From assembly GCA_003221695.1 (NCBI GenBank), contig QHSX01000041.1, positions 93,486 through 157,485 of the forward strand: a DNA stretch of 64,000 nt. The letters are read 5' to 3'. This DNA comes from Candidatus Rokuibacteriota bacterium (GTDB taxonomy: Bacteria > Methylomirabilota > Methylomirabilia > Rokubacteriales > CSP1-6). The stretch's first letter is position 1. The number at the start of each line of letters is the position of its first letter. Below, in pieces: positions 1-64,000 of the stretch. Under the pieces are notes generated by a model. The model was not told the origin of the DNA. It searched no databases and was given only the letters and a program-made list of their open reading frames with translations. Made by a program: the position numbers and the translations under genes.

Positions 1-842
1 TCCTCGGCGTGATCCGCGACAAGGTCACGCTGGTCGCCCAGGGGAGACGCTGCGAGGCCGGGCCTGGACTCCTCCTTCCACCCGCGCCGCGCGGGGACAG
101 CGTCACCTTCGTCGTGGATTTCACCTGCGCCGAGGCTGTCAGCGATCTCCTGATCCGCGACGACCTCTTCGACGTCCTCGGAGCCGACTACCACACGCTC
201 GCCCGATTCGAGGCGCCGGGCTTCAGCGGCCAGTTCGCGTTCACTCCCGAGACGCGCGAGACCCGGGTGACGTTGGCCGGTGCCGGCGAGGGCGGCCGTG
301 GGACGGTGAGCTTTTTCATGCTCGGCATCGTGCACATCCTGAGCGGCTACGATCATCTGCTGTTTCTGCTCGGACTGATCCTCCGCGGCGGGCGGCTGCT
401 GTCGCTACTCAAGATCGTCACCGCGTTCACTGTCGCGCATAGCGTCACGCTCGCGCTGGCCGTGCTCGATGTCGTCGTGCTCCCGGACCGGCTCGTGGAA
501 TCCGTGATCGCCCTGTCGATCGCCCTCGTCGCCGCCGAGAACCTGTCGCCCCGCCCCGCGATCCCGCGACGGTGGGTGGTCAGCTTCGTGTTCGGCCTCG
601 TGCACGGCTTCGGTTTCTCCGCGGCCCTGCGGGAGCTCGGGCTGCCGCGTCAGGGGCTCGTCCTGTCACTCCTCGGGTTCAACCTGGGGGTCGAGGCTGG
701 GCAGGCGTTCGTCGTCGCACTGGCGCTGCCGGCGCTGGTCCTGCTACGTCGGACACGCTGGGAGGTGCCCATGGTCACGAGCTCGTCGCTCGCGATCCTC
801 GTCGTCGGTCTGGTGCTGTTCGTCGAGCGCGTCTTCCTCTGA
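1..842 (+). CDS. HupE/UreJ family membrane protein (Ni/Co transporter family), 5' partial at window edge
   Basis: ORF 9..842 is open to the window start. The C-terminal half is polytopic with the motif HILSGYDHLLFLLGL and repeated hydrophobic helices typical of HupE/UreJ_2 proteins. Confidence 0.55.
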   Translation, partial: LGVIRDKVTLVAQGRRCEAGPGLLLPPAPRGDSVTFVVDFTCAEAVSDLLIRDDLFDVLGADYHTLARFEAPGFSGQFAFTPETRETRVTLAGAGEGGRGTVSFFMLGIVHILSGYDHLLFLLGLILRGGRLLSLLKIVTAFTVAHSVTLALAVLDVVVLPDRLVESVIALSIALVAAENLSPRPAIPRRWVVSFVFGLVHGFGFSAALRELGLPRQGLVLSLLGFNLGVEAGQAFVVALALPALVLLRRTRWEVPMVTSSSLAILVVGLVLFVERVFL

Positions 843-860
843 CCGGCAGAGCCGTCCTTG

Positions 861-1934
861 TCAGCCGCAGGCCACGACGTACACGTCCTCGGTGGAGGCC
901 GGGAGCGGATACTCTTGCCAGGAATTGCCGCCGTCCTGGGTGCCGAAGACCTGGCCGGTCCGGGTGGCGCAGTACACGCGGTCGGGATCCCGGCGATCCA
1001 GGGCGACGGCCATCATGGTGGACCGCGCCTTGACGCCGCGGTCGAAGCGCGTCCAGGTCTGCCCCAGGTCGTTACTGCGGTAGAGAGTCCCCTCCTCGCT
1101 CCGCGCGGCCGGGCTGAGACAGGCGAAGAGCACGCGGGCATCGTGGGGCGCGACCTGGACGTCGCGCGCGTACGTCAACGGGGAGAAGTGCCTGATCTCC
1201 ATGTCCTCCCAGCTGGTACCGCGATCGGCGCTCCGGAACAAGCCCATGCGCAGCGCCAGGAACACGACCCCGGGCCGCGCACCGCTCAGGCACAGAGCGT
1301 GCGCGTCCAGCATGCCTTCCATGTCGGTATTGCTCACGATCCGACTCTTGAGGTGGGGCCGGTCGGCGAGCTTGACCAGGTCCAGGCTGCAATCGGTCCA
1401 GCTCTCCCCGCCGTCCGGGCTGCGCATGACGCCTCCCACTTCCAGCGCGGCGTAGAGCTCGTCGGGATTGCTCGGGTCGGCGGCCAAGCGGGTCACACGG
1501 GTGGGAAACGTCATCTGGACCCGCTCGAGCGGCTTGGCATTCGGGAGCCGATGCCAGGTATCGCCGCCATCGTCGCTCCGGTAGACGGCGGCCGGCGCGG
1601 TGCCCAGGTAGAGCGTCCGCGGATTGTGGGGATGCACGAGGATCGACCAGACGACCATGCCAGGATCCGGGAAGTCGAGTCGCTCCCAGTGCCCGCCGCG
1701 GTCGAGGCTACGGTACGGCCCGTCCTGCGTGCCGGCGTAGACCACCAGGGGATCGGCCGGATGCACGGCGAGCGCCCGGATCTCGGCCCGCTCGGGCAAG
1801 CCACGCGTGAGCGGCTCCCAGAGATCGTCCCCGACGGTTCGCCTGAAGAGCCCCCCGGGAGACTGGCCAGCCGGCCCGGATCCCCAGTGCGCTGAGCCTG
1901 CGTAGATGGTCGAACGCGGTGTCCTGTCAGCCAT
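861..1934 (-). CDS. BNR/Asp-box repeat beta-propeller protein (sialidase-like / Ycf48-like)
   Basis: 357-aa ORF with at least six S-x-D-x-G-x-T/S-W Asp-box repeats (SDDGGDTW, SPDGGESW, SADRGTSW, SNDLGQTW, TQDGGNSW, SLDRGGHW). Confidence 0.75.
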   Translation of the reverse strand: MADRTPRSTIYAGSAHWGSGPAGQSPGGLFRRTVGDDLWEPLTRGLPERAEIRALAVHPADPLVVYAGTQDGPYRSLDRGGHWERLDFPDPGMVVWSILVHPHNPRTLYLGTAPAAVYRSDDGGDTWHRLPNAKPLERVQMTFPTRVTRLAADPSNPDELYAALEVGGVMRSPDGGESWTDCSLDLVKLADRPHLKSRIVSNTDMEGMLDAHALCLSGARPGVVFLALRMGLFRSADRGTSWEDMEIRHFSPLTYARDVQVAPHDARVLFACLSPAARSEEGTLYRSNDLGQTWTRFDRGVKARSTMMAVALDRRDPDRVYCATRTGQVFGTQDGGNSWQEYPLPASTEDVYVVACG

Positions 1935-2051
1935 GATCGTGCCCCTTTCCCGGGCGCTTACGCCGAGCCGAGCATAGCGCGACGCGCGGGTCGTCCGCGA
2001 TGGCGTAATCCCTGATAGAATCGCGGCAACTCAGCCCGAGGGGGACTCGAT

Positions 2052-2831
2052 ATGAACGATCTGGCGCACGGCGTCCTGCCGCTCCGCGACAAGGTTTCAC
2101 CCGAAGAATGGGCCGTGCGCGTGGATCTTGCCGCGTGTTATCGACTCGTGGCCCACTACGGCTGGGAGGACCTGGTGTTCACGCACATCACGGCGCGCGT
2201 GCCTGGCACCGAGGACCAGTTCCTCATCAATCCGTACGGCATGTTCTTCGACGAGATCACGGCGTCGAGCCTGGTCAAGATCGATATTCACGGCAGCAAG
2301 GTCCAGGACTCGCCGTATCCGGTGAATCCGGCCGGCTTCGTCATCCACAGCGCGATCCACGCCGCGCGGCACGACGCCAGGTGTGTGCTCCACACCCACA
2401 CGCTGAACGGCGTGGCCGTCTCGACGCAGCGGGCGGGGCTGCTTCCCATCTCGCAGCATTCGATCTCCGTGCTCGCGAGCCTGGGCTACCACGACTTCGA
2501 GGGCCCGGCGCTGCGGGACGACGAAAAGCCGCGTCTGGTCGCGGACCTCGGCGACAAGACCTCGCTGGTGCTGCGCAATCACGGGCTCTTGACCGTGGGC
2601 CAGACGGTCGCCGAAGCGTTCGTCGCGATGTATTACCTGGAAACGTCCTGCGCGATCCAGGTGCGGGCGCAGTCCGGCGGAGGCGAATTGATTCCGGTTC
2701 CCAAAGAGGTCATCGAGAGCTCCTACGCGCAGCTCATGGCGGGACCCGGACGCCGCGGCAATCTGGGCGCGCTGGTGTGGCCCGGGCTGCTCCGGCGCCT
2801 CGATCGGCTCGATCCGTCCTACCGCGCCTGA
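2052..2831 (+). CDS. class II aldolase/adducin family protein
   Basis: 259-aa ORF. Conserved His-rich metal-site region (HTHT..., RNHGLLTVG) typical of L-fuculose-phosphate aldolase-like class II aldolases. Confidence 0.75.
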   Translation: MNDLAHGVLPLRDKVSPEEWAVRVDLAACYRLVAHYGWEDLVFTHITARVPGTEDQFLINPYGMFFDEITASSLVKIDIHGSKVQDSPYPVNPAGFVIHSAIHAARHDARCVLHTHTLNGVAVSTQRAGLLPISQHSISVLASLGYHDFEGPALRDDEKPRLVADLGDKTSLVLRNHGLLTVGQTVAEAFVAMYYLETSCAIQVRAQSGGGELIPVPKEVIESSYAQLMAGPGRRGNLGALVWPGLLRRLDRLDPSYRA

Positions 2832-2838
2832 CGCGCGG

Positions 2839-4554
2839 TCACGACCTCCGCGCGAGGGGGCCGCGCAGGAGGTGGCCCGGCAGCGCCCCGGTGGGCTTGC
2901 CGTCGCGCAGGACGATCTCGCCGTTCACGACCGTCGCGGAGATGCCGCGCGCCCGCTGCACGAGGCGCCGCGCCCCGGCCGGAAGGTCGTGCACCACCTC
3001 GGGCATCTCCGGCGCGATCCTCTCGGCGTCGAAGACGAGGAGGTCGGCCGCCAGCCCTTCCCGGATCAGGCCACGGTCCGCGAACCCCCAGTAGGTCGCG
3101 GGCTCGAAGCTCAGCATACGGACCGCCTGCTCGAGCGTGAACGCATGCTTCGCGCGCACCCAGTGGCTCAGCAGGTGCGTCTGGAGGGAGGCGTCCATGA
3201 TCTGCGAGACGTGCGCCCCGGAGTCTGAGAAGGTCACGACCGTGCGCGCGTGTTGCATCAGCTCGAGCGCGTGGTCCTGGTTCTCGTTGGCAATGGGTTG
3301 GAGGAAGAAGCGCTCCAGGCCCTTCTCGAGCGCAAGGTCGATCATGGCCTCGACCGGGTCCACGCCGCGCTCGCGCGCGATCTCGGCCACCGATCGGTGC
3401 GGCCCCTCGACCGTGTCGAAGACGAAGATCCATTCGTACGCGGCGGGCCGCGGCTCGGCTCCGATCGCACGGCGCTCCTCGCGCTCCCGCGCCGCCTCGA
3501 CGAGGCGACGGCGCACCTCGGGATCCCGCAGGCGCTGGCGCTGCTGGTCGAGCGGCAGGGCCCGCAGCTCCTTCCACGCCGGGAGCCGGTCGAACGGCAG
3601 ATTGGTCTTGAACGAGAGCACCACACTGAGCGCACGGCTGTGCACCTGCGCGAACATCCGGCCGCCTGCGGCGGCGGTCTCCTCGAGCAGGTCGAGGTAG
3701 ACGCGCCAGACCTCCGGGGCCTCCCGCCGGCTGAACAAGCCCCACGTCACGGGGCGTCCGGTCTCCACCGCGAGGTCGCGCAGCCGCACGTGGTAGTCCC
3801 GCAGCCCCTGGGGGTCGTGCGAGGTGCGGCCCACCTCTTCGCCCGCGAGCTCGAAGATGCCCGCGTTCATATCGCCCATCACGCCGACGAGCCGCCGGAC
3901 CTCCTCCCAGGTGGCGAGCCGGCTCGCGACGGGTCGCCGGTCGGGCGTCTCGTGACTCGGCGAGCGTGAGGTCGTGAAGCCGATGGCGCCGGCGCGGATC
4001 GCGTCACGCAGCTCGCGCTCCATCGCGCGGAGGTCGTCCTCGCCAGCCGGCTTCTCGAACGCCCGCTCGCTCATCACGTGGGTGCGCAGGGCCGAGTGAC
4101 CGATGTAACAGGCGTAGTTGATGCCCTTGGGCAGGGACGCGACGCGATCGAGGAACTCCGGGAACGTGGTCCACGTCCAGTCGATGCCGGCCTCCATCGC
4201 CTCGGCGGCGATGTCCTCGGCGCGCTCGAGGTTTCTCATGACGAGGTGCTTGTCGGAGGCGGCGCAGGGGGCGAGCGTGAATCCGCAGTTGCCCATCACG
4301 ACCGTGGTCACGCCGTGCCAGCAGGAGCAGGTGCCGAGCGGATCCCAGAAGACCTGGGCATCCATGTGCGTGTGCCCGTCCACGAAGCCGGGAGCCACCA
4401 CCTGGCCGTCCGCGTCGATGACCTCACGGGCGCGCTCCCGGACCCGGCCGATCGTGACGATGCGGCCGTGCCGCACGCCGACGTCGGCCCGGTAGCGGGG
4501 CATGCCGGAGCCGTCGATCACCACGCCGTTCTTGATCACCAGGTCGTACGCCAT
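2839..4554 (-). CDS. N-acyl-D-amino-acid deacylase (D-aminoacylase) family amidohydrolase
   Basis: The 678-aa track ORF was trimmed to the internal ATG at 4554 (MAYDLVIKNGVVIDG...). Motifs GFVDGHTHMD and MGNCGFTLAP are characteristic of D-aminoacylases. Confidence 0.8.
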   Translation of the reverse strand: MAYDLVIKNGVVIDGSGMPRYRADVGVRHGRIVTIGRVRERAREVIDADGQVVAPGFVDGHTHMDAQVFWDPLGTCSCWHGVTTVVMGNCGFTLAPCAASDKHLVMRNLERAEDIAAEAMEAGIDWTWTTFPEFLDRVASLPKGINYACYIGHSALRTHVMSERAFEKPAGEDDLRAMERELRDAIRAGAIGFTTSRSPSHETPDRRPVASRLATWEEVRRLVGVMGDMNAGIFELAGEEVGRTSHDPQGLRDYHVRLRDLAVETGRPVTWGLFSRREAPEVWRVYLDLLEETAAAGGRMFAQVHSRALSVVLSFKTNLPFDRLPAWKELRALPLDQQRQRLRDPEVRRRLVEAAREREERRAIGAEPRPAAYEWIFVFDTVEGPHRSVAEIARERGVDPVEAMIDLALEKGLERFFLQPIANENQDHALELMQHARTVVTFSDSGAHVSQIMDASLQTHLLSHWVRAKHAFTLEQAVRMLSFEPATYWGFADRGLIREGLAADLLVFDAERIAPEMPEVVHDLPAGARRLVQRARGISATVVNGEIVLRDGKPTGALPGHLLRGPLARRS

Positions 4555-4765
4555 CGCCCGCTCCTCCCGTCCGGGCCCGAGGGGCCACGCTTGTCGCCGT
4601 ATCGTACTCCGTTGTAGCGGGGGCCGCGAGGCCGGAACACACCGCGGGTGGCGTGCCGTGGGTACGGGGCGGCTCCGTCTAGCCAAGAGCCATCGCGACG
4701 TTGAAACGAGGCTCCCGAGGGACAACCTCGACCTCGAGAGCCTGCGCCCCTGTGTCAGGAATGAC

Positions 4766-5140
4766 TTACTGAACCGGCGGCGGGGGCGGTGGCGGAGGTA
4801 GCGGTGCCGGGTTGGGGATCCAGATCCACTGATACGCGCTGTAGATCCCGTCTCCATGCAGCTCGTACCGACCATTCGGGTACTGGATCACGTTGGGGTA
4901 CGCGTGTGCGCGCTGGACCACGACAACCGGGGCCGGTGCCACATACACGGGCCGTTCGACGACGACCTCACGAACGTGGGGCCGCGGGTGAAGCAGGGGA
5001 CCGACGAGCTGGTTGAACACCGCGAACGAGGCCAGCCCGAGAGCCACATTGGTGCCAGTGCTCCCGCCCGCATAGGCCGCCGGGGCAACCGCGCCGACCA
5101 TCAGGGCGACCGCTGCTGCTATCGCGACGAGCGTGCGCAT
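4766..5140 (-). CDS. small secreted proline-rich protein (hypothetical)
   Basis: N-terminal signal peptide (MRTLVAIAAAVALMVGAVAPAAYA) and a C-terminal poly-Pro tract (PLPPPPPPPPVQ). Shares the motif VYVAPAPVVVVQ with the divergent neighbour. Confidence 0.45.
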   Translation of the reverse strand: MRTLVAIAAAVALMVGAVAPAAYAGGSTGTNVALGLASFAVFNQLVGPLLHPRPHVREVVVERPVYVAPAPVVVVQRAHAYPNVIQYPNGRYELHGDGIYSAYQWIWIPNPAPLPPPPPPPPVQ

Positions 5141-5316
5141 CGTGTGTCCCTCCCTTCCTGTCGCGTTAGACGCCGGGGCCGCAACGTTGATTTACCGCAC
5201 CCGATTCCGCCGACCCGAGGTCGCCACGGTGTCAACGCCGGGAGGCGGTCGTTCGTCTAACGGCTGAGATGAAGGTCGTTCAGCCCTCGTCCGTCAAATG
5301 CCTAGCAAGGGCGGGT

Positions 5317-5661
5317 ATGAAAAGGTCAGCGATGGCTTCAGTCCTGGCGCTCGCGCTGCTTCTCGTGCCTGTAGCGCCGGGTCTCGCGTGGCACGGGCAT
5401 TCCGGCGTTCGGACGGGTGTCTTCGTCGGTGTCGGCCCCGCGTTCTGGTGGGGTCCGTACTGGTGGCACTACCCGCCGCCGTACTACGTGTACGCTCCGC
5501 CGCCGGTCGTCGTCCAGGAGCCGCCGGTCTACATACAGCAGGAGCCGCCCACCCCGGCGACGCAGTCGTACTGGTACTACTGCGGGAGCGCCAAGGCCTA
5601 TTACCCGACCGTCCCGGCGTGCCCTGAGCCGTGGCTCAAGGTTCCTCCGAGGTCCGAGTGA
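5317..5661 (+). CDS. small secreted aromatic/proline-rich protein (hypothetical)
   Basis: Start placed at the internal Met (MKRSAMASVLALALLLVPVAPGLA signal peptide). W/Y/P-rich mature part with a C-terminal two-Cys segment YYCGSAKAYYPTVPACPEPW. Confidence 0.45.
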   Translation: MKRSAMASVLALALLLVPVAPGLAWHGHSGVRTGVFVGVGPAFWWGPYWWHYPPPYYVYAPPPVVVQEPPVYIQQEPPTPATQSYWYYCGSAKAYYPTVPACPEPWLKVPPRSE

Positions 5662-6197
5662 TGACGCACCACGTCCTTCCCGTCGCGGTCGGCCTGCTGA
5701 TGACCGCGTGCGCGACGGTGCCCGCCGGGCCGAGCGTGATGGTACTACCGGGCAACGGAAAGAACTTCGAGCAGTTCCAGGCGGACGACGCGGTCTGCCG
5801 TCAGTGGGCGGCGCAGCAGACCGGGACGACGACGAAACGGGCCACGACCGAGAGCGCGGTCAGCGGTGCCGCGATCGGGACGGTTCTCGGGGCGGCTGCA
5901 GGGGCGGTGGTTGGCGCAGTCGCCAAGAGTCCGGCAACCGGAGCCGCGGTCGGCGCGGGAGCTGGATTGCTCGGCGGGGCGGCGGTGGGCGGGAGCAATG
6001 CGCAGGCCGCAGGCACGCAGGTGCAGCACCGCTACGACATGACCTACATGCAGTGCATGTACGCCAAGGGCAACCAGATTCCCATGGCCCGAGGCTCTAT
6101 CCCGTCGACGTACGTGGGGCAACCCGCCGCCTCGCCGCCGCCCCCACCTCCGCCGCCGCCCGGAACTCCGCCGCCGCCCCCCGGACCCTTGCGGTAG
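5661..6197 (+). CDS. glycine-zipper lipoprotein with poly-proline C-terminus
   Basis: ATG at 5661 overlaps the upstream stop (gtgATGa). Lipobox LLMTAC. Gly/Ala zipper segment (GAAIGTVLGAAAGAVVGAV...) resembling Gly-zipper/YMGG outer-membrane lipoproteins. Tail PPPPPPPPPGTPPPPPGP. Confidence 0.6.
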   Translation: MTHHVLPVAVGLLMTACATVPAGPSVMVLPGNGKNFEQFQADDAVCRQWAAQQTGTTTKRATTESAVSGAAIGTVLGAAAGAVVGAVAKSPATGAAVGAGAGLLGGAAVGGSNAQAAGTQVQHRYDMTYMQCMYAKGNQIPMARGSIPSTYVGQPAASPPPPPPPPPGTPPPPPGPLR

Positions 6198-6279
6198 CGC
6201 GCTCCCGATGAGCGCCCGCGTGTCGCGTAGCCCCGGGGAGGCCGAACGAACTCTAGCCGACCGGGACAGGAGGAGGGCG

Positions 6280-6780
6280 ATGAGGTCCAGACAGCGGACC
6301 GGCGTCGTGAGGATCGCAGTGTTGACCTCTCTCATCGTGCTCGCCGGTGCGTGGGCGCTGGCGCACGCCCAGTCGCCGACGTACATGCACGGGCCCGGGG
6401 CCAGGGGTGACGGAGGAATGATGCTGTCGCTTCTGCTCCGGAGCGCGAACCTGACGCCCGAGCAGGAGGCGAAGGTGCGTGAGACCCTGACCGCGCGACG
6501 CGCAGCGTCGGGGGCGCTGATCGACCAATTGCGTCAGGCGCAGCGCGAGCTGGCCGACAGGGTGTTCGCGCCTGGCAATCTGGAGGAGGCGGATCTCGCG
6601 CCTCAGCTCCAGCGGATCGCGAGCCTCCGAGAACAGCTCGTGCAGGAGAACGCCAGGGTCGCGCTCGAGGTGCGGGCGATCCTGACCCCGGAGCAACTGG
6701 CGCGGGCCGCGCAGGTCAAGGATCGCATGAGACAGCTACACAACGAGATGCGACAGCTCATGCAGCCGGGCCGTTCGTAG
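6280..6780 (+). CDS. Spy/CpxP family periplasmic protein (LTPEQ repeats)
   Basis: Signal peptide followed by two LTPEQ motifs (LTPEQEAKVRE, LTPEQLARAAQ) in a helical Q/R/E-rich protein, the hallmark of Spy/CpxP/ZraP-type periplasmic stress proteins. Confidence 0.6.
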   Translation: MRSRQRTGVVRIAVLTSLIVLAGAWALAHAQSPTYMHGPGARGDGGMMLSLLLRSANLTPEQEAKVRETLTARRAASGALIDQLRQAQRELADRVFAPGNLEEADLAPQLQRIASLREQLVQENARVALEVRAILTPEQLARAAQVKDRMRQLHNEMRQLMQPGRS

Positions 6781-6842
6781 CGACCCACCGGGGCGGCGAG
6801 CGTTCCGCGCGATCGCTCGCCGCCCCGGCAGATCCTCCCGAC

Positions 6843-9182
6843 TCAGGCCTTCGTTAGCTGATCACGGATCGGCAGGCGCCGGATGCGCTTGCCTGTCGCC
6901 GCGAAGATCGCGTTGCACAGTGCGGGCGCGATCGGCGGCACGCCCGGCTCGCCCACGCCACCGAGCGGCGCGTTGAAGTCCCCGGGTATGAGGTGGACTC
7001 GGATCTCGCGGGGCGCGGCGTCCGTTCGCAAGATCTCGTACGCGTTGTAGTTGTCTTGCTCCACGCGTCCGGCCTTGTAGCTGATCTCCTCCTTCGTGGC
7101 GAGGCTCACGCCCATGGTGCAGGCGCCCTGGAGCTGGGAGCGGACGCGATCAGGGTTGATCTGGGCGCCGCAGTCCACGGCTATGTCCACTCGCGGAATC
7201 GCCAGCTCTCCCTTATCGCTGACCGCAACTTCTACCACCGCCGCCACGTAGGTCACGAAGCTGTAGACGACGGCGATGCCCTGCCCGCGGCCCTTGGGCA
7301 GCGTCTTGCCCCAACCCGCTTCGCGCGCTGCGGTCTCGACGACGCGCCGCATGCGGCCGGTGTCCAGGGGGTACCGTTCCGGATCTTCGCCATGATTCCA
7401 GGTATCGCCCATGGTCCGGGGGTCGATGCGTCGGGCGGGACCGATCAGCTCCAGCAAGAAGTCCTTGTGATCGCGCCCCGCCGCCGCCGCGAGCTCGGCG
7501 ACGAAGGACTGGACGGCGAAGGCGTGAGGAATGTTCGACACCGAGCGGAACCAGCCGATGCGCGTGTGGGCCGTGGCCTCCGGGTTCTCGATACGGACAT
7601 TGGGAATCACGAAGGGTATGTTGACGGCCGTCATGCCGAGCTCGAATGGCGCCTCGTTCTTCGCCTCCGGGTTGAACGTGGACATGATCGTCGGCGCCAC
7701 GGTCCGGTGCAGCCACGCCACCGGCTTCCCACCGGCGTCCAGTCCGGCTTCGAGGTGCTCGATCGAGACGGTGTGATAGTAGGAGTTGTGCAGGTCGTCC
7801 TCGCGCGTCCACGTGACCTTGACCGGCGCGCCGCTCATCGCCTTGGAGAGCACGGCGGCCTCGATCATGAAATCGGGCTTGGACTTGCGCCCGAAGCCGC
7901 CGCCGAGCAGGGTGACGTTGACCTTCACGTTGTCCGCCGACATCCCGAGCCGCTTGGCGATGCGGTCACGGGCGGCCTGCGGCGACTGGATGCAGCCCCA
8001 CGCCTCGCACTTGCCATTCACGATGCGCGCGGTCGCGGCGGGCGGCTCCATGGTCGCATGGGCGAGATGCGGGATGTAGTATTCGGCCTCGAGGCGCCGC
8101 GCGGCGCTCGCCATGGCTGCATCGACGTCTCCATCGTTGCGGACCACCTTCCCCGGCTTGCGCGACGCTTGCTCGAGCGTCGCCTTGAAGGCCGTGGAAT
8201 CGTACGCGGCGTTCGCGCCATCGTTCCACTCGATCTTGAGGGCTTGCCGGCCCTTGATCGCGGCCCAGGTGTTGCGACCGATCACCGCGACGCCGCCCAG
8301 CGGGTTGAACTCCGCGGGCGGCGAGCTCGGCTCGATTTCCACCACGCGGACCACTCCCGGCACTTTGAGCGCCTCCGAGGCGTCGTACTTGACCACCTTG
8401 CCCCCATAGACCGGCGGGCGCGCGATCACCGCGTAGAGCATGCCGGGGAGCCGCGTGTCGATGCCGTACTGGGCCTTGCCGCTCACGATGTCGGGGCCGT
8501 CGACCAGCTTCAGCTCACCCTTACCGATGTAGCGGAAGCGCGACGGATCTTTGAGTCGTAGCGTCTCCCTCGGTGGGACCGGGAGCTTGGCCGCGTCCTT
8601 GGCGAGGGCGCCGTATCCGAGACGCCGCCCCGACTGGCGATGCACCACTTCGTGGTTCCGCGCTTCCACCTCGCCCACGGGCACGTTCCAGCGCGTCGCC
8701 GCCGCCGTTTCGAGCATCGCGCGCGCGGCCGCGCCGCAGCGCCGCATGGGTTCGAAGAAATGGCGCGTGCTGCGCGAGCCGTCGGTGTCCTGGTTGCCGA
8801 AGCGCTTCTGGTCGCCCGGCGCCTGCGCGACGCGCACCCGCTTCCAGTCGGCTTCGAGCTCATCGGCCACGATCATCGGCATTCCGGTGCGGACGCCCTG
8901 CCCCATCTCGGAACGGTGACAGACGATCGTGACCGTGCCGTCCTCGCCGATGGCGAGGAACACCAGGGGGTTGTCGATCCAACCGTCGGGCATTCCGTCT
9001 CTTCCGTACTTGGGCGGGTCGGCCGCGCGCAGGGCCGCCGGGAACCCGACGGCGAGGACGAGCCCGCCGACCGCGGAGACTCCGGCGAGAAAGCCGCGCC
9101 GGCTCACGTTCGCGAGGAGGAGCGAGCTGTCGGACCGCACGTGACTCGGAGCCGAGGTCGTCGAATCGTGGGACGCGCTCAT
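6843..9182 (-). CDS. xanthine dehydrogenase-family molybdopterin-binding subunit, IorB-like (aldehyde/isoquinoline oxidoreductase large subunit), Tat-exported
   Basis: True start ATG at 9182 (MSASHDS...) overlaps the upstream 2Fe-2S gene by 4 nt. Tat-like signal ([28 protein letters not shown]). Long Mo-cofactor-binding domain similar to IorB/aldehyde dehydrogenase large subunits. Confidence 0.85.
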
Positions 9183-9646
9183 TGCGTCGCTCCTTTCTGG
9201 CCGGCCACACGCTGGATAGCGGCGCGAATTCGGGTATACGTGCCACAGCGGCAGATGTTTCCGCTCATCGCCGCGTCGATATCGGCATCCGTTGGCTTGG
9301 GGTTTTGCTTGAGCAGTGCCGTGGCGGACATGACCTGGCCGGCCTGGCAGTAGCCGCACTGGGGCACGCCGACCTCGACCCACGCCGTCTGCACGGCCTT
9401 GCCGACCCGGTCCGCGCCGATCCCCTCGACGGTCGTGATCTTTCGTTGCGCCGCCGCCGAGACCGGCGTGATGCAGGCGCGCGTGGGTTGGCCGTCCAGG
9501 TGCACGGTGCAGGCGCCGCACAGCGCGATGCCGCACCCGAACTTGGTCCCGGTCAATCCAAGGACATCGCGCAACGCCCACAGAAGCGGAGTGTCCGGTG
9601 TCACGTCCACTTGTTGCGCTTTGCCATTCACATGAAGCGTTACCAT
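9179..9646 (-). CDS. (2Fe-2S)-binding small subunit, IorA-like
   Basis: 155 aa with a plant-ferredoxin-type cluster ([16 protein letters not shown]) and a second 2Fe-2S motif (CGYCQAG...CRCGTY). RBS AAGGAGG before the ATG. Translationally coupled to the IorB-like gene. Confidence 0.85.
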
Positions 9647-9724
9647 ATGACCCTCCTTGGCGACGAGCCTCCGTGGACTCCGGCCGAGCCTGCGCTCGGC
9701 CGTTGCCGGCGGTTGCTCTCCGTG

Positions 9725-10140
9725 TTACTCCGTCGCGGTGACCGTCGCTTCGAACGGCGCCGATCTGATGTCGAGCTCGCCGCCTCCGTGGTAACTGAAG
9801 CGAAACACCCCGTGCACGGCGTGGGTGCCGGCGCTCTTCGGCGTGGCGCGAACCGTGAAGACGATGCTGCCGTCCTGAACCGAGCCCGGGACGACCGTCC
9901 CCTCGAGCTCGACGCCGCCGTCAGCGGCCGACAGCCTGATGAGCCGGTGGCGGTACGAATCCGTGATCTTGAAGCCTTCGCCCATCGAGATCTTCGCCAC
10001 GATGATCGCCTTCTCACCCACCCGCGCCGATGCGTTCTCGATGCTGATCACGACGGGCGATTTCGAGTCCGCGGCGGCACTCGGCAGGCCGCTGCATACG
10101 ACCGCCGTCAACGCGACGAGCGTCACGACCAGACGGCTCA
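9725..10140 (-). CDS. secreted hypothetical protein (beta-rich)
   Basis: The track ORF extends to 10234. I favour the GTG at 10140, which is preceded by GGAGGGGGG and gives a classic signal peptide (SRLVVTLVALTAVVCSGLPSAAA/DS). No recognisable cofactor motif. Confidence 0.45.
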
Positions 10141-10234
10141 CGGGACGCGTCCCCCCTCCGAATCGTGGACTCCGCCCGAGGCGAGCCGGTTGTCGCTGCG
10201 GCAACCGGCTCGCCCAGGCGCTTCGTCGCGACAC

Positions 10235-11962
10235 CTACTGCGAAACCGCGAAGACCCAGATCACGCCACCCTGCGGCACGTCCTTCTCCCAGCCGAGAAG
10301 ATTGGAGAGGAGCCCCTGCTGGAAGGCCGGGTCGACGCCCCAGCCCGACACGACGCTGATGTACTGTGTGCCGTTGACCGCGAAGGATGACGGCGGCGCG
10401 ACGATGCCGGAGTTCGTGCGGAACTGCCACAGCACCTTCCCGCTGGACGCGTCGAAGGCGCGGAATTGCCGGTCATTCGTCCCGCCCGTGAAGACGAGCC
10501 CGCCGGCGGTGGTCAGCATCCCACCCCAGGCCATCGAGTCGGGGAACTGGTGACTCCACGCCCGCTTCACCCCGTTGAGGTCCCAGGCCTGGATCTGGCC
10601 GAAGTACTTCGCGCTCTTGTCGACGGCGAAGCCGATGTCGGGGATGTCCACGCCCGTCCACCATTGCCCGGCGACGTACTGCTGGACCTTGCCTTCCATG
10701 AACCCGCAGTGGTTGTCGTTGGCCGGGATGAAGAGGCGCCCCATCTTGGGGTTGTAGGCGGCCGAAGGCCAGTCCTTGCCGCCCCAGAGCGACGGACAGA
10801 AGTCGGCGCGCTTGCCGGTCTTCGGAATCCGCTCGGCGTAGTATTCGGGACGGCCGGTCTTCGGATCGATGCTCCGGAACACGTTTTGCTTGACGTACGC
10901 ATTGGCGGAGACGAACCCGATCCGTTCGCGGCTCCGCTCCAGCAGGTACAGATAGCCGTTGCGCGCCGGGTGGACCAGTCCTTTGACGATGCGCCCGTCC
11001 TTCTGATAGTCGAGGACGAGCGGCGCGTCCGGCTCGTCCCAGTCCCACGATTCGTTCCACTGGTACTGGAAGTGGCCCTTCATCTTGCCCGTCTCGGGCT
11101 CGATGGCGACGGTTGACGCGGTGTAGAGGTTGTCACCCTGGCGCTGATCCCCGAACCAGGGCGAGGCGTTTCCGGTGCCCCAGTAGGTGAGGTTCAGCTC
11201 GGGATCATAGGTACCCGTCAGCCAAACCGACGCGCCGCCCCGTTGCCAGGTGTCGCCAGACCACGTGTCGTGCCCGGGCTCGCCCGGGCCGGGAATCGTG
11301 TGCGTCTTCCACGCGGGCTCGCCGCTCCGAGCGTCGAAGGCCTGCACGAAGCCTCGGACGCCGAACTCTCCGCCGGAGACGCCGACCATGACCTTGCCCT
11401 TCGCGATGAGCGGGGCGAGCGTCATGTAGTAGCCGGTGTGGTAGTCCTCGACCTTCTTTTCCCATGCGACCTTTCCGGTCCTGGCGTCGAGGGCGACCAG
11501 GAAGCAGTCCAGGCTCGCCAGGTACACCTTGTCGTCGTACAGGGCGATCCCGCGGCTCGTGTTATGAAGCGCCTTGAAATCCTCGGGCAATTCCCGCTTG
11601 TAGCGCCAGAGGAACTTGCCCGTCTTCGCCTCGAGGGCGATGACCTGAGCGTACGGGGTCACGACGAACATCACGCCGTTGTTGACGATGGGCGGTGCTT
11701 CGTGGCCCGAGTCCACCCCCGTGGAGAAGGCCCAGACGGGAGTCAACTTCTTCACGTTCCCGGGGGTGATCTGCCCCAGGGGACTGTAGCCCCACCCTTG
11801 ATAGTTGCCGCGGATCTGCAACCAGTTCTCGGGTTCCGGCTTGACCAGCCGTTGCTCGGTGACCGGGCTGTAGCTGCCCTGAGCCACCGCCATCCCCGGC
11901 AGCATCAGAAGGCCGAGGACAGCTGCGAGCGCCAGTAGGGTTCTGCTTGTCTTCACGATCAT
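10235..11962 (-). CDS. PQQ-dependent dehydrogenase, methanol/ethanol family (periplasmic quinoprotein)
   Basis: Trimmed to the ATG at 11962 (MIVKTSRTLLALAAVLGLLMLPGMAVA signal), preceded by GGAGGA. Eight-bladed PQQ propeller with W-motifs that aligns by eye to MxaF/XoxF/ExaA, including the active-site segment SWDWDEPD. Confidence 0.9.
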   Translation of the reverse strand: MIVKTSRTLLALAAVLGLLMLPGMAVAQGSYSPVTEQRLVKPEPENWLQIRGNYQGWGYSPLGQITPGNVKKLTPVWAFSTGVDSGHEAPPIVNNGVMFVVTPYAQVIALEAKTGKFLWRYKRELPEDFKALHNTSRGIALYDDKVYLASLDCFLVALDARTGKVAWEKKVEDYHTGYYMTLAPLIAKGKVMVGVSGGEFGVRGFVQAFDARSGEPAWKTHTIPGPGEPGHDTWSGDTWQRGGASVWLTGTYDPELNLTYWGTGNASPWFGDQRQGDNLYTASTVAIEPETGKMKGHFQYQWNESWDWDEPDAPLVLDYQKDGRIVKGLVHPARNGYLYLLERSRERIGFVSANAYVKQNVFRSIDPKTGRPEYYAERIPKTGKRADFCPSLWGGKDWPSAAYNPKMGRLFIPANDNHCGFMEGKVQQYVAGQWWTGVDIPDIGFAVDKSAKYFGQIQAWDLNGVKRAWSHQFPDSMAWGGMLTTAGGLVFTGGTNDRQFRAFDASSGKVLWQFRTNSGIVAPPSSFAVNGTQYISVVSGWGVDPAFQQGLLSNLLGWEKDVPQGGVIWVFAVSQ

Positions 11963-12009
11963 TCCTCCTCGGTTTGTACGACTGAAACGCGGTGAAGCGG
12001 CGCGTCCCC

Positions 12010-12585
12010 TCATGATGGGCGCTCGCCGCCGACTCGACCCGTGAACCCGCCGGCGACCGTCAAGGCGCCGTCGACCATCTTGATGGGCAGCATGGGGAGC
12101 CGCCGGGGCGCAGGCCCATCGACGACCCGGGCGCGGTCCAGAGGGTCGAATTGGCTTGCGTGGCAGGCACAGAAGAGGGTCTTCGCCTGGGCCTGCCACA
12201 TCGAGACCGGGCATCCCTGGTGGGTGCAGACCGCCGAGTACGCGACGACGCCATCCGCCGCGAGGGCACGAGTCTCCTCGGTCAGCTGGGCGGAGTCGAA
12301 GCGGACGAGCAGCGCCAGATTCAGGGTCGACCCGTTTCGCACGACCTTCGTGTGGGGATCCATGGGGTAGGCGAGTTGCTGCGGCCCGCCGAGCGTCAGG
12401 TCTTCAACCGTGATGAGCTGCCCCTCCCGGTCCCCAAACGGGAACACGAAGCGGTCACCCTCCTGCGGACGGGCCACTCTCGGGTCGTCGGCCCGGGCGG
12501 AGACGCCGTCCATGAAGGAGAAGCACAGCCCCAGCCCGAGGGCTGCCTTCAATACGACGCGACGTCCGTGGGACACTGATCCCAT
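12010..12585 (-). CDS. Rieske (2Fe-2S) domain protein, Tat-exported
   Basis: Start at internal Met 12585 (MGSVSHGRRVVLKAALGLGL, twin-arginine-like). Rieske boxes CTHQGC and CACHAS are spaced about 17 aa apart. Confidence 0.75.
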   Translation of the reverse strand: MGSVSHGRRVVLKAALGLGLCFSFMDGVSARADDPRVARPQEGDRFVFPFGDREGQLITVEDLTLGGPQQLAYPMDPHTKVVRNGSTLNLALLVRFDSAQLTEETRALAADGVVAYSAVCTHQGCPVSMWQAQAKTLFCACHASQFDPLDRARVVDGPAPRRLPMLPIKMVDGALTVAGGFTGRVGGERPS

Positions 12586-12861
12586 CCCGGGCCGTGGAGA
12601 CAACGCATAGAACGGAGGCCCCGCGTCTGTCAAGTGGCAACGCGGCAAGACCCATCGGTTATGCCATTCCTGGTGGCGCGCCCCCGCCTCCGTCACAACA
12701 GGGCGCACGCCTCGTCGAAGGTGAGCCGCGGCTGTCCCGCACCGAATCTCGACTGGACGTTCGGGAGCCCCGCTGCGATGATCGCGCCGGGCAGCGTGCG
12801 CGACGGTCCGTCGGCGCACGGCCGTGGGCTACTCAGGAACGCGGACGCGGGAGGAGCGATC

Positions 12862-13284
12862 ATGCACGTGCAAGACAGTTCGTGGGCGGGAGACTGGGGA
12901 CTCGTTCCCCTCCGGCTCGTCGTCGGCCTGGTCTTCGTAGTTCACGGAGCTCAGAAGCTCTTCGTCTTCGGTTTCGGCGGCGCCGCGGGCTTCATGGCCA
13001 AGGTGGGCATCCCGTTGCCCTCCGTCGCGGCGGTCGTCGTGACGGCCGTGGAGATCCTGGGTGGACTGGCGCTCGTCCTCGGTCTGGGTACCCGGGTGGC
13101 GGCGGCCCTCCTGGCGTTCGAGATGCTCGTCGCCATCCTGACCGTCCGCCTCAAGATGGGCTTCGTGGGCGGCTACGAGTTCGAGCTCACGTTACTCGCT
13201 GCCAGCCTGAGCCTGGCGCTCCTCGGGGCCGGACCGGTGTCGGTGAGGAAGATCTTCGCGCGCCGTACGGGCACGGCGGCTTAG
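12862..13284 (+). CDS. DoxX family membrane protein
   Basis: 140 aa after trimming to the ATG at 12862 (RBS GGAGGAG). Four hydrophobic helices with the typical DoxX pattern (LRLVVGLVFVVHGAQKLF...). Confidence 0.7.
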   Translation: MHVQDSSWAGDWGLVPLRLVVGLVFVVHGAQKLFVFGFGGAAGFMAKVGIPLPSVAAVVVTAVEILGGLALVLGLGTRVAAALLAFEMLVAILTVRLKMGFVGGYEFELTLLAASLSLALLGAGPVSVRKIFARRTGTAA

Positions 13285-13299
13285 GTCTCCGAGAGGCCA

Positions 13300-14097
13300 G
13301 TGATGGGACAGGGGTTTGCGCTGTTCGCCGGGGTGGCGCCCGAGATCATCCGCGCGTCGGCCCGCGAGGCCGAAGGGCTCGGCTACACCTCCTTTTGGGT
13401 GAACCACCCGGGCGCGACCGATGGGCTGGTCTCGCTCGCGCTCGCGGCGACGGAGACACGGCGGATCGAGCTTGGGATCGGGGTGATTCCGCTCCATACG
13501 CGTGGCCCGGACAGCATCGTCCAGGGGGTGCGCGCCAACGGCCTCCCCCTCGACCGTCTCCTCCTGGGGGTCGGAAGCGCGAACCCGGGCGCCCTCAAGC
13601 GCGTGCGCGACGGGGTTGCCGCGCTCCGGCCCAAGCTTGCGGCGCGCCTCGTCGTGGCGGCGCTCGGTCCCCAGATGTGCCGCGTGGCCGGCGAGGTCGG
13701 TGACGGCGTGCTCTTCAACTGGCTGACGCCCGAGCATGCGCGTCGCTCGGCCGACTGGGTCCGTGCCGGCGCGGCCGCGGCGGGTCGGCAACCGCCGCGG
13801 CTCTTCGCGTACGTCCGCGTCGCCCTCGGGGCGGCCGCGGGCGAACGGCTGCGGGAGGAGGGGGCCCGGTACGCGGCGATCCCGGCGTACGCCGCCCACT
13901 TCGCCCGCATGGGGGTGAAGCCCGTGGAGACGGCGATCGCGGCCCGGAGCGCGGAGGAGCTCGCGCCTGCGCTCGCGAAGTGGCACGGAGCGGTCGACGA
14001 GATCGTGCTCCGCGCCGTCACCGCAACGGACACGGTCGACGAGAACCTGGCGCTGCTCCGCGCGGCACCTCGCCCCACGCGAGGCGAGCCCCGGTAA
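13300..14097 (+). CDS. LLM-class (luciferase-like) flavin/F420-dependent oxidoreductase
   Basis: 265 aa with the N-terminal motif GLGYTSFWVNHPG and overall similarity to luciferase-like monooxygenase / F420-dependent reductase families. Confidence 0.7.
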   Translation: MMGQGFALFAGVAPEIIRASAREAEGLGYTSFWVNHPGATDGLVSLALAATETRRIELGIGVIPLHTRGPDSIVQGVRANGLPLDRLLLGVGSANPGALKRVRDGVAALRPKLAARLVVAALGPQMCRVAGEVGDGVLFNWLTPEHARRSADWVRAGAAAAGRQPPRLFAYVRVALGAAAGERLREEGARYAAIPAYAAHFARMGVKPVETAIAARSAEELAPALAKWHGAVDEIVLRAVTATDTVDENLALLRAAPRPTRGEPR

Positions 14098-14195
14098 TCG
14101 CACACCTCGCCGGCGCCACGGAAGGCTCTGCTATGATTTGAATCGTCTCGACTCGTGCCGTTTCCCGAGGAGGCCGTGGTCTGACGCAGAGATTC

Positions 14196-15257
14196 GTGCG
14201 ATTGCTCCTCCTCCTCGGCGTCGCTCAGGCCGGGTGCGCGGGAGTCGCTCGCCCGGCACCGACGCCCCAGGCCCAGGCGCAGGTGTACCTCGATCAAGGC
14301 CAAGCCCTCATCGCTCGGGGTGAGATGGCGGCGGCCGTGACAGCACTACGCGAGGCACTCCGGCGTGAGCCCGACCTGATCCAGGCCCGCTCGAGCCTCG
14401 GGCTCGCCCTCTACGGCATGGGCGACCTCGACGCCGCCGTCGAGGAGTTGCGCGCGACCCTCCGAAGGCAGCCCGATGCCTTCACGGCTCGGCTCACCCT
14501 GGCGAGCGCGCTCGTGGCGAAGCAGGACTGGGCGGCGGCGCGCGTCGAGCTCGAGCACGTCCTCCGAGCGCGACCCGACCTCGGCCAGGCGCACTACGGC
14601 CTGGGCGTCGTCCGATACGCGCAGGGCGACCTCGACGGGGCGATCGAGGCGTTCCGTCGTGTCCTCGCGGGCGATCCGCACCACCAGGATGCGCGCTACA
14701 ACCTCGCGCTCATGCTGAGGCTCGCGCAACGCAATGGAGAGGCCACGCCCGAATTTCTCGCCGCCGCGCAGGCGGGACACGCGCGCGCGCAGTACTTCGC
14801 GGGTACGGCGTACGCCGCCGGCCTCGGGGTCGAGCGCGATCTGGCGACCGCCATCACGTGGTGGTTTCGGGCCGCCGAGCAGGGCGTGCCGCAGGCCGAC
14901 GAGGCGCTCGCGCAGCTCAGACAGGTCGCCCTGGGGCGGGACCGGCGCGCACCCGCGGATCGCGCGAACGTCGAGCAAGCGTTTCGGGACTATCGCGCGG
15001 CGCTCTGGCGGGACTTCCCAGGCCTCGCGCCTGACGGAGACGACACGGTCGGCGGCGCCTTGCTCCGGAAAGGGCGCGTGAGCGAGGCGGTGCCGGTGCT
15101 CATCCGCGAGGCCGCCGCGCTGAGCGAGCCGGCCGACCGGCTGCTCGAGCGGCTCTGGACAGAGGGCGTCGACGGACTGCTGCCCGCGCACGACGCGCGG
15201 ATCCTCGGCTACTTCGACCGCGCAGCTGCCGAGGGTCTGCGCTCGCCCGTCCGTTAG
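14196..15257 (+). CDS. TPR/Sel1 repeat protein (likely lipoprotein)
   Basis: Signal/lipobox-like N-terminus (LLLLGVAQAGCAG). Multiple 34-residue TPR-like repeats (AxxxLxxALxxxPD...) and a Sel1-like AQYFAGTAYAAGLGVERDLATAITWWFRAAEQG segment. Confidence 0.7.
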   Translation: MRLLLLLGVAQAGCAGVARPAPTPQAQAQVYLDQGQALIARGEMAAAVTALREALRREPDLIQARSSLGLALYGMGDLDAAVEELRATLRRQPDAFTARLTLASALVAKQDWAAARVELEHVLRARPDLGQAHYGLGVVRYAQGDLDGAIEAFRRVLAGDPHHQDARYNLALMLRLAQRNGEATPEFLAAAQAGHARAQYFAGTAYAAGLGVERDLATAITWWFRAAEQGVPQADEALAQLRQVALGRDRRAPADRANVEQAFRDYRAALWRDFPGLAPDGDDTVGGALLRKGRVSEAVPVLIREAAALSEPADRLLERLWTEGVDGLLPAHDARILGYFDRAAAEGLRSPVR

Positions 15258-15372
15258 GAGTCCTTCGATTCCCCGCCGCGCACTGCCGGCCGCGCTGATC
15301 GGGCTCGCGGCGAGCCTGGTCGCTGGCGTCGTCCTCGCGGGGGGCGGAGGTGGCCTGACCGCACTCGATTGG

Positions 15373-17952
15373 TTGCTCTACGATCGCGGGCTTCACGGGC
15401 GCGGGGCGGCCGTCAGCCCCGCGCTCCTCGTCGTCGCGCGCGACCCGGCGAGCGAGGCCCGATTCGGCGCGGGCCCTTGGGACCGTGCGGTGCTCGCTCG
15501 GCTCGTCGTGGGCCTGAACCGCGCCGGCGCCGCGGCCATCGGCGTCGACATCCCGCTCGGCCCGCCGAGCGCCCCCGGTCGCGGTGGCGCGTCAAGCGAC
15601 GCGTTGCTGAGCCAGGCGACCGTGCTGGCCGGGAATGTCGTCTATCCGATCACGCTCGACCTCCATCCGCTCAAGACGGATCTCGTGCCGGCTCTCTCGC
15701 CTTCGGAGGCTCATCCGTCGTGGCCGCTCCTCCCTCGGGTCCCACTGGCCCTCCCGCGGGCGGAGCCCGGGGCCCCGCTGCCCGGGCTCGCCCGGCAGGC
15801 GAGAGCGGTCGGCCACACGCGGGCGCCCGCCGATCCTGACGGCGTCGTGCGCAGAGTTCCGCTGTTCGTCCAACTGGGCGACCGCGCCGTGCCGGCGTTC
15901 GGCTTCGCAGTCGCGACGGTGGTCGCGGGCGTGTCGCCCGATCAGATCGTGGTCGAGCGCGGCTCGATCACGGTGGGGCGCTGGGGTCGGATCCCTGTCG
16001 ACGACCGTGAGCGGGCGCTCGTCGGCTGGGTCGCCCCTCGGCGGCTCACGGTCGTACCGTTCCTTGACCTCTGGACAGCCGTCGAAGAACGCCGGGCCGA
16101 GGCGCTCCGGACCCTGGTGGAGGACAAGATCGTGCTGGTTCTTACCGAGCCCGCACGCGGGGTCCATCGCACACCGGTCGGCTCCGTGTCCGACGGAGAG
16201 ATCCAGGCGCAAGTGCTCAACGCCGTGCTCACGGGGTCGTGGCTCAGAGAGGCGCCCCTCGGGTGGACGCTGGGCGCCACGCTGGTCATCGCCGCGCTGA
16301 CGGCGTGGCTCGGCCTGGTACTCTCCTGGTGGGCGGCGCTGGTCGGCGTCGCCGTCCTGTCGTCCGGCTACGCCGGCGCTCTGCTGCTGTCGCCGCCGTT
16401 GATCGGCGTCGTCCTGGCGGCGGTCCCGCCGCTCGCCGCGGCGGTCGTGGCCGGGGCCGGCGCGCTCCTGTGGAACCAGCTCGGCTCAGCCCACCGTCTT
16501 CACGGCCTCGAGGATGAGATCGAGACGATCCGTGAGGCGCTGGTGCGCCAGGAGTCGACGGTCGAGGCTCTGGAAGAGGACCTCGAGACGGCGCGCGGTG
16601 CGGTGGCGCGATCGACCGGCGCCGAGCGCGACCTCCTCCAGGTCGCCGAGGCGCTCCGAGTCGAGCTCGCGGCCGCGCGTGCGCAGGAGGGGCAGACGCG
16701 AAGCCGGCTCGCCGACCTGGAGCGCGAGCTTCGTGCTGCCGACTCCCGACACGTGGAGCTCGACGACGCTGAGCAGGAGCGGCTACGCCGACGGTGCGCG
16801 GAGGTCGGGATCGTCACCCGCGATCCCGCGGTGCTGGCGCGCTTCCACGACCTCGAACGGGCGGCGCGCTCCACGTTGCCGATTCTCGTGCTGGGCGAGC
16901 CGGGAACGGGCAAGGAGCTGTTCGCGCGCGCGGTCCACCGCTTGAGCCCTCGGGCCGGCGGGCCCTACGTGGCGGTCAATATGGCCGCGATCCCGCTTGA
17001 GCTGTTCGAGAGCGAGCTGTTCGGCCACGTGAAGGGCAGCTTCACGGGCGCCGTCGCGGAGCGGAAGGGGTACTTCGAGCAGTCCGACCGTGGAACGATC
17101 TTTCTGGACGAGATCGGCGAGCTGCGGGCCGACCACCAGTCGAAGCTCCTCCGCATCCTTCAAGAAAAAACCTTCTACCGGGTTGGGGCGACGCGTGCCA
17201 CCGCGGTGGACGTGCGGGTCGTCGCCGCCAGCAATCGCGACCTCGAGCGCGGCATCGCGGAGGGCTGGTTCCGCGAGGACCTCTATTTCCGCCTGAAGGG
17301 TCTCGTGCTCCGGCTGCCGCCGCTACGCGAGCGACGCCAGGACGTGGGCCCGCTGGCGGCGCGCCTCCTGGAGGACGCCTGCGCCGAGGCGGGCAGGCAT
17401 GTGACGCTCTCGGAGTCAGCGCTGCGCGCGCTCGAGGGGCACGACTGGCCCGGCAACGTTCGGGAGCTCCAGCACTGTCTCCGCCAGGCTGTCGCGCTCG
17501 CCGATCGAGCGGTCCTGGTCGCGGAGGACCTGCGACTCGCCTCGGCGAGCGAGGCGAAGGCCGACGCCGCGGGCGACGCGGCGGTCCTCGTCTGCCTGCG
17601 CCAGCACGGGTTCGACATGCAGGCGACGGCGCGGGCGCTCGGCTGGGACCGGAGCACGGTGACGCAGCGGCTCAAGGGGCTGGGCTTTCGCGCGCTCGTC
17701 GAGTCCGGCGGCGATCGGCGGAAGGCGGCGCTGGAGCTGGCCGGCGCCCCGGCGCTTGGCCGCGTCGTGGAGCTGAAGCTCTCCGAATACCACGAGCACC
17801 TGCTGAGGGCCGTTGAGCCATTCGACTCCGTCGAGGCCGCCCTCGGCGCGTGTCGGCGGCGCTTCAAGAACCTGCCCGACCGGCACTTCCGCTCGCTCGA
17901 GCTTCTGGTCCGCCAGCACTTCGAGGGCCGTCCTCGAGGCGCTCGCGGCTGA
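15373..17952 (+). CDS. sigma-54-dependent transcriptional activator with N-terminal CHASE2 sensor domain (start codon uncertain, probably further upstream)
   Basis: CHASE2-like periplasmic region, then transmembrane helices and a coiled coil. AAA+ sigma-54 interaction domain with Walker A GEPGTGKE and a GSFTGA (GAFTGA-type) loop. C-terminal Fis-type HTH. The track start at 15373 is a TTG. A predicted N-terminal TM helix is encoded in-frame upstream (15283..15370) with no ATG/GTG/TTG. Confidence 0.8.
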   Translation: MLYDRGLHGRGAAVSPALLVVARDPASEARFGAGPWDRAVLARLVVGLNRAGAAAIGVDIPLGPPSAPGRGGASSDALLSQATVLAGNVVYPITLDLHPLKTDLVPALSPSEAHPSWPLLPRVPLALPRAEPGAPLPGLARQARAVGHTRAPADPDGVVRRVPLFVQLGDRAVPAFGFAVATVVAGVSPDQIVVERGSITVGRWGRIPVDDRERALVGWVAPRRLTVVPFLDLWTAVEERRAEALRTLVEDKIVLVLTEPARGVHRTPVGSVSDGEIQAQVLNAVLTGSWLREAPLGWTLGATLVIAALTAWLGLVLSWWAALVGVAVLSSGYAGALLLSPPLIGVVLAAVPPLAAAVVAGAGALLWNQLGSAHRLHGLEDEIETIREALVRQESTVEALEEDLETARGAVARSTGAERDLLQVAEALRVELAAARAQEGQTRSRLADLERELRAADSRHVELDDAEQERLRRRCAEVGIVTRDPAVLARFHDLERAARSTLPILVLGEPGTGKELFARAVHRLSPRAGGPYVAVNMAAIPLELFESELFGHVKGSFTGAVAERKGYFEQSDRGTIFLDEIGELRADHQSKLLRILQEKTFYRVGATRATAVDVRVVAASNRDLERGIAEGWFREDLYFRLKGLVLRLPPLRERRQDVGPLAARLLEDACAEAGRHVTLSESALRALEGHDWPGNVRELQHCLRQAVALADRAVLVAEDLRLASASEAKADAAGDAAVLVCLRQHGFDMQATARALGWDRSTVTQRLKGLGFRALVESGGDRRKAALELAGAPALGRVVELKLSEYHEHLLRAVEPFDSVEAALGACRRRFKNLPDRHFRSLELLVRQHFEGRPRGARG

Positions 17953-18087
17953 TGAAGGCCGCGGGAGCGGGCGCCGCTTGCCCCGATGCGGGGACCCGCG
18001 CGGGGATGCGGGGCTCTCCCCGCATCGAGCGACGGCGCTCCGTCGGGAAGTAGATGAAACCATTCGTTCCGTAGCTCTCCCCCGATG

Positions 18088-18103
18088 TGGCTCGCGCATT
18101 GCT
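18088..18103 (+). promoter_or_regulatory. candidate sigma-54 (-24/-12) promoter TGGCTCG-N4-TTGCT
   Basis: TGGCTCGCGCATTGCT matches the RpoN consensus TGGCACG-N4-TTGCW with one mismatch and correct GG-GC spacing. It lies 29 nt upstream of the OmpA-like ATG (18132) and directly downstream of the sigma-54 activator gene. Confidence 0.45.
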
Positions 18104-18131
18104 CTGTCTCCTCCCTCAAGGAGGAAACAAC

Positions 18132-18707
18132 ATGGCCAACACACACGAGACCACAGAGCCGCCGGCGACCGGGACGCGCGGCGGGAAGGAGCTCGCGATG
18201 ATCGTCGGGGTGCTCCTGACGGCCGTCGCCGCAACGATCGTGACGTACGGGGTTCGTTCCCGAGGCACGGAGGAGGCCTCGCCCAGGCCGGGCGCCGTCG
18301 CGACCGCGCCGGCCCAGGTGCCGACGGTCCCGAACGCGGCGGCCTCCGCCCTGACCGACGCCACGGTCGTCCACACCGACGTCTACTTCGACTTCAAGAG
18401 CGCCCGCCTGCGGGCGGACGCCGTCCGCATCTTGCAGGAGACGGCCGTGGTCGTCGACCGGACGAGCGCCTGGGTGGTGCTCGTCCAGGGCCACGCCGAT
18501 CGTCAGGGCCCGCCCGAGTACAACAAGGTCCTGGCGCAGCGGCGAGCGGAGGCCGTCAAGCAGTTCCTGGTCGAGCTTGGCGTTCCGGACGCCTCGGTCA
18601 AGGTCGCCACGATCGGGCAGGACGGCGCTCTGTGCGACGACCCGAGCAAGGAGTGCCAGCAGATCAACCGCCGGGTGCACGTCGAGATCCGCAAGCTTGC
18701 CCACTAG
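18132..18707 (+). CDS. OmpA-family (OmpA/MotB C-terminal-like) protein
   Basis: ATG at 18132 with RBS GGAGGAAACAAC. One TM/signal helix, then an OmpA-like domain (motifs VLLVQGHADRQGPPEYNKVLAQRRAEAV). Confidence 0.7.
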   Translation: MANTHETTEPPATGTRGGKELAMIVGVLLTAVAATIVTYGVRSRGTEEASPRPGAVATAPAQVPTVPNAAASALTDATVVHTDVYFDFKSARLRADAVRILQETAVVVDRTSAWVVLVQGHADRQGPPEYNKVLAQRRAEAVKQFLVELGVPDASVKVATIGQDGALCDDPSKECQQINRRVHVEIRKLAH

Positions 18708-18722
18708 CTTCGTCGCCTCGTC

Positions 18723-18771
18723 GGAGGGGGCGACGTCACAGGCGTGCCCCGAGGGCGCGACGGCCCCCTCC
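18723..18771 (+). terminator. perfect 9-bp inverted repeat (GGAGGGGGC ... GCCCCCTCC) downstream of the OmpA-like gene; possible terminator or regulatory hairpin
   Basis: Seen directly in the sequence. 9-bp GC-rich arms with a 31-nt loop and no U-tract, so intrinsic terminator function is uncertain. Confidence 0.25.
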
Positions 18772-18959
18772 GACACCCGGCGCGGTCCAGCTCGCGTACG
18801 GGAAACCCCCGAGCGACACTCAGATCGTTGACAGCCCAACGGCGTGGCGCCTAGAGTAGCAACGCTGAATTCACAGACCGACCACCGGCGGCACCGGTGG
18901 CGATACTCGCATGCTGGGTCGAGCGGTCGGGAAGCGACCGGCCGCGGTAGGGAGTATCA

Positions 18960-19544
18960 ATGGCGAGCGGTCAGGCGTCCCCTCACGTTCAGCCGGCATC
19001 TCGAGTCAAGGTCGTGCTCTCCGCCGCGGGTCTCGTCCTCCTCGCCGGCGTCGTGACCGTGGCGGCGATTCTCGAGATGAAGGCGAGTCGTGCCGTCACG
19101 TCCGAACCCCAGACGCGTGTCGCGGCGCCCGAGCCGCGACCTCCGCTCACCCGCGCAGAGGAGGCGTACGTCCGCGCGCTCTGGCCCATCCACGGGGAAG
19201 TCGAGCGCAGCTCGGTACGGATGAGCCTCGCCCAGATCTCCTACAAGACGCGCGACATGGGGACGGTGCAGCTCAAGAGCAGGGTCGACGAAGCGCTGGC
19301 GAGCTATCGCCGCGCCGAGAAGTGGCTCGGCACACTCGAGCCGCCGCCGTCGTTGCGGCGCTCCCACGACGAGTATCTGGCGGCGGTCCGCTTGTTCCAG
19401 AAGTCCGCCGTCGAGGCGCGCAGGATGTTCGACGACGGCAACGACGACCACCTCCGCGCCGCATATCCGCTCGGCCTCGCAGGGAGCAACAAGCTCCGGG
19501 AGCTGGGGGAGAGGTTCTGGCCCGAGGAGTTTCCACCCAACTAG
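18960..19544 (+). CDS. membrane-anchored hypothetical protein
   Basis: 194 aa with a single N-terminal TM helix (VVLSAAGLVLLAGVVTVAAIL) and a helical soluble domain. The stop is immediately followed by the NicO gene ATG (TAGATG). Confidence 0.5.
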   Translation: MASGQASPHVQPASRVKVVLSAAGLVLLAGVVTVAAILEMKASRAVTSEPQTRVAAPEPRPPLTRAEEAYVRALWPIHGEVERSSVRMSLAQISYKTRDMGTVQLKSRVDEALASYRRAEKWLGTLEPPPSLRRSHDEYLAAVRLFQKSAVEARRMFDDGNDDHLRAAYPLGLAGSNKLRELGERFWPEEFPPN

Positions 19545-20354
19545 ATGATCACCTTGCTCTCGCTGATCTCCCTCGGATTCTTCCTCGGCATGCGTCACGC
19601 GACCGATCCCGACCACGTCCTCGCGGTCAGCACGATCGTGACGCGACAGCGGACGCTCCGCGCGGCCCTCCTGATCGGCATCCTCTGGGGCGTCGGACAC
19701 ACGCTGACCATCGTCGTCGTGGGCGCCGCGATCATCCTGTTCAGCGTGGTCATCCCGCCCCGGCTCGGCCTGACCATGGAGATGGCGGTGGCCCTCATGC
19801 TGGTCGTGCTCGGCATGTGGAACCTGACGGGAGTCCTCCAGCGAATCCGCGAGGCGCTGACGTCTCGGGGGGCGCGCACGGGCGGACTCCACATGCATCC
19901 TCACACCCACGGCGATTATGTCCACAGTCACTCGCACGGGCACGAACCGGACGATCACGGGCACCGTGACGATCAAACCCCGCAGGCGTGGCTGGACCGG
20001 CGGCTCGGCCGTCTCGGTCTCTACCATCTTGTTCGTCCCCTCGTCGTGGGGCTGCTGCACGGGCTGGCGGGATCGGCGGCCGTCGCGCTGCTCGTTCTCG
20101 CGATCATCCAGACTCCCGGATGGGCCGTCGCGTACCTTGTGCTGTTCGGGCTCGGGACGATCGTCGGGATGATGCTGATCACCGTCGCGGTCGCCGCGCC
20201 CATGCTCTATACGGCCAGGCGGCTCTCGGGCATTGACCGGCGCCTGCGGATCGCCTCCGGTCTCCTGAGCCTCGGATTCGGGTTGTTCCTCGTGTACCAG
20301 ATCGGGTTCGTCCATGGCCTCTTCACCGGGCGCCCGAGCGGGTCTCCGGAGTGA
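19545..20354 (+). CDS. NicO/RcnA-family nickel/cobalt transporter
   Basis: Motifs GMRHATDPDHV and GxGH plus a His-rich cytoplasmic loop (HMHPHTHGDYVHSHSHGHEPDDHGH) between two three-helix halves, as in RcnA/NicO. Confidence 0.75.
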   Translation: MITLLSLISLGFFLGMRHATDPDHVLAVSTIVTRQRTLRAALLIGILWGVGHTLTIVVVGAAIILFSVVIPPRLGLTMEMAVALMLVVLGMWNLTGVLQRIREALTSRGARTGGLHMHPHTHGDYVHSHSHGHEPDDHGHRDDQTPQAWLDRRLGRLGLYHLVRPLVVGLLHGLAGSAAVALLVLAIIQTPGWAVAYLVLFGLGTIVGMMLITVAVAAPMLYTARRLSGIDRRLRIASGLLSLGFGLFLVYQIGFVHGLFTGRPSGSPE

Positions 20355-20433
20355 TGTCGCTCCGCGGCGCGGCTCGCGAAGGTCGAGGCGCGACAAGCGA
20401 GTCCCGCCTGTCGTGGCGAGCGCGCCGGCCCTG

Positions 20434-21161
20434 TCATCGGAGCGTCGCCACGAGGCGCGCGGCGTTCGTCGTCAAGACGAGACCGATCCCGACGATCACC
20501 AACGCCAGGCCGATCTGCACCCCGGCGACCCACCGGCTCGTGAGCCAGGCGAGCAGCATTCGTCCCACTCGCACCGCGACCAAGCCGACGACCACGAGGA
20601 CCGACGCGAACCCCAGACTGAAGACGAGGACGGTGAAGAGCCCGAGGAGCAGCTTGCCGCTCGCGACCGCGGCGAGCAGGATGGCCAGCGCGCCCGGATC
20701 CGGCAGCAATCCGCCGGCGACGCCGAGCCCGAGCAGGATGCCGAGTACTCGGCCGGGCGCGCGTCACCGTCTCGAGGTCGTGCGTGTGGTGTCGACCCCA
20801 CGCGTGGCGGTGCAACGGCGTACTCCCGTCGGCTTCACCCCGGGCGATCGACAGGAGGCCCCACTGGCTTCGCAACATCCAGAGACCGATGCCGACGACC
20901 AGGCATCCGGTCCCGACGGCGAGATACGCCTCGACTCGCTCCGATCAGCCAGGTGGAGCCGAGGGTCGCCAGGACGGCGACCAGCACGATCCCGCTCGTG
21001 TGCGACAGCGTGACGAACAGCCCGAGGACGAAGGCGTCGATCGGGCGTCCGCGCACGCCGACGATGTAGGACGCTGCGATGGTCTTGCCGTGCCCGGGCG
21101 TCGCGGCGTGGAGCGCTCCGAGCCAGAAGCTCGTCGCGAGGTAGAAGAGAGCCTCAGCCAT
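20434..21161 (-). pseudogene. RcnA-like nickel/cobalt efflux gene disrupted by frame changes in the His-codon-rich middle
   Basis: The N-terminal fragment (21161..20835) carries the RcnA signature LGALHAATPGHGKT. The C-terminal fragment (20709..20434) is an RcnA-like TM half in another frame. The His-rich loop (HRHAWGRHHTHD) lies in the third frame between them. Confidence 0.5.
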
Positions 21162-21170
21162 GCGTCTCGG

Positions 21171-21908
21171 TCAGCCGCGGAGATCGAGCAGCAGCGCGGC
21201 GTGGTCGCTCGGGGTCGCCGCGCGCGGTCGCGCTCGCCGCCCCCAGTCGTAGCGGACGCCTCGGAGACGCGGTTGCAGCTCGTGGTTCACGAAGGCTTGA
21301 TCGATCCGGAAGCCGTTCCCCCGGTTCGGTGAATACCAGGTATAGGCGCGCGCCCGGCCGCGCACGAGCCGGAACGCGTCGCGCCATCCGAGTCGCTCGA
21401 GGGCGTCCAGCCAGGCCTCTTCTTTCGGTCCGAACACGGGGGTCTCCTCGTCGATGCCCGGGCGGCCGGAGTTGGTGTCGCCGAGCATCAGGAGCGGGCC
21501 GCGGCGCCAGCGACCGAGCCAGGCGAGCAGTTCGGCGTAGAACAGGTCCTTGCGGCCGCTCACGCGATTCGGGACGTGCATCGCGCCCAGTGTCAGGGGG
21601 CGTGGGGCTTCGACGACGGCGGAGAGCCAGCGGCCCGGCCCCTCGGGCTCCGCTCCGAGGCGCAGTCGACGCAACGGCCAGCGCGCGGCGATGAGCAGGC
21701 GATTCGCCGCCGGCCGCGCGCGATCCGCCGTCGTGCATTGATGCCCGAGGCCGAGCGCGGCGAGGGAGCGCGCCAGCTCGAGGCTCGGCGGCGTGGCGCG
21801 AAACTCGCACAGCGCGACCGCGTCCGGCGCCCAGCCCGCGAGCTGGCGGGCGATTCGCTCGACGCGCGTCCCGCCGCCGGCCCGGATGTTCCAGAAGACG
21901 ATTCGCAT
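21171..21908 (-). CDS. endonuclease/exonuclease/phosphatase (EEP) family protein
   Basis: Trimmed to the ATG at 21908 (MRIVFWNIRAGGG...). Conserved EEP motifs WNI, GDTN, SDH. Confidence 0.7.
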   Translation of the reverse strand: MRIVFWNIRAGGGTRVERIARQLAGWAPDAVALCEFRATPPSLELARSLAALGLGHQCTTADRARPAANRLLIAARWPLRRLRLGAEPEGPGRWLSAVVEAPRPLTLGAMHVPNRVSGRKDLFYAELLAWLGRWRRGPLLMLGDTNSGRPGIDEETPVFGPKEEAWLDALERLGWRDAFRLVRGRARAYTWYSPNRGNGFRIDQAFVNHELQPRLRGVRYDWGRRARPRAATPSDHAALLLDLRG

Positions 21909-21934
21909 GCGCGGGCTCGCGTCGGCGCCGGACC

Positions 21935-22420
21935 CTACGGCTTGCGCAGCGACGTCTCCAGGAGCTCGAGCGCCGCCTTGGCGAACGCCCACATGTTCGT
22001 CTCCCGATCGCCGTGCCGGGTCTCCAGCGTGACGGCCCGCTCGACCGGCCCCGTGACCGCCAGACACGCGTGGCCCGGCGCGTCGCCGTAACGGTTGCCC
22101 GTCGGTCCGGAGGCACCCGTCTCGGCCAATCCCCACGTCGCCCCCACGAGCTCGCGGATCGTCCGCGCCTTCAGGAGCGCGTACGCCTCGGTGCTCGAGC
22201 GGATCGACTTGACCGACTCGTCCTCCACCCGCAGCAGCGCGCGCCGCGCCGCCTGCGTGTAGATCACCGCCCCGCCCAGGAAGTAGGCCGAGGCACCGGG
22301 TACGGCGAGCAGCGCGGCCGAGATCAGGCCTCCCGCCGACGATTCGGCGACCGCGATCGTCTCCTTCCGCTCCCTCAAGCGCGCCCCGAGCGAGGCGGCG
22401 ATCGTCGTCAGCTCGCCCAT
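21935..22420 (-). CDS. CinA-family protein (nicotinamide-nucleotide amidohydrolase PncC-like C-terminal domain)
   Basis: Start at the internal Met (MGELTTIAASLGARL...). The motif IAVAESSAGGLISAAL and overall CinA C-domain layout. Confidence 0.7.
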   Translation of the reverse strand: MGELTTIAASLGARLRERKETIAVAESSAGGLISAALLAVPGASAYFLGGAVIYTQAARRALLRVEDESVKSIRSSTEAYALLKARTIRELVGATWGLAETGASGPTGNRYGDAPGHACLAVTGPVERAVTLETRHGDRETNMWAFAKAALELLETSLRKP

Positions 22421-22437
22421 GGGATCCGGCTCGCGCG

Positions 22438-23754
22438 TCAGGCGCGGGCGGCCGGCGCGGAGCGGGACACCACGTCGACGGCCTCCGCGAACGCCGTGAG
22501 CGTCCGGGCTACGTCGTCGTCGCCATGGGCGAGCGTGACGTAGATCTTCGACACGCCTTTCACGACTCCCCGTCGCAGGCACTCCGCGTTGAAGGCCTTG
22601 AGGCGCGCGCCGTCCGCCGTCAGCATCGCGCGGTAGTCGGTGATCGGCCGGTCCGTGAAGACGACGTCGAAGACCGCGGTCTCCCCGATCACCTGCGCCT
22701 CCAGGCCGGACTTCCGGACGATCTCGGCCAGGCCGTCACGCAGCGCACGTCCGATCCGCTGGAGCTGCGCGTACGCGCCGGGCTTCCGCAGCTCGGCGAG
22801 CGTGGCGAGCCCCGCGACCGCGGCGATCGGGTTGCCGCTGAGCGTGCCGACCTGCGCGACGAACTCCGGCGTGCCTTCCAGCCGCGGGTCGAAGGCGCGC
22901 ATGATCTCCCGCCGGCCGCAGACCGCGGCGAGCGGGAAGCCGCCGCCGATGATCTTGCCGTAGGCGGCCAGATCGGGAACGACGCCGTAGTATTCCTGGG
23001 CGCCGCCGTAGGCGAAGCGGAACCCGGTGACGACCTCGTCGAAGATCAGCGGGATCCCGTGGCGTCGCGTGAGCGTGCGCAGCCCCTCGAGGAAGCCCCG
23101 CTGGGGCGGGATGAGCCGCTGGAACGGCTCGACGATGACCGCGGCGAGCTCGTCGGCGTACACCGCGAGGAGCGCCTCGACGGTGGCGAGGTCGTTGTAG
23201 GGGGCGATCAGCACCTCGCCCTCGAGGACGTGCGGGATGCCGGCCGAGTCCGGCGTGGCCGCGGGAAAGGCCTTCGGCGACCTCGGCGCCGCGCTCATCA
23301 GCGCGTAGTCGTGGCCGCCATGATAGCCGCCTTCGAACTTCATGATCTTGTCGCGCTTCCGATAGGCGCGCGCCACGCGAAGGGCGAAGAACGTCGCCTC
23401 GGTCCCGGTCGACGTGAAGCGCACCTGCTCGGCGCACCGCACCGCGCGGCAGAGCTCGTCGGCCAGGTTCACGATGGGCTCGTTCACGAGGAAGTAGGTG
23501 GTGCCGTGCTCGAGCGCCTCTCGCACCGCGGCGACCACCGCCGGGTGTGCGTGGCCCAGGATCAACGGGCCGGAGCCCATGAGGTAGTCGATGTACTCGC
23601 GCCCGCTCACGTCGTAGAGCTTGGATCCCGCGCCGCGCCTGACGACGAACGCGAGATCGTCCGGGAACCACGACGACCCGAGGACGCCGCCGGGCAGCGT
23701 GCGGGCCGCGGTTTCGAGCATGCGCTTCTCTTCGTCCGATCGCGAGCGGTCCAT
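22438..23754 (-). CDS. class III (PLP-dependent) aminotransferase, glutamate-1-semialdehyde 2,1-aminomutase-like
   Basis: 438 aa with GSGPLILGHAHPAVV, the FDEVVTGFR PLP-lysine region and YGKIIGGGFP, the canonical GSA-aminomutase / class III aminotransferase motifs. Confidence 0.8.
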   Translation of the reverse strand: MDRSRSDEEKRMLETAARTLPGGVLGSSWFPDDLAFVVRRGAGSKLYDVSGREYIDYLMGSGPLILGHAHPAVVAAVREALEHGTTYFLVNEPIVNLADELCRAVRCAEQVRFTSTGTEATFFALRVARAYRKRDKIMKFEGGYHGGHDYALMSAAPRSPKAFPAATPDSAGIPHVLEGEVLIAPYNDLATVEALLAVYADELAAVIVEPFQRLIPPQRGFLEGLRTLTRRHGIPLIFDEVVTGFRFAYGGAQEYYGVVPDLAAYGKIIGGGFPLAAVCGRREIMRAFDPRLEGTPEFVAQVGTLSGNPIAAVAGLATLAELRKPGAYAQLQRIGRALRDGLAEIVRKSGLEAQVIGETAVFDVVFTDRPITDYRAMLTADGARLKAFNAECLRRGVVKGVSKIYVTLAHGDDDVARTLTAFAEAVDVVSRSAPAARA

Positions 23755-23898
23755 GTCGTGTCTTCCTCCCGGGCGATCGCGCGCCCTCTCGTAGCCGCCA
23801 GCTTACAAGCTTCCGCGTGCCCGCGCGAGGCCGATCGAGTTCTTGAACCGCCCGCTCGGGCCACCTACACTGGCGCCACCCCGGCACCGGAGGGTGGC

Positions 23899-24348
23899 AT
23901 GAGAGAGCTCGTCTTCGCCCTGGAGTTCAGAGGAAGCGCGGGACCCGTGTCCGGCGGCGAGGGCAGGCGCCGGGCCAGGACGTCGGCCACGAGCCAGGTG
24001 CTTCGCACGCGGCTCGGGTCCGGCGACGTCCAGGCGACGGTCGAGCCCGCCGGCGAGGGGATCGCGGTCTTGGAGTCGGAGGTGCTGGCCACCGGAGAAG
24101 GGACGTTCGTCGAGTCGGGCACCATTAGCTACGGCGACGCAGGCCGCGTCGCGTTTCGAACGGTCGGGCAGGGCGTGACCGGGGCGAGCGCGATCGCGGG
24201 CCTGCGACACGGCGCCGTGATCTGGGAGGTGATGCGAGGCGAGGGTCGACTGGCCGGGGCCCAGGGGTTGATCACCTCGAACTTCACGGTCGGGCCCGAC
24301 GGCCAGGTCATCGATAACCACTTCGTCCGACTCTTCCTACCCTCGTAG
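23899..24348 (+). CDS. hypothetical protein (beta-rich, about 149 aa)
   Basis: ATG at 23899 is preceded by GGAGGGTGG and forms the 3' end of a long antisense ORF. Its composition is protein-like rather than the Arg/Gly-rich junk seen in the upstream antisense part. Confidence 0.35.
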   Translation: MRELVFALEFRGSAGPVSGGEGRRRARTSATSQVLRTRLGSGDVQATVEPAGEGIAVLESEVLATGEGTFVESGTISYGDAGRVAFRTVGQGVTGASAIAGLRHGAVIWEVMRGEGRLAGAQGLITSNFTVGPDGQVIDNHFVRLFLPS

Positions 24349-24365
24349 CTTCGAGGAGAACCGAC

Positions 24366-26018
24366 ATGACACGACAGTCCAGCTATTCGCGTCGGCAGTT
24401 CTTTCGCGTCGGCGCCGCCGGCGTGGCGGCCACCGTGGTCACGGCACCGCGCCGCGGCCGCGGCGTCGCCCACGCGGCCGTCCAGGGTCCGCCGCCCCTC
24501 AACACGGCGCCGCGGGTCTTGCGCAAGCCGCCACTGGACGAGCTCGGACGCATCGCGAAGTCCTACGATCTGGATCTGAGCACCGAAGACCTGGCATCCT
24601 TCCGCACCCTGATGGATGGCGTCCTCGCGTCCTACCGGCGCCTGGATCAGTTCGCGGAGCCGACGCTGCCCGTCAAGTATGCTCGCAACGCGGGCTCCCG
24701 CCCGCCCGCGTCCGAGAACCGGCTCAACGCGTGGTACTGGAAGTGCTCGATCAAGGGCGCGCCCTCGGGACCACTGGCGGGTAAGAAGATCGCGATCAAG
24801 GACAACGTGTGCGTGGCCGGGATCCCGATGATGAACGGCTCCGCCGTCCTCGAAGGGTACGTGCCCGACGTCGACGCGACGATCGTCACCCGGATCCTCG
24901 ACGCCGGCGGCGAGATCGTCGGCAAGGCCGTCTGCGAGCACCTCTGCTTCTCCGGGGGCAGCCACACCTCCGACACCGGGCCGGTGCTGAACCCGCACGA
25001 TCCGAAGCGCTCCGCCGGCGGCTCCTCGAGCGGGAGCGCGGCCCTCGTGGCCGCCGGAGAGTGCGATATGGCGATCGGTGGCGACCAGGGCGGGTCGATC
25101 CGGATCCCCAGCTCGTATTCGGGCGCCGTCGGCCACAAGCCGACGTACGGTCTCGTCCCGTACACGGGCGTCTTCCCGATCGAGCTGACGCTCGATCACA
25201 CGGGCCCCATCGCGCGCACGGCGGCCGACTGCGCCGCACTCCTCGAGGCGATCGCGGGCCCCGACGGCCTCGATCCCCGACAGTCGGGCGCGGTCCGCAC
25301 CGAGCCCTACACGAAGAAGCTCACCGGCGATGCCCGCGGCGTTCGGATCGGCATCGTGAGGGAGGGCTTCGGCTGGCCGAACTCCGAGCCCGACGTGGAC
25401 AAGATGGTGCGAGACGCTGGCGCGCGTCTCACCCGCGCTGGCGCCGCCGTGACCGAGGTCTCCGTTCCCCTGCATCGTGACGGGATTCACATCTGGAACG
25501 CGATCGCGGTCGAGGGCGCCACGATGCTGATGGTCGCCGGCAACAGCATGGGGACGAACTGGAAGGGACACTACACGACCTCGCTTCTGGACTTCTACGG
25601 CCGGAGCCGTCGGGCCCGGGCGAACGACCTCTCCGAGACGGTGAAGCTGGTGATCCTGCTCGGCCAGTACATGCAGGACAACTATCACGGCCGGTACTAC
25701 GCGAAGGCGCAGAACCTCGCCCGGGTGCTCCGGGCGGCGTATGACGAGGCCCTCGGGAGCGTCGATCTTCTCCTGATGCCGACGCTGCCCCTGAAAGCGA
25801 CGCTGCTGCCGGCACCGAACGCGAGCCGCGAGGAATACGTCGCCCGGGCGCTCGAGATGATCACGAACACCGCGCCCTTCGACGTCACCGGGCACCCCGC
25901 CGTCACGGTCCCCGCGGGGATGTCCGCGGGACTTCCCGTCGGAATGATGCTGATCGGCCGGCACTGGGAGGATGCGACGGTGCTGCGCGCCGCCGACGCC
26001 TTCCAGAAGCTCACTTAG
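24366..26018 (+). CDS. amidase-signature family amidase, Tat-exported
   Basis: Tat signal (SRRQFFRVGAAGVAATVVTAP). Amidase signature GGSSSGSAALVAAG and the Ser-cisSer-Lys triad context. Confidence 0.85.
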   Translation: MTRQSSYSRRQFFRVGAAGVAATVVTAPRRGRGVAHAAVQGPPPLNTAPRVLRKPPLDELGRIAKSYDLDLSTEDLASFRTLMDGVLASYRRLDQFAEPTLPVKYARNAGSRPPASENRLNAWYWKCSIKGAPSGPLAGKKIAIKDNVCVAGIPMMNGSAVLEGYVPDVDATIVTRILDAGGEIVGKAVCEHLCFSGGSHTSDTGPVLNPHDPKRSAGGSSSGSAALVAAGECDMAIGGDQGGSIRIPSSYSGAVGHKPTYGLVPYTGVFPIELTLDHTGPIARTAADCAALLEAIAGPDGLDPRQSGAVRTEPYTKKLTGDARGVRIGIVREGFGWPNSEPDVDKMVRDAGARLTRAGAAVTEVSVPLHRDGIHIWNAIAVEGATMLMVAGNSMGTNWKGHYTTSLLDFYGRSRRARANDLSETVKLVILLGQYMQDNYHGRYYAKAQNLARVLRAAYDEALGSVDLLLMPTLPLKATLLPAPNASREEYVARALEMITNTAPFDVTGHPAVTVPAGMSAGLPVGMMLIGRHWEDATVLRAADAFQKLT

Positions 26019-26035
26019 ATAACTCGGAGGGGGGC

Positions 26036-27739
26036 TTAGAGGCGCAGGGCGAGCCGCTTGCTGACGCGCCCGCCCTGGATGTGGTTGTTGACGTAACCCT
26101 TCGACTGGTTGCGCCCGGGATCTCCGGCGACCACGATGCCGATCCATGCGGCTCGCGGAAACACGCGCACGGGCCGGTCGGGATCGCCGGACCCCGCGTA
26201 CTCGGGCGGAAGCGCGCCGGACTCCGCCAGCGCCTTCAGGCTGAACGCCGTGCTCCCGAGATGCCACGCGTACCTCTCCACCTCGCGCGCGGGGATCGTG
26301 ACGTTCTCGTGGAGGTAGGCGCGCACGTCGTCCTTCGTCCACCCGTCGGCCGCGATGACCCGCGCGATGCTCGGGCCGATGACCAGCAGTGGCTGCCACC
26401 GCGCGTACTTCATCCCCGTGAACGACCAGTAGGCGCACGCCCGCCCGAAGACGTCGGCCAGGACCTGGACGTGGTCGAGCGCGCGCGTGCCTGCGGTGTA
26501 GATCGGCGGGCTCGAGCTCACCACGCTCTGCACCGTCACGACGCCGTCGTCCTTGGCGAACCCCTGGTCCTGCCCGAAGGTCGTCCAACCGATCTCGGCG
26601 GCCGCGTCCTCGTCCTCGGCGAGCGCCACGTTGAAGGTGGCGGCGATGCTTCCCTTGTCGCCGGCGCCCGGTGGAATGCGGAGCCCGGCGACGTTCCGGA
26701 GATAGAGACGCAAGAACCGGCCGAGGCTCGTGTTGGCCTGCCGGCCGACGCGCATGACGCCCTGGCCGCGGTTGAAATCGAGCGCCTTCGCGACGGCGCC
26801 ACTCACGATGATGAGCGGCTCCCAGCCCGGGGTCGATCCCGCGTCCTGCACCCTGAACTCCGGTTCGGCGATCGCCTCGACCACCGCGATCAGAAGGGGC
26901 ATGTACTCCGGACGGCAGCCGGCCATCACGCCGTTGACCGCGATACTCCAGACGGTGGCGGCGCGATTCTCGGGCGAGAGGGTCCCGATCACCTCGGCGG
27001 GCGACCGATCCGCGAACTCGAGAAAGCGCTCCACGCGCGGAATCGTGGGAGGGATCACCGGCAGTCCGTCGGTCCACAGGCGCGCGTAGAAGAACTCCTG
27101 GACCTGGTCGAGCGTCCCGCGAAAGACGACGTCGCGGGCGGCGGGCTCGACGGCGCGGGTCAGCGCCGTCTCCACGGGCCGCGCCAAGCCGTCGACGATC
27201 GCGTCGATGAGCCGCTCGACCTTGGCGCGCACCGTCTCGGGGCCATCGGTCATCGGCACGCCGGGATACTCGGCGATCGGGAGCGCCGGCATGCCGACGC
27301 CCTTGGCCACGACGGCGGCCTGCTCCCGGAACGGCGTGGTGACGATCGAGACGCTCGGGACACCGGCCCGCTCGGCGATCGCCGCGGCCCGCAGCACGGC
27401 GGGCGTGCAGCTCCCTCAGGCGCCGACGGCGGAGATGACGGCGTCGCAGCCGTGCTTGCGGAGCAGGGCCGGGAGGGTCGCCGCCAGCTCCGCTTCGTCG
27501 CGGCCGTGGGTCGAGCCGAGCGTCTCGTAGTCGACGAACCGAACACCGGGATAGCGCTGCGCGAGCGCGCGCCGGATGAGCGGGAAGATCTCCTCGCCCT
27601 TGAAGAGGTAATCCCACAGCTCACCGATCGTCTTGCCGGCGAGATCGGGACTGCGCGAGGCGAGCGCCGTCGGGGCGGCCGCGGACGGCGCGAGCGGCCA
27701 GACGACTTCGTAGACGGGCTCTCGATCGGCGGTCGTCAT
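26036..27739 (-). CDS. UGSC-motif selenoprotein (probable UGSC family); in-frame TGA at 27416..27418 read as selenocysteine
   Basis: Track ORFs 27416..28099 and 26036..27397 are in the same frame, separated only by a TGA and 6 codons with no start codon. The joined product reads ...HGCDAVISAVGA-U-GSCTPAVLRAAAIAERAGVPSVSIVTTPF.... Protein-like composition contrasts with the Arg/Gly-rich alternative frame. Start ATG at 27739. Confidence 0.65.
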
Positions 27740-27743
27740 GCTC

Positions 27744-28505
27744 TCACTCCCGGTAGTCCAGGCCGGCCGCGGCGAACCGCGACTTGAAGGCGGGTCGCGC
27801 CAGGAAGGCGATGAACGCGCGCGCCGCCTCCGGCACGGCACTGCGCGCGGCGAGGCCGGCCGAGTAGGTGGTGATCTTTTGCAGGTCTTTCGGCAACGGA
27901 CCCACCAGGGCGACGCCCTTGACGGGGACGATCTCGCTGATCTGGTGCGCGACCAGCTCGACCTCCCCCTTGGCGACCAGCTCCGCCGGGTAGCCCCCAG
28001 GCACGAGCCGGGTCTTCGCCTTGACCGCCTCGGCGATGCCCAGCCGCTCGAGCACGCCCGCGAAATGGATCCCGCTGGTGCCGCCCTGGGCCGGGTCAAC
28101 GTAGACGAGGGACCTCGCGGCGCGCAGGGTCTGCGTGAGGGCCTCGGGCGTGGAGATGTCGGGCTTCGGCGCGCCCTCGCGCACCGCGATGCCCATTCCC
28201 GTTCGGGCGATGTCCGTCCTGGTGCCGGGGATGACGGCCCCCTGACGCGTCATCTCGTCGATGGCGACATCGCTCATGATGACGACGTCCGCGCTCTCGC
28301 CGGCCGTCAGCTTCTGGCGGATGGCGCCGACCGTCCCGAAGGCGAGCGCCACGGTGTGCCCCGTCTCCCGACGGAACTCTTCGGCCAGATCGGTCACGAT
28401 CGCCCTCACCGCGCCCGCGCTCAGGACCCGGACCTCCGCCGCCTGGGCGTGGTCCACGCCCGCCCCCACCGCCACGGCGATCAAGAGCGCACCGAGCCTC
28501 CGCAT
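27744..28505 (-). CDS. ModA-like periplasmic substrate-binding protein (PBP2 molybdate/tungstate-binding family), no cognate permease nearby
   Basis: Start at internal Met 28505 with a signal peptide (MRRLGALLIAVAVGAGVDHAQA). Bilobal ModA-like sequence (VLSAGAVRAIVTDLAEEF..., GGTSGIHFAGVLERLGI). Confidence 0.65.
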   Translation of the reverse strand: MRRLGALLIAVAVGAGVDHAQAAEVRVLSAGAVRAIVTDLAEEFRRETGHTVALAFGTVGAIRQKLTAGESADVVIMSDVAIDEMTRQGAVIPGTRTDIARTGMGIAVREGAPKPDISTPEALTQTLRAARSLVYVDPAQGGTSGIHFAGVLERLGIAEAVKAKTRLVPGGYPAELVAKGEVELVAHQISEIVPVKGVALVGPLPKDLQKITTYSAGLAARSAVPEAARAFIAFLARPAFKSRFAAAGLDYRE

Positions 28506-28625
28506 CAGGGTCCTCCCCTTCGAGGGTACGTCGCCTTGCGCACGGCGTTGTCGACGAGAGCACCGGGCGGCGCCGACACTATCGCAAACGTTCTCGCGAC
28601 GCAATGCGGGCTCGCTGAACCCCCG

Positions 28626-29381
28626 TCAGGCGATCTTGATGATCCCCGGCTCGACCGGCTTGAACCGGTCGGCGACCAACGGATCGTGGCCCGCGACGAT
28701 CAGCCGCTCGGCGCCGGCGAGGGCGTGGATCGTCTCGAAGGCCGCGAGCATCTCGGGCAGGCTCGTGACGATCTGGACGGGCTGGCGCGTCTCCACGTTG
28801 CGGTAGAAGTGCGCGGCATCGGAGGTGAGCACGACCGTCCCGCGTCGGGTCTGGACCGTGACGATCTGGAGCCCCGCGGTGTGGCCGCCGACGCGATGGA
28901 CGCCGATCCCGGGGAGCACCTGGCGGTCGCCGTCGATGATCCGGACGCGGTTCGCATAGGTCAGCGTCACCAGCCGCGCGAGCGCCCCGACGTTCGCCGA
29001 TTGGCGGAACGCCGGCGCGTGGCCGTACGGCCCAGTCCAGAAGGCCACCTCGTCCTGCTGGATCCAGTACTCCGCGCCGGGGAACAGACTGTGCCCGGCC
29101 CAGTGGTCGTAGTGGAGGTGCGTGATGAGCGCCACGGGCACGTCCGCCGGCTTCACGCCCGCGCGCTCGACCATCGCCGCCGGGCTCACGTAGCCCCGGA
29201 TCCCGCGCTCCCGCGCGTCGTCGTCGAGGAACCCGGTGTCCACGAGGATCGGATGAGCGCCACCGAGGATCAGCCAGACGTAGTAGTGGAGCGTGATCGG
29301 CTCGTGCGACGCCTCGCGGTAGAAGAACTGGCAGGCCGTCGTGTCCCGCTCTCCGTACTTGAGCGCGTACACCTCGTACAT
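28626..29381 (-). CDS. MBL-fold metallo-hydrolase (N-acyl-homoserine-lactonase-like)
   Basis: Metal-binding motif HLHYDHWAGH plus downstream H and D ligands, and a size typical of AiiA-like lactonases. Confidence 0.7.
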   Translation of the reverse strand: MYEVYALKYGERDTTACQFFYREASHEPITLHYYVWLILGGAHPILVDTGFLDDDARERGIRGYVSPAAMVERAGVKPADVPVALITHLHYDHWAGHSLFPGAEYWIQQDEVAFWTGPYGHAPAFRQSANVGALARLVTLTYANRVRIIDGDRQVLPGIGVHRVGGHTAGLQIVTVQTRRGTVVLTSDAAHFYRNVETRQPVQIVTSLPEMLAAFETIHALAGAERLIVAGHDPLVADRFKPVEPGIIKIA

Positions 29382-29467
29382 GGGTCACCTCGCTCGCGTG
29401 GTCGTCCTTCGTCCGGCTCGATTGTATGGCAAGCTGTGGCAGCCCAACACGAGGGGGTCGACGGCTC

Positions 29468-30271
29468 ATGAGCGGACGACTGAGCGGCAAAATCGCGATC
29501 GTGACCGGCGCCGGTTCGCGGGGCCCCGGCCTCGGGAACGGCAAGGCGACCGCCCTGCTCTTCGCCCGGGAGGGGGCGAAGGTCCTGTGCGCCGATCAGA
29601 TGAAGGAGCGCGCCGAGGAGACCGTCGGGTTGATCCGGGGCGCTGGGGGTGAGGCGTTCGCATTCACCGCCGATGTGACACGTGCCGCCGAGTGCCGGGC
29701 GATGGTCAAGATCGCGGTCGAGCGCTGGGGGGGCCTCGACATCCTCCACAACAACGTCGGCATCGAGTCGCGCAAGGATCTCCTCGAGACGCCGGAAGAC
29801 GAGTGGGACCGCGTGATGGCCGTCGACCTCAAGTCCATGTTCCTCGCCACGCAGGCGGCGGTGCCGGCGATGCTGAGCCGCGGCGGTGGCGCGGTCGTCT
29901 GCGTTTCCTCCATCGCGGCGCTGCGGGGCCACGGACGCACCGCGTACGCCACGGCGAAGGCCGGCGTCATCGGGTTCGTCCGCTCCATCGCGGTCCAGCT
30001 CGGTCCCAAGGCCATTCGCGTCAACGCCATCGCGCCGGGTCCCGTGTGGACGCCGATGGTGGAGGACCTCGGTCCCGACGCCCGCGAGCGCCGGCGGCGC
30101 GCCAGTCCCCTCGGCACCGAGGGGACCGGCTGGGATGTGGCCTGGGGCGCCGTCTACCTCGCGAGCGACGAGGCGCGCTGGGTCACGGGCCAGACACTCA
30201 TCATCGACGCCGGGCTCACGCTGACGACCCGCGAGGGTTCGCTCGGCTTGCCGTCGCCAGGAGGTCCGTGA
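29468..30271 (+). CDS. SDR-family oxidoreductase
   Basis: TGAGSRGPGLG cofactor motif variant, NNAG, and the catalytic S...YxxxK (YATAKAGV). Confidence 0.85.
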   Translation: MSGRLSGKIAIVTGAGSRGPGLGNGKATALLFAREGAKVLCADQMKERAEETVGLIRGAGGEAFAFTADVTRAAECRAMVKIAVERWGGLDILHNNVGIESRKDLLETPEDEWDRVMAVDLKSMFLATQAAVPAMLSRGGGAVVCVSSIAALRGHGRTAYATAKAGVIGFVRSIAVQLGPKAIRVNAIAPGPVWTPMVEDLGPDARERRRRASPLGTEGTGWDVAWGAVYLASDEARWVTGQTLIIDAGLTLTTREGSLGLPSPGGP

Positions 30272-30308
30272 GCGGAGAGAGCCGGAGAGAAAGGAGCGAG
30301 ACCAGGTC

Positions 30309-31238
30309 ATGAAGATCGGGTTCATCGGCCTCGGCACCATGGGGCGTCATATGGCGTCCAACCTGATCCGGGCGGGCCACGCGCTGGTGGTCCACGACGT
30401 GCGACGGGAGGCGGCGGCACCCCACCGCGACGCGGGCGCCGGCTGGGCCGACACGCCCCGCGCGGTGGCGGAGGCGACCGACGTGGTATTCACGTCGCTG
30501 CCCGGGCCTCCCGAGGTCGAGGCGGTCGCGCTCGGCGAGCAGGGGCTTCTCACAGGGCTCGCGCCGGGCAAGGTCTACTTCGATCTGACGACCAACGCGC
30601 CCGCCCTCGTCCGCCGGATCCACGCGGGCTTCACGGCGCGGGGGATCCATATGCTGGACGCTCCGGTGAGCGGCGGCCCGCGCGGGGCCGAGACGCGGCG
30701 GCTCGCCCTCTGGGTCGGGGGCGACGAGGCCGTCTTCAAGCGCTACAAGGCGGTGCTCGATGCCATCGGTGATCAGCCCTACTATGTCGGGCCGATCGGC
30801 GCGGGCTCGATCGCGAAGCTCGTCCACAACTGCGCGGGCTATGTCATCCAGACCGCGCTGGCCGAGGTCTTCACGTTGGGAGTCAAGGCGGGTGTCGATC
30901 CGCTCGCGCTGTGGAAGGCCGTCCGCCAGGGCGCGGGCGGGCGACGCCGCACGTTCGACGGCCTGGCCGAGCAGTTCCTACCGGGTCGGTTCGAGCCGGC
31001 GGCGTTCGCGCTGCGCCTGGCGCACAAGGACGTCACCCTGGCGGTCGGCCTCGCCCGCGAGCATCGAGTGCCGATGCGGCTCGCCACGATCACGCTCGAG
31101 GAGCTCACCGAGGCGCTCAACCGTGGCTGGGGCGAGCGCGACTCGCGGGTTGCGATGCTCCTTCAGGAGGAGCGCGCCGGTGTCGAGATTCGCGTGCCCG
31201 ACGCCGCGATCCGTCAAGCGCTCGAGCTCGGGGGATGA
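30309..31238 (+). CDS. NAD(P)-dependent 3-hydroxyisobutyrate/2-hydroxy-3-oxopropionate reductase-family dehydrogenase
   Basis: N-terminal GFIGLGTMG Rossmann motif and conserved DAPVSGG and KLVHN motifs of the HIBADH family. Confidence 0.85.
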   Translation: MKIGFIGLGTMGRHMASNLIRAGHALVVHDVRREAAAPHRDAGAGWADTPRAVAEATDVVFTSLPGPPEVEAVALGEQGLLTGLAPGKVYFDLTTNAPALVRRIHAGFTARGIHMLDAPVSGGPRGAETRRLALWVGGDEAVFKRYKAVLDAIGDQPYYVGPIGAGSIAKLVHNCAGYVIQTALAEVFTLGVKAGVDPLALWKAVRQGAGGRRRTFDGLAEQFLPGRFEPAAFALRLAHKDVTLAVGLAREHRVPMRLATITLEELTEALNRGWGERDSRVAMLLQEERAGVEIRVPDAAIRQALELGG

Positions 31239-31257
31239 AGACCGCGCGGGGGGCGCG

Positions 31258-31455
31258 CTACCTCACCCTCCGCCTCGTGAGGTACTGACGGAGCGCCGTG
31301 TCCACGAGCTCGTGGAGGGGTAGGCCATTCTCCACCGCGCAGCGAACGATGCGGCGTTTGACCGTGGAGTCGACCCACACGTGCATCCGCCGACTCAGTG
31401 GATTCGCCGGTCTGCCGACTCGCCGTTTCTCGTCCGTCATCGCCAGCAATCTCAT
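31258..31455 (-). CDS. ribbon-helix-helix (CopG-like) small DNA-binding protein
   Basis: 65 aa from the internal Met. A beta-strand (RMHVWVD) is followed by two helices (STVKRRIVRCAVENG / LPLHELVDTALRQYL), typical of RHH proteins. No partner toxin gene is adjacent. Confidence 0.4.
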   Translation of the reverse strand: MRLLAMTDEKRRVGRPANPLSRRMHVWVDSTVKRRIVRCAVENGLPLHELVDTALRQYLTRRRVR

Positions 31456-31658
31456 CGAGGGCCTCCCTAGGAATTGATTTTGCGAATATTGGCCCCCGCC
31501 GCCAGGGCGGGCAATCGGGTGAATACCGGAAAATGGCGGGAGGGAAATACCGGAAATGCCCCGTCCGGCGGGGCGCCGAGCCCCTCTCGAGCGCTCGGGA
31601 GTCCCGCGGGAGGGCACCGATCTGTGCCGGTGCCGGTCTGTGCTATTGTCGCGGTCGC

Positions 31659-32660
31659 ATGCGGACGGTACGGATCGAGGAGCGCGATCTGGGCAAGACG
31701 GGGCTACGGGTGTCCGCCCTCGGGTTCGGCTGCGGAAACGTCGGCGGGCTGATGATCCGCGGCAGTGTCGCCGAGCGCGAGCGCGCCGTCGCGCGCGCCG
31801 TGGAGCTGGGGGTCAACTACTTCGACACCGCCCCCTCGTACGGCGACGGCCAGTCGGAGCTGAATCTCGGGACCGCGCTGAAGGCGGTTCGGGCGCCCGT
31901 CTACGTCGGCACGAAGTTCCGGCTGGACGCGGCGGACCTGCGTGACGCGCGTCGCGCGATCGGTCGCTCGCTCGACGCCAGCCTCCAGCGTCTCGGCCGG
32001 GAGCGCGTCGATCTCCTCCAGCTACACAACCCCCTTGCCGAGCGCCGCGCCGAGAGCGCGCTCGCCGTGGGCGACGTCATCGCCGAGGTGGTCCCGGCGC
32101 TCCTGGCTCTCCAGGCGCAGGGCAAGACGCGCTTCTGGGGCATCACGGCGCTCGGCGACACGCCCGCACTGCACCGGCTCGTCGGCGCGGCGCCGCTCGA
32201 CACCGCGCAGGTCTGCTACAACCTGCTCAACCCCAGCGCCGGCCTCGAGGTCCCCTCGGGCTTCCCCGCCCAGGACTTCCGGCGCCTGCTCGGCGCGGCG
32301 CAGGAGCGACGTGTCGGCGTCATCGTGATCCGCGTGCTCGCCGCCGGCGCGCTGAGCGGTGTGACGACGCGTCATCCCGTTGCGGTGCCGAAGGTGGATC
32401 CGATCGCCACGGGGCCGGACTACGCGAGCGACGTCGAGCGGGCCCAGCCGCTGCGGACGCTCGTCACGGACGGCCACGTCGAGAGCCTCGTCGAGGCCTC
32501 GCTCAGGTTTCCCCTGAGCAACCCGGCCGTCTCCACCGTGCTGCTCGGCTACTCGAGCCTGGCGCACCTCGAGACCGCGGCCGCCGCCGTCGCCAAGGGC
32601 CCGCTGCCCGCCAGGGCGCTCGACCGGCTGACCGCCGTGTGGGCGCTATCTGGACGCTGA
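31659..32660 (+). CDS. aldo/keto reductase
   Basis: Trimmed to the ATG at 31659. Motifs LGFGCGNVGG, NYFDTAPSYGDGQSE and LLQLHNP are typical of the AKR11-14 families. Confidence 0.85.
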   Translation: MRTVRIEERDLGKTGLRVSALGFGCGNVGGLMIRGSVAERERAVARAVELGVNYFDTAPSYGDGQSELNLGTALKAVRAPVYVGTKFRLDAADLRDARRAIGRSLDASLQRLGRERVDLLQLHNPLAERRAESALAVGDVIAEVVPALLALQAQGKTRFWGITALGDTPALHRLVGAAPLDTAQVCYNLLNPSAGLEVPSGFPAQDFRRLLGAAQERRVGVIVIRVLAAGALSGVTTRHPVAVPKVDPIATGPDYASDVERAQPLRTLVTDGHVESLVEASLRFPLSNPAVSTVLLGYSSLAHLETAAAAVAKGPLPARALDRLTAVWALSGR

Positions 32661-33151
32661 CCAAAGGTCGGCCAGTAGCGGCACACCTGGGCGTGGGCGA
32701 GGATGGTGGGCGTCAAATCGTTGCCGCAAAGTGGGCAGCGGAACACATCGGGATCCGCGCGCGGAATCCAGCGGAGCTGATAGGTGTTCTGACACTGCTG
32801 GCAGGGGACGACGTGATGGCCACAACAGAGAAACAGGATCGCCTGTGCCTTAGGGTCGAGGAAGTCGATGTGCGCCAGGGCACGGGGGACCACGATCCAC
32901 CTCCCGGCCTGGAGTTCCGCGTCCATGTCGGCGCGCTGCCGCCGATCGGCGCGGCGTCGCTCCAATCCGTGACCGTTGGCTATGGCCCGTCGCTCTCTGG
33001 ACCGGCGATCGGGGATCACGCGCACGTTCGCGGCGTCGCCGAAAGCGTGGCTGAGCGACCGGCACAGCTCCAGCTTGGCCCTGGGGACGATGATGATGAG
33101 GGACTGCTCGGCGTTCCCTACGGCGATTTCGGAACCCGCGTCACCCTGCAT
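32549..33151 (-). CDS. hypothetical protein with C-rich zinc-ribbon-like segment; 3' end overlaps the AKR gene convergently (extent uncertain)
   Basis: The N-terminal motif SLIIIVPRAKLELCRSLSHAFGDAANVRVIPDRRSRERR is paralogous to the N-terminus of the divergent neighbour at 33286. CCGHHVVPCQQCQ...FRCPLCGN is a zinc-ribbon-like segment. The last ~110 nt overlap the AKR 3' end and may be non-coding. Confidence 0.35.
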   Translation of the reverse strand: MQGDAGSEIAVGNAEQSLIIIVPRAKLELCRSLSHAFGDAANVRVIPDRRSRERRAIANGHGLERRRADRRQRADMDAELQAGRWIVVPRALAHIDFLDPKAQAILFLCCGHHVVPCQQCQNTYQLRWIPRADPDVFRCPLCGNDLTPTILAHAQVCRYWPTFGQRPDSAHTAVSRSSALAGSGPLATAAAAVSRCARLE

Positions 33152-33285
33152 ACCCCGCCTCCCTGTTGCGGATCTCCAGCTTACTCGCGCGTCCTTGAGA
33201 ACGAAACTTTTTCGTGCGCGTCTGGACCGCTGTGGAACCGGTTGAAAAGCATGGCGAAGACGCCATACCCGGATGGGGGATCTTC

Positions 33286-33807
33286 ATGACGCCACGAAGT
33301 CCCGTCCTTACGGTGGCTCCCGAGTTCCTCGTGATCGTGGCCGCGGACCGCTCGGACCTCTTCCCTCGGATTCGCCGCCAGTTCCTCGACGATCCGCGCG
33401 TACACGTGATCCTCGACCGACGCCAGTGGGAGCGAGGCCACCGGGCGCGGAACCAGTCGGCCGATCGGCGGCCGGCTGATCAGCGGCGTGCGCCTGATTA
33501 CTGGGAAGACCCTCGGTACCACCCCGTGGTGTTGGTTCCCACTGCCCGACGGGCTCCGGCCTCTCGCGTCCGCGCCACCCCCACCTCGGCGACTACAGGG
33601 GGCCGGACGGAAGCGACCGAGTTCGACCAGCTCTGCCGTTGGGTCGGCACCGGCCAGGAACTGCTCGCCCGCATCGGATCGTGGGTCGAAACCGTGGAGG
33701 CGTTCCAGCGAGAGGCGCGAGAGCTCCGCCGCAGCCTCGAGGAACGCGACGACGCGCTGTTGAAACTCCAGGCGGAGGTGGAGCGCCTGACACGGGTACG
33801 AGGCTAG
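33286..33807 (+). CDS. hypothetical protein (N-terminal domain paralogous to 32549..33151; C-terminal coiled coil)
   Basis: Start at the internal Met (MTPRSPVLTVAPEFLVIVAADRSDLFPRIRRQFLDDPRVHVILDRRQWERG). Shares an xIVxxxxxL...F.D..V.VIxDRRxxER pattern with the divergent gene. The C-terminus is helical (ELRRSLEERDDALLKLQAEVERL). Confidence 0.4.
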   Translation: MTPRSPVLTVAPEFLVIVAADRSDLFPRIRRQFLDDPRVHVILDRRQWERGHRARNQSADRRPADQRRAPDYWEDPRYHPVVLVPTARRAPASRVRATPTSATTGGRTEATEFDQLCRWVGTGQELLARIGSWVETVEAFQREARELRRSLEERDDALLKLQAEVERLTRVRG

Positions 33808-33967
33808 GCCCGTTGACATGCGCGCGGCAGCCCGATAGACTTCTACTTCGTGGGAACGAAGTCGGACAACCGTCCGGTGTTTCGGCTTCCCGGCCGCGGC
33901 GTCTTCTGACCGCCGTCGCGGCTTCGTAGTCCATTCCAGTCGCAGCCCGAGGCGTCATCGCGTTCGA

Positions 33968-35551
33968 GTGATGATCGCGCAAACGTTCCGCAGCGCCCGG
34001 ATCATGATCGTCGACGACGAGCCGGCGATGGTGCGTCTGCTGGAGCAGCTCCTCGAGCGCGCCGGCTATACCCACCTCTGCGGCACCTCGGACCCGCGCG
34101 AGGTGCCGACACGCTACAGAGAGTTCGGGCCCGATCTGATCTTGCTGGATCTGCGGATGCCCCACCTCGACGGCGTGCAGGTCCTCGAGCGGCTCAAGCG
34201 GGAGACGGGGACGGAGACCTATCTGCCGGTCCTCCTGCTGACCGCCGACGCCGCGCCCGAGAGCAGGCGTCGCGCGCTCACGGCCGGCGCGAGCGATTTC
34301 GTGACGAAGCCCTTCGACCGGATCGAGCTGCTCCTCCGCGTCGACAACCTGCTCGCGATGCGGTTCCTGCACCGGGAGCTTCGACGCCAGAACGAGGACC
34401 TCGAAGCGCAGGTTCGAGAACGCACGCATCAGCTCCTCCAGACGGAAAAGCTCGCGACGATGGGGAACCTCTTGGCCGGCGTCGCGCACGAGCTCAACAG
34501 CCCGCTGTCCGTGATCCTGGGGCACGTCGCCCTGTTCGCGGCCTCGGCCGCCGACGACGGCGCCCGGGCACGGGCGCAGGGCATCGGCGACGCCGCGGAA
34601 CGGTGTGTGCGCATCGTGCGGAGCTTTCTGACGATGGCCCGGCGCCACCCGCCCGAGCGCGCGCACGTGTCGGTGAATCAGGTCCTCAAGGACGCCGTGG
34701 AGCTGCTCGCGTACGAGCTCCGGGTCGCCAACGTCGACGTCCGCGTCGATCTCCCGGATGACCTGCCCCTCGTCTGGGCCGACGGCCACCAGCTGCGGCA
34801 GGTCGCCGTGAATCTCATCGCCAACGCCCGTCAGGCGATGCTGGACACCCCTCCGCCTCGCCGGCTGACCCTCGCGGCGCGCTCTGACGACTCGAGTCGG
34901 AGCGTGCGCGTCGAGATCGCCGACACCGGCCCGGGCATCCCGCAGGAGATCCAGGCTCGGATCTTCGAGCCGTTCTTCACCACCAAGTCCGAAGGCGAGG
35001 GGACGGGGCTGGGCCTCGCGTTGACACGCGGCATCATCGAGGGGCACGGGGGCACGATCCGCGTCGAGAACCGCCGGGGACACGGGGCCTGCTTCCTCAT
35101 CGAATTGCCGGTGGGAGCGCCCCCGGTCGGCAGCGACGCCCCCGGGACGCTCGACGCCGCGGCACCGGTGGTGGGCAAGGCCATCCTGGTGGTCGACGAC
35201 GAGCCGGCCGTCGCCTCGATCCTGGCCGAGGCGTTGACACGCGACGGCTACACGGTCGATACCGCCCTGAACGGCGCTCTGGCGCTCGAGAAGCTCGAGG
35301 CGCAGCCCTACGACCTGATCATCAGCGACAGCGGCATGCCCGTGATGAACGGCCTCGAGCTCTACCGCGAAGTGGAACGGCGCGAGCCGCGCCTGGCCCG
35401 ACGGTTCGTCTTCGTGACCGGCGACATCCTCAATCCGAGGACCCGGGAGTTCCTCGAACGGATCGGAGCGCCGCGGCTCGAGAAGCCGTTCACGCTCGAC
35501 GGCGTCAAGCGGGTGGTTCGACGCGCCCTCCTGGCTCACGAACCCGGTTAG
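33968..35551 (+). CDS. hybrid sensor histidine kinase / response regulator (REC-HisKA-HATPase_c-REC)
   Basis: N-terminal receiver (IMIVDDEP...DLILLDLRMP), an H-box (LAGVAHELNSPL), N/G1/G2 boxes (NLIANARQAM, DTGPGIP, GTGLGLAL) and a C-terminal receiver (ILVVDDEP...DLIISDSGMP). Confidence 0.85.
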   Translation: MMIAQTFRSARIMIVDDEPAMVRLLEQLLERAGYTHLCGTSDPREVPTRYREFGPDLILLDLRMPHLDGVQVLERLKRETGTETYLPVLLLTADAAPESRRRALTAGASDFVTKPFDRIELLLRVDNLLAMRFLHRELRRQNEDLEAQVRERTHQLLQTEKLATMGNLLAGVAHELNSPLSVILGHVALFAASAADDGARARAQGIGDAAERCVRIVRSFLTMARRHPPERAHVSVNQVLKDAVELLAYELRVANVDVRVDLPDDLPLVWADGHQLRQVAVNLIANARQAMLDTPPPRRLTLAARSDDSSRSVRVEIADTGPGIPQEIQARIFEPFFTTKSEGEGTGLGLALTRGIIEGHGGTIRVENRRGHGACFLIELPVGAPPVGSDAPGTLDAAAPVVGKAILVVDDEPAVASILAEALTRDGYTVDTALNGALALEKLEAQPYDLIISDSGMPVMNGLELYREVERREPRLARRFVFVTGDILNPRTREFLERIGAPRLEKPFTLDGVKRVVRRALLAHEPG

Positions 35552-35561
35552 GCCTGCTCGA

Positions 35562-36029
35562 TCACGCCCCCGTCAGGCTCCGGAGCAGGTCGAGGACGCG
35601 GAGGATCTCGCCGCCGCTCCGGACCATGTGACGGTCGCCGGCCTGACCCCACCTGAGGAGCCCGTCGCGGTCGATGACGAACGTCGCGCGATAGGCCACG
35701 TTCCGCTCCTCGTCCCACACGCCGTACGCGCGCATCACCGTCCGATGGACGTCGCTCAAGAGCGCGAACGGGTGCGCGTGTCGCCGATGGAACTCCGCCT
35801 GTGAGAAGGGGCTGTCGCCACTGATCGCAAGGACGACGGCCCCGCGTCGCTCCACCTCCGCGGCGACCCCGCCGAGGTCGCTCAGCTCCGGCGTTCAGAT
35901 CCGGCCCCAGTCGTAGCAGTAGAAGAGCAGCACGACGTGGGCCGTCCCTTTGAAGTCCGAGAGCGCGACGGTGCGGCCGCTCGTCGACGGCAGGGAGAAG
36001 GCGGGCGCCGGGTGCCCGTAGCGGAGCAT
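35562..36029 (-). CDS. peroxiredoxin-like (AhpC/TSA/Bcp fold) selenoprotein; in-frame TGA at 35895..35897 at the peroxidatic position
   Basis: ATG at 36029 (preceded by AGGGG) opens [44 protein letters not shown]-[TGA]-TPELSDLGG..., and the frame continues uninterrupted into the track ORF 35562..35855, which has the Prx C-terminal pattern ([15 protein letters not shown]...LLSD...[10 protein letters not shown]). The TGA aligns with the Prx peroxidatic Cys (FYPxDFTFVCPTE). Confidence 0.65.
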
Positions 36030-36041
36030 CACGCCCCTTCC

Positions 36042-37268
36042 TCACTTCGAGATTTTGACCAACGTCACGGCATCGACCAAGCTGTTCGCCAAGAGGAAGT
36101 CGCCGTCCCGCGTGACCGAGGTGTTGCGCACGATGTTGCCGCCACCCGGGATCGTCCAACTCTGAAATTTGGCGGTCTTGGGATCGAAGCGCACGACCAT
36201 ATTCGGGGTCGACCCGGATTCGCTGTACCAGATGATGTCGTTGATCGCCGAGATGCCGTAAGGCTCGGACTTCGGCCCGCTCGGAGACGGCCACTCGGTC
36301 ACCTTGCCGGTTGCGGGATCGAGCCGACCCAGATAACCGCGCGAGAAGTCGCTGTACCAGACGATGTCGTCGCTGGTGATTGCGATGCGCCGTGGGCGGG
36401 AGGCAGAATCCGGCAATGGGTACTCACGAAATTCCAGCGTCTTGGGATCGACGCTTGCCACCTTATTGGTACCGAACAGAACGATGAAAACCGTGCCCTT
36501 CGAGTTCACCGCCATGCCGTAGGGGCGCGCCTTTGGCGTCGGCAGCGTGAGCAGCTTGATCTCGCCGGTCTTCGGGTCGAGCCGACCCACCCGGTTAGCA
36601 TTCTGCGCTGTGAACCACAGGATTCCGCTCTGGTCGAAGATCAGCGTGTGCGGATCCTTCACGTCCGGGTCCGGCATCTTATACTCGGTGACCGCACCCG
36701 TCTTCGGTTCGAGCTTGCCGATCAAGGCTCCGGTGTTTCCGGTGTACCAGATGTTGCCGTCCTTATCCTCGTCCAGACCATGCGGTCCGGAGTGAGGCGT
36801 CTTGAGTGGATATTCCTGGATACCGCCGGTCCTCGGATCGAGCCGGCCCAAGACATTGGCCATCTGGCCCGTGTACCAGAGCGATCCGTCCCTCGTCGCC
36901 AAAGGGTCGTGCGGCCGCGAGCCTGGCGTGGGCACCCGCCACGCCTTGATCGAGACCTTGGCGGGCCCCGGGACCACCACGCCGGTAGGCTTCCCTTTTT
37001 CCGGGAAGTTCTTGGTCAAGTACTCCGTGATCGTGGCGACCTGATCCGCCGGCACGTTCACTCCGTGATTGGCCATCATCCGCATAACGGTGCGCCAGCC
37101 CTCGGCCGTGTATCCGCCGCCGAGGCGCGCGTAGAAGGGGTGGCAGCTATTGCAGAGGGCTGCGACCATTTCCTTGCCCTTTCCCTCGGGCAACTCCTGG
37201 CTCGAGGCCGGGAGTGCCCCGCACAGCAGAGCGGCTGCCATCAAAGACGGAAGTGATTTTTTCGACAT
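36042..37268 (-). CDS. secreted mono-heme cytochrome c fused to a beta-propeller (Vgb/NHL-like repeats)
   Basis: Signal peptide, then a heme site CNSCH with a distal Met region. Repeated roughly 40-aa blades follow (G.L.R.DP.TG....Y.LP, IWYT/ILWF/IVWYS). Codon usage is noticeably less GC-biased (many AAG/AAA). Confidence 0.7.
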   Translation of the reverse strand: MSKKSLPSLMAAALLCGALPASSQELPEGKGKEMVAALCNSCHPFYARLGGGYTAEGWRTVMRMMANHGVNVPADQVATITEYLTKNFPEKGKPTGVVVPGPAKVSIKAWRVPTPGSRPHDPLATRDGSLWYTGQMANVLGRLDPRTGGIQEYPLKTPHSGPHGLDEDKDGNIWYTGNTGALIGKLEPKTGAVTEYKMPDPDVKDPHTLIFDQSGILWFTAQNANRVGRLDPKTGEIKLLTLPTPKARPYGMAVNSKGTVFIVLFGTNKVASVDPKTLEFREYPLPDSASRPRRIAITSDDIVWYSDFSRGYLGRLDPATGKVTEWPSPSGPKSEPYGISAINDIIWYSESGSTPNMVVRFDPKTAKFQSWTIPGGGNIVRNTSVTRDGDFLLANSLVDAVTLVKISK

Positions 37269-37310
37269 AGTGCCTCCCTTGTAAGACCTCGGTGGCCGCG
37301 CGTCAACCCC

Positions 37311-37751
37311 TCAACCGGTGTCGGCGACGAGGCGAGTCGCCTCGATGCCCGCCAGGGCACAGGCCTCGTCCTTATCCGACACGTCGCCGGAGACTCCGAC
37401 CGCACCGATCACCGCGCCGCCGGCGTCCTTGACGAGCACGCCGCCGGGCACCGGGACGACGCGTCCCTCGGACATGGCGTTGAGGGCGCCGAAGAAGGGT
37501 ACGAGCTGGGGCTGCTCGGCGATCCGGCGGGCGAGCGCCCGGGTGCCGACGCCCATTCCGAGCGCGCCCCACGCCTTGGCGATCGCGATCTGGGGCCTGA
37601 CGATCCCTGCGCCGTCCTCGCGGGCGAACGCCTTGAGGTGGCCGCCCGCGTCCAGGACCGCGACGGCCAACGGCGCGCAACTCGTCGCGCGCGCCTTCCG
37701 CAGCGCGGACTCGACGATGGTCGTCGCTTGTTGCAGGCTGAGTCCGGTCAT
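37311..37751 (-). CDS. GlcG/HbpS-like heme-binding protein (DUF336)
   Basis: 146 aa with A/G-rich motifs AIAKAWGALGMG and GGVLV.DAGGAVIGAVGVSG characteristic of the GlcG/HbpS family. Confidence 0.7.
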   Translation of the reverse strand: MTGLSLQQATTIVESALRKARATSCAPLAVAVLDAGGHLKAFAREDGAGIVRPQIAIAKAWGALGMGVGTRALARRIAEQPQLVPFFGALNAMSEGRVVPVPGGVLVKDAGGAVIGAVGVSGDVSDKDEACALAGIEATRLVADTG

Positions 37752-37839
37752 ATCGGGTCACCTCCTCGAGAATGGCGCGCCGAAGATTGTATGCCGCCAC
37801 CTTGCAGAAGGACACCGGACGCGCAAGACTACGAGCGCC

Positions 37840-38673
37840 ATGGCCGAGATCGTCGCCGCGCTCATGACGTCCCACGCGCCCCTCATGACTGGACGGCCCG
37901 AGGTGTCGAAGCCCGAGCAACGGGACCGGCTGTACGGCGGCTTCCACGAGCTCCGTCGGCGACTCACCGCGGCCCGCCCCGATCTCATCGTGGTGTTCGT
38001 GAACGACCACATCCAGAACTTTCCATACAGCAACATGCCCGCCTTCTGCGTCGGCCTGGCGGAGGCCTATGACGCACCGAGCCCGGGCGGCGGCCGCTTC
38101 ATGCGGATTCCCCCGCGGAAGGTCCGAGGCGCGCCCGCGTGGGGCATGGCCCTCCTCGAGCGCGGCCTGGCCGCCGGCGTCGACTTCGCGTATTCCTACG
38201 AGATCGAGGGCTGGGACGAGCTGTCGGTCCCCCTACACTTCCTCACGCCGGAGGGAAACGTTCCGATCGCACCGGTCTACACGAACTGCGCGGCGCCACC
38301 GCTGCCGACGCCGCGCCGCTGCCACGAGGTGGGCGCGTTCGTGGGAGAGTTCATCCGGTCGCGGCCGACGCGGGAGCGCGTTGCGCTGCTCGCCACGGGC
38401 GGGATCTCGCACTGGGTGGGCACGCCCGAGACCGGGCGGATCAACCCCGAGTTCGACCAGCGCGTGCTGGATCACGTCGTGCGCGCCGACATCGACCCAC
38501 TCGTCCGTCTCACCCACGACGAGATCGAGCGCGACGGCGGGAACGGCGGTCAGGAGATCCGCAACTGGATCGCGCTGCTCGGCGCCGTCCCCGCCTGGAA
38601 GGGCGAGGTCCTCGCCTACGAGCCGGTCGTGGAGTGGATCACCGGCTGCGCGACCGTGTGGGTGCATCCGTGA
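37840..38673 (+). CDS. class III extradiol ring-cleavage dioxygenase, LigB-type catalytic subunit
   Basis: Trimmed to the ATG at 37840 (MAEIVAALMTSHAPLM...). His ligands in the SHAP...VNDHIQNF...GGISHW context match the LigB/protocatechuate 4,5-dioxygenase beta family. Confidence 0.8.
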   Translation: MAEIVAALMTSHAPLMTGRPEVSKPEQRDRLYGGFHELRRRLTAARPDLIVVFVNDHIQNFPYSNMPAFCVGLAEAYDAPSPGGGRFMRIPPRKVRGAPAWGMALLERGLAAGVDFAYSYEIEGWDELSVPLHFLTPEGNVPIAPVYTNCAAPPLPTPRRCHEVGAFVGEFIRSRPTRERVALLATGGISHWVGTPETGRINPEFDQRVLDHVVRADIDPLVRLTHDEIERDGGNGGQEIRNWIALLGAVPAWKGEVLAYEPVVEWITGCATVWVHP

Positions 38674-38885
38674 TCCGAACCTCGTACGCCCTCAACAAGC
38701 TCCTGACCGCCGTCGCCCGCCAGCACGTCATGAAGGACGGGCTCACCGACGATGATCTCGCCGGTCACGACCTGAGCGACGCGGAGCGCGCCGCGCTCAG
38801 GGCGGGCGACATCACGCGCCTTTATCACCTGGGCGCCAACCCCTATCTGATCCGCCGGGTGTTCCGCTCCCGCTTCCGGATCTGA
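38670..38885 (+). CDS. LigA-like small subunit of extradiol dioxygenase (GTG start overlapping the LigB stop)
   Basis: The GTGA overlap suggests translational coupling. The 71-aa product (VIRTSYALNKLL...DLSDAERAALRAGDITRLYHLGANPYLI) resembles LigA/aromatic-ring-opening dioxygenase alpha subunits. Confidence 0.5.
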   Translation: MIRTSYALNKLLTAVARQHVMKDGLTDDDLAGHDLSDAERAALRAGDITRLYHLGANPYLIRRVFRSRFRI

Positions 38886-39051
38886 CGCTCGGCTGACGAG
38901 CCTCGACGAAAATAGCTTTTATGCAAAGACTTTCCCTAAAAGCGACGATCTCGGCAGAAATATGAAGAGAAGTATGAAAAGAAGGTCTCAACTGCACCGG
39001 CCCGCTGTGGCTATGTGGCTATCGTTCAAACATTTTCACTTCGGCTCATTC

Positions 39052-39066
39052 TGGCACCGAAGTTGA
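39052..39066 (+). promoter_or_regulatory. sigma-54-like -24/-12 element TGGCACC-N4-TTGAA (imperfect -12)
   Basis: Perfect -24 TGGCAC with correct spacing to TTGA, where the consensus is TTGC. It lies in a locally AT-rich stretch directly upstream of the PEP-CTERM gene. If used, translation would start at the second ATG (39095), preceded by AAGAGGG. Confidence 0.3.
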
Positions 39067-39070
39067 ATCG

Positions 39071-39808
39071 ATGCGATTGAAGAAGAGGGTTGGGATGCCT
39101 TCCATCATCAAGGCACGCATGTTCGCGATCCCGGTCGTCGTGATCGCCGCTATCGGAACAGCTGGCACCCTGCACGCGGCCACAATACCAGCGACCCCAC
39201 CGGGAAGCCAGATTTCTGGAACGGGCGCCGGTGGCACCGGCATCGGTTTCGTATTCGCGACGACGGCTCCGGGCAACGACAACAGCATCCTCGGCAGTCC
39301 GAATCTCATCTCCTTGAACTGGGCGTTTACGGCTATCGGCCCGATCGATTTCGTGTTTACACCCGACAACGCGGGTGACACGGGACCCTCAAATACGACC
39401 GAGTATCTCTTCAACAACGTGGAAGTCCACAATATGACCGGTCTCACGTGGACCGGGTTTCAATTCCAGCTGGGCTCCACAGATGATACCGGCGTGTTCC
39501 ACCCTGGTTCCACCCTCGTGGACTTCGACACTCCCGGTAACGATCCCTCACCGACATCCTCGATCGGGTTCTCGTCCTTCAGCCACCTGGACAAGACACT
39601 CGCCTTTTTAGGCGGCTCGGTGGTTCCAAGCTCAACGGTATTCGTCTCGTTCTCGATCGACGTTCCGGACTCGCTCGACTCTCCATTTACACTGCGGGCA
39701 ACACCCGCGGCAACGCCCGCGCCAGAACCTGCCTCGCTCCTCATGCTGGGCCTCGGCCTCGCTGGCGGGGGAGCGTGGCGACGATATCTGCGCGGAGCCC
39801 TCGACTAG
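39071..39808 (+). CDS. PEP-CTERM sorting-domain protein (secreted, exosortase substrate)
   Basis: Signal peptide, then a Thr/Ser/Gly-rich mature region. The C-terminus is PEPASLLMLGLGLAGGGAWRRYLR, which is PEP followed by a TM helix and a basic tail. The start may be 39095. GC is lower than in neighbouring genes. Confidence 0.8.
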   Translation: MRLKKRVGMPSIIKARMFAIPVVVIAAIGTAGTLHAATIPATPPGSQISGTGAGGTGIGFVFATTAPGNDNSILGSPNLISLNWAFTAIGPIDFVFTPDNAGDTGPSNTTEYLFNNVEVHNMTGLTWTGFQFQLGSTDDTGVFHPGSTLVDFDTPGNDPSPTSSIGFSSFSHLDKTLAFLGGSVVPSSTVFVSFSIDVPDSLDSPFTLRATPAATPAPEPASLLMLGLGLAGGGAWRRYLRGALD

Positions 39809-39886
39809 GAATCCTGCTCTCAGCAGGGCCTCTTCCTTAACCTCCGTCGCGGCGTCGCGGGTGAACCATCACGCCGAGCCCGCCAG

Positions 39887-40504
39887 CTACTGCAGGGGCG
39901 AGAACGCAGCCGGCAGGAGGATCTTGTTCTCCTGCGTCAGAAGCCGATCGCTGCTGCCGGGCGGCGGCCAGACGCCCTTCTGCCTCGCCTCGTCCCGTAA
40001 CCGCGCGCGCGCATCGAGACTCGAGTAGGCCCAGACGTGCACGAAGCCATTGGCACGGCCGAACTCGACGCCGCCGGCGAGGACGACGGGCGAGAGCTTC
40101 ATGCGCTCGGGGAGCTTCGCCTCCCACCCGGCCGCCACGTCGGGCAGCGTGCCGGGCTTCAGCGTGTAGTAGCGCAGCTCGAAGATCGGCCCGACCTTCC
40201 CGGTGCGGACCTCGGGTACGAACCCGAACGGAACGACGATCTCCGAGCGCATCGTGCGGACGAACTCGCGAATCTTGGGCGGCCAGTTCGGGTCCTTCGC
40301 CGCCTCGCCCCGGATGCGCGCGCGCTCGCCGAGGTCCCGGTACCCCCAGACGTGGACGACCTCGTTGAGGGGTCCGATCTCCGTGTGCCAGAAGGCGGTC
40401 AGCGCGGAGTACTTCTTGCGGTACTCGTAGGCCTCGCCGAAGCGCTTCTCGACCTCGGCCAGGCTGCCAGGGGCGATCCCATAGGTTCGGATCTCGTAGA
40501 TCAC
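39887..40504 (-). CDS. NIPSNAP family protein (tandem NIPSNAP domains)
   Basis: Two repeats of about 100 aa, each beginning xYExRxY...PG and containing VHVW.Y..L..R. Confidence 0.8.
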   Translation of the reverse strand: MIYEIRTYGIAPGSLAEVEKRFGEAYEYRKKYSALTAFWHTEIGPLNEVVHVWGYRDLGERARIRGEAAKDPNWPPKIREFVRTMRSEIVVPFGFVPEVRTGKVGPIFELRYYTLKPGTLPDVAAGWEAKLPERMKLSPVVLAGGVEFGRANGFVHVWAYSSLDARARLRDEARQKGVWPPPGSSDRLLTQENKILLPAAFSPLQ

Positions 40505-40610
40505 GGTGGTCTCCTTTCTCGACGCGCCCCGGTCGGGCGCACCTCGTGCCGCGCCGGGAGTCTAGCACCGCCCGCGGCGAGCGGGAACTGCCCTTGACAA
40601 GCCCGGATGG

Positions 40611-41945
40611 GTGGGCGTAGGTGTTGCACGACCACAACCCGTCGGGAGGTGCGCCGTGTGTTTCATCCACTCGGATAGTGCCGTCTCGCGACGAACGTTC
40701 ATCGAGCAATTCTCACTGGGCGCGGCCGCGGCGGCGGCTGTCGCCGGCATCGGCTCGAGGCTTGCCGCGGCCGGTGAGGGCGTGACCGCTCCGGGCGTTG
40801 GTCGACCGGACATCGTCGTCGCCGAAGCCGCGAACCCCCCGGCGGGTGGAGGCAGGACCATCGACGGCTTCTCGAAGGTTCTCCACAACCGATGGAACCA
40901 GGATATCCCGGCCGTCGCGAAGGTCCGTGAGGGTGAGGCGGTCCAATTCTTGTGCCGAGATGCGCTGGATATCGGGACGGCGGCCAGGACACTCAGGCCC
41001 GACGGCGTCCTCACGCTCGATCTCGGGAAGGTGCATCCGCTCACCGGTCCCGTCGAGATCGAGGGTGCGAAGCCCGGGGACATCCTGGAAGTCGAAATCG
41101 TGGACGTCGCTCCGCTCGTCGACTTCGGGTACGTCGTCATCGGTCCGGCTCTCGGCCTCTTCGGAGGTCTCCGACCCGATGTCCTGGCCGCCTTCCACCA
41201 GTTCACCGAAGCTTCCGAGCTCAGCGACCCGAGTCCCGGAAAAGTCCCCGGGGCCATTCCGGCGGATCAGCCGTTCAACAGCGGCGCGCCATTCGTCCAG
41301 ATCTTCACCTTCAACAAGGGCCAGAACACCGGGTTCGCGACGTTCGAGGGCAAAGACACCGGAAGGAAGGCCAAGATCCCGATCGCCCCGTTCATGGGGG
41401 TGTATGGGGTAGCACCGCTCCGAAAGGGCATGTATCGCACGGTCCCGCCGAATGTGAGCGGCGGGATGGGCGGCAACACGGACATCAAGCAGTTCGTCAA
41501 AGGGTCGAAGATCCAGTATCCCGTCTTCGCGGACGGTGCGAAGTTCTCGGTGGGCGACGGTCACATGGCCCAGGGCGACGGCGAGGTCTGCGTGACCGCG
41601 ATCGAGACCCTCATGGCGGTGACGTGCAGGTTCAAAGTGATCAAGGACACGATCATCGAATCGCCCCGTGCGATCGTTCCGGCGGCCAACCCCAGCGACT
41701 TCGGGCTGACAAAGGACATGCTGGCGAAGGGGTTCTACCATACCACCGGGGTCGGACCCGATCTGATGGACGACGCTAAGCAGGCCGTGCGGGCGATGAT
41801 CGACTGGCTCGTGCGAGATCAGGGCCTCAGCCTCCACGAGGCCTACGCCATCTGCAGCGTCGCGGGCGATCTCAAGATCAGCGAAGTGGTGGATATCCCG
41901 AACTGGGTGGTGTCGATGACGGTGCCTCGAGGGATCTTCGACTAG
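40611..41945 (+). CDS. acetamidase/formamidase (FmdA/AmdA) family protein, Tat-exported
   Basis: Tat motif SRRTFIEQFSLGAAAAAAVAG. Family segments GPVEIEGAKPGDILEVEIVDV and CSVAGDLKISEVVD. Confidence 0.85.
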   Translation: MGVGVARPQPVGRCAVCFIHSDSAVSRRTFIEQFSLGAAAAAAVAGIGSRLAAAGEGVTAPGVGRPDIVVAEAANPPAGGGRTIDGFSKVLHNRWNQDIPAVAKVREGEAVQFLCRDALDIGTAARTLRPDGVLTLDLGKVHPLTGPVEIEGAKPGDILEVEIVDVAPLVDFGYVVIGPALGLFGGLRPDVLAAFHQFTEASELSDPSPGKVPGAIPADQPFNSGAPFVQIFTFNKGQNTGFATFEGKDTGRKAKIPIAPFMGVYGVAPLRKGMYRTVPPNVSGGMGGNTDIKQFVKGSKIQYPVFADGAKFSVGDGHMAQGDGEVCVTAIETLMAVTCRFKVIKDTIIESPRAIVPAANPSDFGLTKDMLAKGFYHTTGVGPDLMDDAKQAVRAMIDWLVRDQGLSLHEAYAICSVAGDLKISEVVDIPNWVVSMTVPRGIFD

Positions 41946-42005
41946 CCGGCCAGAGACACCATGGGCGCCGACTCGGCGCCCATGGTGTCTCTCAGTGGCC
42001 GCGCG

Positions 42006-42848
42006 TCACTTCAGCTCCTTCAAGACCTCCGTGACGTCGAGCGGTGTCAGGCTGATCTCGATGCGGCGATTCTCGGCCTTGCCCTCCGGCGTGTCATTGC
42101 TCGCGACCGGCCGGAAGGGTCCGTAGCCGACGGCCGCAAGATTCTTGGCGTCGACGCCGGCCTTCTCCTCCAGGTAGCGGAGCACCGTCGTCGCCCGCAC
42201 TGCGGACAGCTCCCAGTTGGTCGGGAACTGCTGACGAAGCGCGACGCTGATCGGCACCGAATCCGTGTGTCCTTCGATCCGGATCTGCTTGTCCCTCACC
42301 CCCTGCAACACCTGTCCGACCTTACTCAAGACTTCCTTGCCTTGGGGCTTGATCTCGGCCTTGCCCGAGTCGAACAGGATCTTCTCTACCATCTGAACGG
42401 AGAGCTTGTCCCGGATCTGGGTGACCTTGATCTCGCCCTTCGAGATCTCGCTCTTGAGGTCCTTGACCAGGCTGTCGTAGGTGCCCTTGAGGCGGTTGAT
42501 CTCCGCGTCCTTCTGCGCGGTCGCCTCGGCCGCCCGCTTTTCCGCATCCGAGAGCCGGTCGTTGAGCGCGGCGACGTCACGCTCCAGGCCGGCCTTCTTC
42601 GCCTCCAGATCGGTCGACTGCTGATCGAGGGACGCGATCTTCTGATTCAGGGACGTGATCTGCCCCTCGCGCCGCGCGACCTCTTCGCGCTGGCTGGCGA
42701 CCTGTGACCGGAGCGAGGCGATGTCCTTTTCCAGCGTGGCCCGCTCCGCTGACGTCGTGCTCTCCAGCTCGCGGTACTTGGACGACGAGACACACCCGGT
42801 CAGCAAGCCTGCGACGAGAAGCGGGACGAAGAGATAGCTCCTCTGCAT
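42006..42848 (-). CDS. OmpA-family lipoprotein with long coiled-coil linker
   Basis: Start at the internal Met (MQRSYLFVPLLVAGLLTGC lipobox). About 150 aa of coiled coil is followed by an OmpA C-like domain (IRIEGHTDSVPI...NRRIEISL). Confidence 0.8.
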   Translation of the reverse strand: MQRSYLFVPLLVAGLLTGCVSSSKYRELESTTSAERATLEKDIASLRSQVASQREEVARREGQITSLNQKIASLDQQSTDLEAKKAGLERDVAALNDRLSDAEKRAAEATAQKDAEINRLKGTYDSLVKDLKSEISKGEIKVTQIRDKLSVQMVEKILFDSGKAEIKPQGKEVLSKVGQVLQGVRDKQIRIEGHTDSVPISVALRQQFPTNWELSAVRATTVLRYLEEKAGVDAKNLAAVGYGPFRPVASNDTPEGKAENRRIEISLTPLDVTEVLKELK

Positions 42849-43054
42849 ACGTGGTGTCTCCTCTCTACGAGTGCCGGGCCAACGAACTCGAGCCTCTCCG
42901 GGCACGTCATTTGGCCCCGCACGCTGCGGTCTCGCTCGGCGAGTAGCCGAATCATGTTTGAGGCCACACGAGCGGCACGATCCACCTAAATTGTAGGATG
43001 ATCGGGGCGTTTGTCACGCCTGATTTTCGACCGGGCCGTAGGGCGCCGCCGGCC

Positions 43055-44287
43055 TCAGCCGCGCAGGTGAGACGTGCCCAGCGCGAAGAACCCCCAGCTC
43101 ACGAGCACGGCGAGCGGCGCCGCGCCGAACGGCACGGCATACGAGCCGGTCAGGTCGTAGAGGAACCCAGCGGCGGCGGGGCCGAGCGCAGCCCCCGAGC
43201 GCCAGCCGAGGGTCAGCACGCCCATGATCGCGCCGAGCGCCCGCACGCCGAACACGTCGGGGACCACCTTCACGATCATCGTGTCCGTCGCCGCAAAGCC
43301 CGCTCCGAACACGGCCAGCGAGGCGAGCAGCGCCTCCCGCGAGGGGACCCACACGAGCGCGACCAGGGCGAGTGTCTCGAGCACGTAGGCGACGCAGATG
43401 GTCGTGAGCGTGCCGAGCCGGTCGGACACCGCGCCGGCCGTGAGACGCCCGCCCACCGAGCCGACGCCGTAGGCGCTGAGCGCGAGCGAGGCGCCCGCAA
43501 GGCCGATGGACCGGTCGCGCGCGAACGGCACGATGTGCACGGAGATCATCAGCGCGACGCCGCCGAGCAGGAGCCAGGAGACATTCAGGTACCACTGACG
43601 CGGATCGGCGAGCGCGTCGCGGAGCGTGACGCTCGCCATAGGAGAGGGGCCGCCGCGCGGGTCGGCCGCGCCCCTCACCTCGGCGTCCCGCGCCGGGCGT
43701 CGGAGGGACGCCACCTCCGCCGCGCGGGGCAGGCGGACGGTCAGCGCGGCGAGCATCGTGACCAGCCCGGAGCCGCCCCCGAGGAGCGCATAGGCACCGC
43801 GCCAGCCGAACCCTGTGATGAGCCACGCCGCGAGCGGCCCGCCCAAGATGTACCCGAGGCTGAATCCCACCAGGACGAGGGCGAGGGCGAGCCCGCGGCG
43901 CTCGTCGAACCAGCGCATCACCGTCGATGCGCTGAGCAGGTAGAAGCTCGACATGCCCACGCCGCCCACCACCCCGACGACGAGGTAGAGGTGCCACAGC
44001 GCGCCGACCATCGAGACGAGGGCGAAGCCCGCGCCGGCCAGGGCGAGCGTCAGGACGAGCATGACGCGGGGCCCGTGGCGGTCGGCGAGGGCGCCGATGC
44101 CGAAGCCGGCCAGGCCGCCGAGCACCAGGTTGACCGAGAGCGCCGTCGAGATGGCGCCTCGGCTCCACCCGAAGCTCTCGGCGAGGACGGGGAGGAACAC
44201 GCCGTACGCGGCGAGCGGGGTTGCGATGCCGAAGGTGATCATGAACAGGGCGGCAACGATCAGCCAGCGACGGGCGGGGGGACGCAT
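43055..44287 (-). CDS. MFS transporter
   Basis: Trimmed to the internal ATG at 44287. Twelve predicted TM helices with MFS loop motifs (GALADRHGPR, GAVSDRLG). Confidence 0.8.
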   Translation of the reverse strand: MRPPARRWLIVAALFMITFGIATPLAAYGVFLPVLAESFGWSRGAISTALSVNLVLGGLAGFGIGALADRHGPRVMLVLTLALAGAGFALVSMVGALWHLYLVVGVVGGVGMSSFYLLSASTVMRWFDERRGLALALVLVGFSLGYILGGPLAAWLITGFGWRGAYALLGGGSGLVTMLAALTVRLPRAAEVASLRRPARDAEVRGAADPRGGPSPMASVTLRDALADPRQWYLNVSWLLLGGVALMISVHIVPFARDRSIGLAGASLALSAYGVGSVGGRLTAGAVSDRLGTLTTICVAYVLETLALVALVWVPSREALLASLAVFGAGFAATDTMIVKVVPDVFGVRALGAIMGVLTLGWRSGAALGPAAAGFLYDLTGSYAVPFGAAPLAVLVSWGFFALGTSHLRG

Positions 44288-44405
44288 CCGCCGATTTCTA
44301 TCACATCGCCGCGGGCTGCGTAGTGGGACCCGCACGCGCGCCTGTCCTCGCCCCCGCGTTTGGTGTATAACTAACGACGGCAACTCCAAGGGAGGAGAGA
44401 ACGAC

Positions 44406-45005
44406 ATGGCCCAGCTGAGGATCCCACTGGACGCGCAGCGCTTCGCCAAAGGCCTGACCTGGAAGGACTACATGGCCCAGATGGGTGACACCCGGGTTCG
44501 CACCGAAGACAACTACGCGAAGTCGGGCCTGACCGACGACGAGCGGAAGTTCTTCGGCACCGTCACCGCGGTGCGGTACGTGCTGATGCTGGCCGAGAAC
44601 TGGTGCGGGGACGTCCATCGGAACTCGCCGCTGATCGCGCACATCTCGGAAGCCATGCCGAACGCCGAGCTGCGCGTGTTCTTCCGTGATCAAAACGCCG
44701 ATCTGCGAGACGCGTTCCTCAACAACGGCTACCAGTCCATCCCGGTCGTCGTCTTCTTCGACCGTGACTGGAACGAGATCGGCCGCTGGATCGAGCGCGC
44801 GCACGCCGCGACCGCCAAGGTCATCGGGATCCGCGCCAAGACGCTCGACGTCGCGCCGAAGGACAAGCAGGACGCGGCGATGGCCGAGTACAGGAAACTG
44901 GTGCAGGTCGAGTACGACGCGCCCGGCGGTCCGCTCTGGCGCGCGGCGGCGCAGGAGGTGCGGCTCTTGCTGGACCAGCAGTTGGGGCTCGCGCCCAAGA
45001 AGTAG
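44406..45005 (+). CDS. thioredoxin-fold family protein (single-Cys WCGDV motif)
   Basis: ATG at 44406 with RBS GGGAGGAG. An ENWCGDV thioredoxin-like motif in a roughly 200-aa protein. No signal peptide. Confidence 0.6.
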   Translation: MAQLRIPLDAQRFAKGLTWKDYMAQMGDTRVRTEDNYAKSGLTDDERKFFGTVTAVRYVLMLAENWCGDVHRNSPLIAHISEAMPNAELRVFFRDQNADLRDAFLNNGYQSIPVVVFFDRDWNEIGRWIERAHAATAKVIGIRAKTLDVAPKDKQDAAMAEYRKLVQVEYDAPGGPLWRAAAQEVRLLLDQQLGLAPKK

Positions 45006-45042
45006 CCCGGCCGCGGCGGGGTCGAGGGGGGTGCCGCCCCCG

Positions 45043-45708
45043 CTATCGCCGGCCCTCGAAGGCGAGCCGCACGCCGAAGCCGAGCAGCACCGCGCCCGAG
45101 ATCGCCTCGAGCGCGCGGTGGGTCCTCGCGCTCGTCAGGATGACGCGGCCTCGATCGAACAGGTACGCGAGCCCCACGAGCCACACGATCCCCTCGACGA
45201 AGTGGATCCCCGCGAGGAGCAGCGACTTCGCCAGTGCGGGATCGCCGGGGCCGATGAACTGCGGGAGAAAGGCGAGGTAGAAGAGGGCGACCTTCGGATT
45301 CAGGACGTTGTTCGCCAGGCCCTCCACGAACGGGTAGCGGAGCCGAAGCGCCGCGCCGCGCGTACCCCGTCCGGCGCCGGTCTCCGCGGCCGGTCCCCAC
45401 GATCGCGCGTCGCCGGCTCCACGCAGCGCGTCGCGCATCGACCCGAGCCCGAGCCACATGAGATAGAGCGCGCCCGCCCACTTGAGGGCCAGATACGCAT
45501 TCGCGGAATGCGTCAGGATGAGCGAGAGCCCGAGCGCCGAGAGGGTCGCGTGGACGAAGAGCCCGCAGCAGATGCCGAGCGTGGTCACGATCCCCGCCTG
45601 GCGGCCGCCGCGGAGCACGCTCCGGATCACGAGGAACGTGTCGGCGCCGGGCGTCACGGTGAGGAGCGCCGCGACGCCGGTGAACACGAGAACCTGATGG
45701 TCGAGCAT
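45043..45708 (-). CDS. LysE/RhtB family amino-acid exporter
   Basis: Trimmed to the ATG at 45708. Six TM helices with LysE N-motif TPGADTFLV and C-terminal signature NPK..LFYLAFLPQF. Confidence 0.8.
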   Translation of the reverse strand: MLDHQVLVFTGVAALLTVTPGADTFLVIRSVLRGGRQAGIVTTLGICCGLFVHATLSALGLSLILTHSANAYLALKWAGALYLMWLGLGSMRDALRGAGDARSWGPAAETGAGRGTRGAALRLRYPFVEGLANNVLNPKVALFYLAFLPQFIGPGDPALAKSLLLAGIHFVEGIVWLVGLAYLFDRGRVILTSARTHRALEAISGAVLLGFGVRLAFEGRR

Positions 45709-45710
45709 CC

Positions 45711-46685
45711 CTAGCGCAGTCCCTCGGGGTTCACGACGTTGATCGGCTTGCCGTTTGCGTAGGCGAGGATCTGGTCGAAGATCGTGCTGAACATGGTCTC
45801 GAGCCCGCCGCGCTCGACGTAGCCAAGGTGGGGCGTGCAGACCACGTTGTCCATCGCCAGCAGCGGATGCTTGGCCCCGAGGACGGGTTCCTCTTCGTAG
45901 ACGTCCACCGCCGCCATGCCCGGACGTCCCGCGCGGAGCGCCGCCTCCAGGGCGCCCGGCGCGATCAGGCCGGCCCGGCTGGTGTTGACGAGGAGCGCCG
46001 TCGGCTTCATCCGGGCCAGGTCCGCCGCGGTGACGATGGAGCGGGTGGCGTCGACGAGCCGCAGGTGGAGCGACAGCACGTCGGATTCCGCGAAGAGCGC
46101 CTCCTTGCTCGGCGCGACGGCGTGGCCGTCCGTGCGTGCCCGGGCGAGCGAGGTCTCGCGTCCCCACGCGCGCACGGTCATGCCGAAGGCCGTGCCGTAG
46201 CCGGCGACGACGGCGCCGATCCGGCCATAGCCGTAGATGCCGAGCGTCTTGCCGCGCAGGCCGGTCCCGACGGGGAACGCCTGCCAGGTCCCCGCGCGGA
46301 GCGCGGCGACCTCCTGGGGCACGCGCCGGAGCGCGGCGATGATCAGCCCCCACGTCAGCTCGGCGGTCGCGTAGGACGGCCGGCCCGGAGCCATGTCGGA
46401 CGAGACGATCACGCCGCGGCGCGTGCAGGCCTCGACGTCGATGTGCGGGTACACGCTCATCTGGCTGATGAGCCGGAGCCTGTCCAGGCGCTCGAGCAGC
46501 GGCGCGCGGATCGGCGTGCGCTCGCGTAGCAGCGCCAGCGCCTCGGTGTCCTTGAGCCGTGCGGCCAGCACGTCGACGTCCTTCGTGTGGTCGTTCCAGA
46601 TCGTGACGTGGTGGCCGGCGATCTTGCCGAAGCACGCGAGCGTCCGGATCGTGTCCTGATAGTCGTCGAGGATCGTGATATTCAT
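45711..46685 (-). CDS. D-isomer-specific 2-hydroxyacid dehydrogenase family protein
   Basis: NAD-binding [13 protein letters not shown] and the catalytic R/E/H region (TPHLGY). Confidence 0.85.
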
Positions 46686-46686
46686 T

Positions 46687-47175
46687 TCAGCTCCTGAGCC
46701 TCAGTCGAGTCCACGTGCGCCTGACGAGCCCCGGGCGCGGGGACTGCTCGGTCGCCTTGAGCGGAAGCGTCGGCAGGACGCGATCGAAGCCGGCTTCCCG
46801 ATCCCAGCGATTGCGCGCCCACGCCAGCCATCCGAATGCGCGCACCGCCCAGTAGATGACGAGGCGTTGCCACCCCGGAACCGCCAGCACCTCCATCCCT
46901 TCGCGAAGGATCCGATCCGAGCTCGGTCGGGACCGACGCTGCGTCCAGTAGAGCCAGTCGTGGACGACGGCGGCGTTCCCGTACTTGCCCCATTTCGGGA
47001 GCACGATCCAGAACAGACGCGGGATCGACGCGAAGTCGGTCATGAATCCCACGCGCACGTCGATCCGGTCGTCGCTGCCTTCGCGTCCGACGTCGTAGCC
47101 AAACGGCCGCACGATCACCCAGGTGGTGCCGTCGGCGAGCGGTGTGACGACGAGCGCGTCGGTGAATCGGCTCAT
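46687..47175 (-). CDS. DUF1353 domain protein
   Basis: Motifs MTDFASIPR and AAVVHDWLY match the DUF1353 signature (TDGASIP ... HD.LY). Confidence 0.65.
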
Positions 47176-47187
47176 CGTGCGCGCGGA

Positions 47188-47697
47188 TCAGGCGTCGCCT
47201 CGGTAGGTGACGGTCAGCTCCGGGCCGTTGCGGAGAGTCTGATACACGACGCAGTAGCGTTCGGTCAGCTCGAGCAGCTTCTGCCGGGCCTCGGGACCGG
47301 CCTCGGTCTCGAGCGTGATCAATAGCCGGATGTGTCTGAAGCCGACCGAAGCGTCCTTCGCCAGGCCGAGCGTGCCTCGAAAGTCGAGGTCACCCTCGGC
47401 GGTGACGCGACCCCCACGCAACTCTATGCCGAGGGATGTGGCGACCGCCGAGAGCGTCACACCGGCGCACGCCACGAGCGCTTCGAGAAGCATGTCGCCG
47501 GAGCACGCCAACGTCCCGGTGCCTCCCGTCGCGGGATGGAGGCCGGCCTCGACGAGCGCGCGCGCGGTGGCGACCCGGCAGGAAACGCCGTCGCCGAGCC
47601 GGCCCTCTGCCTTGAGCGTCACGAGCGCCGCAGCCGGGTCGTCGCGATAGCGTTGCTTGATGGGCGCCTGGAGTGCGCGAAGGTCGTCGCGGTTCAT
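47188..47697 (-). CDS. OsmC/Ohr-family peroxiredoxin-like protein
   Basis: 169 aa with an OsmC fold pattern and the two conserved Cys (GVSCRV... and ERYCVVYQTL). Confidence 0.75.
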   Translation of the reverse strand: MNRDDLRALQAPIKQRYRDDPAAALVTLKAEGRLGDGVSCRVATARALVEAGLHPATGGTGTLACSGDMLLEALVACAGVTLSAVATSLGIELRGGRVTAEGDLDFRGTLGLAKDASVGFRHIRLLITLETEAGPEARQKLLELTERYCVVYQTLRNGPELTVTYRGDA

Positions 47698-47795
47698 GGG
47701 GTCTTCTCCCGATTCCGCAGCCTATCACGAGGGCGCCACGGCCCGCCGCGCGGTCTGCTACACTGCGCGCGCGATCCCGAGCAAAGGAGGCGGCC

Positions 47796-48908
47796 ATGGC
47801 GGAGACGGCGAGGATGGCGGTGTTCCACGGGGCGGGGAAGCCGTTCGAGATCCGCGAGTACCCGGTGCCGGACCCGGAGCCGGGGGCGATGCTCATCAAG
47901 GTCGCGCTCGCCAACGTGTGTGGCTCGGACCTCCACTACTGGCGGGGAGAGCTGGACTACGCGAAGATGGGCCGGCCGCTCCCGCTCAACACGGGGCACG
48001 AGCACGTGGGGCGCGTGGCGAAGCTCGGGCAGGGGGTGACGACCGACTCCGCCGGTCAGCCCCTCGCGGTGGGCGACCGCGTCGCCTACCGGTACTTCTT
48101 CCCGTGCGGGCGCTGCCGCGCCTGTCTCCGGCAACGCACCAAGTCGTGCCCGGTGCGTCAGGCCAACTGGCTCGTCTCGTGCGAGGTGTGGCCGCACTTC
48201 CAGGGGGGCTTCGGCCAGTACTTCTACCTGCGCCCGAACCACGCCGTGTTCAAGCTCCCGGACGCGATCACCGACGAGATGGCGGCGGGCGTGAACTGCG
48301 CCTACACCCAGGTCTACGCCGGCCTCGACCTGGCCGACCTCCGCCCCGGGCAGATCGTCGTCATCCAGGGCGCGGGCGGCCTCGGCGTCTACGCGTGCGC
48401 GGTGGCGCGCGAGATGGGGGCGGGGCGCGTGATCGTCATCGACGGCGTCGACGAGCGCCTCGCGCTGGCGCGACGGTTCGGCGCCGACACGATCGTCGAC
48501 CTGCGCGAGCACCCGACGCCCGAGGCCCGTGTGAAGCAGGTCAAGGCGCTCACGGACGGCTGGGGCGGCGACATCGTCATGGAGTTGGTCGGCAACCCGA
48601 AGGTGGTCGACGAGGGGCTCCGGATGACGGCGCCCGAGGGGACGTATCTGGAGATCGGCAATATCAACATCGGCTGGAAGGCGGAGTTCGATCCCGCGTG
48701 GATCATCTTCGGCAACCGTAAGATCCTCGGCCTCGCCCACTACGAAGCCGAGCATCTGCGCGGCGCGCTCGACCTCATGCACCGCACGCGCACGCGCTAT
48801 CCGTGGGACAAGGTCGTCTCCCACACGTTCCCGCTCGAGGCGATCAACGACGCCTTCGTTCAACAGGATCGGGGCCACGTGACGCGCGCCGCGATCGTCC
48901 CGAGCTGA
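47796..48908 (+). CDS. zinc-dependent alcohol dehydrogenase (MDR) family protein
   Basis: ATG at 47796 with RBS AAAGGAGG. Catalytic Zn ligands (CGSDLH, GHEHVG) and structural Zn cluster (CGRCRAC...C), plus GAGGLG Rossmann motif. Confidence 0.85.
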   Translation: MAETARMAVFHGAGKPFEIREYPVPDPEPGAMLIKVALANVCGSDLHYWRGELDYAKMGRPLPLNTGHEHVGRVAKLGQGVTTDSAGQPLAVGDRVAYRYFFPCGRCRACLRQRTKSCPVRQANWLVSCEVWPHFQGGFGQYFYLRPNHAVFKLPDAITDEMAAGVNCAYTQVYAGLDLADLRPGQIVVIQGAGGLGVYACAVAREMGAGRVIVIDGVDERLALARRFGADTIVDLREHPTPEARVKQVKALTDGWGGDIVMELVGNPKVVDEGLRMTAPEGTYLEIGNINIGWKAEFDPAWIIFGNRKILGLAHYEAEHLRGALDLMHRTRTRYPWDKVVSHTFPLEAINDAFVQQDRGHVTRAAIVPS

Positions 48909-48939
48909 GGGCCGGCGCGCGGGTCAGGGAGCCCGGTCT

Positions 48940-49716
48940 ATGGAGCTCAGCGGACAGGTCGCGATCGTCACCGGCGCGGGCCGCGGCATCGGTCGGGCCA
49001 CCGCGCTCGAGCTGGCGCGGATGGGGGCCGACATCGTCGTCGCCGAGCTCGACCGCGCCGGGGCCGAGCGCACCGCCGCGGAGGTGAAAGGGCTCGGGCG
49101 CCGCGTCAGCGTCGTGCCGACCGACGTCACCGTGCGGGCCCACCTCGCCACGATGGCGGAGCGCACGCGCGCCGAGTTCGGGCGGATCGACATCCTCGTG
49201 AACAACGCCGGCGTCTACCGCGCAGCCGCGCCGCTCGACGTCACCGAGGAGCACTGGGACGCGGTGCTGAGCGTCAACGCCAAGGCGGTGTTCTTCGGGT
49301 GTCAGGCGGTGCTGCCCATGATGATCGCGCAGAAGCGGGGCAGTATCGTGAGCGTCGCGTCGATGGCGGGCAAGGTCGGCAACCGCAACAACCTCCCCTA
49401 CAACGCAAGCAAGGCCGCCGTGATCAGCATCACCAAGAGCCTCGCGCTCGCTCACGCCAAGGACGGCATCCGGGTGAACTGCGTCTGCCCGGGCTTCGTG
49501 GAGACCGACATGTGGGCCGCCGTCGCGCGCGAGCAGGGCGCCCTGATGAGCCTCTCGCCCGAGGAGTTCACGCGACAGCGCGCCGCGCAGGTGCCGCTCG
49601 GGCGCATGGAGCGTCCGGAGGACGTGGCCAACGTGATCGGGTTTCTCGCGTCGAGCAAGTCGGGTTACATGACGGGCCAGGCGCTGAGCGTCGACGGCGG
49701 CCTCGTCATGCACTGA
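48940..49716 (+). CDS. SDR-family oxidoreductase
   Basis: TGAGRGIGRA, NNAG and YNASKAAV motifs. Confidence 0.85.
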   Translation: MELSGQVAIVTGAGRGIGRATALELARMGADIVVAELDRAGAERTAAEVKGLGRRVSVVPTDVTVRAHLATMAERTRAEFGRIDILVNNAGVYRAAAPLDVTEEHWDAVLSVNAKAVFFGCQAVLPMMIAQKRGSIVSVASMAGKVGNRNNLPYNASKAAVISITKSLALAHAKDGIRVNCVCPGFVETDMWAAVAREQGALMSLSPEEFTRQRAAQVPLGRMERPEDVANVIGFLASSKSGYMTGQALSVDGGLVMH

Positions 49717-49874
49717 GCAAAATAATCTACCAGCCACGCGGTTGACCCGCCGGACCTTCCGGGATTCCCCTCCGTTCGATTCCGGTATTCCTCCGATAGT
49801 CCCCGCCGAATCGGAAGCTCACAGTGGGCTGTCGCATGCAGGCGATCGGCGGGCCGTTCGCGGGGAGGCGCCGA

Positions 49875-51560
49875 ATGAAGACTGCAACGCTCTTGCTTTT
49901 CAGCCTTTCCTTCGTGTCGCTCGTCCACGGCGTACCCGAAGTCGAAGGGCAACCCTCCTGGCCGGACACGGTTCGTTTTCTTGAGCAATCGACATTCGGT
50001 CCGACCGTTCCGCTGATCACGAACGTTCAGCAAGCCGGGTTCGAGGCGTTCCTGGCCGAGCAGCTCGCGGCGCCGATGACCGGATACCCGGATCTGGAGT
50101 TTTGGCCACAGAATCGCCCGGCGAGCTGCACGGGAGATTGCCAACGAGACAACTACACAAATTATCTGCTTCAGCGCCAGTTCTTTCTGAACGCCTTGAA
50201 CGGCCAAGACCAGCTGCGCCAGAGAGTCGCGTTTGCGTTGAGCCAGATCCTGGTGGTCTCCCGGGTGGACGTTCCTCTCCCGAGCTGGATGCGAAGCTAC
50301 CAGCAACTGCTCCATCGCAGCGCCTTTGGCAACTTTCGCCAACTCCTCTATGACGTGACCCTGCATCCGACGATGGGTCGCTTCCTCGACATGCTGAACA
50401 ACCGCTGTCAAGCTCGCACGCCCCCCGAGCCGACCGTCTGCAGGAACGGCCTGCGAGCCCAGCCGAACGAAAATTACGCACGCGAGATCTTGCAGCTGTT
50501 CTCCGTCGGGACGTTTCGCTTGAATCCGGATGGCACGCGGCAATTGGATGGCTCCGGCAACCCGATTCCCACCTATGATCAGCAGACGGTCGGGGAGTTT
50601 TCGCGCGTGTTTACCGGCTGGATCCTGGCTCCTGCGTTGCCTGGTCCATCCGGTATCGGCGGAACGGTCCCGAACTATCGGGATCCGATGAGGGTCCGGC
50701 AAGACGCGCTCGGGCGTGAGGACTATCACGACAGGGGGCCCAAGACGTTGTTGGGCGGCTTCGCATTGCCTGGAGGACAACCGCAAGCGGAGGAGCTGAA
50801 CGCGGCGATCGACAGTATCGCGAATCACCCGAACGTCGCGCCGTTCATCGGGAAGCAGCTCATCCAGCACCTGGTGACCAGCAATCCGACTCCCGACTAC
50901 GTCGGGCGCGTCGCCCTCGTATTCGCCGCCGGCCGCAATTCTCCGACTCAGCTCTATGACGTCGTGCGAGCGATTCTGCTCGATCCGGAAGCACGCGGCG
51001 ATCTGAAAGACCCCGCGTCCGAGCCTCACTACGGCAAGCTGCGCGAACCGGTCCAATTCATCACCAATATCCTGCGCGCATTCAGTGCGACCAGCGACGG
51101 GGTGTTGAACTCGCTCAGTGTGGGCGGCTCGGCGATCGGCTCAGCCGAGATGGGCCAGGACCTCTTCAATCCGCCATCGGTGTTCAGTTTCTACCCCCCC
51201 ACGGCCAGAGTGCCTGGCGAAGGGGTCCTCGGCCCGCAATTCGCGCTCTTCTCCTCCTTGACCTCGCTCCGCCGCGCCAACTTCGCCAATCGGGTGATCT
51301 TTTCCACGATTCCGGCCGCGGCCCCGAATCGACCCACCGGCACGTCGATCGACCTCGCCCAGTGGGATGCTCTCGCGAACGACCCAGAGCAGCTGATCGC
51401 TTCGCTGAGCGGGTTGCTCTTGCACGGAGCGATGTCGACCGAGATGCGCGATGCGATACGGGCTGCCGTGGACAGTATTCCGGCTTCAAACTCTCGCGCG
51501 CGCGTGCGGACGGCGATCTATCTCATCGCGACGTCGTCGCAGTATCAAGTGCAGCGGTAG
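49875..51560 (+). CDS. DUF1800 domain protein (secreted)
   Basis: Start at the internal Met (MKTATLLLFSLSFVSLVHG signal) with RBS GGGGAGG. Conserved DUF1800 architecture, always paired with DUF1501. Confidence 0.7.
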   Translation: MKTATLLLFSLSFVSLVHGVPEVEGQPSWPDTVRFLEQSTFGPTVPLITNVQQAGFEAFLAEQLAAPMTGYPDLEFWPQNRPASCTGDCQRDNYTNYLLQRQFFLNALNGQDQLRQRVAFALSQILVVSRVDVPLPSWMRSYQQLLHRSAFGNFRQLLYDVTLHPTMGRFLDMLNNRCQARTPPEPTVCRNGLRAQPNENYAREILQLFSVGTFRLNPDGTRQLDGSGNPIPTYDQQTVGEFSRVFTGWILAPALPGPSGIGGTVPNYRDPMRVRQDALGREDYHDRGPKTLLGGFALPGGQPQAEELNAAIDSIANHPNVAPFIGKQLIQHLVTSNPTPDYVGRVALVFAAGRNSPTQLYDVVRAILLDPEARGDLKDPASEPHYGKLREPVQFITNILRAFSATSDGVLNSLSVGGSAIGSAEMGQDLFNPPSVFSFYPPTARVPGEGVLGPQFALFSSLTSLRRANFANRVIFSTIPAAAPNRPTGTSIDLAQWDALANDPEQLIASLSGLLLHGAMSTEMRDAIRAAVDSIPASNSRARVRTAIYLIATSSQYQVQR

Positions 51561-51572
51561 CAGGAGACAGCC

Positions 51573-52985
51573 ATGACCATGACGCGCAGAGAAGTTCTCT
51601 GTCGATCATTCGGCGCATTTGGCGCCGCGGCCCTCGCGTTCGAGCGTTTCGGTCTGCTCAACGCCCTCGCTCAGTCGGCGGATTACCGAGCCCTGGTCTG
51701 CATCTTTCTCTTCGGTGGCAACGACAGCGGGAACATGGTGATCCCGTACGACGACTACGCGACCTATGCGTCGACTCGACAGAACGGTGGCCTGGCGATA
51801 CCGCAGACCAGCCTGCTACAGATCGATGTGCCGAGCAGCGGCAGCCGATTCGGACTGCATCCGAGCCTGACGGGCCTGCATGAGCTTTGGGGCCAAGGGA
51901 AGGCCGCGGTGGTGTGCAATGTGGGCTCGCTGGTGGAGCCGACCAATCGCGACTCATACAGGAACAGAACGGTACGGATTCCGGCCAACCTCTTCTCGCA
52001 CTCGGATCAGCAGAATCAGTGGCAGACATCCGTCGCCGAGGGGTCCAGTGCCACAGGATGGGGCGGGCGGACGGCCGACAGAACGGGTGATTTCAACGCA
52101 ACCAGCTTCCCGCCGGTGACCTCCACGGCCGGGACACCCATCTTTACCTCCGGGAGCGTGGAGCGCCCGCTCGCCATCGCCGCGGCGCCGACGCGGCTCG
52201 ATGGAGCGCTGCGGCTCGACGGCTTTCCAAACCCGCCGGATAATGACGCACGATATGTCGCGCTACAGAATTTGCTTCTCCTCGATCAGGGCACGACGCT
52301 GGTGCGCGGCGCAAGCCGGGTGACGGCTGAGGCCGTGGCGATCGAACGCGCCCTGCGGGCCGCGGGCGACCCGGTGGTTCCGCCGTTTCCGTTGAGTCCC
52401 CGCACCAGCCTCGGCAACCAGTTAGAGCAGATCGCCAAGCTCATCAGCTTGAGAAACGAGCTCGGCATGCGTCGGCAAATCTTTTTCTGCTCGCTCGGAG
52501 GATTCGACACGCATAGCGGCCAGGTCGTCGGCGGCAATCCCGCAGCGGGCGGCCACGCCAACCTCTTGTCTCAGGTCAGCAATGCCATGCGGTCGTTCTA
52601 CGACGCGACCGTCGCGCTCGGGGTGGCCTCGCAGGTCGTGACGTTCACCCTCTCCGACTTTGCGCGGACGCACGTGCCCAACGGAACTCTGGGGACGGAC
52701 CACGCGTGGGGCTCGCATCAATTCGTCGTGGGCGGGTCCGTCCTCGGTGGTGACTTCTACGGTGTGGCCGGGTCGAACGGTACCGTGTTCCCGACGTTGG
52801 CGCCCAGTGGGCCGGACGATACGGACGACGGAGGGAACGCAAGAGGGCGCTGGATTCCAACGACCGCCATCGACCAGTACGGCGCCACGCTCGCGTCGTG
52901 GTTTGGTGTCTCGGGCGTCGACCTGCCCGCGGTGTTTCCGAATGTCGGACGATTCAGCCCGACGACGCTCGGCTTTCTCGGCTAG
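51573..52985 (+). CDS. DUF1501 domain protein (Tat-exported, sulfatase/phosphatase-like fold)
   Basis: Tat signal (MTRREVLCRSFGAFGAAALA). Conserved GGNDSGNMVIPY... and FDTHS regions of DUF1501. Confidence 0.75.
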   Translation: MTMTRREVLCRSFGAFGAAALAFERFGLLNALAQSADYRALVCIFLFGGNDSGNMVIPYDDYATYASTRQNGGLAIPQTSLLQIDVPSSGSRFGLHPSLTGLHELWGQGKAAVVCNVGSLVEPTNRDSYRNRTVRIPANLFSHSDQQNQWQTSVAEGSSATGWGGRTADRTGDFNATSFPPVTSTAGTPIFTSGSVERPLAIAAAPTRLDGALRLDGFPNPPDNDARYVALQNLLLLDQGTTLVRGASRVTAEAVAIERALRAAGDPVVPPFPLSPRTSLGNQLEQIAKLISLRNELGMRRQIFFCSLGGFDTHSGQVVGGNPAAGGHANLLSQVSNAMRSFYDATVALGVASQVVTFTLSDFARTHVPNGTLGTDHAWGSHQFVVGGSVLGGDFYGVAGSNGTVFPTLAPSGPDDTDDGGNARGRWIPTTAIDQYGATLASWFGVSGVDLPAVFPNVGRFSPTTLGFLG

Positions 52986-53013
52986 CCCGCGCGACGACGC
53001 GCTCCTGCGCCCC

Positions 53014-54525
53014 TCAGACGCCGCCGACGTACCGGGTGACGTGATACGGCCCGTGGGCCAGGCCGGAGCAGAAGCGGCCGACCACCGGCGCCAGCCGCTC
53101 GTAGAGCTCCTTCGTCGACGCGTTGACACCGGCCAGGCGCTGCCGCGCGAGCTCCGCCTCTTGCGCGAGGGCGGTCACGTCGACCGTCGTGACGCGGCGA
53201 TCCTGGACGATCATCCGGCCGCCGATCATCACGTGCCGCACGGCGCCGCCGTCTTCCGTGTGGACGAGCTGGTTGGTGGGATCGTTGAGGGGGATCCAGT
53301 TGACGTGGCCGAGGTCGAGGAAGGCGATGTCGGCCTTGTAGCCAACCGCCAACCGGCCGATCCGCCCACCGAAGCCGAGTGTCCGCGCGCTGCCTTCGGT
53401 CGCAGCGGCCGCGACCTCCTCCGTCGTCACCCAGCGCTCGCAGTCGGGGCGCTGGGCCTTGGAGACGAACGAGGCCAGACGCATCGCCTCGTACATGTTC
53501 AAGTTGTCGGCGCAGTTGGCGCCGTCGGTCCCCAGGCCGACGTTCACCCTGTGATCGAGCATCGCCCGCATGTCGCCGAGCCCGTTGCCCAGGCGCATGT
53601 TGCTGCCCGGATTGTGCGCGACGGAGGCGCCGTGGTCGCCGAGCCGGGTCATGTCGTCCGCGTCGAGCCACACCCCGTGGGCGACCGTGAAGTGCGGCCC
53701 GAGCGCGCCGAGGTCGTCGAGGTGCGCCGTGAGCGTCTTGCCGTAGCGCTGGAGCCCGACGATCGCCTGGACCTTCGACTCGGCGACGTGGCTGTGGAGC
53801 CCGACCCCGTGCTCCCTGGCCAGCTCCACGCAGGCGCGGATGAAGTCGTCCGAGCAGTGGTGTGGAATCGTGGGGGCGATGGCGAGTCCTACCTGGTCGC
53901 GATCGAGCGTCCAGCGGCGCAGCGCCTCCCGCATGTTGGCGACGCTCGTCTTCCCCGGCGCCAGACGGAGCGTCTCGACGTCCGTCTGCATCGCCGGCGT
54001 CAGCGCTTCCATGAGCGCGGGGATCGCCTCGAAGAACGTGCGGTCCGCGACCATCGGTGCCAGGACCGCCCGCATGCCCACCTCCGCGTAGGCGCGGCCG
54101 ACCGCCTCCAGCCCCTCGGGCGTCGGCGCGGGCCACTCGAACGGGAGGTCGTAGCAGGCCGTACAGCCCTTGAGGACCATCTCGACCGCACCGAGCTTGG
54201 CGCTGAGGTATTTGTCGTCCAGCGAGCGGCCGCCGCTGATCCATGGTCCGGCCGTGAGCAGCAGCTCGAGCGTCCAGCGGTCGCCCATGCCCTTGGCGAG
54301 ATTCCCGTGGGCGTGCGTGTGGGCGTTGATCAGCCCGGGATGGAGCAGCGTGCCGCGGGCGTCCACGACCGTCGCGCCCGCCGGCGCCGCCAGGCCGGGC
54401 GCACCGATCTCCGCGATGCTATCGCCCGCGACGAGGATGTCCGTGAGATGGGCGCGGTGGGCGCGGATGTCGAGGAGGCGGCCGCCGCGGATGACGGTGG
54501 CCTTGGCGGTCTCGTTCTTCAGCAT
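53014..54525 (-). CDS. amidohydrolase-family metallo-dependent deaminase/chlorohydrolase-like protein
   Basis: HPGLINAHTHAHG metal motif, HVAES and a downstream D/H ligand. Typical of the guanine / SAH-MTA / 8-oxoguanine deaminase subgroup. Confidence 0.8.
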   Translation of the reverse strand: MLKNETAKATVIRGGRLLDIRAHRAHLTDILVAGDSIAEIGAPGLAAPAGATVVDARGTLLHPGLINAHTHAHGNLAKGMGDRWTLELLLTAGPWISGGRSLDDKYLSAKLGAVEMVLKGCTACYDLPFEWPAPTPEGLEAVGRAYAEVGMRAVLAPMVADRTFFEAIPALMEALTPAMQTDVETLRLAPGKTSVANMREALRRWTLDRDQVGLAIAPTIPHHCSDDFIRACVELAREHGVGLHSHVAESKVQAIVGLQRYGKTLTAHLDDLGALGPHFTVAHGVWLDADDMTRLGDHGASVAHNPGSNMRLGNGLGDMRAMLDHRVNVGLGTDGANCADNLNMYEAMRLASFVSKAQRPDCERWVTTEEVAAAATEGSARTLGFGGRIGRLAVGYKADIAFLDLGHVNWIPLNDPTNQLVHTEDGGAVRHVMIGGRMIVQDRRVTTVDVTALAQEAELARQRLAGVNASTKELYERLAPVVGRFCSGLAHGPYHVTRYVGGV

Positions 54526-54546
54526 CAGTCCTCTCCTGGCGGCCGA

Positions 54547-54852
54547 CTACCTGTACTCGCGCGGGAAGATCGTCGTGCAGCGAATTGGCTGGCTCGCCTC
54601 CGCGAGGCACACCTCGGCGGCCCGCCGCCAGCGCGGGTAGTGCGGCGTCGCCCGATGCGCTTCGAGTGCCGCCTCGTCGCGATAGACCTCGTAGAAGAAG
54701 AAGTGGTTCGGGTCAGCCTGGTCCTGGAGCACATCGAAGCGCCGACAGCCAGGCTCGTCACGGACGGAGCAGGTCGAGTCGTCCGCCGCAGCCTCGAGGA
54801 ACCGGTCGCGCATCTCCGGTTTGACCTTGAGCGACACGATCAACGCGAACAT
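54547..54852 (-). CDS. ABM-domain (antibiotic biosynthesis monooxygenase-like) protein
   Basis: About 100 aa from the internal Met (MFALIVSLKVKPEMRDRFLEAA...FFYEVYRDEAALEAH), the ABM fold pattern. Confidence 0.6.
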   Translation of the reverse strand: MFALIVSLKVKPEMRDRFLEAAADDSTCSVRDEPGCRRFDVLQDQADPNHFFFYEVYRDEAALEAHRATPHYPRWRRAAEVCLAEASQPIRCTTIFPREYR

Positions 54853-54887
54853 GGGCTCCTCCTCTCCTGGCGTATAGTACAAGCATC

Positions 54888-55937
54888 ATGAGCCAACCGC
54901 CCGAGCCCCCGCGCTTCGTCACCCTGCCCGAGATCCGCCGTGCGGCCAGGGAGCGCCTGCCCCGCGAGGTGTGGAACTTCGGCGACGGCGGCGCCGAGAC
55001 GGAGACGACGCTCCGCCGCAACCGCCGCCACCTCGACCGCCTCGCCATCCAGCAGAATATCCTCGTCGACGTCCGCACGATCGATCTCCGAACGAGCCTT
55101 CTCGGCGTGCCGCTCGCGTGGCCGGTGGCCGTCGCGCCGATGGGCGGTCTCGTCCTCTTCCACCCCGAGGGCGACGTCGAGATGGCGCGCGGGGCGGGGA
55201 AGGCCGACACGCTCCAGTGGCTCTCCGGCGCCACCGGGTGGCCCGTCGAGGAGGTCGCCAGGGCCGGCATGGCGCCCCAGATGTTCCAGCTCTACCATCA
55301 CGGCGACCGCGGGTGGGTCGGTGACCTGCTCGCGCGCGTCGAGGCCTCCGGATACCTGGCGGTCGCCCTCACCGTCGACGTCCAGCTCTACGGCCGCCGC
55401 GAGCGCGACATCCTCGCGCGCTGGAGCCCGCGCAAAGCCATGGAGATCGCCCCGAACCCGCGCGGGCCGAACCCCGAGTATCAGGCGCGGCTCACGTGGG
55501 ACGACGTCGAGTGGCTGCTGAAGACGACGAAGCTCCCCGTGGGACTGAAAGGGATCATGACGGTGCGCGACGCCCGCCGCGCCGTGGACATGGGGGTGCG
55601 CCTGATCTGGGTCTCCAACCACGGCGGTCGCCAGCTCGACCAGACGCAATCGACCATCGACGCCCTTCCCCCCATCGTCGACGCCGTGGGCGATCGTGCC
55701 GACGTCGTGGTCGACGGCGGCTTCGCGCGCGGGACCGATGTGGTGAAAGGACTCGCGCGTGGCGCGAAGGTGGTGGCGGTGGGGCGACCGGCCCTCTGGG
55801 GCCTCGCCGCCGACGGCGCCGCCGGCGTCGCGCGCGCCTTCGAGATCCTGCGTGAGGAAGTGCGCACGACAATGGGTCTGGCGGGCCGCACGCGGATCGC
55901 CGATCTGACGCGCGACTTGATCTTCAGGGTCGATTGA
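54888..55937 (+). CDS. FMN-dependent alpha-hydroxy-acid dehydrogenase/oxidase family protein
   Basis: Family motifs are present throughout (PVAVAPMG, QLY, SNHGGRQLD, VVVDGGFARGTDVVKGLARGA). Confidence 0.85.
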   Translation: MSQPPEPPRFVTLPEIRRAARERLPREVWNFGDGGAETETTLRRNRRHLDRLAIQQNILVDVRTIDLRTSLLGVPLAWPVAVAPMGGLVLFHPEGDVEMARGAGKADTLQWLSGATGWPVEEVARAGMAPQMFQLYHHGDRGWVGDLLARVEASGYLAVALTVDVQLYGRRERDILARWSPRKAMEIAPNPRGPNPEYQARLTWDDVEWLLKTTKLPVGLKGIMTVRDARRAVDMGVRLIWVSNHGGRQLDQTQSTIDALPPIVDAVGDRADVVVDGGFARGTDVVKGLARGAKVVAVGRPALWGLAADGAAGVARAFEILREEVRTTMGLAGRTRIADLTRDLIFRVD

Positions 55938-55959
55938 GCTACTAACCCGGGACGAGGCC

Positions 55960-57513
55960 ATGGCCACGACGACCGCGGTCACGAGCGAGCGAGGGTGCGC
56001 CGCCGAGTACGCCCGGCTGGAGGAGCGGATCCTGGCGCGGGACCAGGTCGGCGCCAGCCGCGTGCTGTACGGGCTTTTGAAGCAGGCGCGGCCGGTCACC
56101 GAGATCCTGCGCGAGACCGTGCGGATCCACGCGCCGTACACGCACGTCCCCTACCATCAGCGGCTCGACGACGGCGTGGTCAAGTTCGTGAACAACGACC
56201 ACTGCCTGCTGAGCGAGCGCGTCGGCCTGCCGCTCATGACGGTGATCCGGCCGGAGCTCGCCCTGCTGCCTCTGGCCCAGTCCGTCTGGTACATCCCCTC
56301 GGGCCTCGATCCGTGGAACCAGCTCCTCGGCCGGGCGCCGGGCCACTACACGCGCCTGTACGAGATCGCCGTGAACCAGGAGCCCCCGGTGCCCGAGGTG
56401 CATTGGCCGGACCAGGAGCCGCACGAGATCGACGGCTCGCTCGGCGAACGCCTCAACCACTGGCTCACCCTCGTCCAGCGCGGTGAGGTGCTCGCCGCGT
56501 ACCGGGTCTTCCTCGGGCTGATGGCGGACGCTGCGAACCGAAGGCCGGTGCTCGCCCATCTCGCCTTCGCCGGGCTGATCGACGTCCAGGACCGGATGCT
56601 CCACAACCGCTCCTACACGACGGGCCACAAGGCCTACCGCGCGCGCGCCACCATCGAGCTCGGGGAAGCCCTGGGCTGGGAGAGGGCACGCAGCGTGCTC
56701 TACGCCGGCGTGCCGGACATCGCGGTGGGCCCGCGCTGGTACTCGACCTACGAGATGGGCTCGAACGTGGTCCAGAACGTGCTCGACGGGCGCGATGCGG
56801 AGCTCCTGCGTCAGGACACGCCCCTCACCGCGGCCGAAGAGGCGATGCTGGTCGAGACGATCACCCGCCAGCGTGAATCCTCCGTCATCGACGCGCTCGT
56901 GGCGCTCCTCAAGGCGGGACGGGGCCCGCGGCGGATCCTCGACGCGATCCAGGTGGCCGCGGCCGAGGTCATCCTTGAGACAGGACACCCCAACAACTTC
57001 TCGATGGCGCAGCACGGCTACGAGTACTGCAACACGCTCGGGTGGTTCTACGACACGTTCGAGCACCCGCGGCGCCTTCCGCTCCTGTTCGTCGCGGCGT
57101 CCTTCATCAACCGGGCGGCCGAGCACCAGGCCAACACGCCGAACAACGGGCGCAAGGCCATCACGCCACCCCCGGGCGCGGACGCCTGGTCGTCGCGCCG
57201 CCTGCTCGAGACGTTGGACGCGGCGCTCCTCGCCCTCCGGCCCGACGAGGCGGTCGCGCTCACCGCGACCTATCTGAAAGCGGGCTTCGACCGCGCCCCG
57301 CTGGTCCAGGCGCTGGCCACGGCGGCCTGCACGCTCGGGAACGACCCCCACAACCAGGAGCTCGGGCTCTGCCTGTTGGAGGACTTCCGCCACACCAGGG
57401 CCGCCGACCGCGATCGGTTGCTCCTCGCCAGCGCCCAGCACACCGCGGGGCACCGCAAGTACGGCGACCCGTTGGAGGCCTACCGGCGCTTCGCCGAAGC
57501 GATGGAAGTATGA
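55960..57513 (+). CDS. conserved hypothetical protein (517 aa, no recognised domain)
   Basis: Long ORF with protein-like composition, tightly spaced between the FMN-dehydrogenase and the cytochrome c peroxidase genes (22-nt and 35-nt gaps). Confidence 0.55.
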   Translation: MATTTAVTSERGCAAEYARLEERILARDQVGASRVLYGLLKQARPVTEILRETVRIHAPYTHVPYHQRLDDGVVKFVNNDHCLLSERVGLPLMTVIRPELALLPLAQSVWYIPSGLDPWNQLLGRAPGHYTRLYEIAVNQEPPVPEVHWPDQEPHEIDGSLGERLNHWLTLVQRGEVLAAYRVFLGLMADAANRRPVLAHLAFAGLIDVQDRMLHNRSYTTGHKAYRARATIELGEALGWERARSVLYAGVPDIAVGPRWYSTYEMGSNVVQNVLDGRDAELLRQDTPLTAAEEAMLVETITRQRESSVIDALVALLKAGRGPRRILDAIQVAAAEVILETGHPNNFSMAQHGYEYCNTLGWFYDTFEHPRRLPLLFVAASFINRAAEHQANTPNNGRKAITPPPGADAWSSRRLLETLDAALLALRPDEAVALTATYLKAGFDRAPLVQALATAACTLGNDPHNQELGLCLLEDFRHTRAADRDRLLLASAQHTAGHRKYGDPLEAYRRFAEAMEV

Positions 57514-57548
57514 CACCATGTCAGTCATCCGGTGTTAAAGGAGGCTGG

Positions 57549-58898
57549 ATGCGCGCTCGAGAGCTAATGTGGATCGCCGTCCTGTGCGCCGTCGCCGGGC
57601 TGTCCGCCTGCAAGACCGCGCCTCCACCCGATCGTCAGAGTCAGCTCGTCGCGAAGGGGCAAGACCTCTTCTTCAACGAGACCTTCGGCGGTAACGGGCG
57701 GACGTGCGGCACCTGCCATCCGGCGGAGAACAACTTCACCATCGATCCGGCGTTCATCGCCACGCTCCCGAAGGACAATCCTCTGTTCGTCGCCGAGTTC
57801 AACCCGGCGTTGAAGGAGAACTTCGAGAATCCCGCGCTGATGCGGGAGTTCGGGCTCATTCAAGAAAACCTGGACGGGTTCGACGATCTCAAGAACAAGT
57901 TCGTCATGCGGGGGGTGCCGCACACGCTCGGTCTCCGGACGTCGGTGCAGAGCCCTGGCGGGCCGCGCACCGGGTGGTCCGGGGACGGCGCCCCGGGCGA
58001 CGGATCACTCCGATCCTTCGCGACCGGCGCGGTCATTCAGCACTTCACCAAGACCCTGAACCGGGTCCCCGGTGTCGACTTCCGCCTGCCCACCGAGGAG
58101 GAGCTCGACGCCCTGGAGGCCTTCCAGCTGTCCCTCGGGCGGCAGCAGGACCTGGCGCTGCCGCTGCCGCTCAAGGGCACCGTGCCGAAGCGGGGCCAGG
58201 AGATCTTCCTCGACAACAAACTCGGCAAGTGCAATATCTGCCATGTGAACGCGGGGGCGACGGCCAACTTCCCCGGTCGGGGCCCCCTCGGGAATGCCAA
58301 CTTCAACACCGGTGTGGAGGACCTGCCCGATCAACCCGCTCGCCTGACGGGCAAACGGGTCCCGCGTGACGACGGGTTCCGCACGCCGGGCGACGGCACG
58401 TTCAACGTGCCGCCGCTCGTGGAGGCGGCGGACAGTGGGCCCTTCTTCCACAACAACGCCATCGAGACCATCGAAGGCGCGGTCGCCTTCTACGACGGGG
58501 AATCGTTCAACAAGTCTCCGGCCGGCCAGGCGCTGGCGAAGGCCGATCCCGAGGGCGCGGGCATCGAACTCGATGGGACGCAGATCGTGGCGATCGCCGC
58601 CTTCCTGCGGGTCATCAACGTGCTCGAGAACATCCGCCAGAGCGTCGTGCTACTGGAGACGAGCCTCGCCGTGTCGTCCTCCGCGGAGCGACGGCGGCTT
58701 CTCGAGCGCGCGGTTCACGAGACCGACGACAGCATCCGGGTGCTCAGCGGCGGCGGCCTTCACGCCGACGCCGTCGCCCACCTCCAGGAGGCACGACGGC
58801 TGGCAGACAAGGCCGTCCGGAGTGTATTCTTCGGACGGAAGTACACGGAGAAGGCGATCCGAGATCAGAAGCGAGCGAGAGCGTTCCTTGTCGACTGA
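57549..58898 (+). CDS. di-heme cytochrome c peroxidase / MauG-family lipoprotein with C-terminal helical extension
   Basis: ATG at 57549 with RBS AAAGGAGG. Lipobox LSAC. Two heme sites (CGTCH and CNICH). The spacing and flanking motifs (FNVPPL, FFHNNAIETI) match the bacterial CCP/MauG family. Confidence 0.75.
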   Translation: MRARELMWIAVLCAVAGLSACKTAPPPDRQSQLVAKGQDLFFNETFGGNGRTCGTCHPAENNFTIDPAFIATLPKDNPLFVAEFNPALKENFENPALMREFGLIQENLDGFDDLKNKFVMRGVPHTLGLRTSVQSPGGPRTGWSGDGAPGDGSLRSFATGAVIQHFTKTLNRVPGVDFRLPTEEELDALEAFQLSLGRQQDLALPLPLKGTVPKRGQEIFLDNKLGKCNICHVNAGATANFPGRGPLGNANFNTGVEDLPDQPARLTGKRVPRDDGFRTPGDGTFNVPPLVEAADSGPFFHNNAIETIEGAVAFYDGESFNKSPAGQALAKADPEGAGIELDGTQIVAIAAFLRVINVLENIRQSVVLLETSLAVSSSAERRRLLERAVHETDDSIRVLSGGGLHADAVAHLQEARRLADKAVRSVFFGRKYTEKAIRDQKRARAFLVD

Positions 58899-58917
58899 GG
58901 GGCGTGAGGGAAGGCGT

Positions 58918-59316
58918 ATGACCGTCCGAACGTTCGTTCTCGCGGTGGTCGGGATGAGCCCGCTCTTCCTGGGCGCACCGGCGCCCTCCGCGCAGGAGCT
59001 GACCGAACGGTTCATTCCGGTCGGGCAATCGCCAGGGCTGTCAGGGAAAGCCACCGTCATCGGGAAAATTCAAGCGATCAATGCGCGGGATCAGACCGTC
59101 ACGATCGCCGGGCCGGCGGGAACATGGAGCGCGAAGGTCACGGAGCGGACGAAGATCTGGCTGGACCGGAGCATGTCGCGAAAGACGAATCTCACGGGGA
59201 CGTTCTCCGACCTGCGGCAAGGCTTGACGGTCGAGGTGAAGCCGGACGGCTCCCAGCGCGGAGCCCAGAGCGGCCCCGCCGAGTGGATCAAGGTCCAGAT
59301 CCCGCCGTCCCCTTGA
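58918..59316 (+). CDS. small secreted hypothetical protein
   Basis: ATG at 58918 after GAGGGAAGG. Signal peptide (MTVRTFVLAVVGMSPLFLGAPAPSAQE). The last 28 nt overlap the convergent VOC gene. Confidence 0.45.
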   Translation: MTVRTFVLAVVGMSPLFLGAPAPSAQELTERFIPVGQSPGLSGKATVIGKIQAINARDQTVTIAGPAGTWSAKVTERTKIWLDRSMSRKTNLTGTFSDLRQGLTVEVKPDGSQRGAQSGPAEWIKVQIPPSP

Positions 59317-59899
59317 ACACCGGGTAGTCCGTCCGGTCGACGAGCGCCTCGTCCCCCTCCGTGGGGAGCTGCTCGGCGTAGTTCTGCGCCGCGTCGATGT
59401 CCGTCTCCCACACCTCTCGCGGCAGCTCGTACAGCACCTCGATGCCGTGACCGTCGGGGTCGGAGATGTACACGCTGTGGGTCATGCCGTGGTTGACCCG
59501 TCGGTGGAACGGCACGCCCTTCGCCTTGAGGAACGCGAGCTGCTTGAGCCAGGCCTCGCGATCGGGCCAGGCGATCGCCACGTGGTTCAGCCCCACGCGG
59601 CTCGGCAGCAGGTCCCACGGCTCACGGGTCGTGCCGCCGTCGGCGGAGGGCGCCTCGGCCAGGGCGAGATCGTGGTGGGTCACCGCGCCGTGGGCGTCGA
59701 GGCCGCTGTAGAAGCGCATCTTCGGCCGGCGCCGCCCGGGGACGGGCTTGAGCTCGGCGACGCACCGAAAGCCCATGATCTCGGTCCAGAACCGGTGCGA
59801 GGCCTCGAGGTTGCGGACGTTGAGGACGACGTGGTTGATCCCGCGTGGTGGCTGGGCGTGCGGCGGCGCGAGAGGTCCGGGCGCAGCATTGGTTTGCAT
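59288..59899 (-). CDS. VOC (glyoxalase / bleomycin-resistance / extradiol dioxygenase) family protein
   Basis: ATG at 59899 with RBS GGAGGAAACC. Motifs INHVVLNVRNLEASHRFW and HVAIAW...HGMTHSVYISDPDGHGIEV. Confidence 0.75.
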   Translation of the reverse strand: MQTNAAPGPLAPPHAQPPRGINHVVLNVRNLEASHRFWTEIMGFRCVAELKPVPGRRRPKMRFYSGLDAHGAVTHHDLALAEAPSADGGTTREPWDLLPSRVGLNHVAIAWPDREAWLKQLAFLKAKGVPFHRRVNHGMTHSVYISDPDGHGIEVLYELPREVWETDIDAAQNYAEQLPTEGDEALVDRTDYPVFKGTAGSGP

Positions 59900-59913
59900 G
59901 GTTTCCTCCGTGC

Positions 59914-60882
59914 TCACAGGAGCTCCGGGATCACCCACCGGGGCCGCCTGCCGGCGGCGACGCGTTGGATGTTGTCGAAGCCGTTCCTGAACCGCGCCGT
60001 CCAATTCTCCCACGTCGGCCCGGCGGAGTGGGGCGTGAGCGTGACGTTCGGCAGCGTGAAGAGCGCGTGACGCGGCGGCGGTGGCTCCTCGACCAAGACG
60101 TCGAGCCCGGCGCCCGCGATCTGTCCCGCCGTGAGCGCCTTCAGGAGGGCGTCCTCGTCCACGACCGGCCCGCGGCAGGTGTTGATCAGGATCGCGCCCG
60201 GCTTCAGCATCGCGAGCTCGCGCGCGCCGAGGAGCCCCCGTGTCGTGTCGTCGAGGGGCACGTGCAGGCTCACGACGTCCGACGTGCGGAGCAGCTCGGC
60301 GAAGAGGACGAACCGGACCCCGAGGGCGTCCTCCTGGTCCTCGGTGAGCCGCGCGATGTCGTAGTACTGGACGTCCATGTCGAACGCCGCCGCCCGCCGG
60401 GCGACCTTCTTGCCGATGTTGCCGAGGCCCACGATCCCGAGTGTCTTGCCCGCGAGCTCGTAGACGCGCGTCTCGGCCAGGTTGCCGACCCGCCACTTGC
60501 CGGCGACGACGTCGTTGTGGAGCCGGACGAGCCGCTTGAGGACGGCGAGCATGAGCATCACGCTGTGCTCGGCCACGGCGATCGCGTTGGCCCCGCCGTT
60601 GTTGGCCACCGGCACGCGTGCCTTGCGCGCCGCCTCCACGTCGACGTGGTCGTACCCGGCGCTCAAGAGCTGGACCAGTCGGAGGTTCGGCGCCGCCCGG
60701 AAAAACTCCCCGCCCATCTGCCGGGCAAGGCCCAGGTAGTACTCGGCCGTCGCCGCCGCCTGGTAGAACTCGGGCGTGCCGGGGTCGGCGACCACGAGCT
60801 CGAAGGCGGCCGGTGTCAGGGACCGCGCGATGTCGAGGATCACCTCGGGTTGGCGGGGAGCGAAGAGGATCTTGACCGCCAT
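59914..60882 (-). CDS. D-isomer-specific 2-hydroxyacid dehydrogenase family protein (PGDH-like)
   Basis: NAD-binding GIVGLGNIGKKVA and catalytic region NTCRG...TPHSAG. Confidence 0.85.
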   Translation of the reverse strand: MAVKILFAPRQPEVILDIARSLTPAAFELVVADPGTPEFYQAAATAEYYLGLARQMGGEFFRAAPNLRLVQLLSAGYDHVDVEAARKARVPVANNGGANAIAVAEHSVMLMLAVLKRLVRLHNDVVAGKWRVGNLAETRVYELAGKTLGIVGLGNIGKKVARRAAAFDMDVQYYDIARLTEDQEDALGVRFVLFAELLRTSDVVSLHVPLDDTTRGLLGARELAMLKPGAILINTCRGPVVDEDALLKALTAGQIAGAGLDVLVEEPPPPRHALFTLPNVTLTPHSAGPTWENWTARFRNGFDNIQRVAAGRRPRWVIPELL

Positions 60883-60892
60883 GCCCGGGTCC

Positions 60893-61291
60893 TCAGGCGG
60901 GCGCCAGCACTTCGAGCTGGGCGCGCTGAGCGGCCGCGGTCAGACGCCGGTCGTAGGTCACGACGGCCAGAAGGTCTTCGCGGATCGACAACGCCGTTGC
61001 CAGGTGGATCGCGTCGAGGGTCCTGAGCTCTGCGGGATCGAGCGCCGCCGCCCCGGAAAGCACACGTCGATCGACGTCCACCAGGTTGACCCTGGCAAGA
61101 ACATCACGGGCCCGCCGGCGCGCACCCGAGCTGAAGCCAGCTCGGCGCAAGGCTCGCGGCACCTCAGCGAGCGAGAGCGTACTCGACACGCGAATCGGCG
61201 ACGTTCGGAGCAGGTTCAGCAGCGCGGCTGACTCGGGCTCGGCAACGACCAGCTTCACCAGCGCCGAGGAGTCCAGGTAGAGCATGGTCAC
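60893..61291 (-). CDS. PIN-domain toxin (VapC-like) of a type II toxin-antitoxin pair
   Basis: LYLDSSALVKL with the acidic residues of a PIN domain. Overlaps the upstream antitoxin gene by 4 nt. Confidence 0.75.
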   Translation of the reverse strand: MTMLYLDSSALVKLVVAEPESAALLNLLRTSPIRVSSTLSLAEVPRALRRAGFSSGARRRARDVLARVNLVDVDRRVLSGAAALDPAELRTLDAIHLATALSIREDLLAVVTYDRRLTAAAQRAQLEVLAPA

Positions 61292-61569
61292 CCGCGCTCC
61301 TCTCGAAGCCGGGCGAGCGCGCGGCTGGCTCGGCGTGTTGGGCGCCTCCCGAGTGGCGGGCCCAGCGCGAGGACGTCGCCCTCGGCCGCGCTTGCCCGCC
61401 CGGCGGCGACGAGGCGCTCCAGCAACGTTGACCTGGCGGGAGCCAGGACAGCGACCCGATGTCCCCGCTCGTTCACTTCGAGGGTCTCACCCCGTTTGAC
61501 CCGTTTGAGGTAGACGCTGAGGTTCTGACGAAGCTCACGGACGCCGACTTCGCCTCTGGGGTATTTCAT
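61288..61569 (-). CDS. Phd/YefM-type antitoxin
   Basis: Start at the internal Met (MKYPRGEVGVRELRQNLSVYLKRVKRGETLEVNERGHRVAVLAP), the Phd/YefM prevent-host-death fold pattern. Confidence 0.7.
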   Translation of the reverse strand: MKYPRGEVGVRELRQNLSVYLKRVKRGETLEVNERGHRVAVLAPARSTLLERLVAAGRASAAEGDVLALGPPLGRRPTRRASRALARLREERG

Positions 61570-61594
61570 GTAGCACATGGTAGCACATAACAAA

Positions 61595-61930
61595 CTACGC
61601 GAGCGGGATCGTCGCCGTCACGCAGGGGTAAGCGCCGAGGACCCGCGTGGTGTGCCCCCGGCCCGTCGTGTCCTCGACCAGCCGGGCGTCGCCCGGGCCG
61701 AAGAGGTGCTTTCCGCCGTCGCCCAGGCCGATCTCGAGCTGGCCGGAGAGGATGATGACGAACTGGCGGCGCGGGGCCGGGTGCCAGTCGAGGTACTGGC
61801 CGACCGGCCACTCGCGGAACGCGATCTGTGTCGCCGGCAGCCCCTTCGTCCACTCCGGCGTCCGGCCGAGGTCGACCGGCTCGATGCGCGACTGGCCGTC
61901 GGAGCCCGTGTAGAGCCGAAACGTTCCCAT
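61595..61930 (-). CDS. cupin-domain protein
   Basis: 111 aa with a cupin beta-barrel pattern (WHPAPRRQFVIILSG...GPGDARLVED). Confidence 0.65.
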   Translation of the reverse strand: MGTFRLYTGSDGQSRIEPVDLGRTPEWTKGLPATQIAFREWPVGQYLDWHPAPRRQFVIILSGQLEIGLGDGGKHLFGPGDARLVEDTTGRGHTTRVLGAYPCVTATIPLA

Positions 61931-61965
61931 CGCGGCCTCCCGTCGGTAGCGGCTGAGTCAACCGG

Positions 61966-62835
61966 ATGCTAGCACACGCTGCAAGAAGCCCGAGCGCCAG
62001 TGCTATGCTCCCCACGAGGATGAACCTCCTGCGCCCGCTGGATCGTTCTCTGCTGGTCAATGGATTGCGGCTGCACGCCCTGGACTGGGGCGGCGACGGT
62101 CGTCCGCCGCTCCTGCTCCTCCACGGCTTCACGGGGCATGCGCACGCGTGGGACACGCTCAGCATCGCGCTGCAGCCCCACTTTCACGTCTACGCTCTCG
62201 ACGCGCGCGGCCACGGCGACAGCGATCCCGCCGAGACCTACACGGCCGCCGCGGCCTTCGACGATATTTCGGGCGTCGTCGACCAGCTCGGCCTGACCGC
62301 GTTCGTCCTCGTCGGGCTCTCGATGGGGGGCCGGAACGCGATGTATTTCGCGTCCAAGCGCCCCGACCGTGTCCGGCAGCTGGTCGTCATTGACATCGGC
62401 CCGGAGCTGAGCGCGCGCGCCATGGCGCCCTCGGCGGGGCCTCCCGAGCCCGACACGTGGGAGAGCATCGAGCAGGCCGCCCAGCACCTGTTTCGAGCGA
62501 ACCCGTATCCCGGCATCCACTATTATCGCTGGGTCGTCTCGCACAGCTTGCGGACCCGCCCGGACGGCGCGCTGGTGTGGAAGTGGCATCCGAACGTCAA
62601 GGAACGCCGCGCGCCGTCGGACGTCGACTGGTGGACCGTCGTGCGCGCCATCACGCCGCCGACCCTCGTCCTTCGCGGTGAGAAGAGCCACGTGCTCGAG
62701 CGTGACGTCGCCGAGCGGATGGCCAAGGAGCTGCCGCGCGGCCGATTCGTCGAGATCCCGCGGGCCGTCCACACGCTGCACGAGGACAATCCCGAGGCGG
62801 TGCTGGCGGCGCTCGGGGACTTCCTCGGGTTCTGA
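61966..62835 (+). CDS. alpha/beta-fold hydrolase
   Basis: LLLLHGFTGH and the nucleophile elbow GLSMGG, with Asp/His downstream. The true start may be an internal Met (about 62019). Confidence 0.8.
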   Translation: MLAHAARSPSASAMLPTRMNLLRPLDRSLLVNGLRLHALDWGGDGRPPLLLLHGFTGHAHAWDTLSIALQPHFHVYALDARGHGDSDPAETYTAAAAFDDISGVVDQLGLTAFVLVGLSMGGRNAMYFASKRPDRVRQLVVIDIGPELSARAMAPSAGPPEPDTWESIEQAAQHLFRANPYPGIHYYRWVVSHSLRTRPDGALVWKWHPNVKERRAPSDVDWWTVVRAITPPTLVLRGEKSHVLERDVAERMAKELPRGRFVEIPRAVHTLHEDNPEAVLAALGDFLGF

Positions 62836-62873
62836 GCGATGCGCTCACGCGCCGGCGCCGACGGTCCCGCCCC

Positions 62874-63722
62874 ATGAGGCTCGTGCGCTACGGACGCGCC
62901 GGGGCCGAGAAGCCCGGGCTCATCGACGAAGCCGGCGCCGTGCGCGACCTGTCGCGCGTGGTCCCAGACATCACGGCCGCGGTGCTCTCGCCCGCGGGCC
63001 TCAAGCGCCTGCGCGCGGCCCGGACGGCGCGGCTCCCAGTCGTCCGTGGCCGCCCCCGACTCGGCCCGCCGCTCGCGGGTATCGGCAAGATCGTCTGCGT
63101 CGGTCTGAACTACACGGACCACGCTCACGAGGTGGGCCTGCCGCTGCCGAAGGAGCCGCTGCTCTTCATCAAGGCCACCAGCGCCGTCAACGGTCCCCGC
63201 GACCCGATCGTCCGGCCGCGCGAGGCCGTCAAGCTCGACTACGAGGTCGAGCTGGGCGTCGTGATCGGGCGCGACGCGCGGAACGTGAGCGAGGCGGACG
63301 CGCTCACGCACGTCGCGGCCTACTGCATCGTCGACGACGTCTCCGAGCGAGCGTTCCAGATGGAGCACGGAGGGACGACCACGAAGGGCAAGAGCGCCGA
63401 CACCTTCGCGCCGATCGGGCCGTGGCTCGTCACCGCCGACGAGGTGCGCGACCCCCAGGCCCTGGAGGTGTGGACGACGGTCAACGGCGAATCGCGCCAG
63501 CGCGGGAGCACCGCCAACATGATCTTCCCGGTCCGTGAGCTCGTGGCCTACGTCAGCCGCTTCATGTCGCTGCGCGCCGGTGACATCGTCTCGACCGGCA
63601 CGCCCGCCGGTGTCGCCCACGGGATGAAGCCGCCGCGCTACCTCCAGCCCGGCGACGTCGTCGAGATGGGCATCACCGGGCTCGGCGTGCAGACGAACCG
63701 CGTCGTCACCCGCGGGGGCTGA
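62874..63722 (+). CDS. fumarylacetoacetate hydrolase (FAH) family protein
   Basis: GLNYTDHAHE, E.ELGVVIG and GDIVSTGTPAGV motifs. Confidence 0.85.
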   Translation: MRLVRYGRAGAEKPGLIDEAGAVRDLSRVVPDITAAVLSPAGLKRLRAARTARLPVVRGRPRLGPPLAGIGKIVCVGLNYTDHAHEVGLPLPKEPLLFIKATSAVNGPRDPIVRPREAVKLDYEVELGVVIGRDARNVSEADALTHVAAYCIVDDVSERAFQMEHGGTTTKGKSADTFAPIGPWLVTADEVRDPQALEVWTTVNGESRQRGSTANMIFPVRELVAYVSRFMSLRAGDIVSTGTPAGVAHGMKPPRYLQPGDVVEMGITGLGVQTNRVVTRGG

Positions 63723-63756
63723 CCCCGATCCGAACATGGCCCGAGCGGCCGGTCGC

Positions 63757-64000
63757 TCACCGGACGATGAGGGCGATCGAGAGCGCGAGAAGCGCGCCCA
63801 TCGCGACGTTGAAGATTCGCAGTCGGCGACTCCCCTGAAGGACGGGCTGGACAGCCGCTCCGAACGCCAGCCACAGAAAGCAACTCGGCAAGGCAGCCAG
63901 GACGAAGAGGCCCCCCAGGGAGGCAGCCTGCACGATCGGGCTCCCCGCTTCAGCGTTGAGAAAAGTGGAGGCCGCGCTCGCCGTCACCAGCCACGATTTT
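63757..64000 (-). CDS. LysE-type translocator-like membrane protein, 5' partial at window edge
   Basis: Hydrophobic C-terminal helices (LFVLAALPSCFLWLAFGAAV, NVAMGALLALSIALIV). The ORF is open to the window end. Confidence 0.35.
   Translation of the reverse strand, partial: KSWLVTASAASTFLNAEAGSPIVQAASLGGLFVLAALPSCFLWLAFGAAVQPVLQGSRRLRIFNVAMGALLALSIALIVR

What the first reader, a model, noticed from the sequence alone, without database searches (positions are those of the whole stretch)
54888..59316. Compact operon: FMN 2-hydroxyacid dehydrogenase, uncharacterised 517-aa protein, di-heme cytochrome c peroxidase/MauG-like lipoprotein, small secreted protein
Four plus-strand genes are separated by 22, 35 and 19 nt. 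The 517-aa product (55960..57513) has no motif I recognise. Its position between a cytoplasmic flavoenzyme and an exported MauG/CCP-family di-heme protein is unexplained. The di-heme protein carries a helical C-terminal extension of about 100 aa not typical of CCP. MauG-like enzymes sometimes perform cofactor or peptide maturation rather than peroxide detoxification, so this could be an uncharacterised redox or maturation module.
Basis: inference. Interest (0 to 1): 0.55.

Follow-up and report, generated by a model that had tools for sequence, protein, structure and literature searches.

The report
Di-heme enzyme plus small partner cassette
The four tightly packed genes are not one conserved unit. 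Only the last two travel together across at least ten bacterial phyla: a MauG-like two-heme lipoprotein and a small secreted protein, which makes them an uncharacterised enzyme-partner pair. The 517-residue protein belongs to a separate orphan family.

Summary
Four + strand genes lie at 54888-59316 with gaps of 22, 35 and 19 nt. They encode an FMN-dependent 2-hydroxyacid dehydrogenase, a 517-aa protein with no Pfam, NCBIfam or PDB match, a di-heme lipoprotein of the bCCP/MauG superfamily with a 100-aa helical C-terminal extension, and a 132-aa secreted protein.

The four-gene module is not conserved. In 80 genomes from at least 10 phyla, the di-heme gene (67-88% identical) is followed directly by the small gene in 72 of the 74 loci where this could be tested. 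The 517-aa and FMN genes are adjacent to it only in near-identical Rokubacteria.

The 35-nt gap in the window comes from a deletion of about 210 nt; the closest relatives have about 240 nt there. The 517-aa gene is an orphan, all-alpha, His-rich family that sits behind different upstream genes: FMN_dh, a metallo-beta-lactamase-fold gene, Opp-type permeases, or none of these.

My best reading is an autonomous periplasmic cassette. A MauG/MbnH-type enzyme, with Tyr at the MauG Tyr294 position, acts on or with a dedicated CusF/DUF5666-like partner. The synteny is shown; the mechanism is inferred.

The parts
54888..55937 (+). FMN-dependent 2-hydroxyacid dehydrogenase/oxidase (349 aa). A neighbour by position only; not part of the conserved cassette.
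   Evidence: PF01070 E=4e-113 over the full length. NCBIfam LldD, MftD and lactate oxidase models all score far below their cut-offs. It lies upstream of the 517-aa gene in 15 of 80 metagenome loci, all 76% identical or more except one frameshift-ridden contig.
55960..57513 (+). 517-aa cytoplasmic, all-alpha protein of an unannotated orphan family. It has invariant His66, His81, His223, His352 and His464, plus Asp and Glu, so it is a putative metalloenzyme.
   Evidence: No Pfam, NCBIfam or PDB hit for any of 15 diverse members. There are 598 representative clusters at E<1e-3. The AF2 model has pLDDT 84.4 and pTM 0.88 and is all helices. Foldseek finds no match at E<=0.001 in PDB (best E 0.2) or BFVD (best E 0.08). 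Invariant residues are from the alignment.
57511..57523 (.). Palindrome TGACACCATGTCA, overlapping the 517-aa stop codon. It is what remains of the cassette's own upstream region.
   Evidence: It is the only match to TGACA-N1-9-TGTCA in the 64-kb window. The same element, with a 3-7 nt loop, lies 100-190 nt upstream of the di-heme ATG in the closest Rokubacteria loci. The background rate is 0.003 per 400 nt.
57549..58898 (+). Di-heme lipoprotein (449 aa) of a new, unannotated branch of the bCCP/MauG superfamily. Features: signal peptide and lipobox, aa 1-21; heme motifs at nt 57705-57719 and 58230-58244; Tyr315 at nt 58491-58493; C-terminal four-helix extension, aa 345-449 (nt 58581-58895).
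   Evidence: Searches give the PDB matches: 6e1c at 1.2e-7, MauG at 3e-4, BthA at 1.7e-3, bCCPs above 0.1. Across 81 sequences, both CxxCH motifs, Trp143 and His301 are invariant, Tyr315 is present in 77, the lipobox Cys in 73 and the extension in 80.
58918..59316 (+). Small secreted partner protein (132 aa), a CusF/DUF5666-like beta domain. Motifs: TExFIPxGxSPGxSGK, IWLDR and AEWIKV. There is no conserved Cys, His, Met or Tyr.
   Evidence: It is directly downstream on the same strand in 72 of 80 genome loci. Six of the misses are contig ends and two are real. The 72-sequence alignment shows Trp123 and Lys125 at 100% and Trp81 at 93%. PF18914 DUF5666 scores 30.9 bits (above the gathering score of 27) in one homologue and 15.9 bits in the window's copy.

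Best explanation
The block is a recent juxtaposition of three separate units.

(1) An FMN-dependent 2-hydroxyacid dehydrogenase.

(2) A stand-alone cytoplasmic protein of an orphan, all-alpha, His-rich family. It is probably a metalloenzyme acting on an imported small molecule.

(3) An autonomous, horizontally spread two-gene periplasmic cassette. Its first gene encodes a lipid-anchored di-heme enzyme of the MauG/MbnH type. Its second gene encodes a dedicated small secreted beta-barrel protein.

Shown:
- The cassette is a conserved unit across at least 10 phyla and has no third conserved neighbour.
- It carries the MauG-type Tyr at the sixth-ligand position of the C-terminal heme.
- It always carries the 100-aa helical extension.
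- In this lineage it sits between the 517-aa gene and a convergent 2-hydroxyacid dehydrogenase that directly abuts the 517-aa gene elsewhere.
- A deletion of about 210 nt then fused it to the 517-aa gene.

Inferred, by analogy with MauG/preMADH and MbnH/MbnP: the enzyme reacts with H2O2 at the N-terminal heme, forms a high-valent (bis-Fe(IV)-like) state, and oxidises its partner protein. The most plausible targets are the invariant Trp123 or Trp81, or the highly conserved N-terminal tail. The helical extension may serve as the docking or oligomerisation surface.
For: Synteny of the cassette:
- The small gene is directly downstream in 72 of 74 testable genome loci, and in three further contexts.
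- Clustering of all flanking ORFs finds no other conserved neighbour.
- Pairwise identities of the two proteins co-vary: r=0.76, against a permutation maximum of 0.15.

Type of enzyme:
- The best matches are the MbnH-family model and 6e1c, then MauG, then BthA, with canonical bCCPs not significant.
- Tyr315 aligns with MauG Tyr294, 14 residues after the conserved His, the same spacing as in MauG. Tyr-His ligation is what supports bis-Fe(IV) in MauG and BthA (PMC6405878).
- The partner has no conserved Cys, His or Met, so it is not an electron carrier or a CusF-type metal site. It does have two conserved Trp.
- MbnH converts a Trp of its partner MbnP to kynurenine (PMC11951088).

Independence of the other two genes.

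Deletion and insertion history.
Against: - No biochemical data exist for any member.
- The AF2 model of the di-heme core failed (pLDDT 45), so heme ligation rests on sequence alignment only.
- Tyr315 is Phe in 4 of 81 sequences, which would be unexpected for an essential axial ligand.
- Residues 75-222 of the N-terminal domain could not be aligned to any solved relative, so the peroxide-site residues are not identified.
- Within the window the four genes are probably co-transcribed (gaps of 22-35 nt, no terminator), so a local functional link cannot be excluded.
- Two genomes carry the di-heme gene without the partner downstream.
Confidence: 0.55

Rival explanations
1. All four genes form one functional redox or maturation operon. 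The flavoenzyme and the 517-aa protein would work with the exported di-heme enzyme and its small substrate.
For: - Same strand, with gaps of 22, 35 and 19 nt and no + strand terminator.
- The same order is found in L004, L021, L102 and L107.
Against: - Those loci are all at least 90% identical to the window.
- At 79-88% identity the units are already apart.
- Relatives have a spacer of about 240 nt that the window has lost.
- Genes 1-2 are cytoplasmic and genes 3-4 are exported.
Confidence: 0.07
2. The di-heme protein is simply a periplasmic H2O2-detoxifying peroxidase, or an electron-transfer cytochrome. The small protein would be a structural or anchoring subunit and would not be modified.
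For: - It belongs to the bCCP/MauG superfamily.
- BthA, a Tyr-His enzyme, also turns over H2O2 (PMC6405878).
- Four of 81 members have Phe instead of Tyr315.
Against: - Canonical bCCPs are the weakest matches, at E>0.1.
- The Met ligand position is Tyr in 77 of 81 sequences.
- No cytochrome or cupredoxin donor gene is conserved nearby.
- Median pairwise identity of 68% across phyla, plus an obligate partner, is more than a generic detoxifier would need.
Confidence: 0.22
3. The small protein is a CusF/OB-like carrier that delivers a metal ion or small ligand to the di-heme enzyme, which oxidises that cargo rather than the protein.
For: - Weak DUF5666, CusF_Ec and NOV5WD8W similarity.
- NOV5WD8W is reported to fold like CusF (PMC10849945).
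Against: - There is no conserved His, Met or Cys.
- The conserved residues are Glu, Asp, Lys, Trp, Pro and Gly.
- The similarities are below the family thresholds, except in one homologue.
Confidence: 0.12
4. FMN_dh and the 517-aa protein form their own two-step cytoplasmic pathway: 2-hydroxy acid to 2-oxo acid, then a further conversion. This pathway would be independent of the cassette.
For: - FMN_dh lies upstream of the 517-aa gene in 15 of 80 metagenome loci. It is directly adjacent in 5, and separated by a TAT-exported metallo-beta-lactamase-fold gene in 8.
- Gaps are 11-47 nt.
Against: - All of these loci belong to one Rokubacterial sublineage. The one apparently divergent case, L169, is a frameshift-ridden contig.
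- At the same divergence, 10 loci have an Opp-type permease directly upstream instead, and most have neither.
- More distant homologues have unrelated neighbours.
Confidence: 0.2

Closest known systems
MbnH / MbnP (MauG-like di-heme enzyme that converts a Trp of its partner protein to kynurenine)
   Same: - Best-scoring relatives: the NCBIfam MbnH-family model and PDB 6e1c.
- Periplasmic di-heme enzyme encoded next to a dedicated secreted partner that has conserved Trp.
   Different: - Scores 29.7 bits against a family cut-off of 363, so it is not a member.
- The partner is about 130 aa, CusF/DUF5666-like, without the His and Met copper ligands. It is encoded downstream rather than upstream.
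- The enzyme is a lipoprotein with an extra 100-aa helical domain.
- That 6e1c is MbnH is my recollection. The depositor's name is only 'Di-heme enzyme'.
MauG / pre-methylamine dehydrogenase
   Same: - Two CxxCH motifs.
- The ..PxxHNx.. motif, with Tyr 14 residues later aligned to MauG Tyr294.
- An invariant Trp in the N-terminal domain.
   Different: - No mau genes nearby.
- E is only about 3e-4.
- The MauG Trp199 position is Gly/Lys here.
- The C-terminal extension is absent in MauG.
BthA (Burkholderia di-heme enzyme with a stable bis-Fe(IV) state)
   Same: A Tyr-His type member of the same superfamily with an unknown physiological substrate. Found in soil bacteria (PMC6405878).
   Different: [quoted passage not shown]
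- Weak match, 1.7e-3.
Canonical bacterial cytochrome c peroxidases (PF03150)
   Same: Di-heme architecture and the heme motif context.
   Different: - Below the Pfam gathering score (20.6 against 25.6).
- PDB bCCPs match only at E>0.1.
- Tyr replaces the Met ligand.
- Nearly all family members carry no precomputed PF03150 annotation, so surveys based on PF03150 would miss them.
DUF5666 (PF18914), CusF and the NOV5WD8W small periplasmic beta-barrel proteins
   Same: - Size, signal peptide and beta-rich core.
- One homologue passes the DUF5666 threshold.
   Different: - The window's copy scores below threshold.
- No CusF metal ligands.
- It has a unique conserved N-terminal tail, TExFIPxGxSPGxSGK.
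BTG13 / BruN (DUF4243 all-alpha non-heme iron dioxygenases, with 4 His plus a carboxylated Lys)
   Same: - All-alpha fold with several invariant His.
- BruN (8yxs) gave the highest TM-score of the PDB search for the 517-aa model.
   Different: - TM-score is only 0.27/0.31, with E=1.3.
- No PF14027 hit for any of 15 members at E<=10.
- The HxxK ligand motif (H386/Kcx389 in BruN, PMC11575538) is absent.

Membership tests
bCCP/MauG superfamily (PF03150 CCP_MauG) | Two c-type heme-binding CxxCH motifs, one in each of two domains | tested here: met
   C53-x-x-C56-H57 and C228-x-x-C231-H232 are invariant in 81 of 81 sequences.
bCCP/MauG superfamily (PF03150 CCP_MauG) | Score above the Pfam gathering threshold | tested here: not met
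   20.6 bits against 25.6. Homology is still supported by profile matches to solved members: 1.2e-7 to 6e1c and 3e-4 to MauG.
MauG-type (Tyr-His) branch | Tyr as sixth ligand of the C-terminal heme, 14 residues after the conserved His of the PxxHxG motif | tested here: met
   By alignment only. H301 is invariant. Y315 aligns with MauG Y294 and is present in 77 of 81 sequences, with Phe in the other 4. The ligation itself cannot be tested here.
MauG proper | Encoded in a mau cluster with methylamine dehydrogenase subunits | tested here: not met
   No conserved neighbour other than the small protein in 80 loci.
MbnH family (TIGR04039) | Score above the NCBIfam cut-off, with an adjacent MbnP | tested here: not met
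   29.7 bits against 362.85. The partner is an unrelated protein of about 130 aa.
Bacterial lipoprotein | Signal peptide ending in a lipobox with an invariant Cys | tested here: met
   ..AGLSAC at residues 16-21. The Cys is conserved in 73 of 81 sequences. Acylation cannot be tested here.
DUF5666 (PF18914), small partner | Score above the gathering threshold of 27 bits | tested here: inconclusive
   Window copy 15.9 bits. Homologues score 30.9 and 23.1 bits, and others have no hit.
FMN-dependent alpha-hydroxy acid dehydrogenase (PF01070) | Full-length match above threshold | tested here: met
   378.5 bits, residues 20-345. Not an LldD, MftD or lactate oxidase equivalog.
DUF4243 / BTG13-like dioxygenase (for the 517-aa protein) | PF14027 match and the 4-His plus HxxK (carboxylated Lys) ligand set | tested here: not met
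   No Pfam hit in 15 members at E<=10. Foldseek E=1.3 with TM-score of about 0.3. No conserved HxxK (ligand positions from PMC11575538).

The most novel reading that the evidence does not exclude
The di-heme lipoprotein is a protein-modifying oxidase that installs a new protein-derived cofactor or crosslink on its obligate small partner, for example a Trp-derived quinone or kynurenine, or a Trp-Lys link in the invariant AEWIK motif. If so, this would be a third MauG-like enzyme-substrate system, after MauG/preMADH and MbnH/MbnP, present in at least 10 phyla. Separately, the 517-aa family would be a new metalloenzyme fold.
Probability: 0.25. Interest if true: 0.75.

Novelty: new variant of a known kind. 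Interest (0 to 1): 0.5.

Why it matters
Only a few MauG-like enzymes have a known protein substrate: MauG, which builds the TTQ cofactor, and MbnH, which makes kynurenine in MbnP.

The pair described here differs from them in several ways:
- It is far more widespread, found in Rokubacteria, Nitrospirota, Burkholderiales, Acidobacteriota, Planctomycetota, Bacteroidota and others.
- It is unusually conserved, with a median pairwise identity of 68% across phyla.
- It falls below the Pfam threshold, so surveys built on PF03150 would miss it.
- Its candidate substrate is encoded right next to it, which makes the hypothesis directly testable by co-expression and mass spectrometry.

The result also corrects an operon call: tight spacing in one genome, created by a recent deletion, is not evidence of a functional module. 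Finally, it flags the 517-aa family as a confident predicted fold with no solved relative.

Tried and rejected
- **BTG13/DUF4243 lead for the 517-aa protein.** It came from the best Foldseek TM-score. I rejected it because there is no PF14027 hit, no HxxK motif, and the TM-score is only about 0.3.
- **Other searches for the 517-aa protein.** PDB profile search and BFVD fold search found nothing.
- **AF2 model of the di-heme protein.** Built from a shallow alignment (74-100% identity), it failed for the catalytic core (pLDDT 45). No fold search was run on it, and no structure-prediction jobs remained for the small protein.
- **Apparent deep conservation of FMN_dh-MBL-517 in L169.** The 47% identity is an artefact of a frameshift-ridden contig.
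- **Rfam search** of the roughly 240-nt spacer upstream of the cassette in relatives found nothing.
- **The palindrome as a fixed-spacing operator.** Loop length varies from 3 to 7 nt, and the element is confined to one Rokubacterial subgroup.
- **The 139-aa gene downstream of the 517 homologue in L001** is unrelated to the small partner.
- **A third conserved gene around the cassette.** The only recurring flanking clusters are generic ABC ATPases, SDRs and alcohol dehydrogenases at variable positions.
- **Literature searches** for DUF5666 and for Rokubacteria peroxidases gave no functional information.
Full report
**Observation.** The window is about 69% G+C. Homologues are labelled Candidatus Rokubacteria / Methylomirabilota. 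Four + strand ORFs lie at 54888-55937, 55960-57513, 57549-58898 and 58918-59316, with gaps of 22, 35 and 19 nt.
- Gene 1 is a full-length FMN_dh (PF01070, E=4e-113). It is not an equivalog of LldD, MftD or lactate oxidase.
- Gene 2 (517 aa) has no Pfam, NCBIfam or PDB sequence match.
- Gene 3 (449 aa) has a lipobox (LSAC), two CxxCH motifs and weak similarity to the bCCP/MauG superfamily.
- Gene 4 (132 aa) has a signal-like N-terminus and no family above threshold.

A strong Shine-Dalgarno sequence precedes gene 3. No terminator-like site lies on the + strand within the block.

**Is it a conserved operon? No.** Close homologues of the 517-aa protein (78-97% identity, all named 'hypothetical', none with a Pfam domain) number in the thousands. 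Only the 97%-identical contig L004 shares the window's context. In L001, L002/L003, L005/L006, L012, L014, L016 and L099-L101 the gene has unrelated neighbours.

I then surveyed 80 metagenome loci:
- The di-heme gene is downstream in 2. Both are 91% identical to the window.
- FMN_dh is directly upstream in 5.
- FMN_dh, then a TAT-signal metallo-beta-lactamase-fold gene, is upstream in 8. Three more loci are truncated but show the MBL gene.
- An Opp-type ABC permease is directly upstream in 10.
- None of these is present in the rest.

The single 'divergent' FMN_dh-MBL-517 locus (L169) is a frameshift-ridden contig of the same lineage, not deep conservation.

**The conserved unit is genes 3 and 4.** The di-heme protein has 6489 homologues in the protein search, almost none carrying a precomputed PF03150 annotation. 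In three different Rokubacterial contexts it is followed by a homologue of the small protein.

A scan of species-representative genomes found 274 relatives. The best 80 are 67-88% identical over the full length. They come from Rokubacteria/Methylomirabilota, Nitrospirota, Beta- and Gammaproteobacteria, KSB1, Thermodesulfobacteriota, Binatia, Bacteroidota, Acidobacteriota, Planctomycetota, Nitrospinota and Eisenbacteria. All are MAGs.

The small gene lies directly downstream on the same strand in 72 of these 80 loci, with a median gap of about 42 nt. In six of the eight misses the contig ends right after the di-heme gene. Only L071 and L078 truly lack the small gene. The 517-aa and FMN_dh genes are adjacent in only one of the 80 (L021, 91% identical).

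All-against-all clustering of flanking ORFs finds no third conserved neighbour. Pairwise identities of the two proteins co-vary: r=0.76, against a permutation maximum of 0.15. They are therefore inherited and transferred together.

**How the window's compact layout arose.** In L004, L102 and L021 the 517-aa gene ends ..AEALGLNTG* and is followed by about 240 nt before the di-heme ATG. The window lacks about 210 nt of this, has a changed 517 C-terminus (..AEAMEV*), and keeps only a short palindrome plus the ribosome-binding site.

In L002 the 517-aa gene is followed directly by a convergent 2-Hacid_dh and a cupin. In the window the same 2-Hacid_dh (59914-60882) lies beyond the cassette and a glyoxalase. 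In L108 a ThDP enzyme occupies that slot instead. The cassette therefore looks inserted, and later fused by deletion.

**The di-heme enzyme.**
- Profile search of the PDB gives 6e1c at 1.2e-7. I believe this entry is MbnH, which fits the NCBIfam top hit to the MbnH family. MauG follows at 3e-4 and BthA at 1.7e-3. Canonical bCCPs are above 0.1.
- The motif ..GPFFH301NN.. is followed 14 residues later by Tyr315. Tyr315 aligns with MauG Tyr294, the axial ligand needed for the bis-Fe(IV) state in MauG and BthA (PMC6405878).
- Across 81 sequences, both heme motifs, Trp143, His301, His165, Met98, Glu83 and Glu106 are invariant. Tyr315 is present in 77 (Phe in 4), the lipobox Cys in 73, and the C-terminal extension in 80; the exception is cut by a contig end.
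- The extension is predicted with confidence as four helices (344-448). The catalytic core did not fold from my shallow alignment.
- Residues 75-222 align to no solved relative, so the peroxide-site residues remain unassigned.

**The small partner.** An alignment of 72 sequences shows a signal peptide followed by a highly conserved tail, TExFIPxGxSPGxSGK. A beta-rich core follows, with the motifs IWLDR, GxFxDLxxGxxVEVK and AEWIKV. Trp123 and Lys125 are invariant and Trp81 is 93% conserved. No Cys, His, Met or Tyr is conserved.

One homologue passes the DUF5666 threshold. Weak hits to CusF_Ec and to NOV5WD8W, reported to fold like CusF (PMC10849945), suggest an OB/CusF-like barrel without the metal ligands. 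There is no PDB sequence match. It therefore cannot be an electron donor. It is either a substrate or an adaptor.

**The 517-aa family.** The exhaustive representative search finds 598 clusters, 162 of them below 1e-30, with full-length members down to about 28% identity. Invariant residues include His66, His81, His223, His352, His464, Asp253 and Glu474, with His129, Asp80, Asp462 and Lys224 nearly invariant.

AF2 gives a confident all-helical model (pLDDT 84.4, pTM 0.88). It has no match at E<=0.001 in PDB (best E 0.2) or BFVD (best E 0.08). The best TM-score (0.27/0.31) is to BruN, a BTG13-like iron dioxygenase. However, there is no PF14027 hit and no HxxK ligand motif, so I do not file it there. 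A cytoplasmic metalloenzyme is an inference from the His/Asp pattern alone.

**Mechanism and rivals.** The best-supported reading is an autonomous periplasmic enzyme-partner cassette that works like MauG/preMADH or MbnH/MbnP: peroxide-driven, high-valent di-heme oxidation of a residue on the dedicated partner. The conserved pairing and the MauG-type signature are shown. The chemistry and the target residue are inferred.

The rivals are:
- a plain peroxidase with an accessory subunit;
- a CusF-like cargo carrier;
- a separate FMN_dh/517 metabolic pair;
- the original four-gene module, which the synteny largely refutes.

**Verdict.** The cassette is a new, unannotated variant within the bCCP/MauG superfamily, with a directly testable candidate substrate. 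The 517-aa protein remains an orphan with a confident predicted fold and no solved relative.

Noticed in passing
window 57500-57548, compared with L004:8930-9185, L102 and L021: A deletion of about 210 nt relative to the closest relatives removed the last codons of the 517-aa gene and most of a roughly 240-nt intergenic spacer. This created the 35-nt junction with the di-heme gene.
   Followed up: yes
window 57511-57523; L019, L021, L022 and L025, 100-190 nt upstream of the di-heme ATG: The palindrome TGACA-N3-7-TGTCA is associated with the cassette's 5' region, but only in the closest Rokubacterial subgroup. It occurs once in the 64-kb window. The variable loop length suggests a hairpin rather than a fixed-spacing operator. 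There is no Rfam match.
   Followed up: partly
L112, L115, L116, L118, L119, L123, L128 (for example L118:3775-7563): A recurrent trio: FMN_dh, then a metallo-beta-lactamase-fold protein with a twin-arginine signal (TRRQVL), then the 517-aa gene, with gaps of 11-47 nt. In other loci the 517-aa gene is instead the last gene of an Opp-type ABC importer operon (for example L113:2492-7503).
   Followed up: partly
L108:7908-9590 (- strand): A 560-aa ThDP-dependent enzyme (acetolactate synthase / benzoylformate decarboxylase-like by eye) fills the slot between the 517-aa gene and the convergent 2-Hacid_dh. That slot holds the di-heme cassette in the window. I did not scan it against Pfam.
   Followed up: no
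window 54853-54887: Only 35 nt separate the divergent ABM monooxygenase and FMN_dh start codons. A TATAGT box lies about 11 nt upstream of the FMN_dh ATG and there is no Shine-Dalgarno sequence, so the transcript may be leaderless.
   Followed up: no
window 60893-61593 (- strand): A PIN-domain toxin (PF01850, E=2e-13) with an overlapping Phd/YefM-like antitoxin (27.9 bits, just below the gathering score). This is a type II toxin-antitoxin pair.
   Followed up: partly
window 49824-52985 (+ strand): A DUF1800 (578 aa) and DUF1501 (470 aa, TAT-like signal) gene pair, an uncharacterised pairing. The same pair lies upstream in L004.
   Followed up: no
window 59288-59316: The convergent glyoxalase-family gene (59288-59842, - strand) overlaps the 3' end of the small secreted protein gene by 29 nt.
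   Followed up: no
L078:5896-7344 and L071:5893-7263: These are the two genomes where the di-heme gene lacks the downstream partner. The L078 copy also lacks the lipobox Cys and has a short deletion after the Tyr region, and it is followed by a MarR-like gene (by eye). In L071 a convergent 774-aa NTPase-like gene follows.
   Followed up: partly
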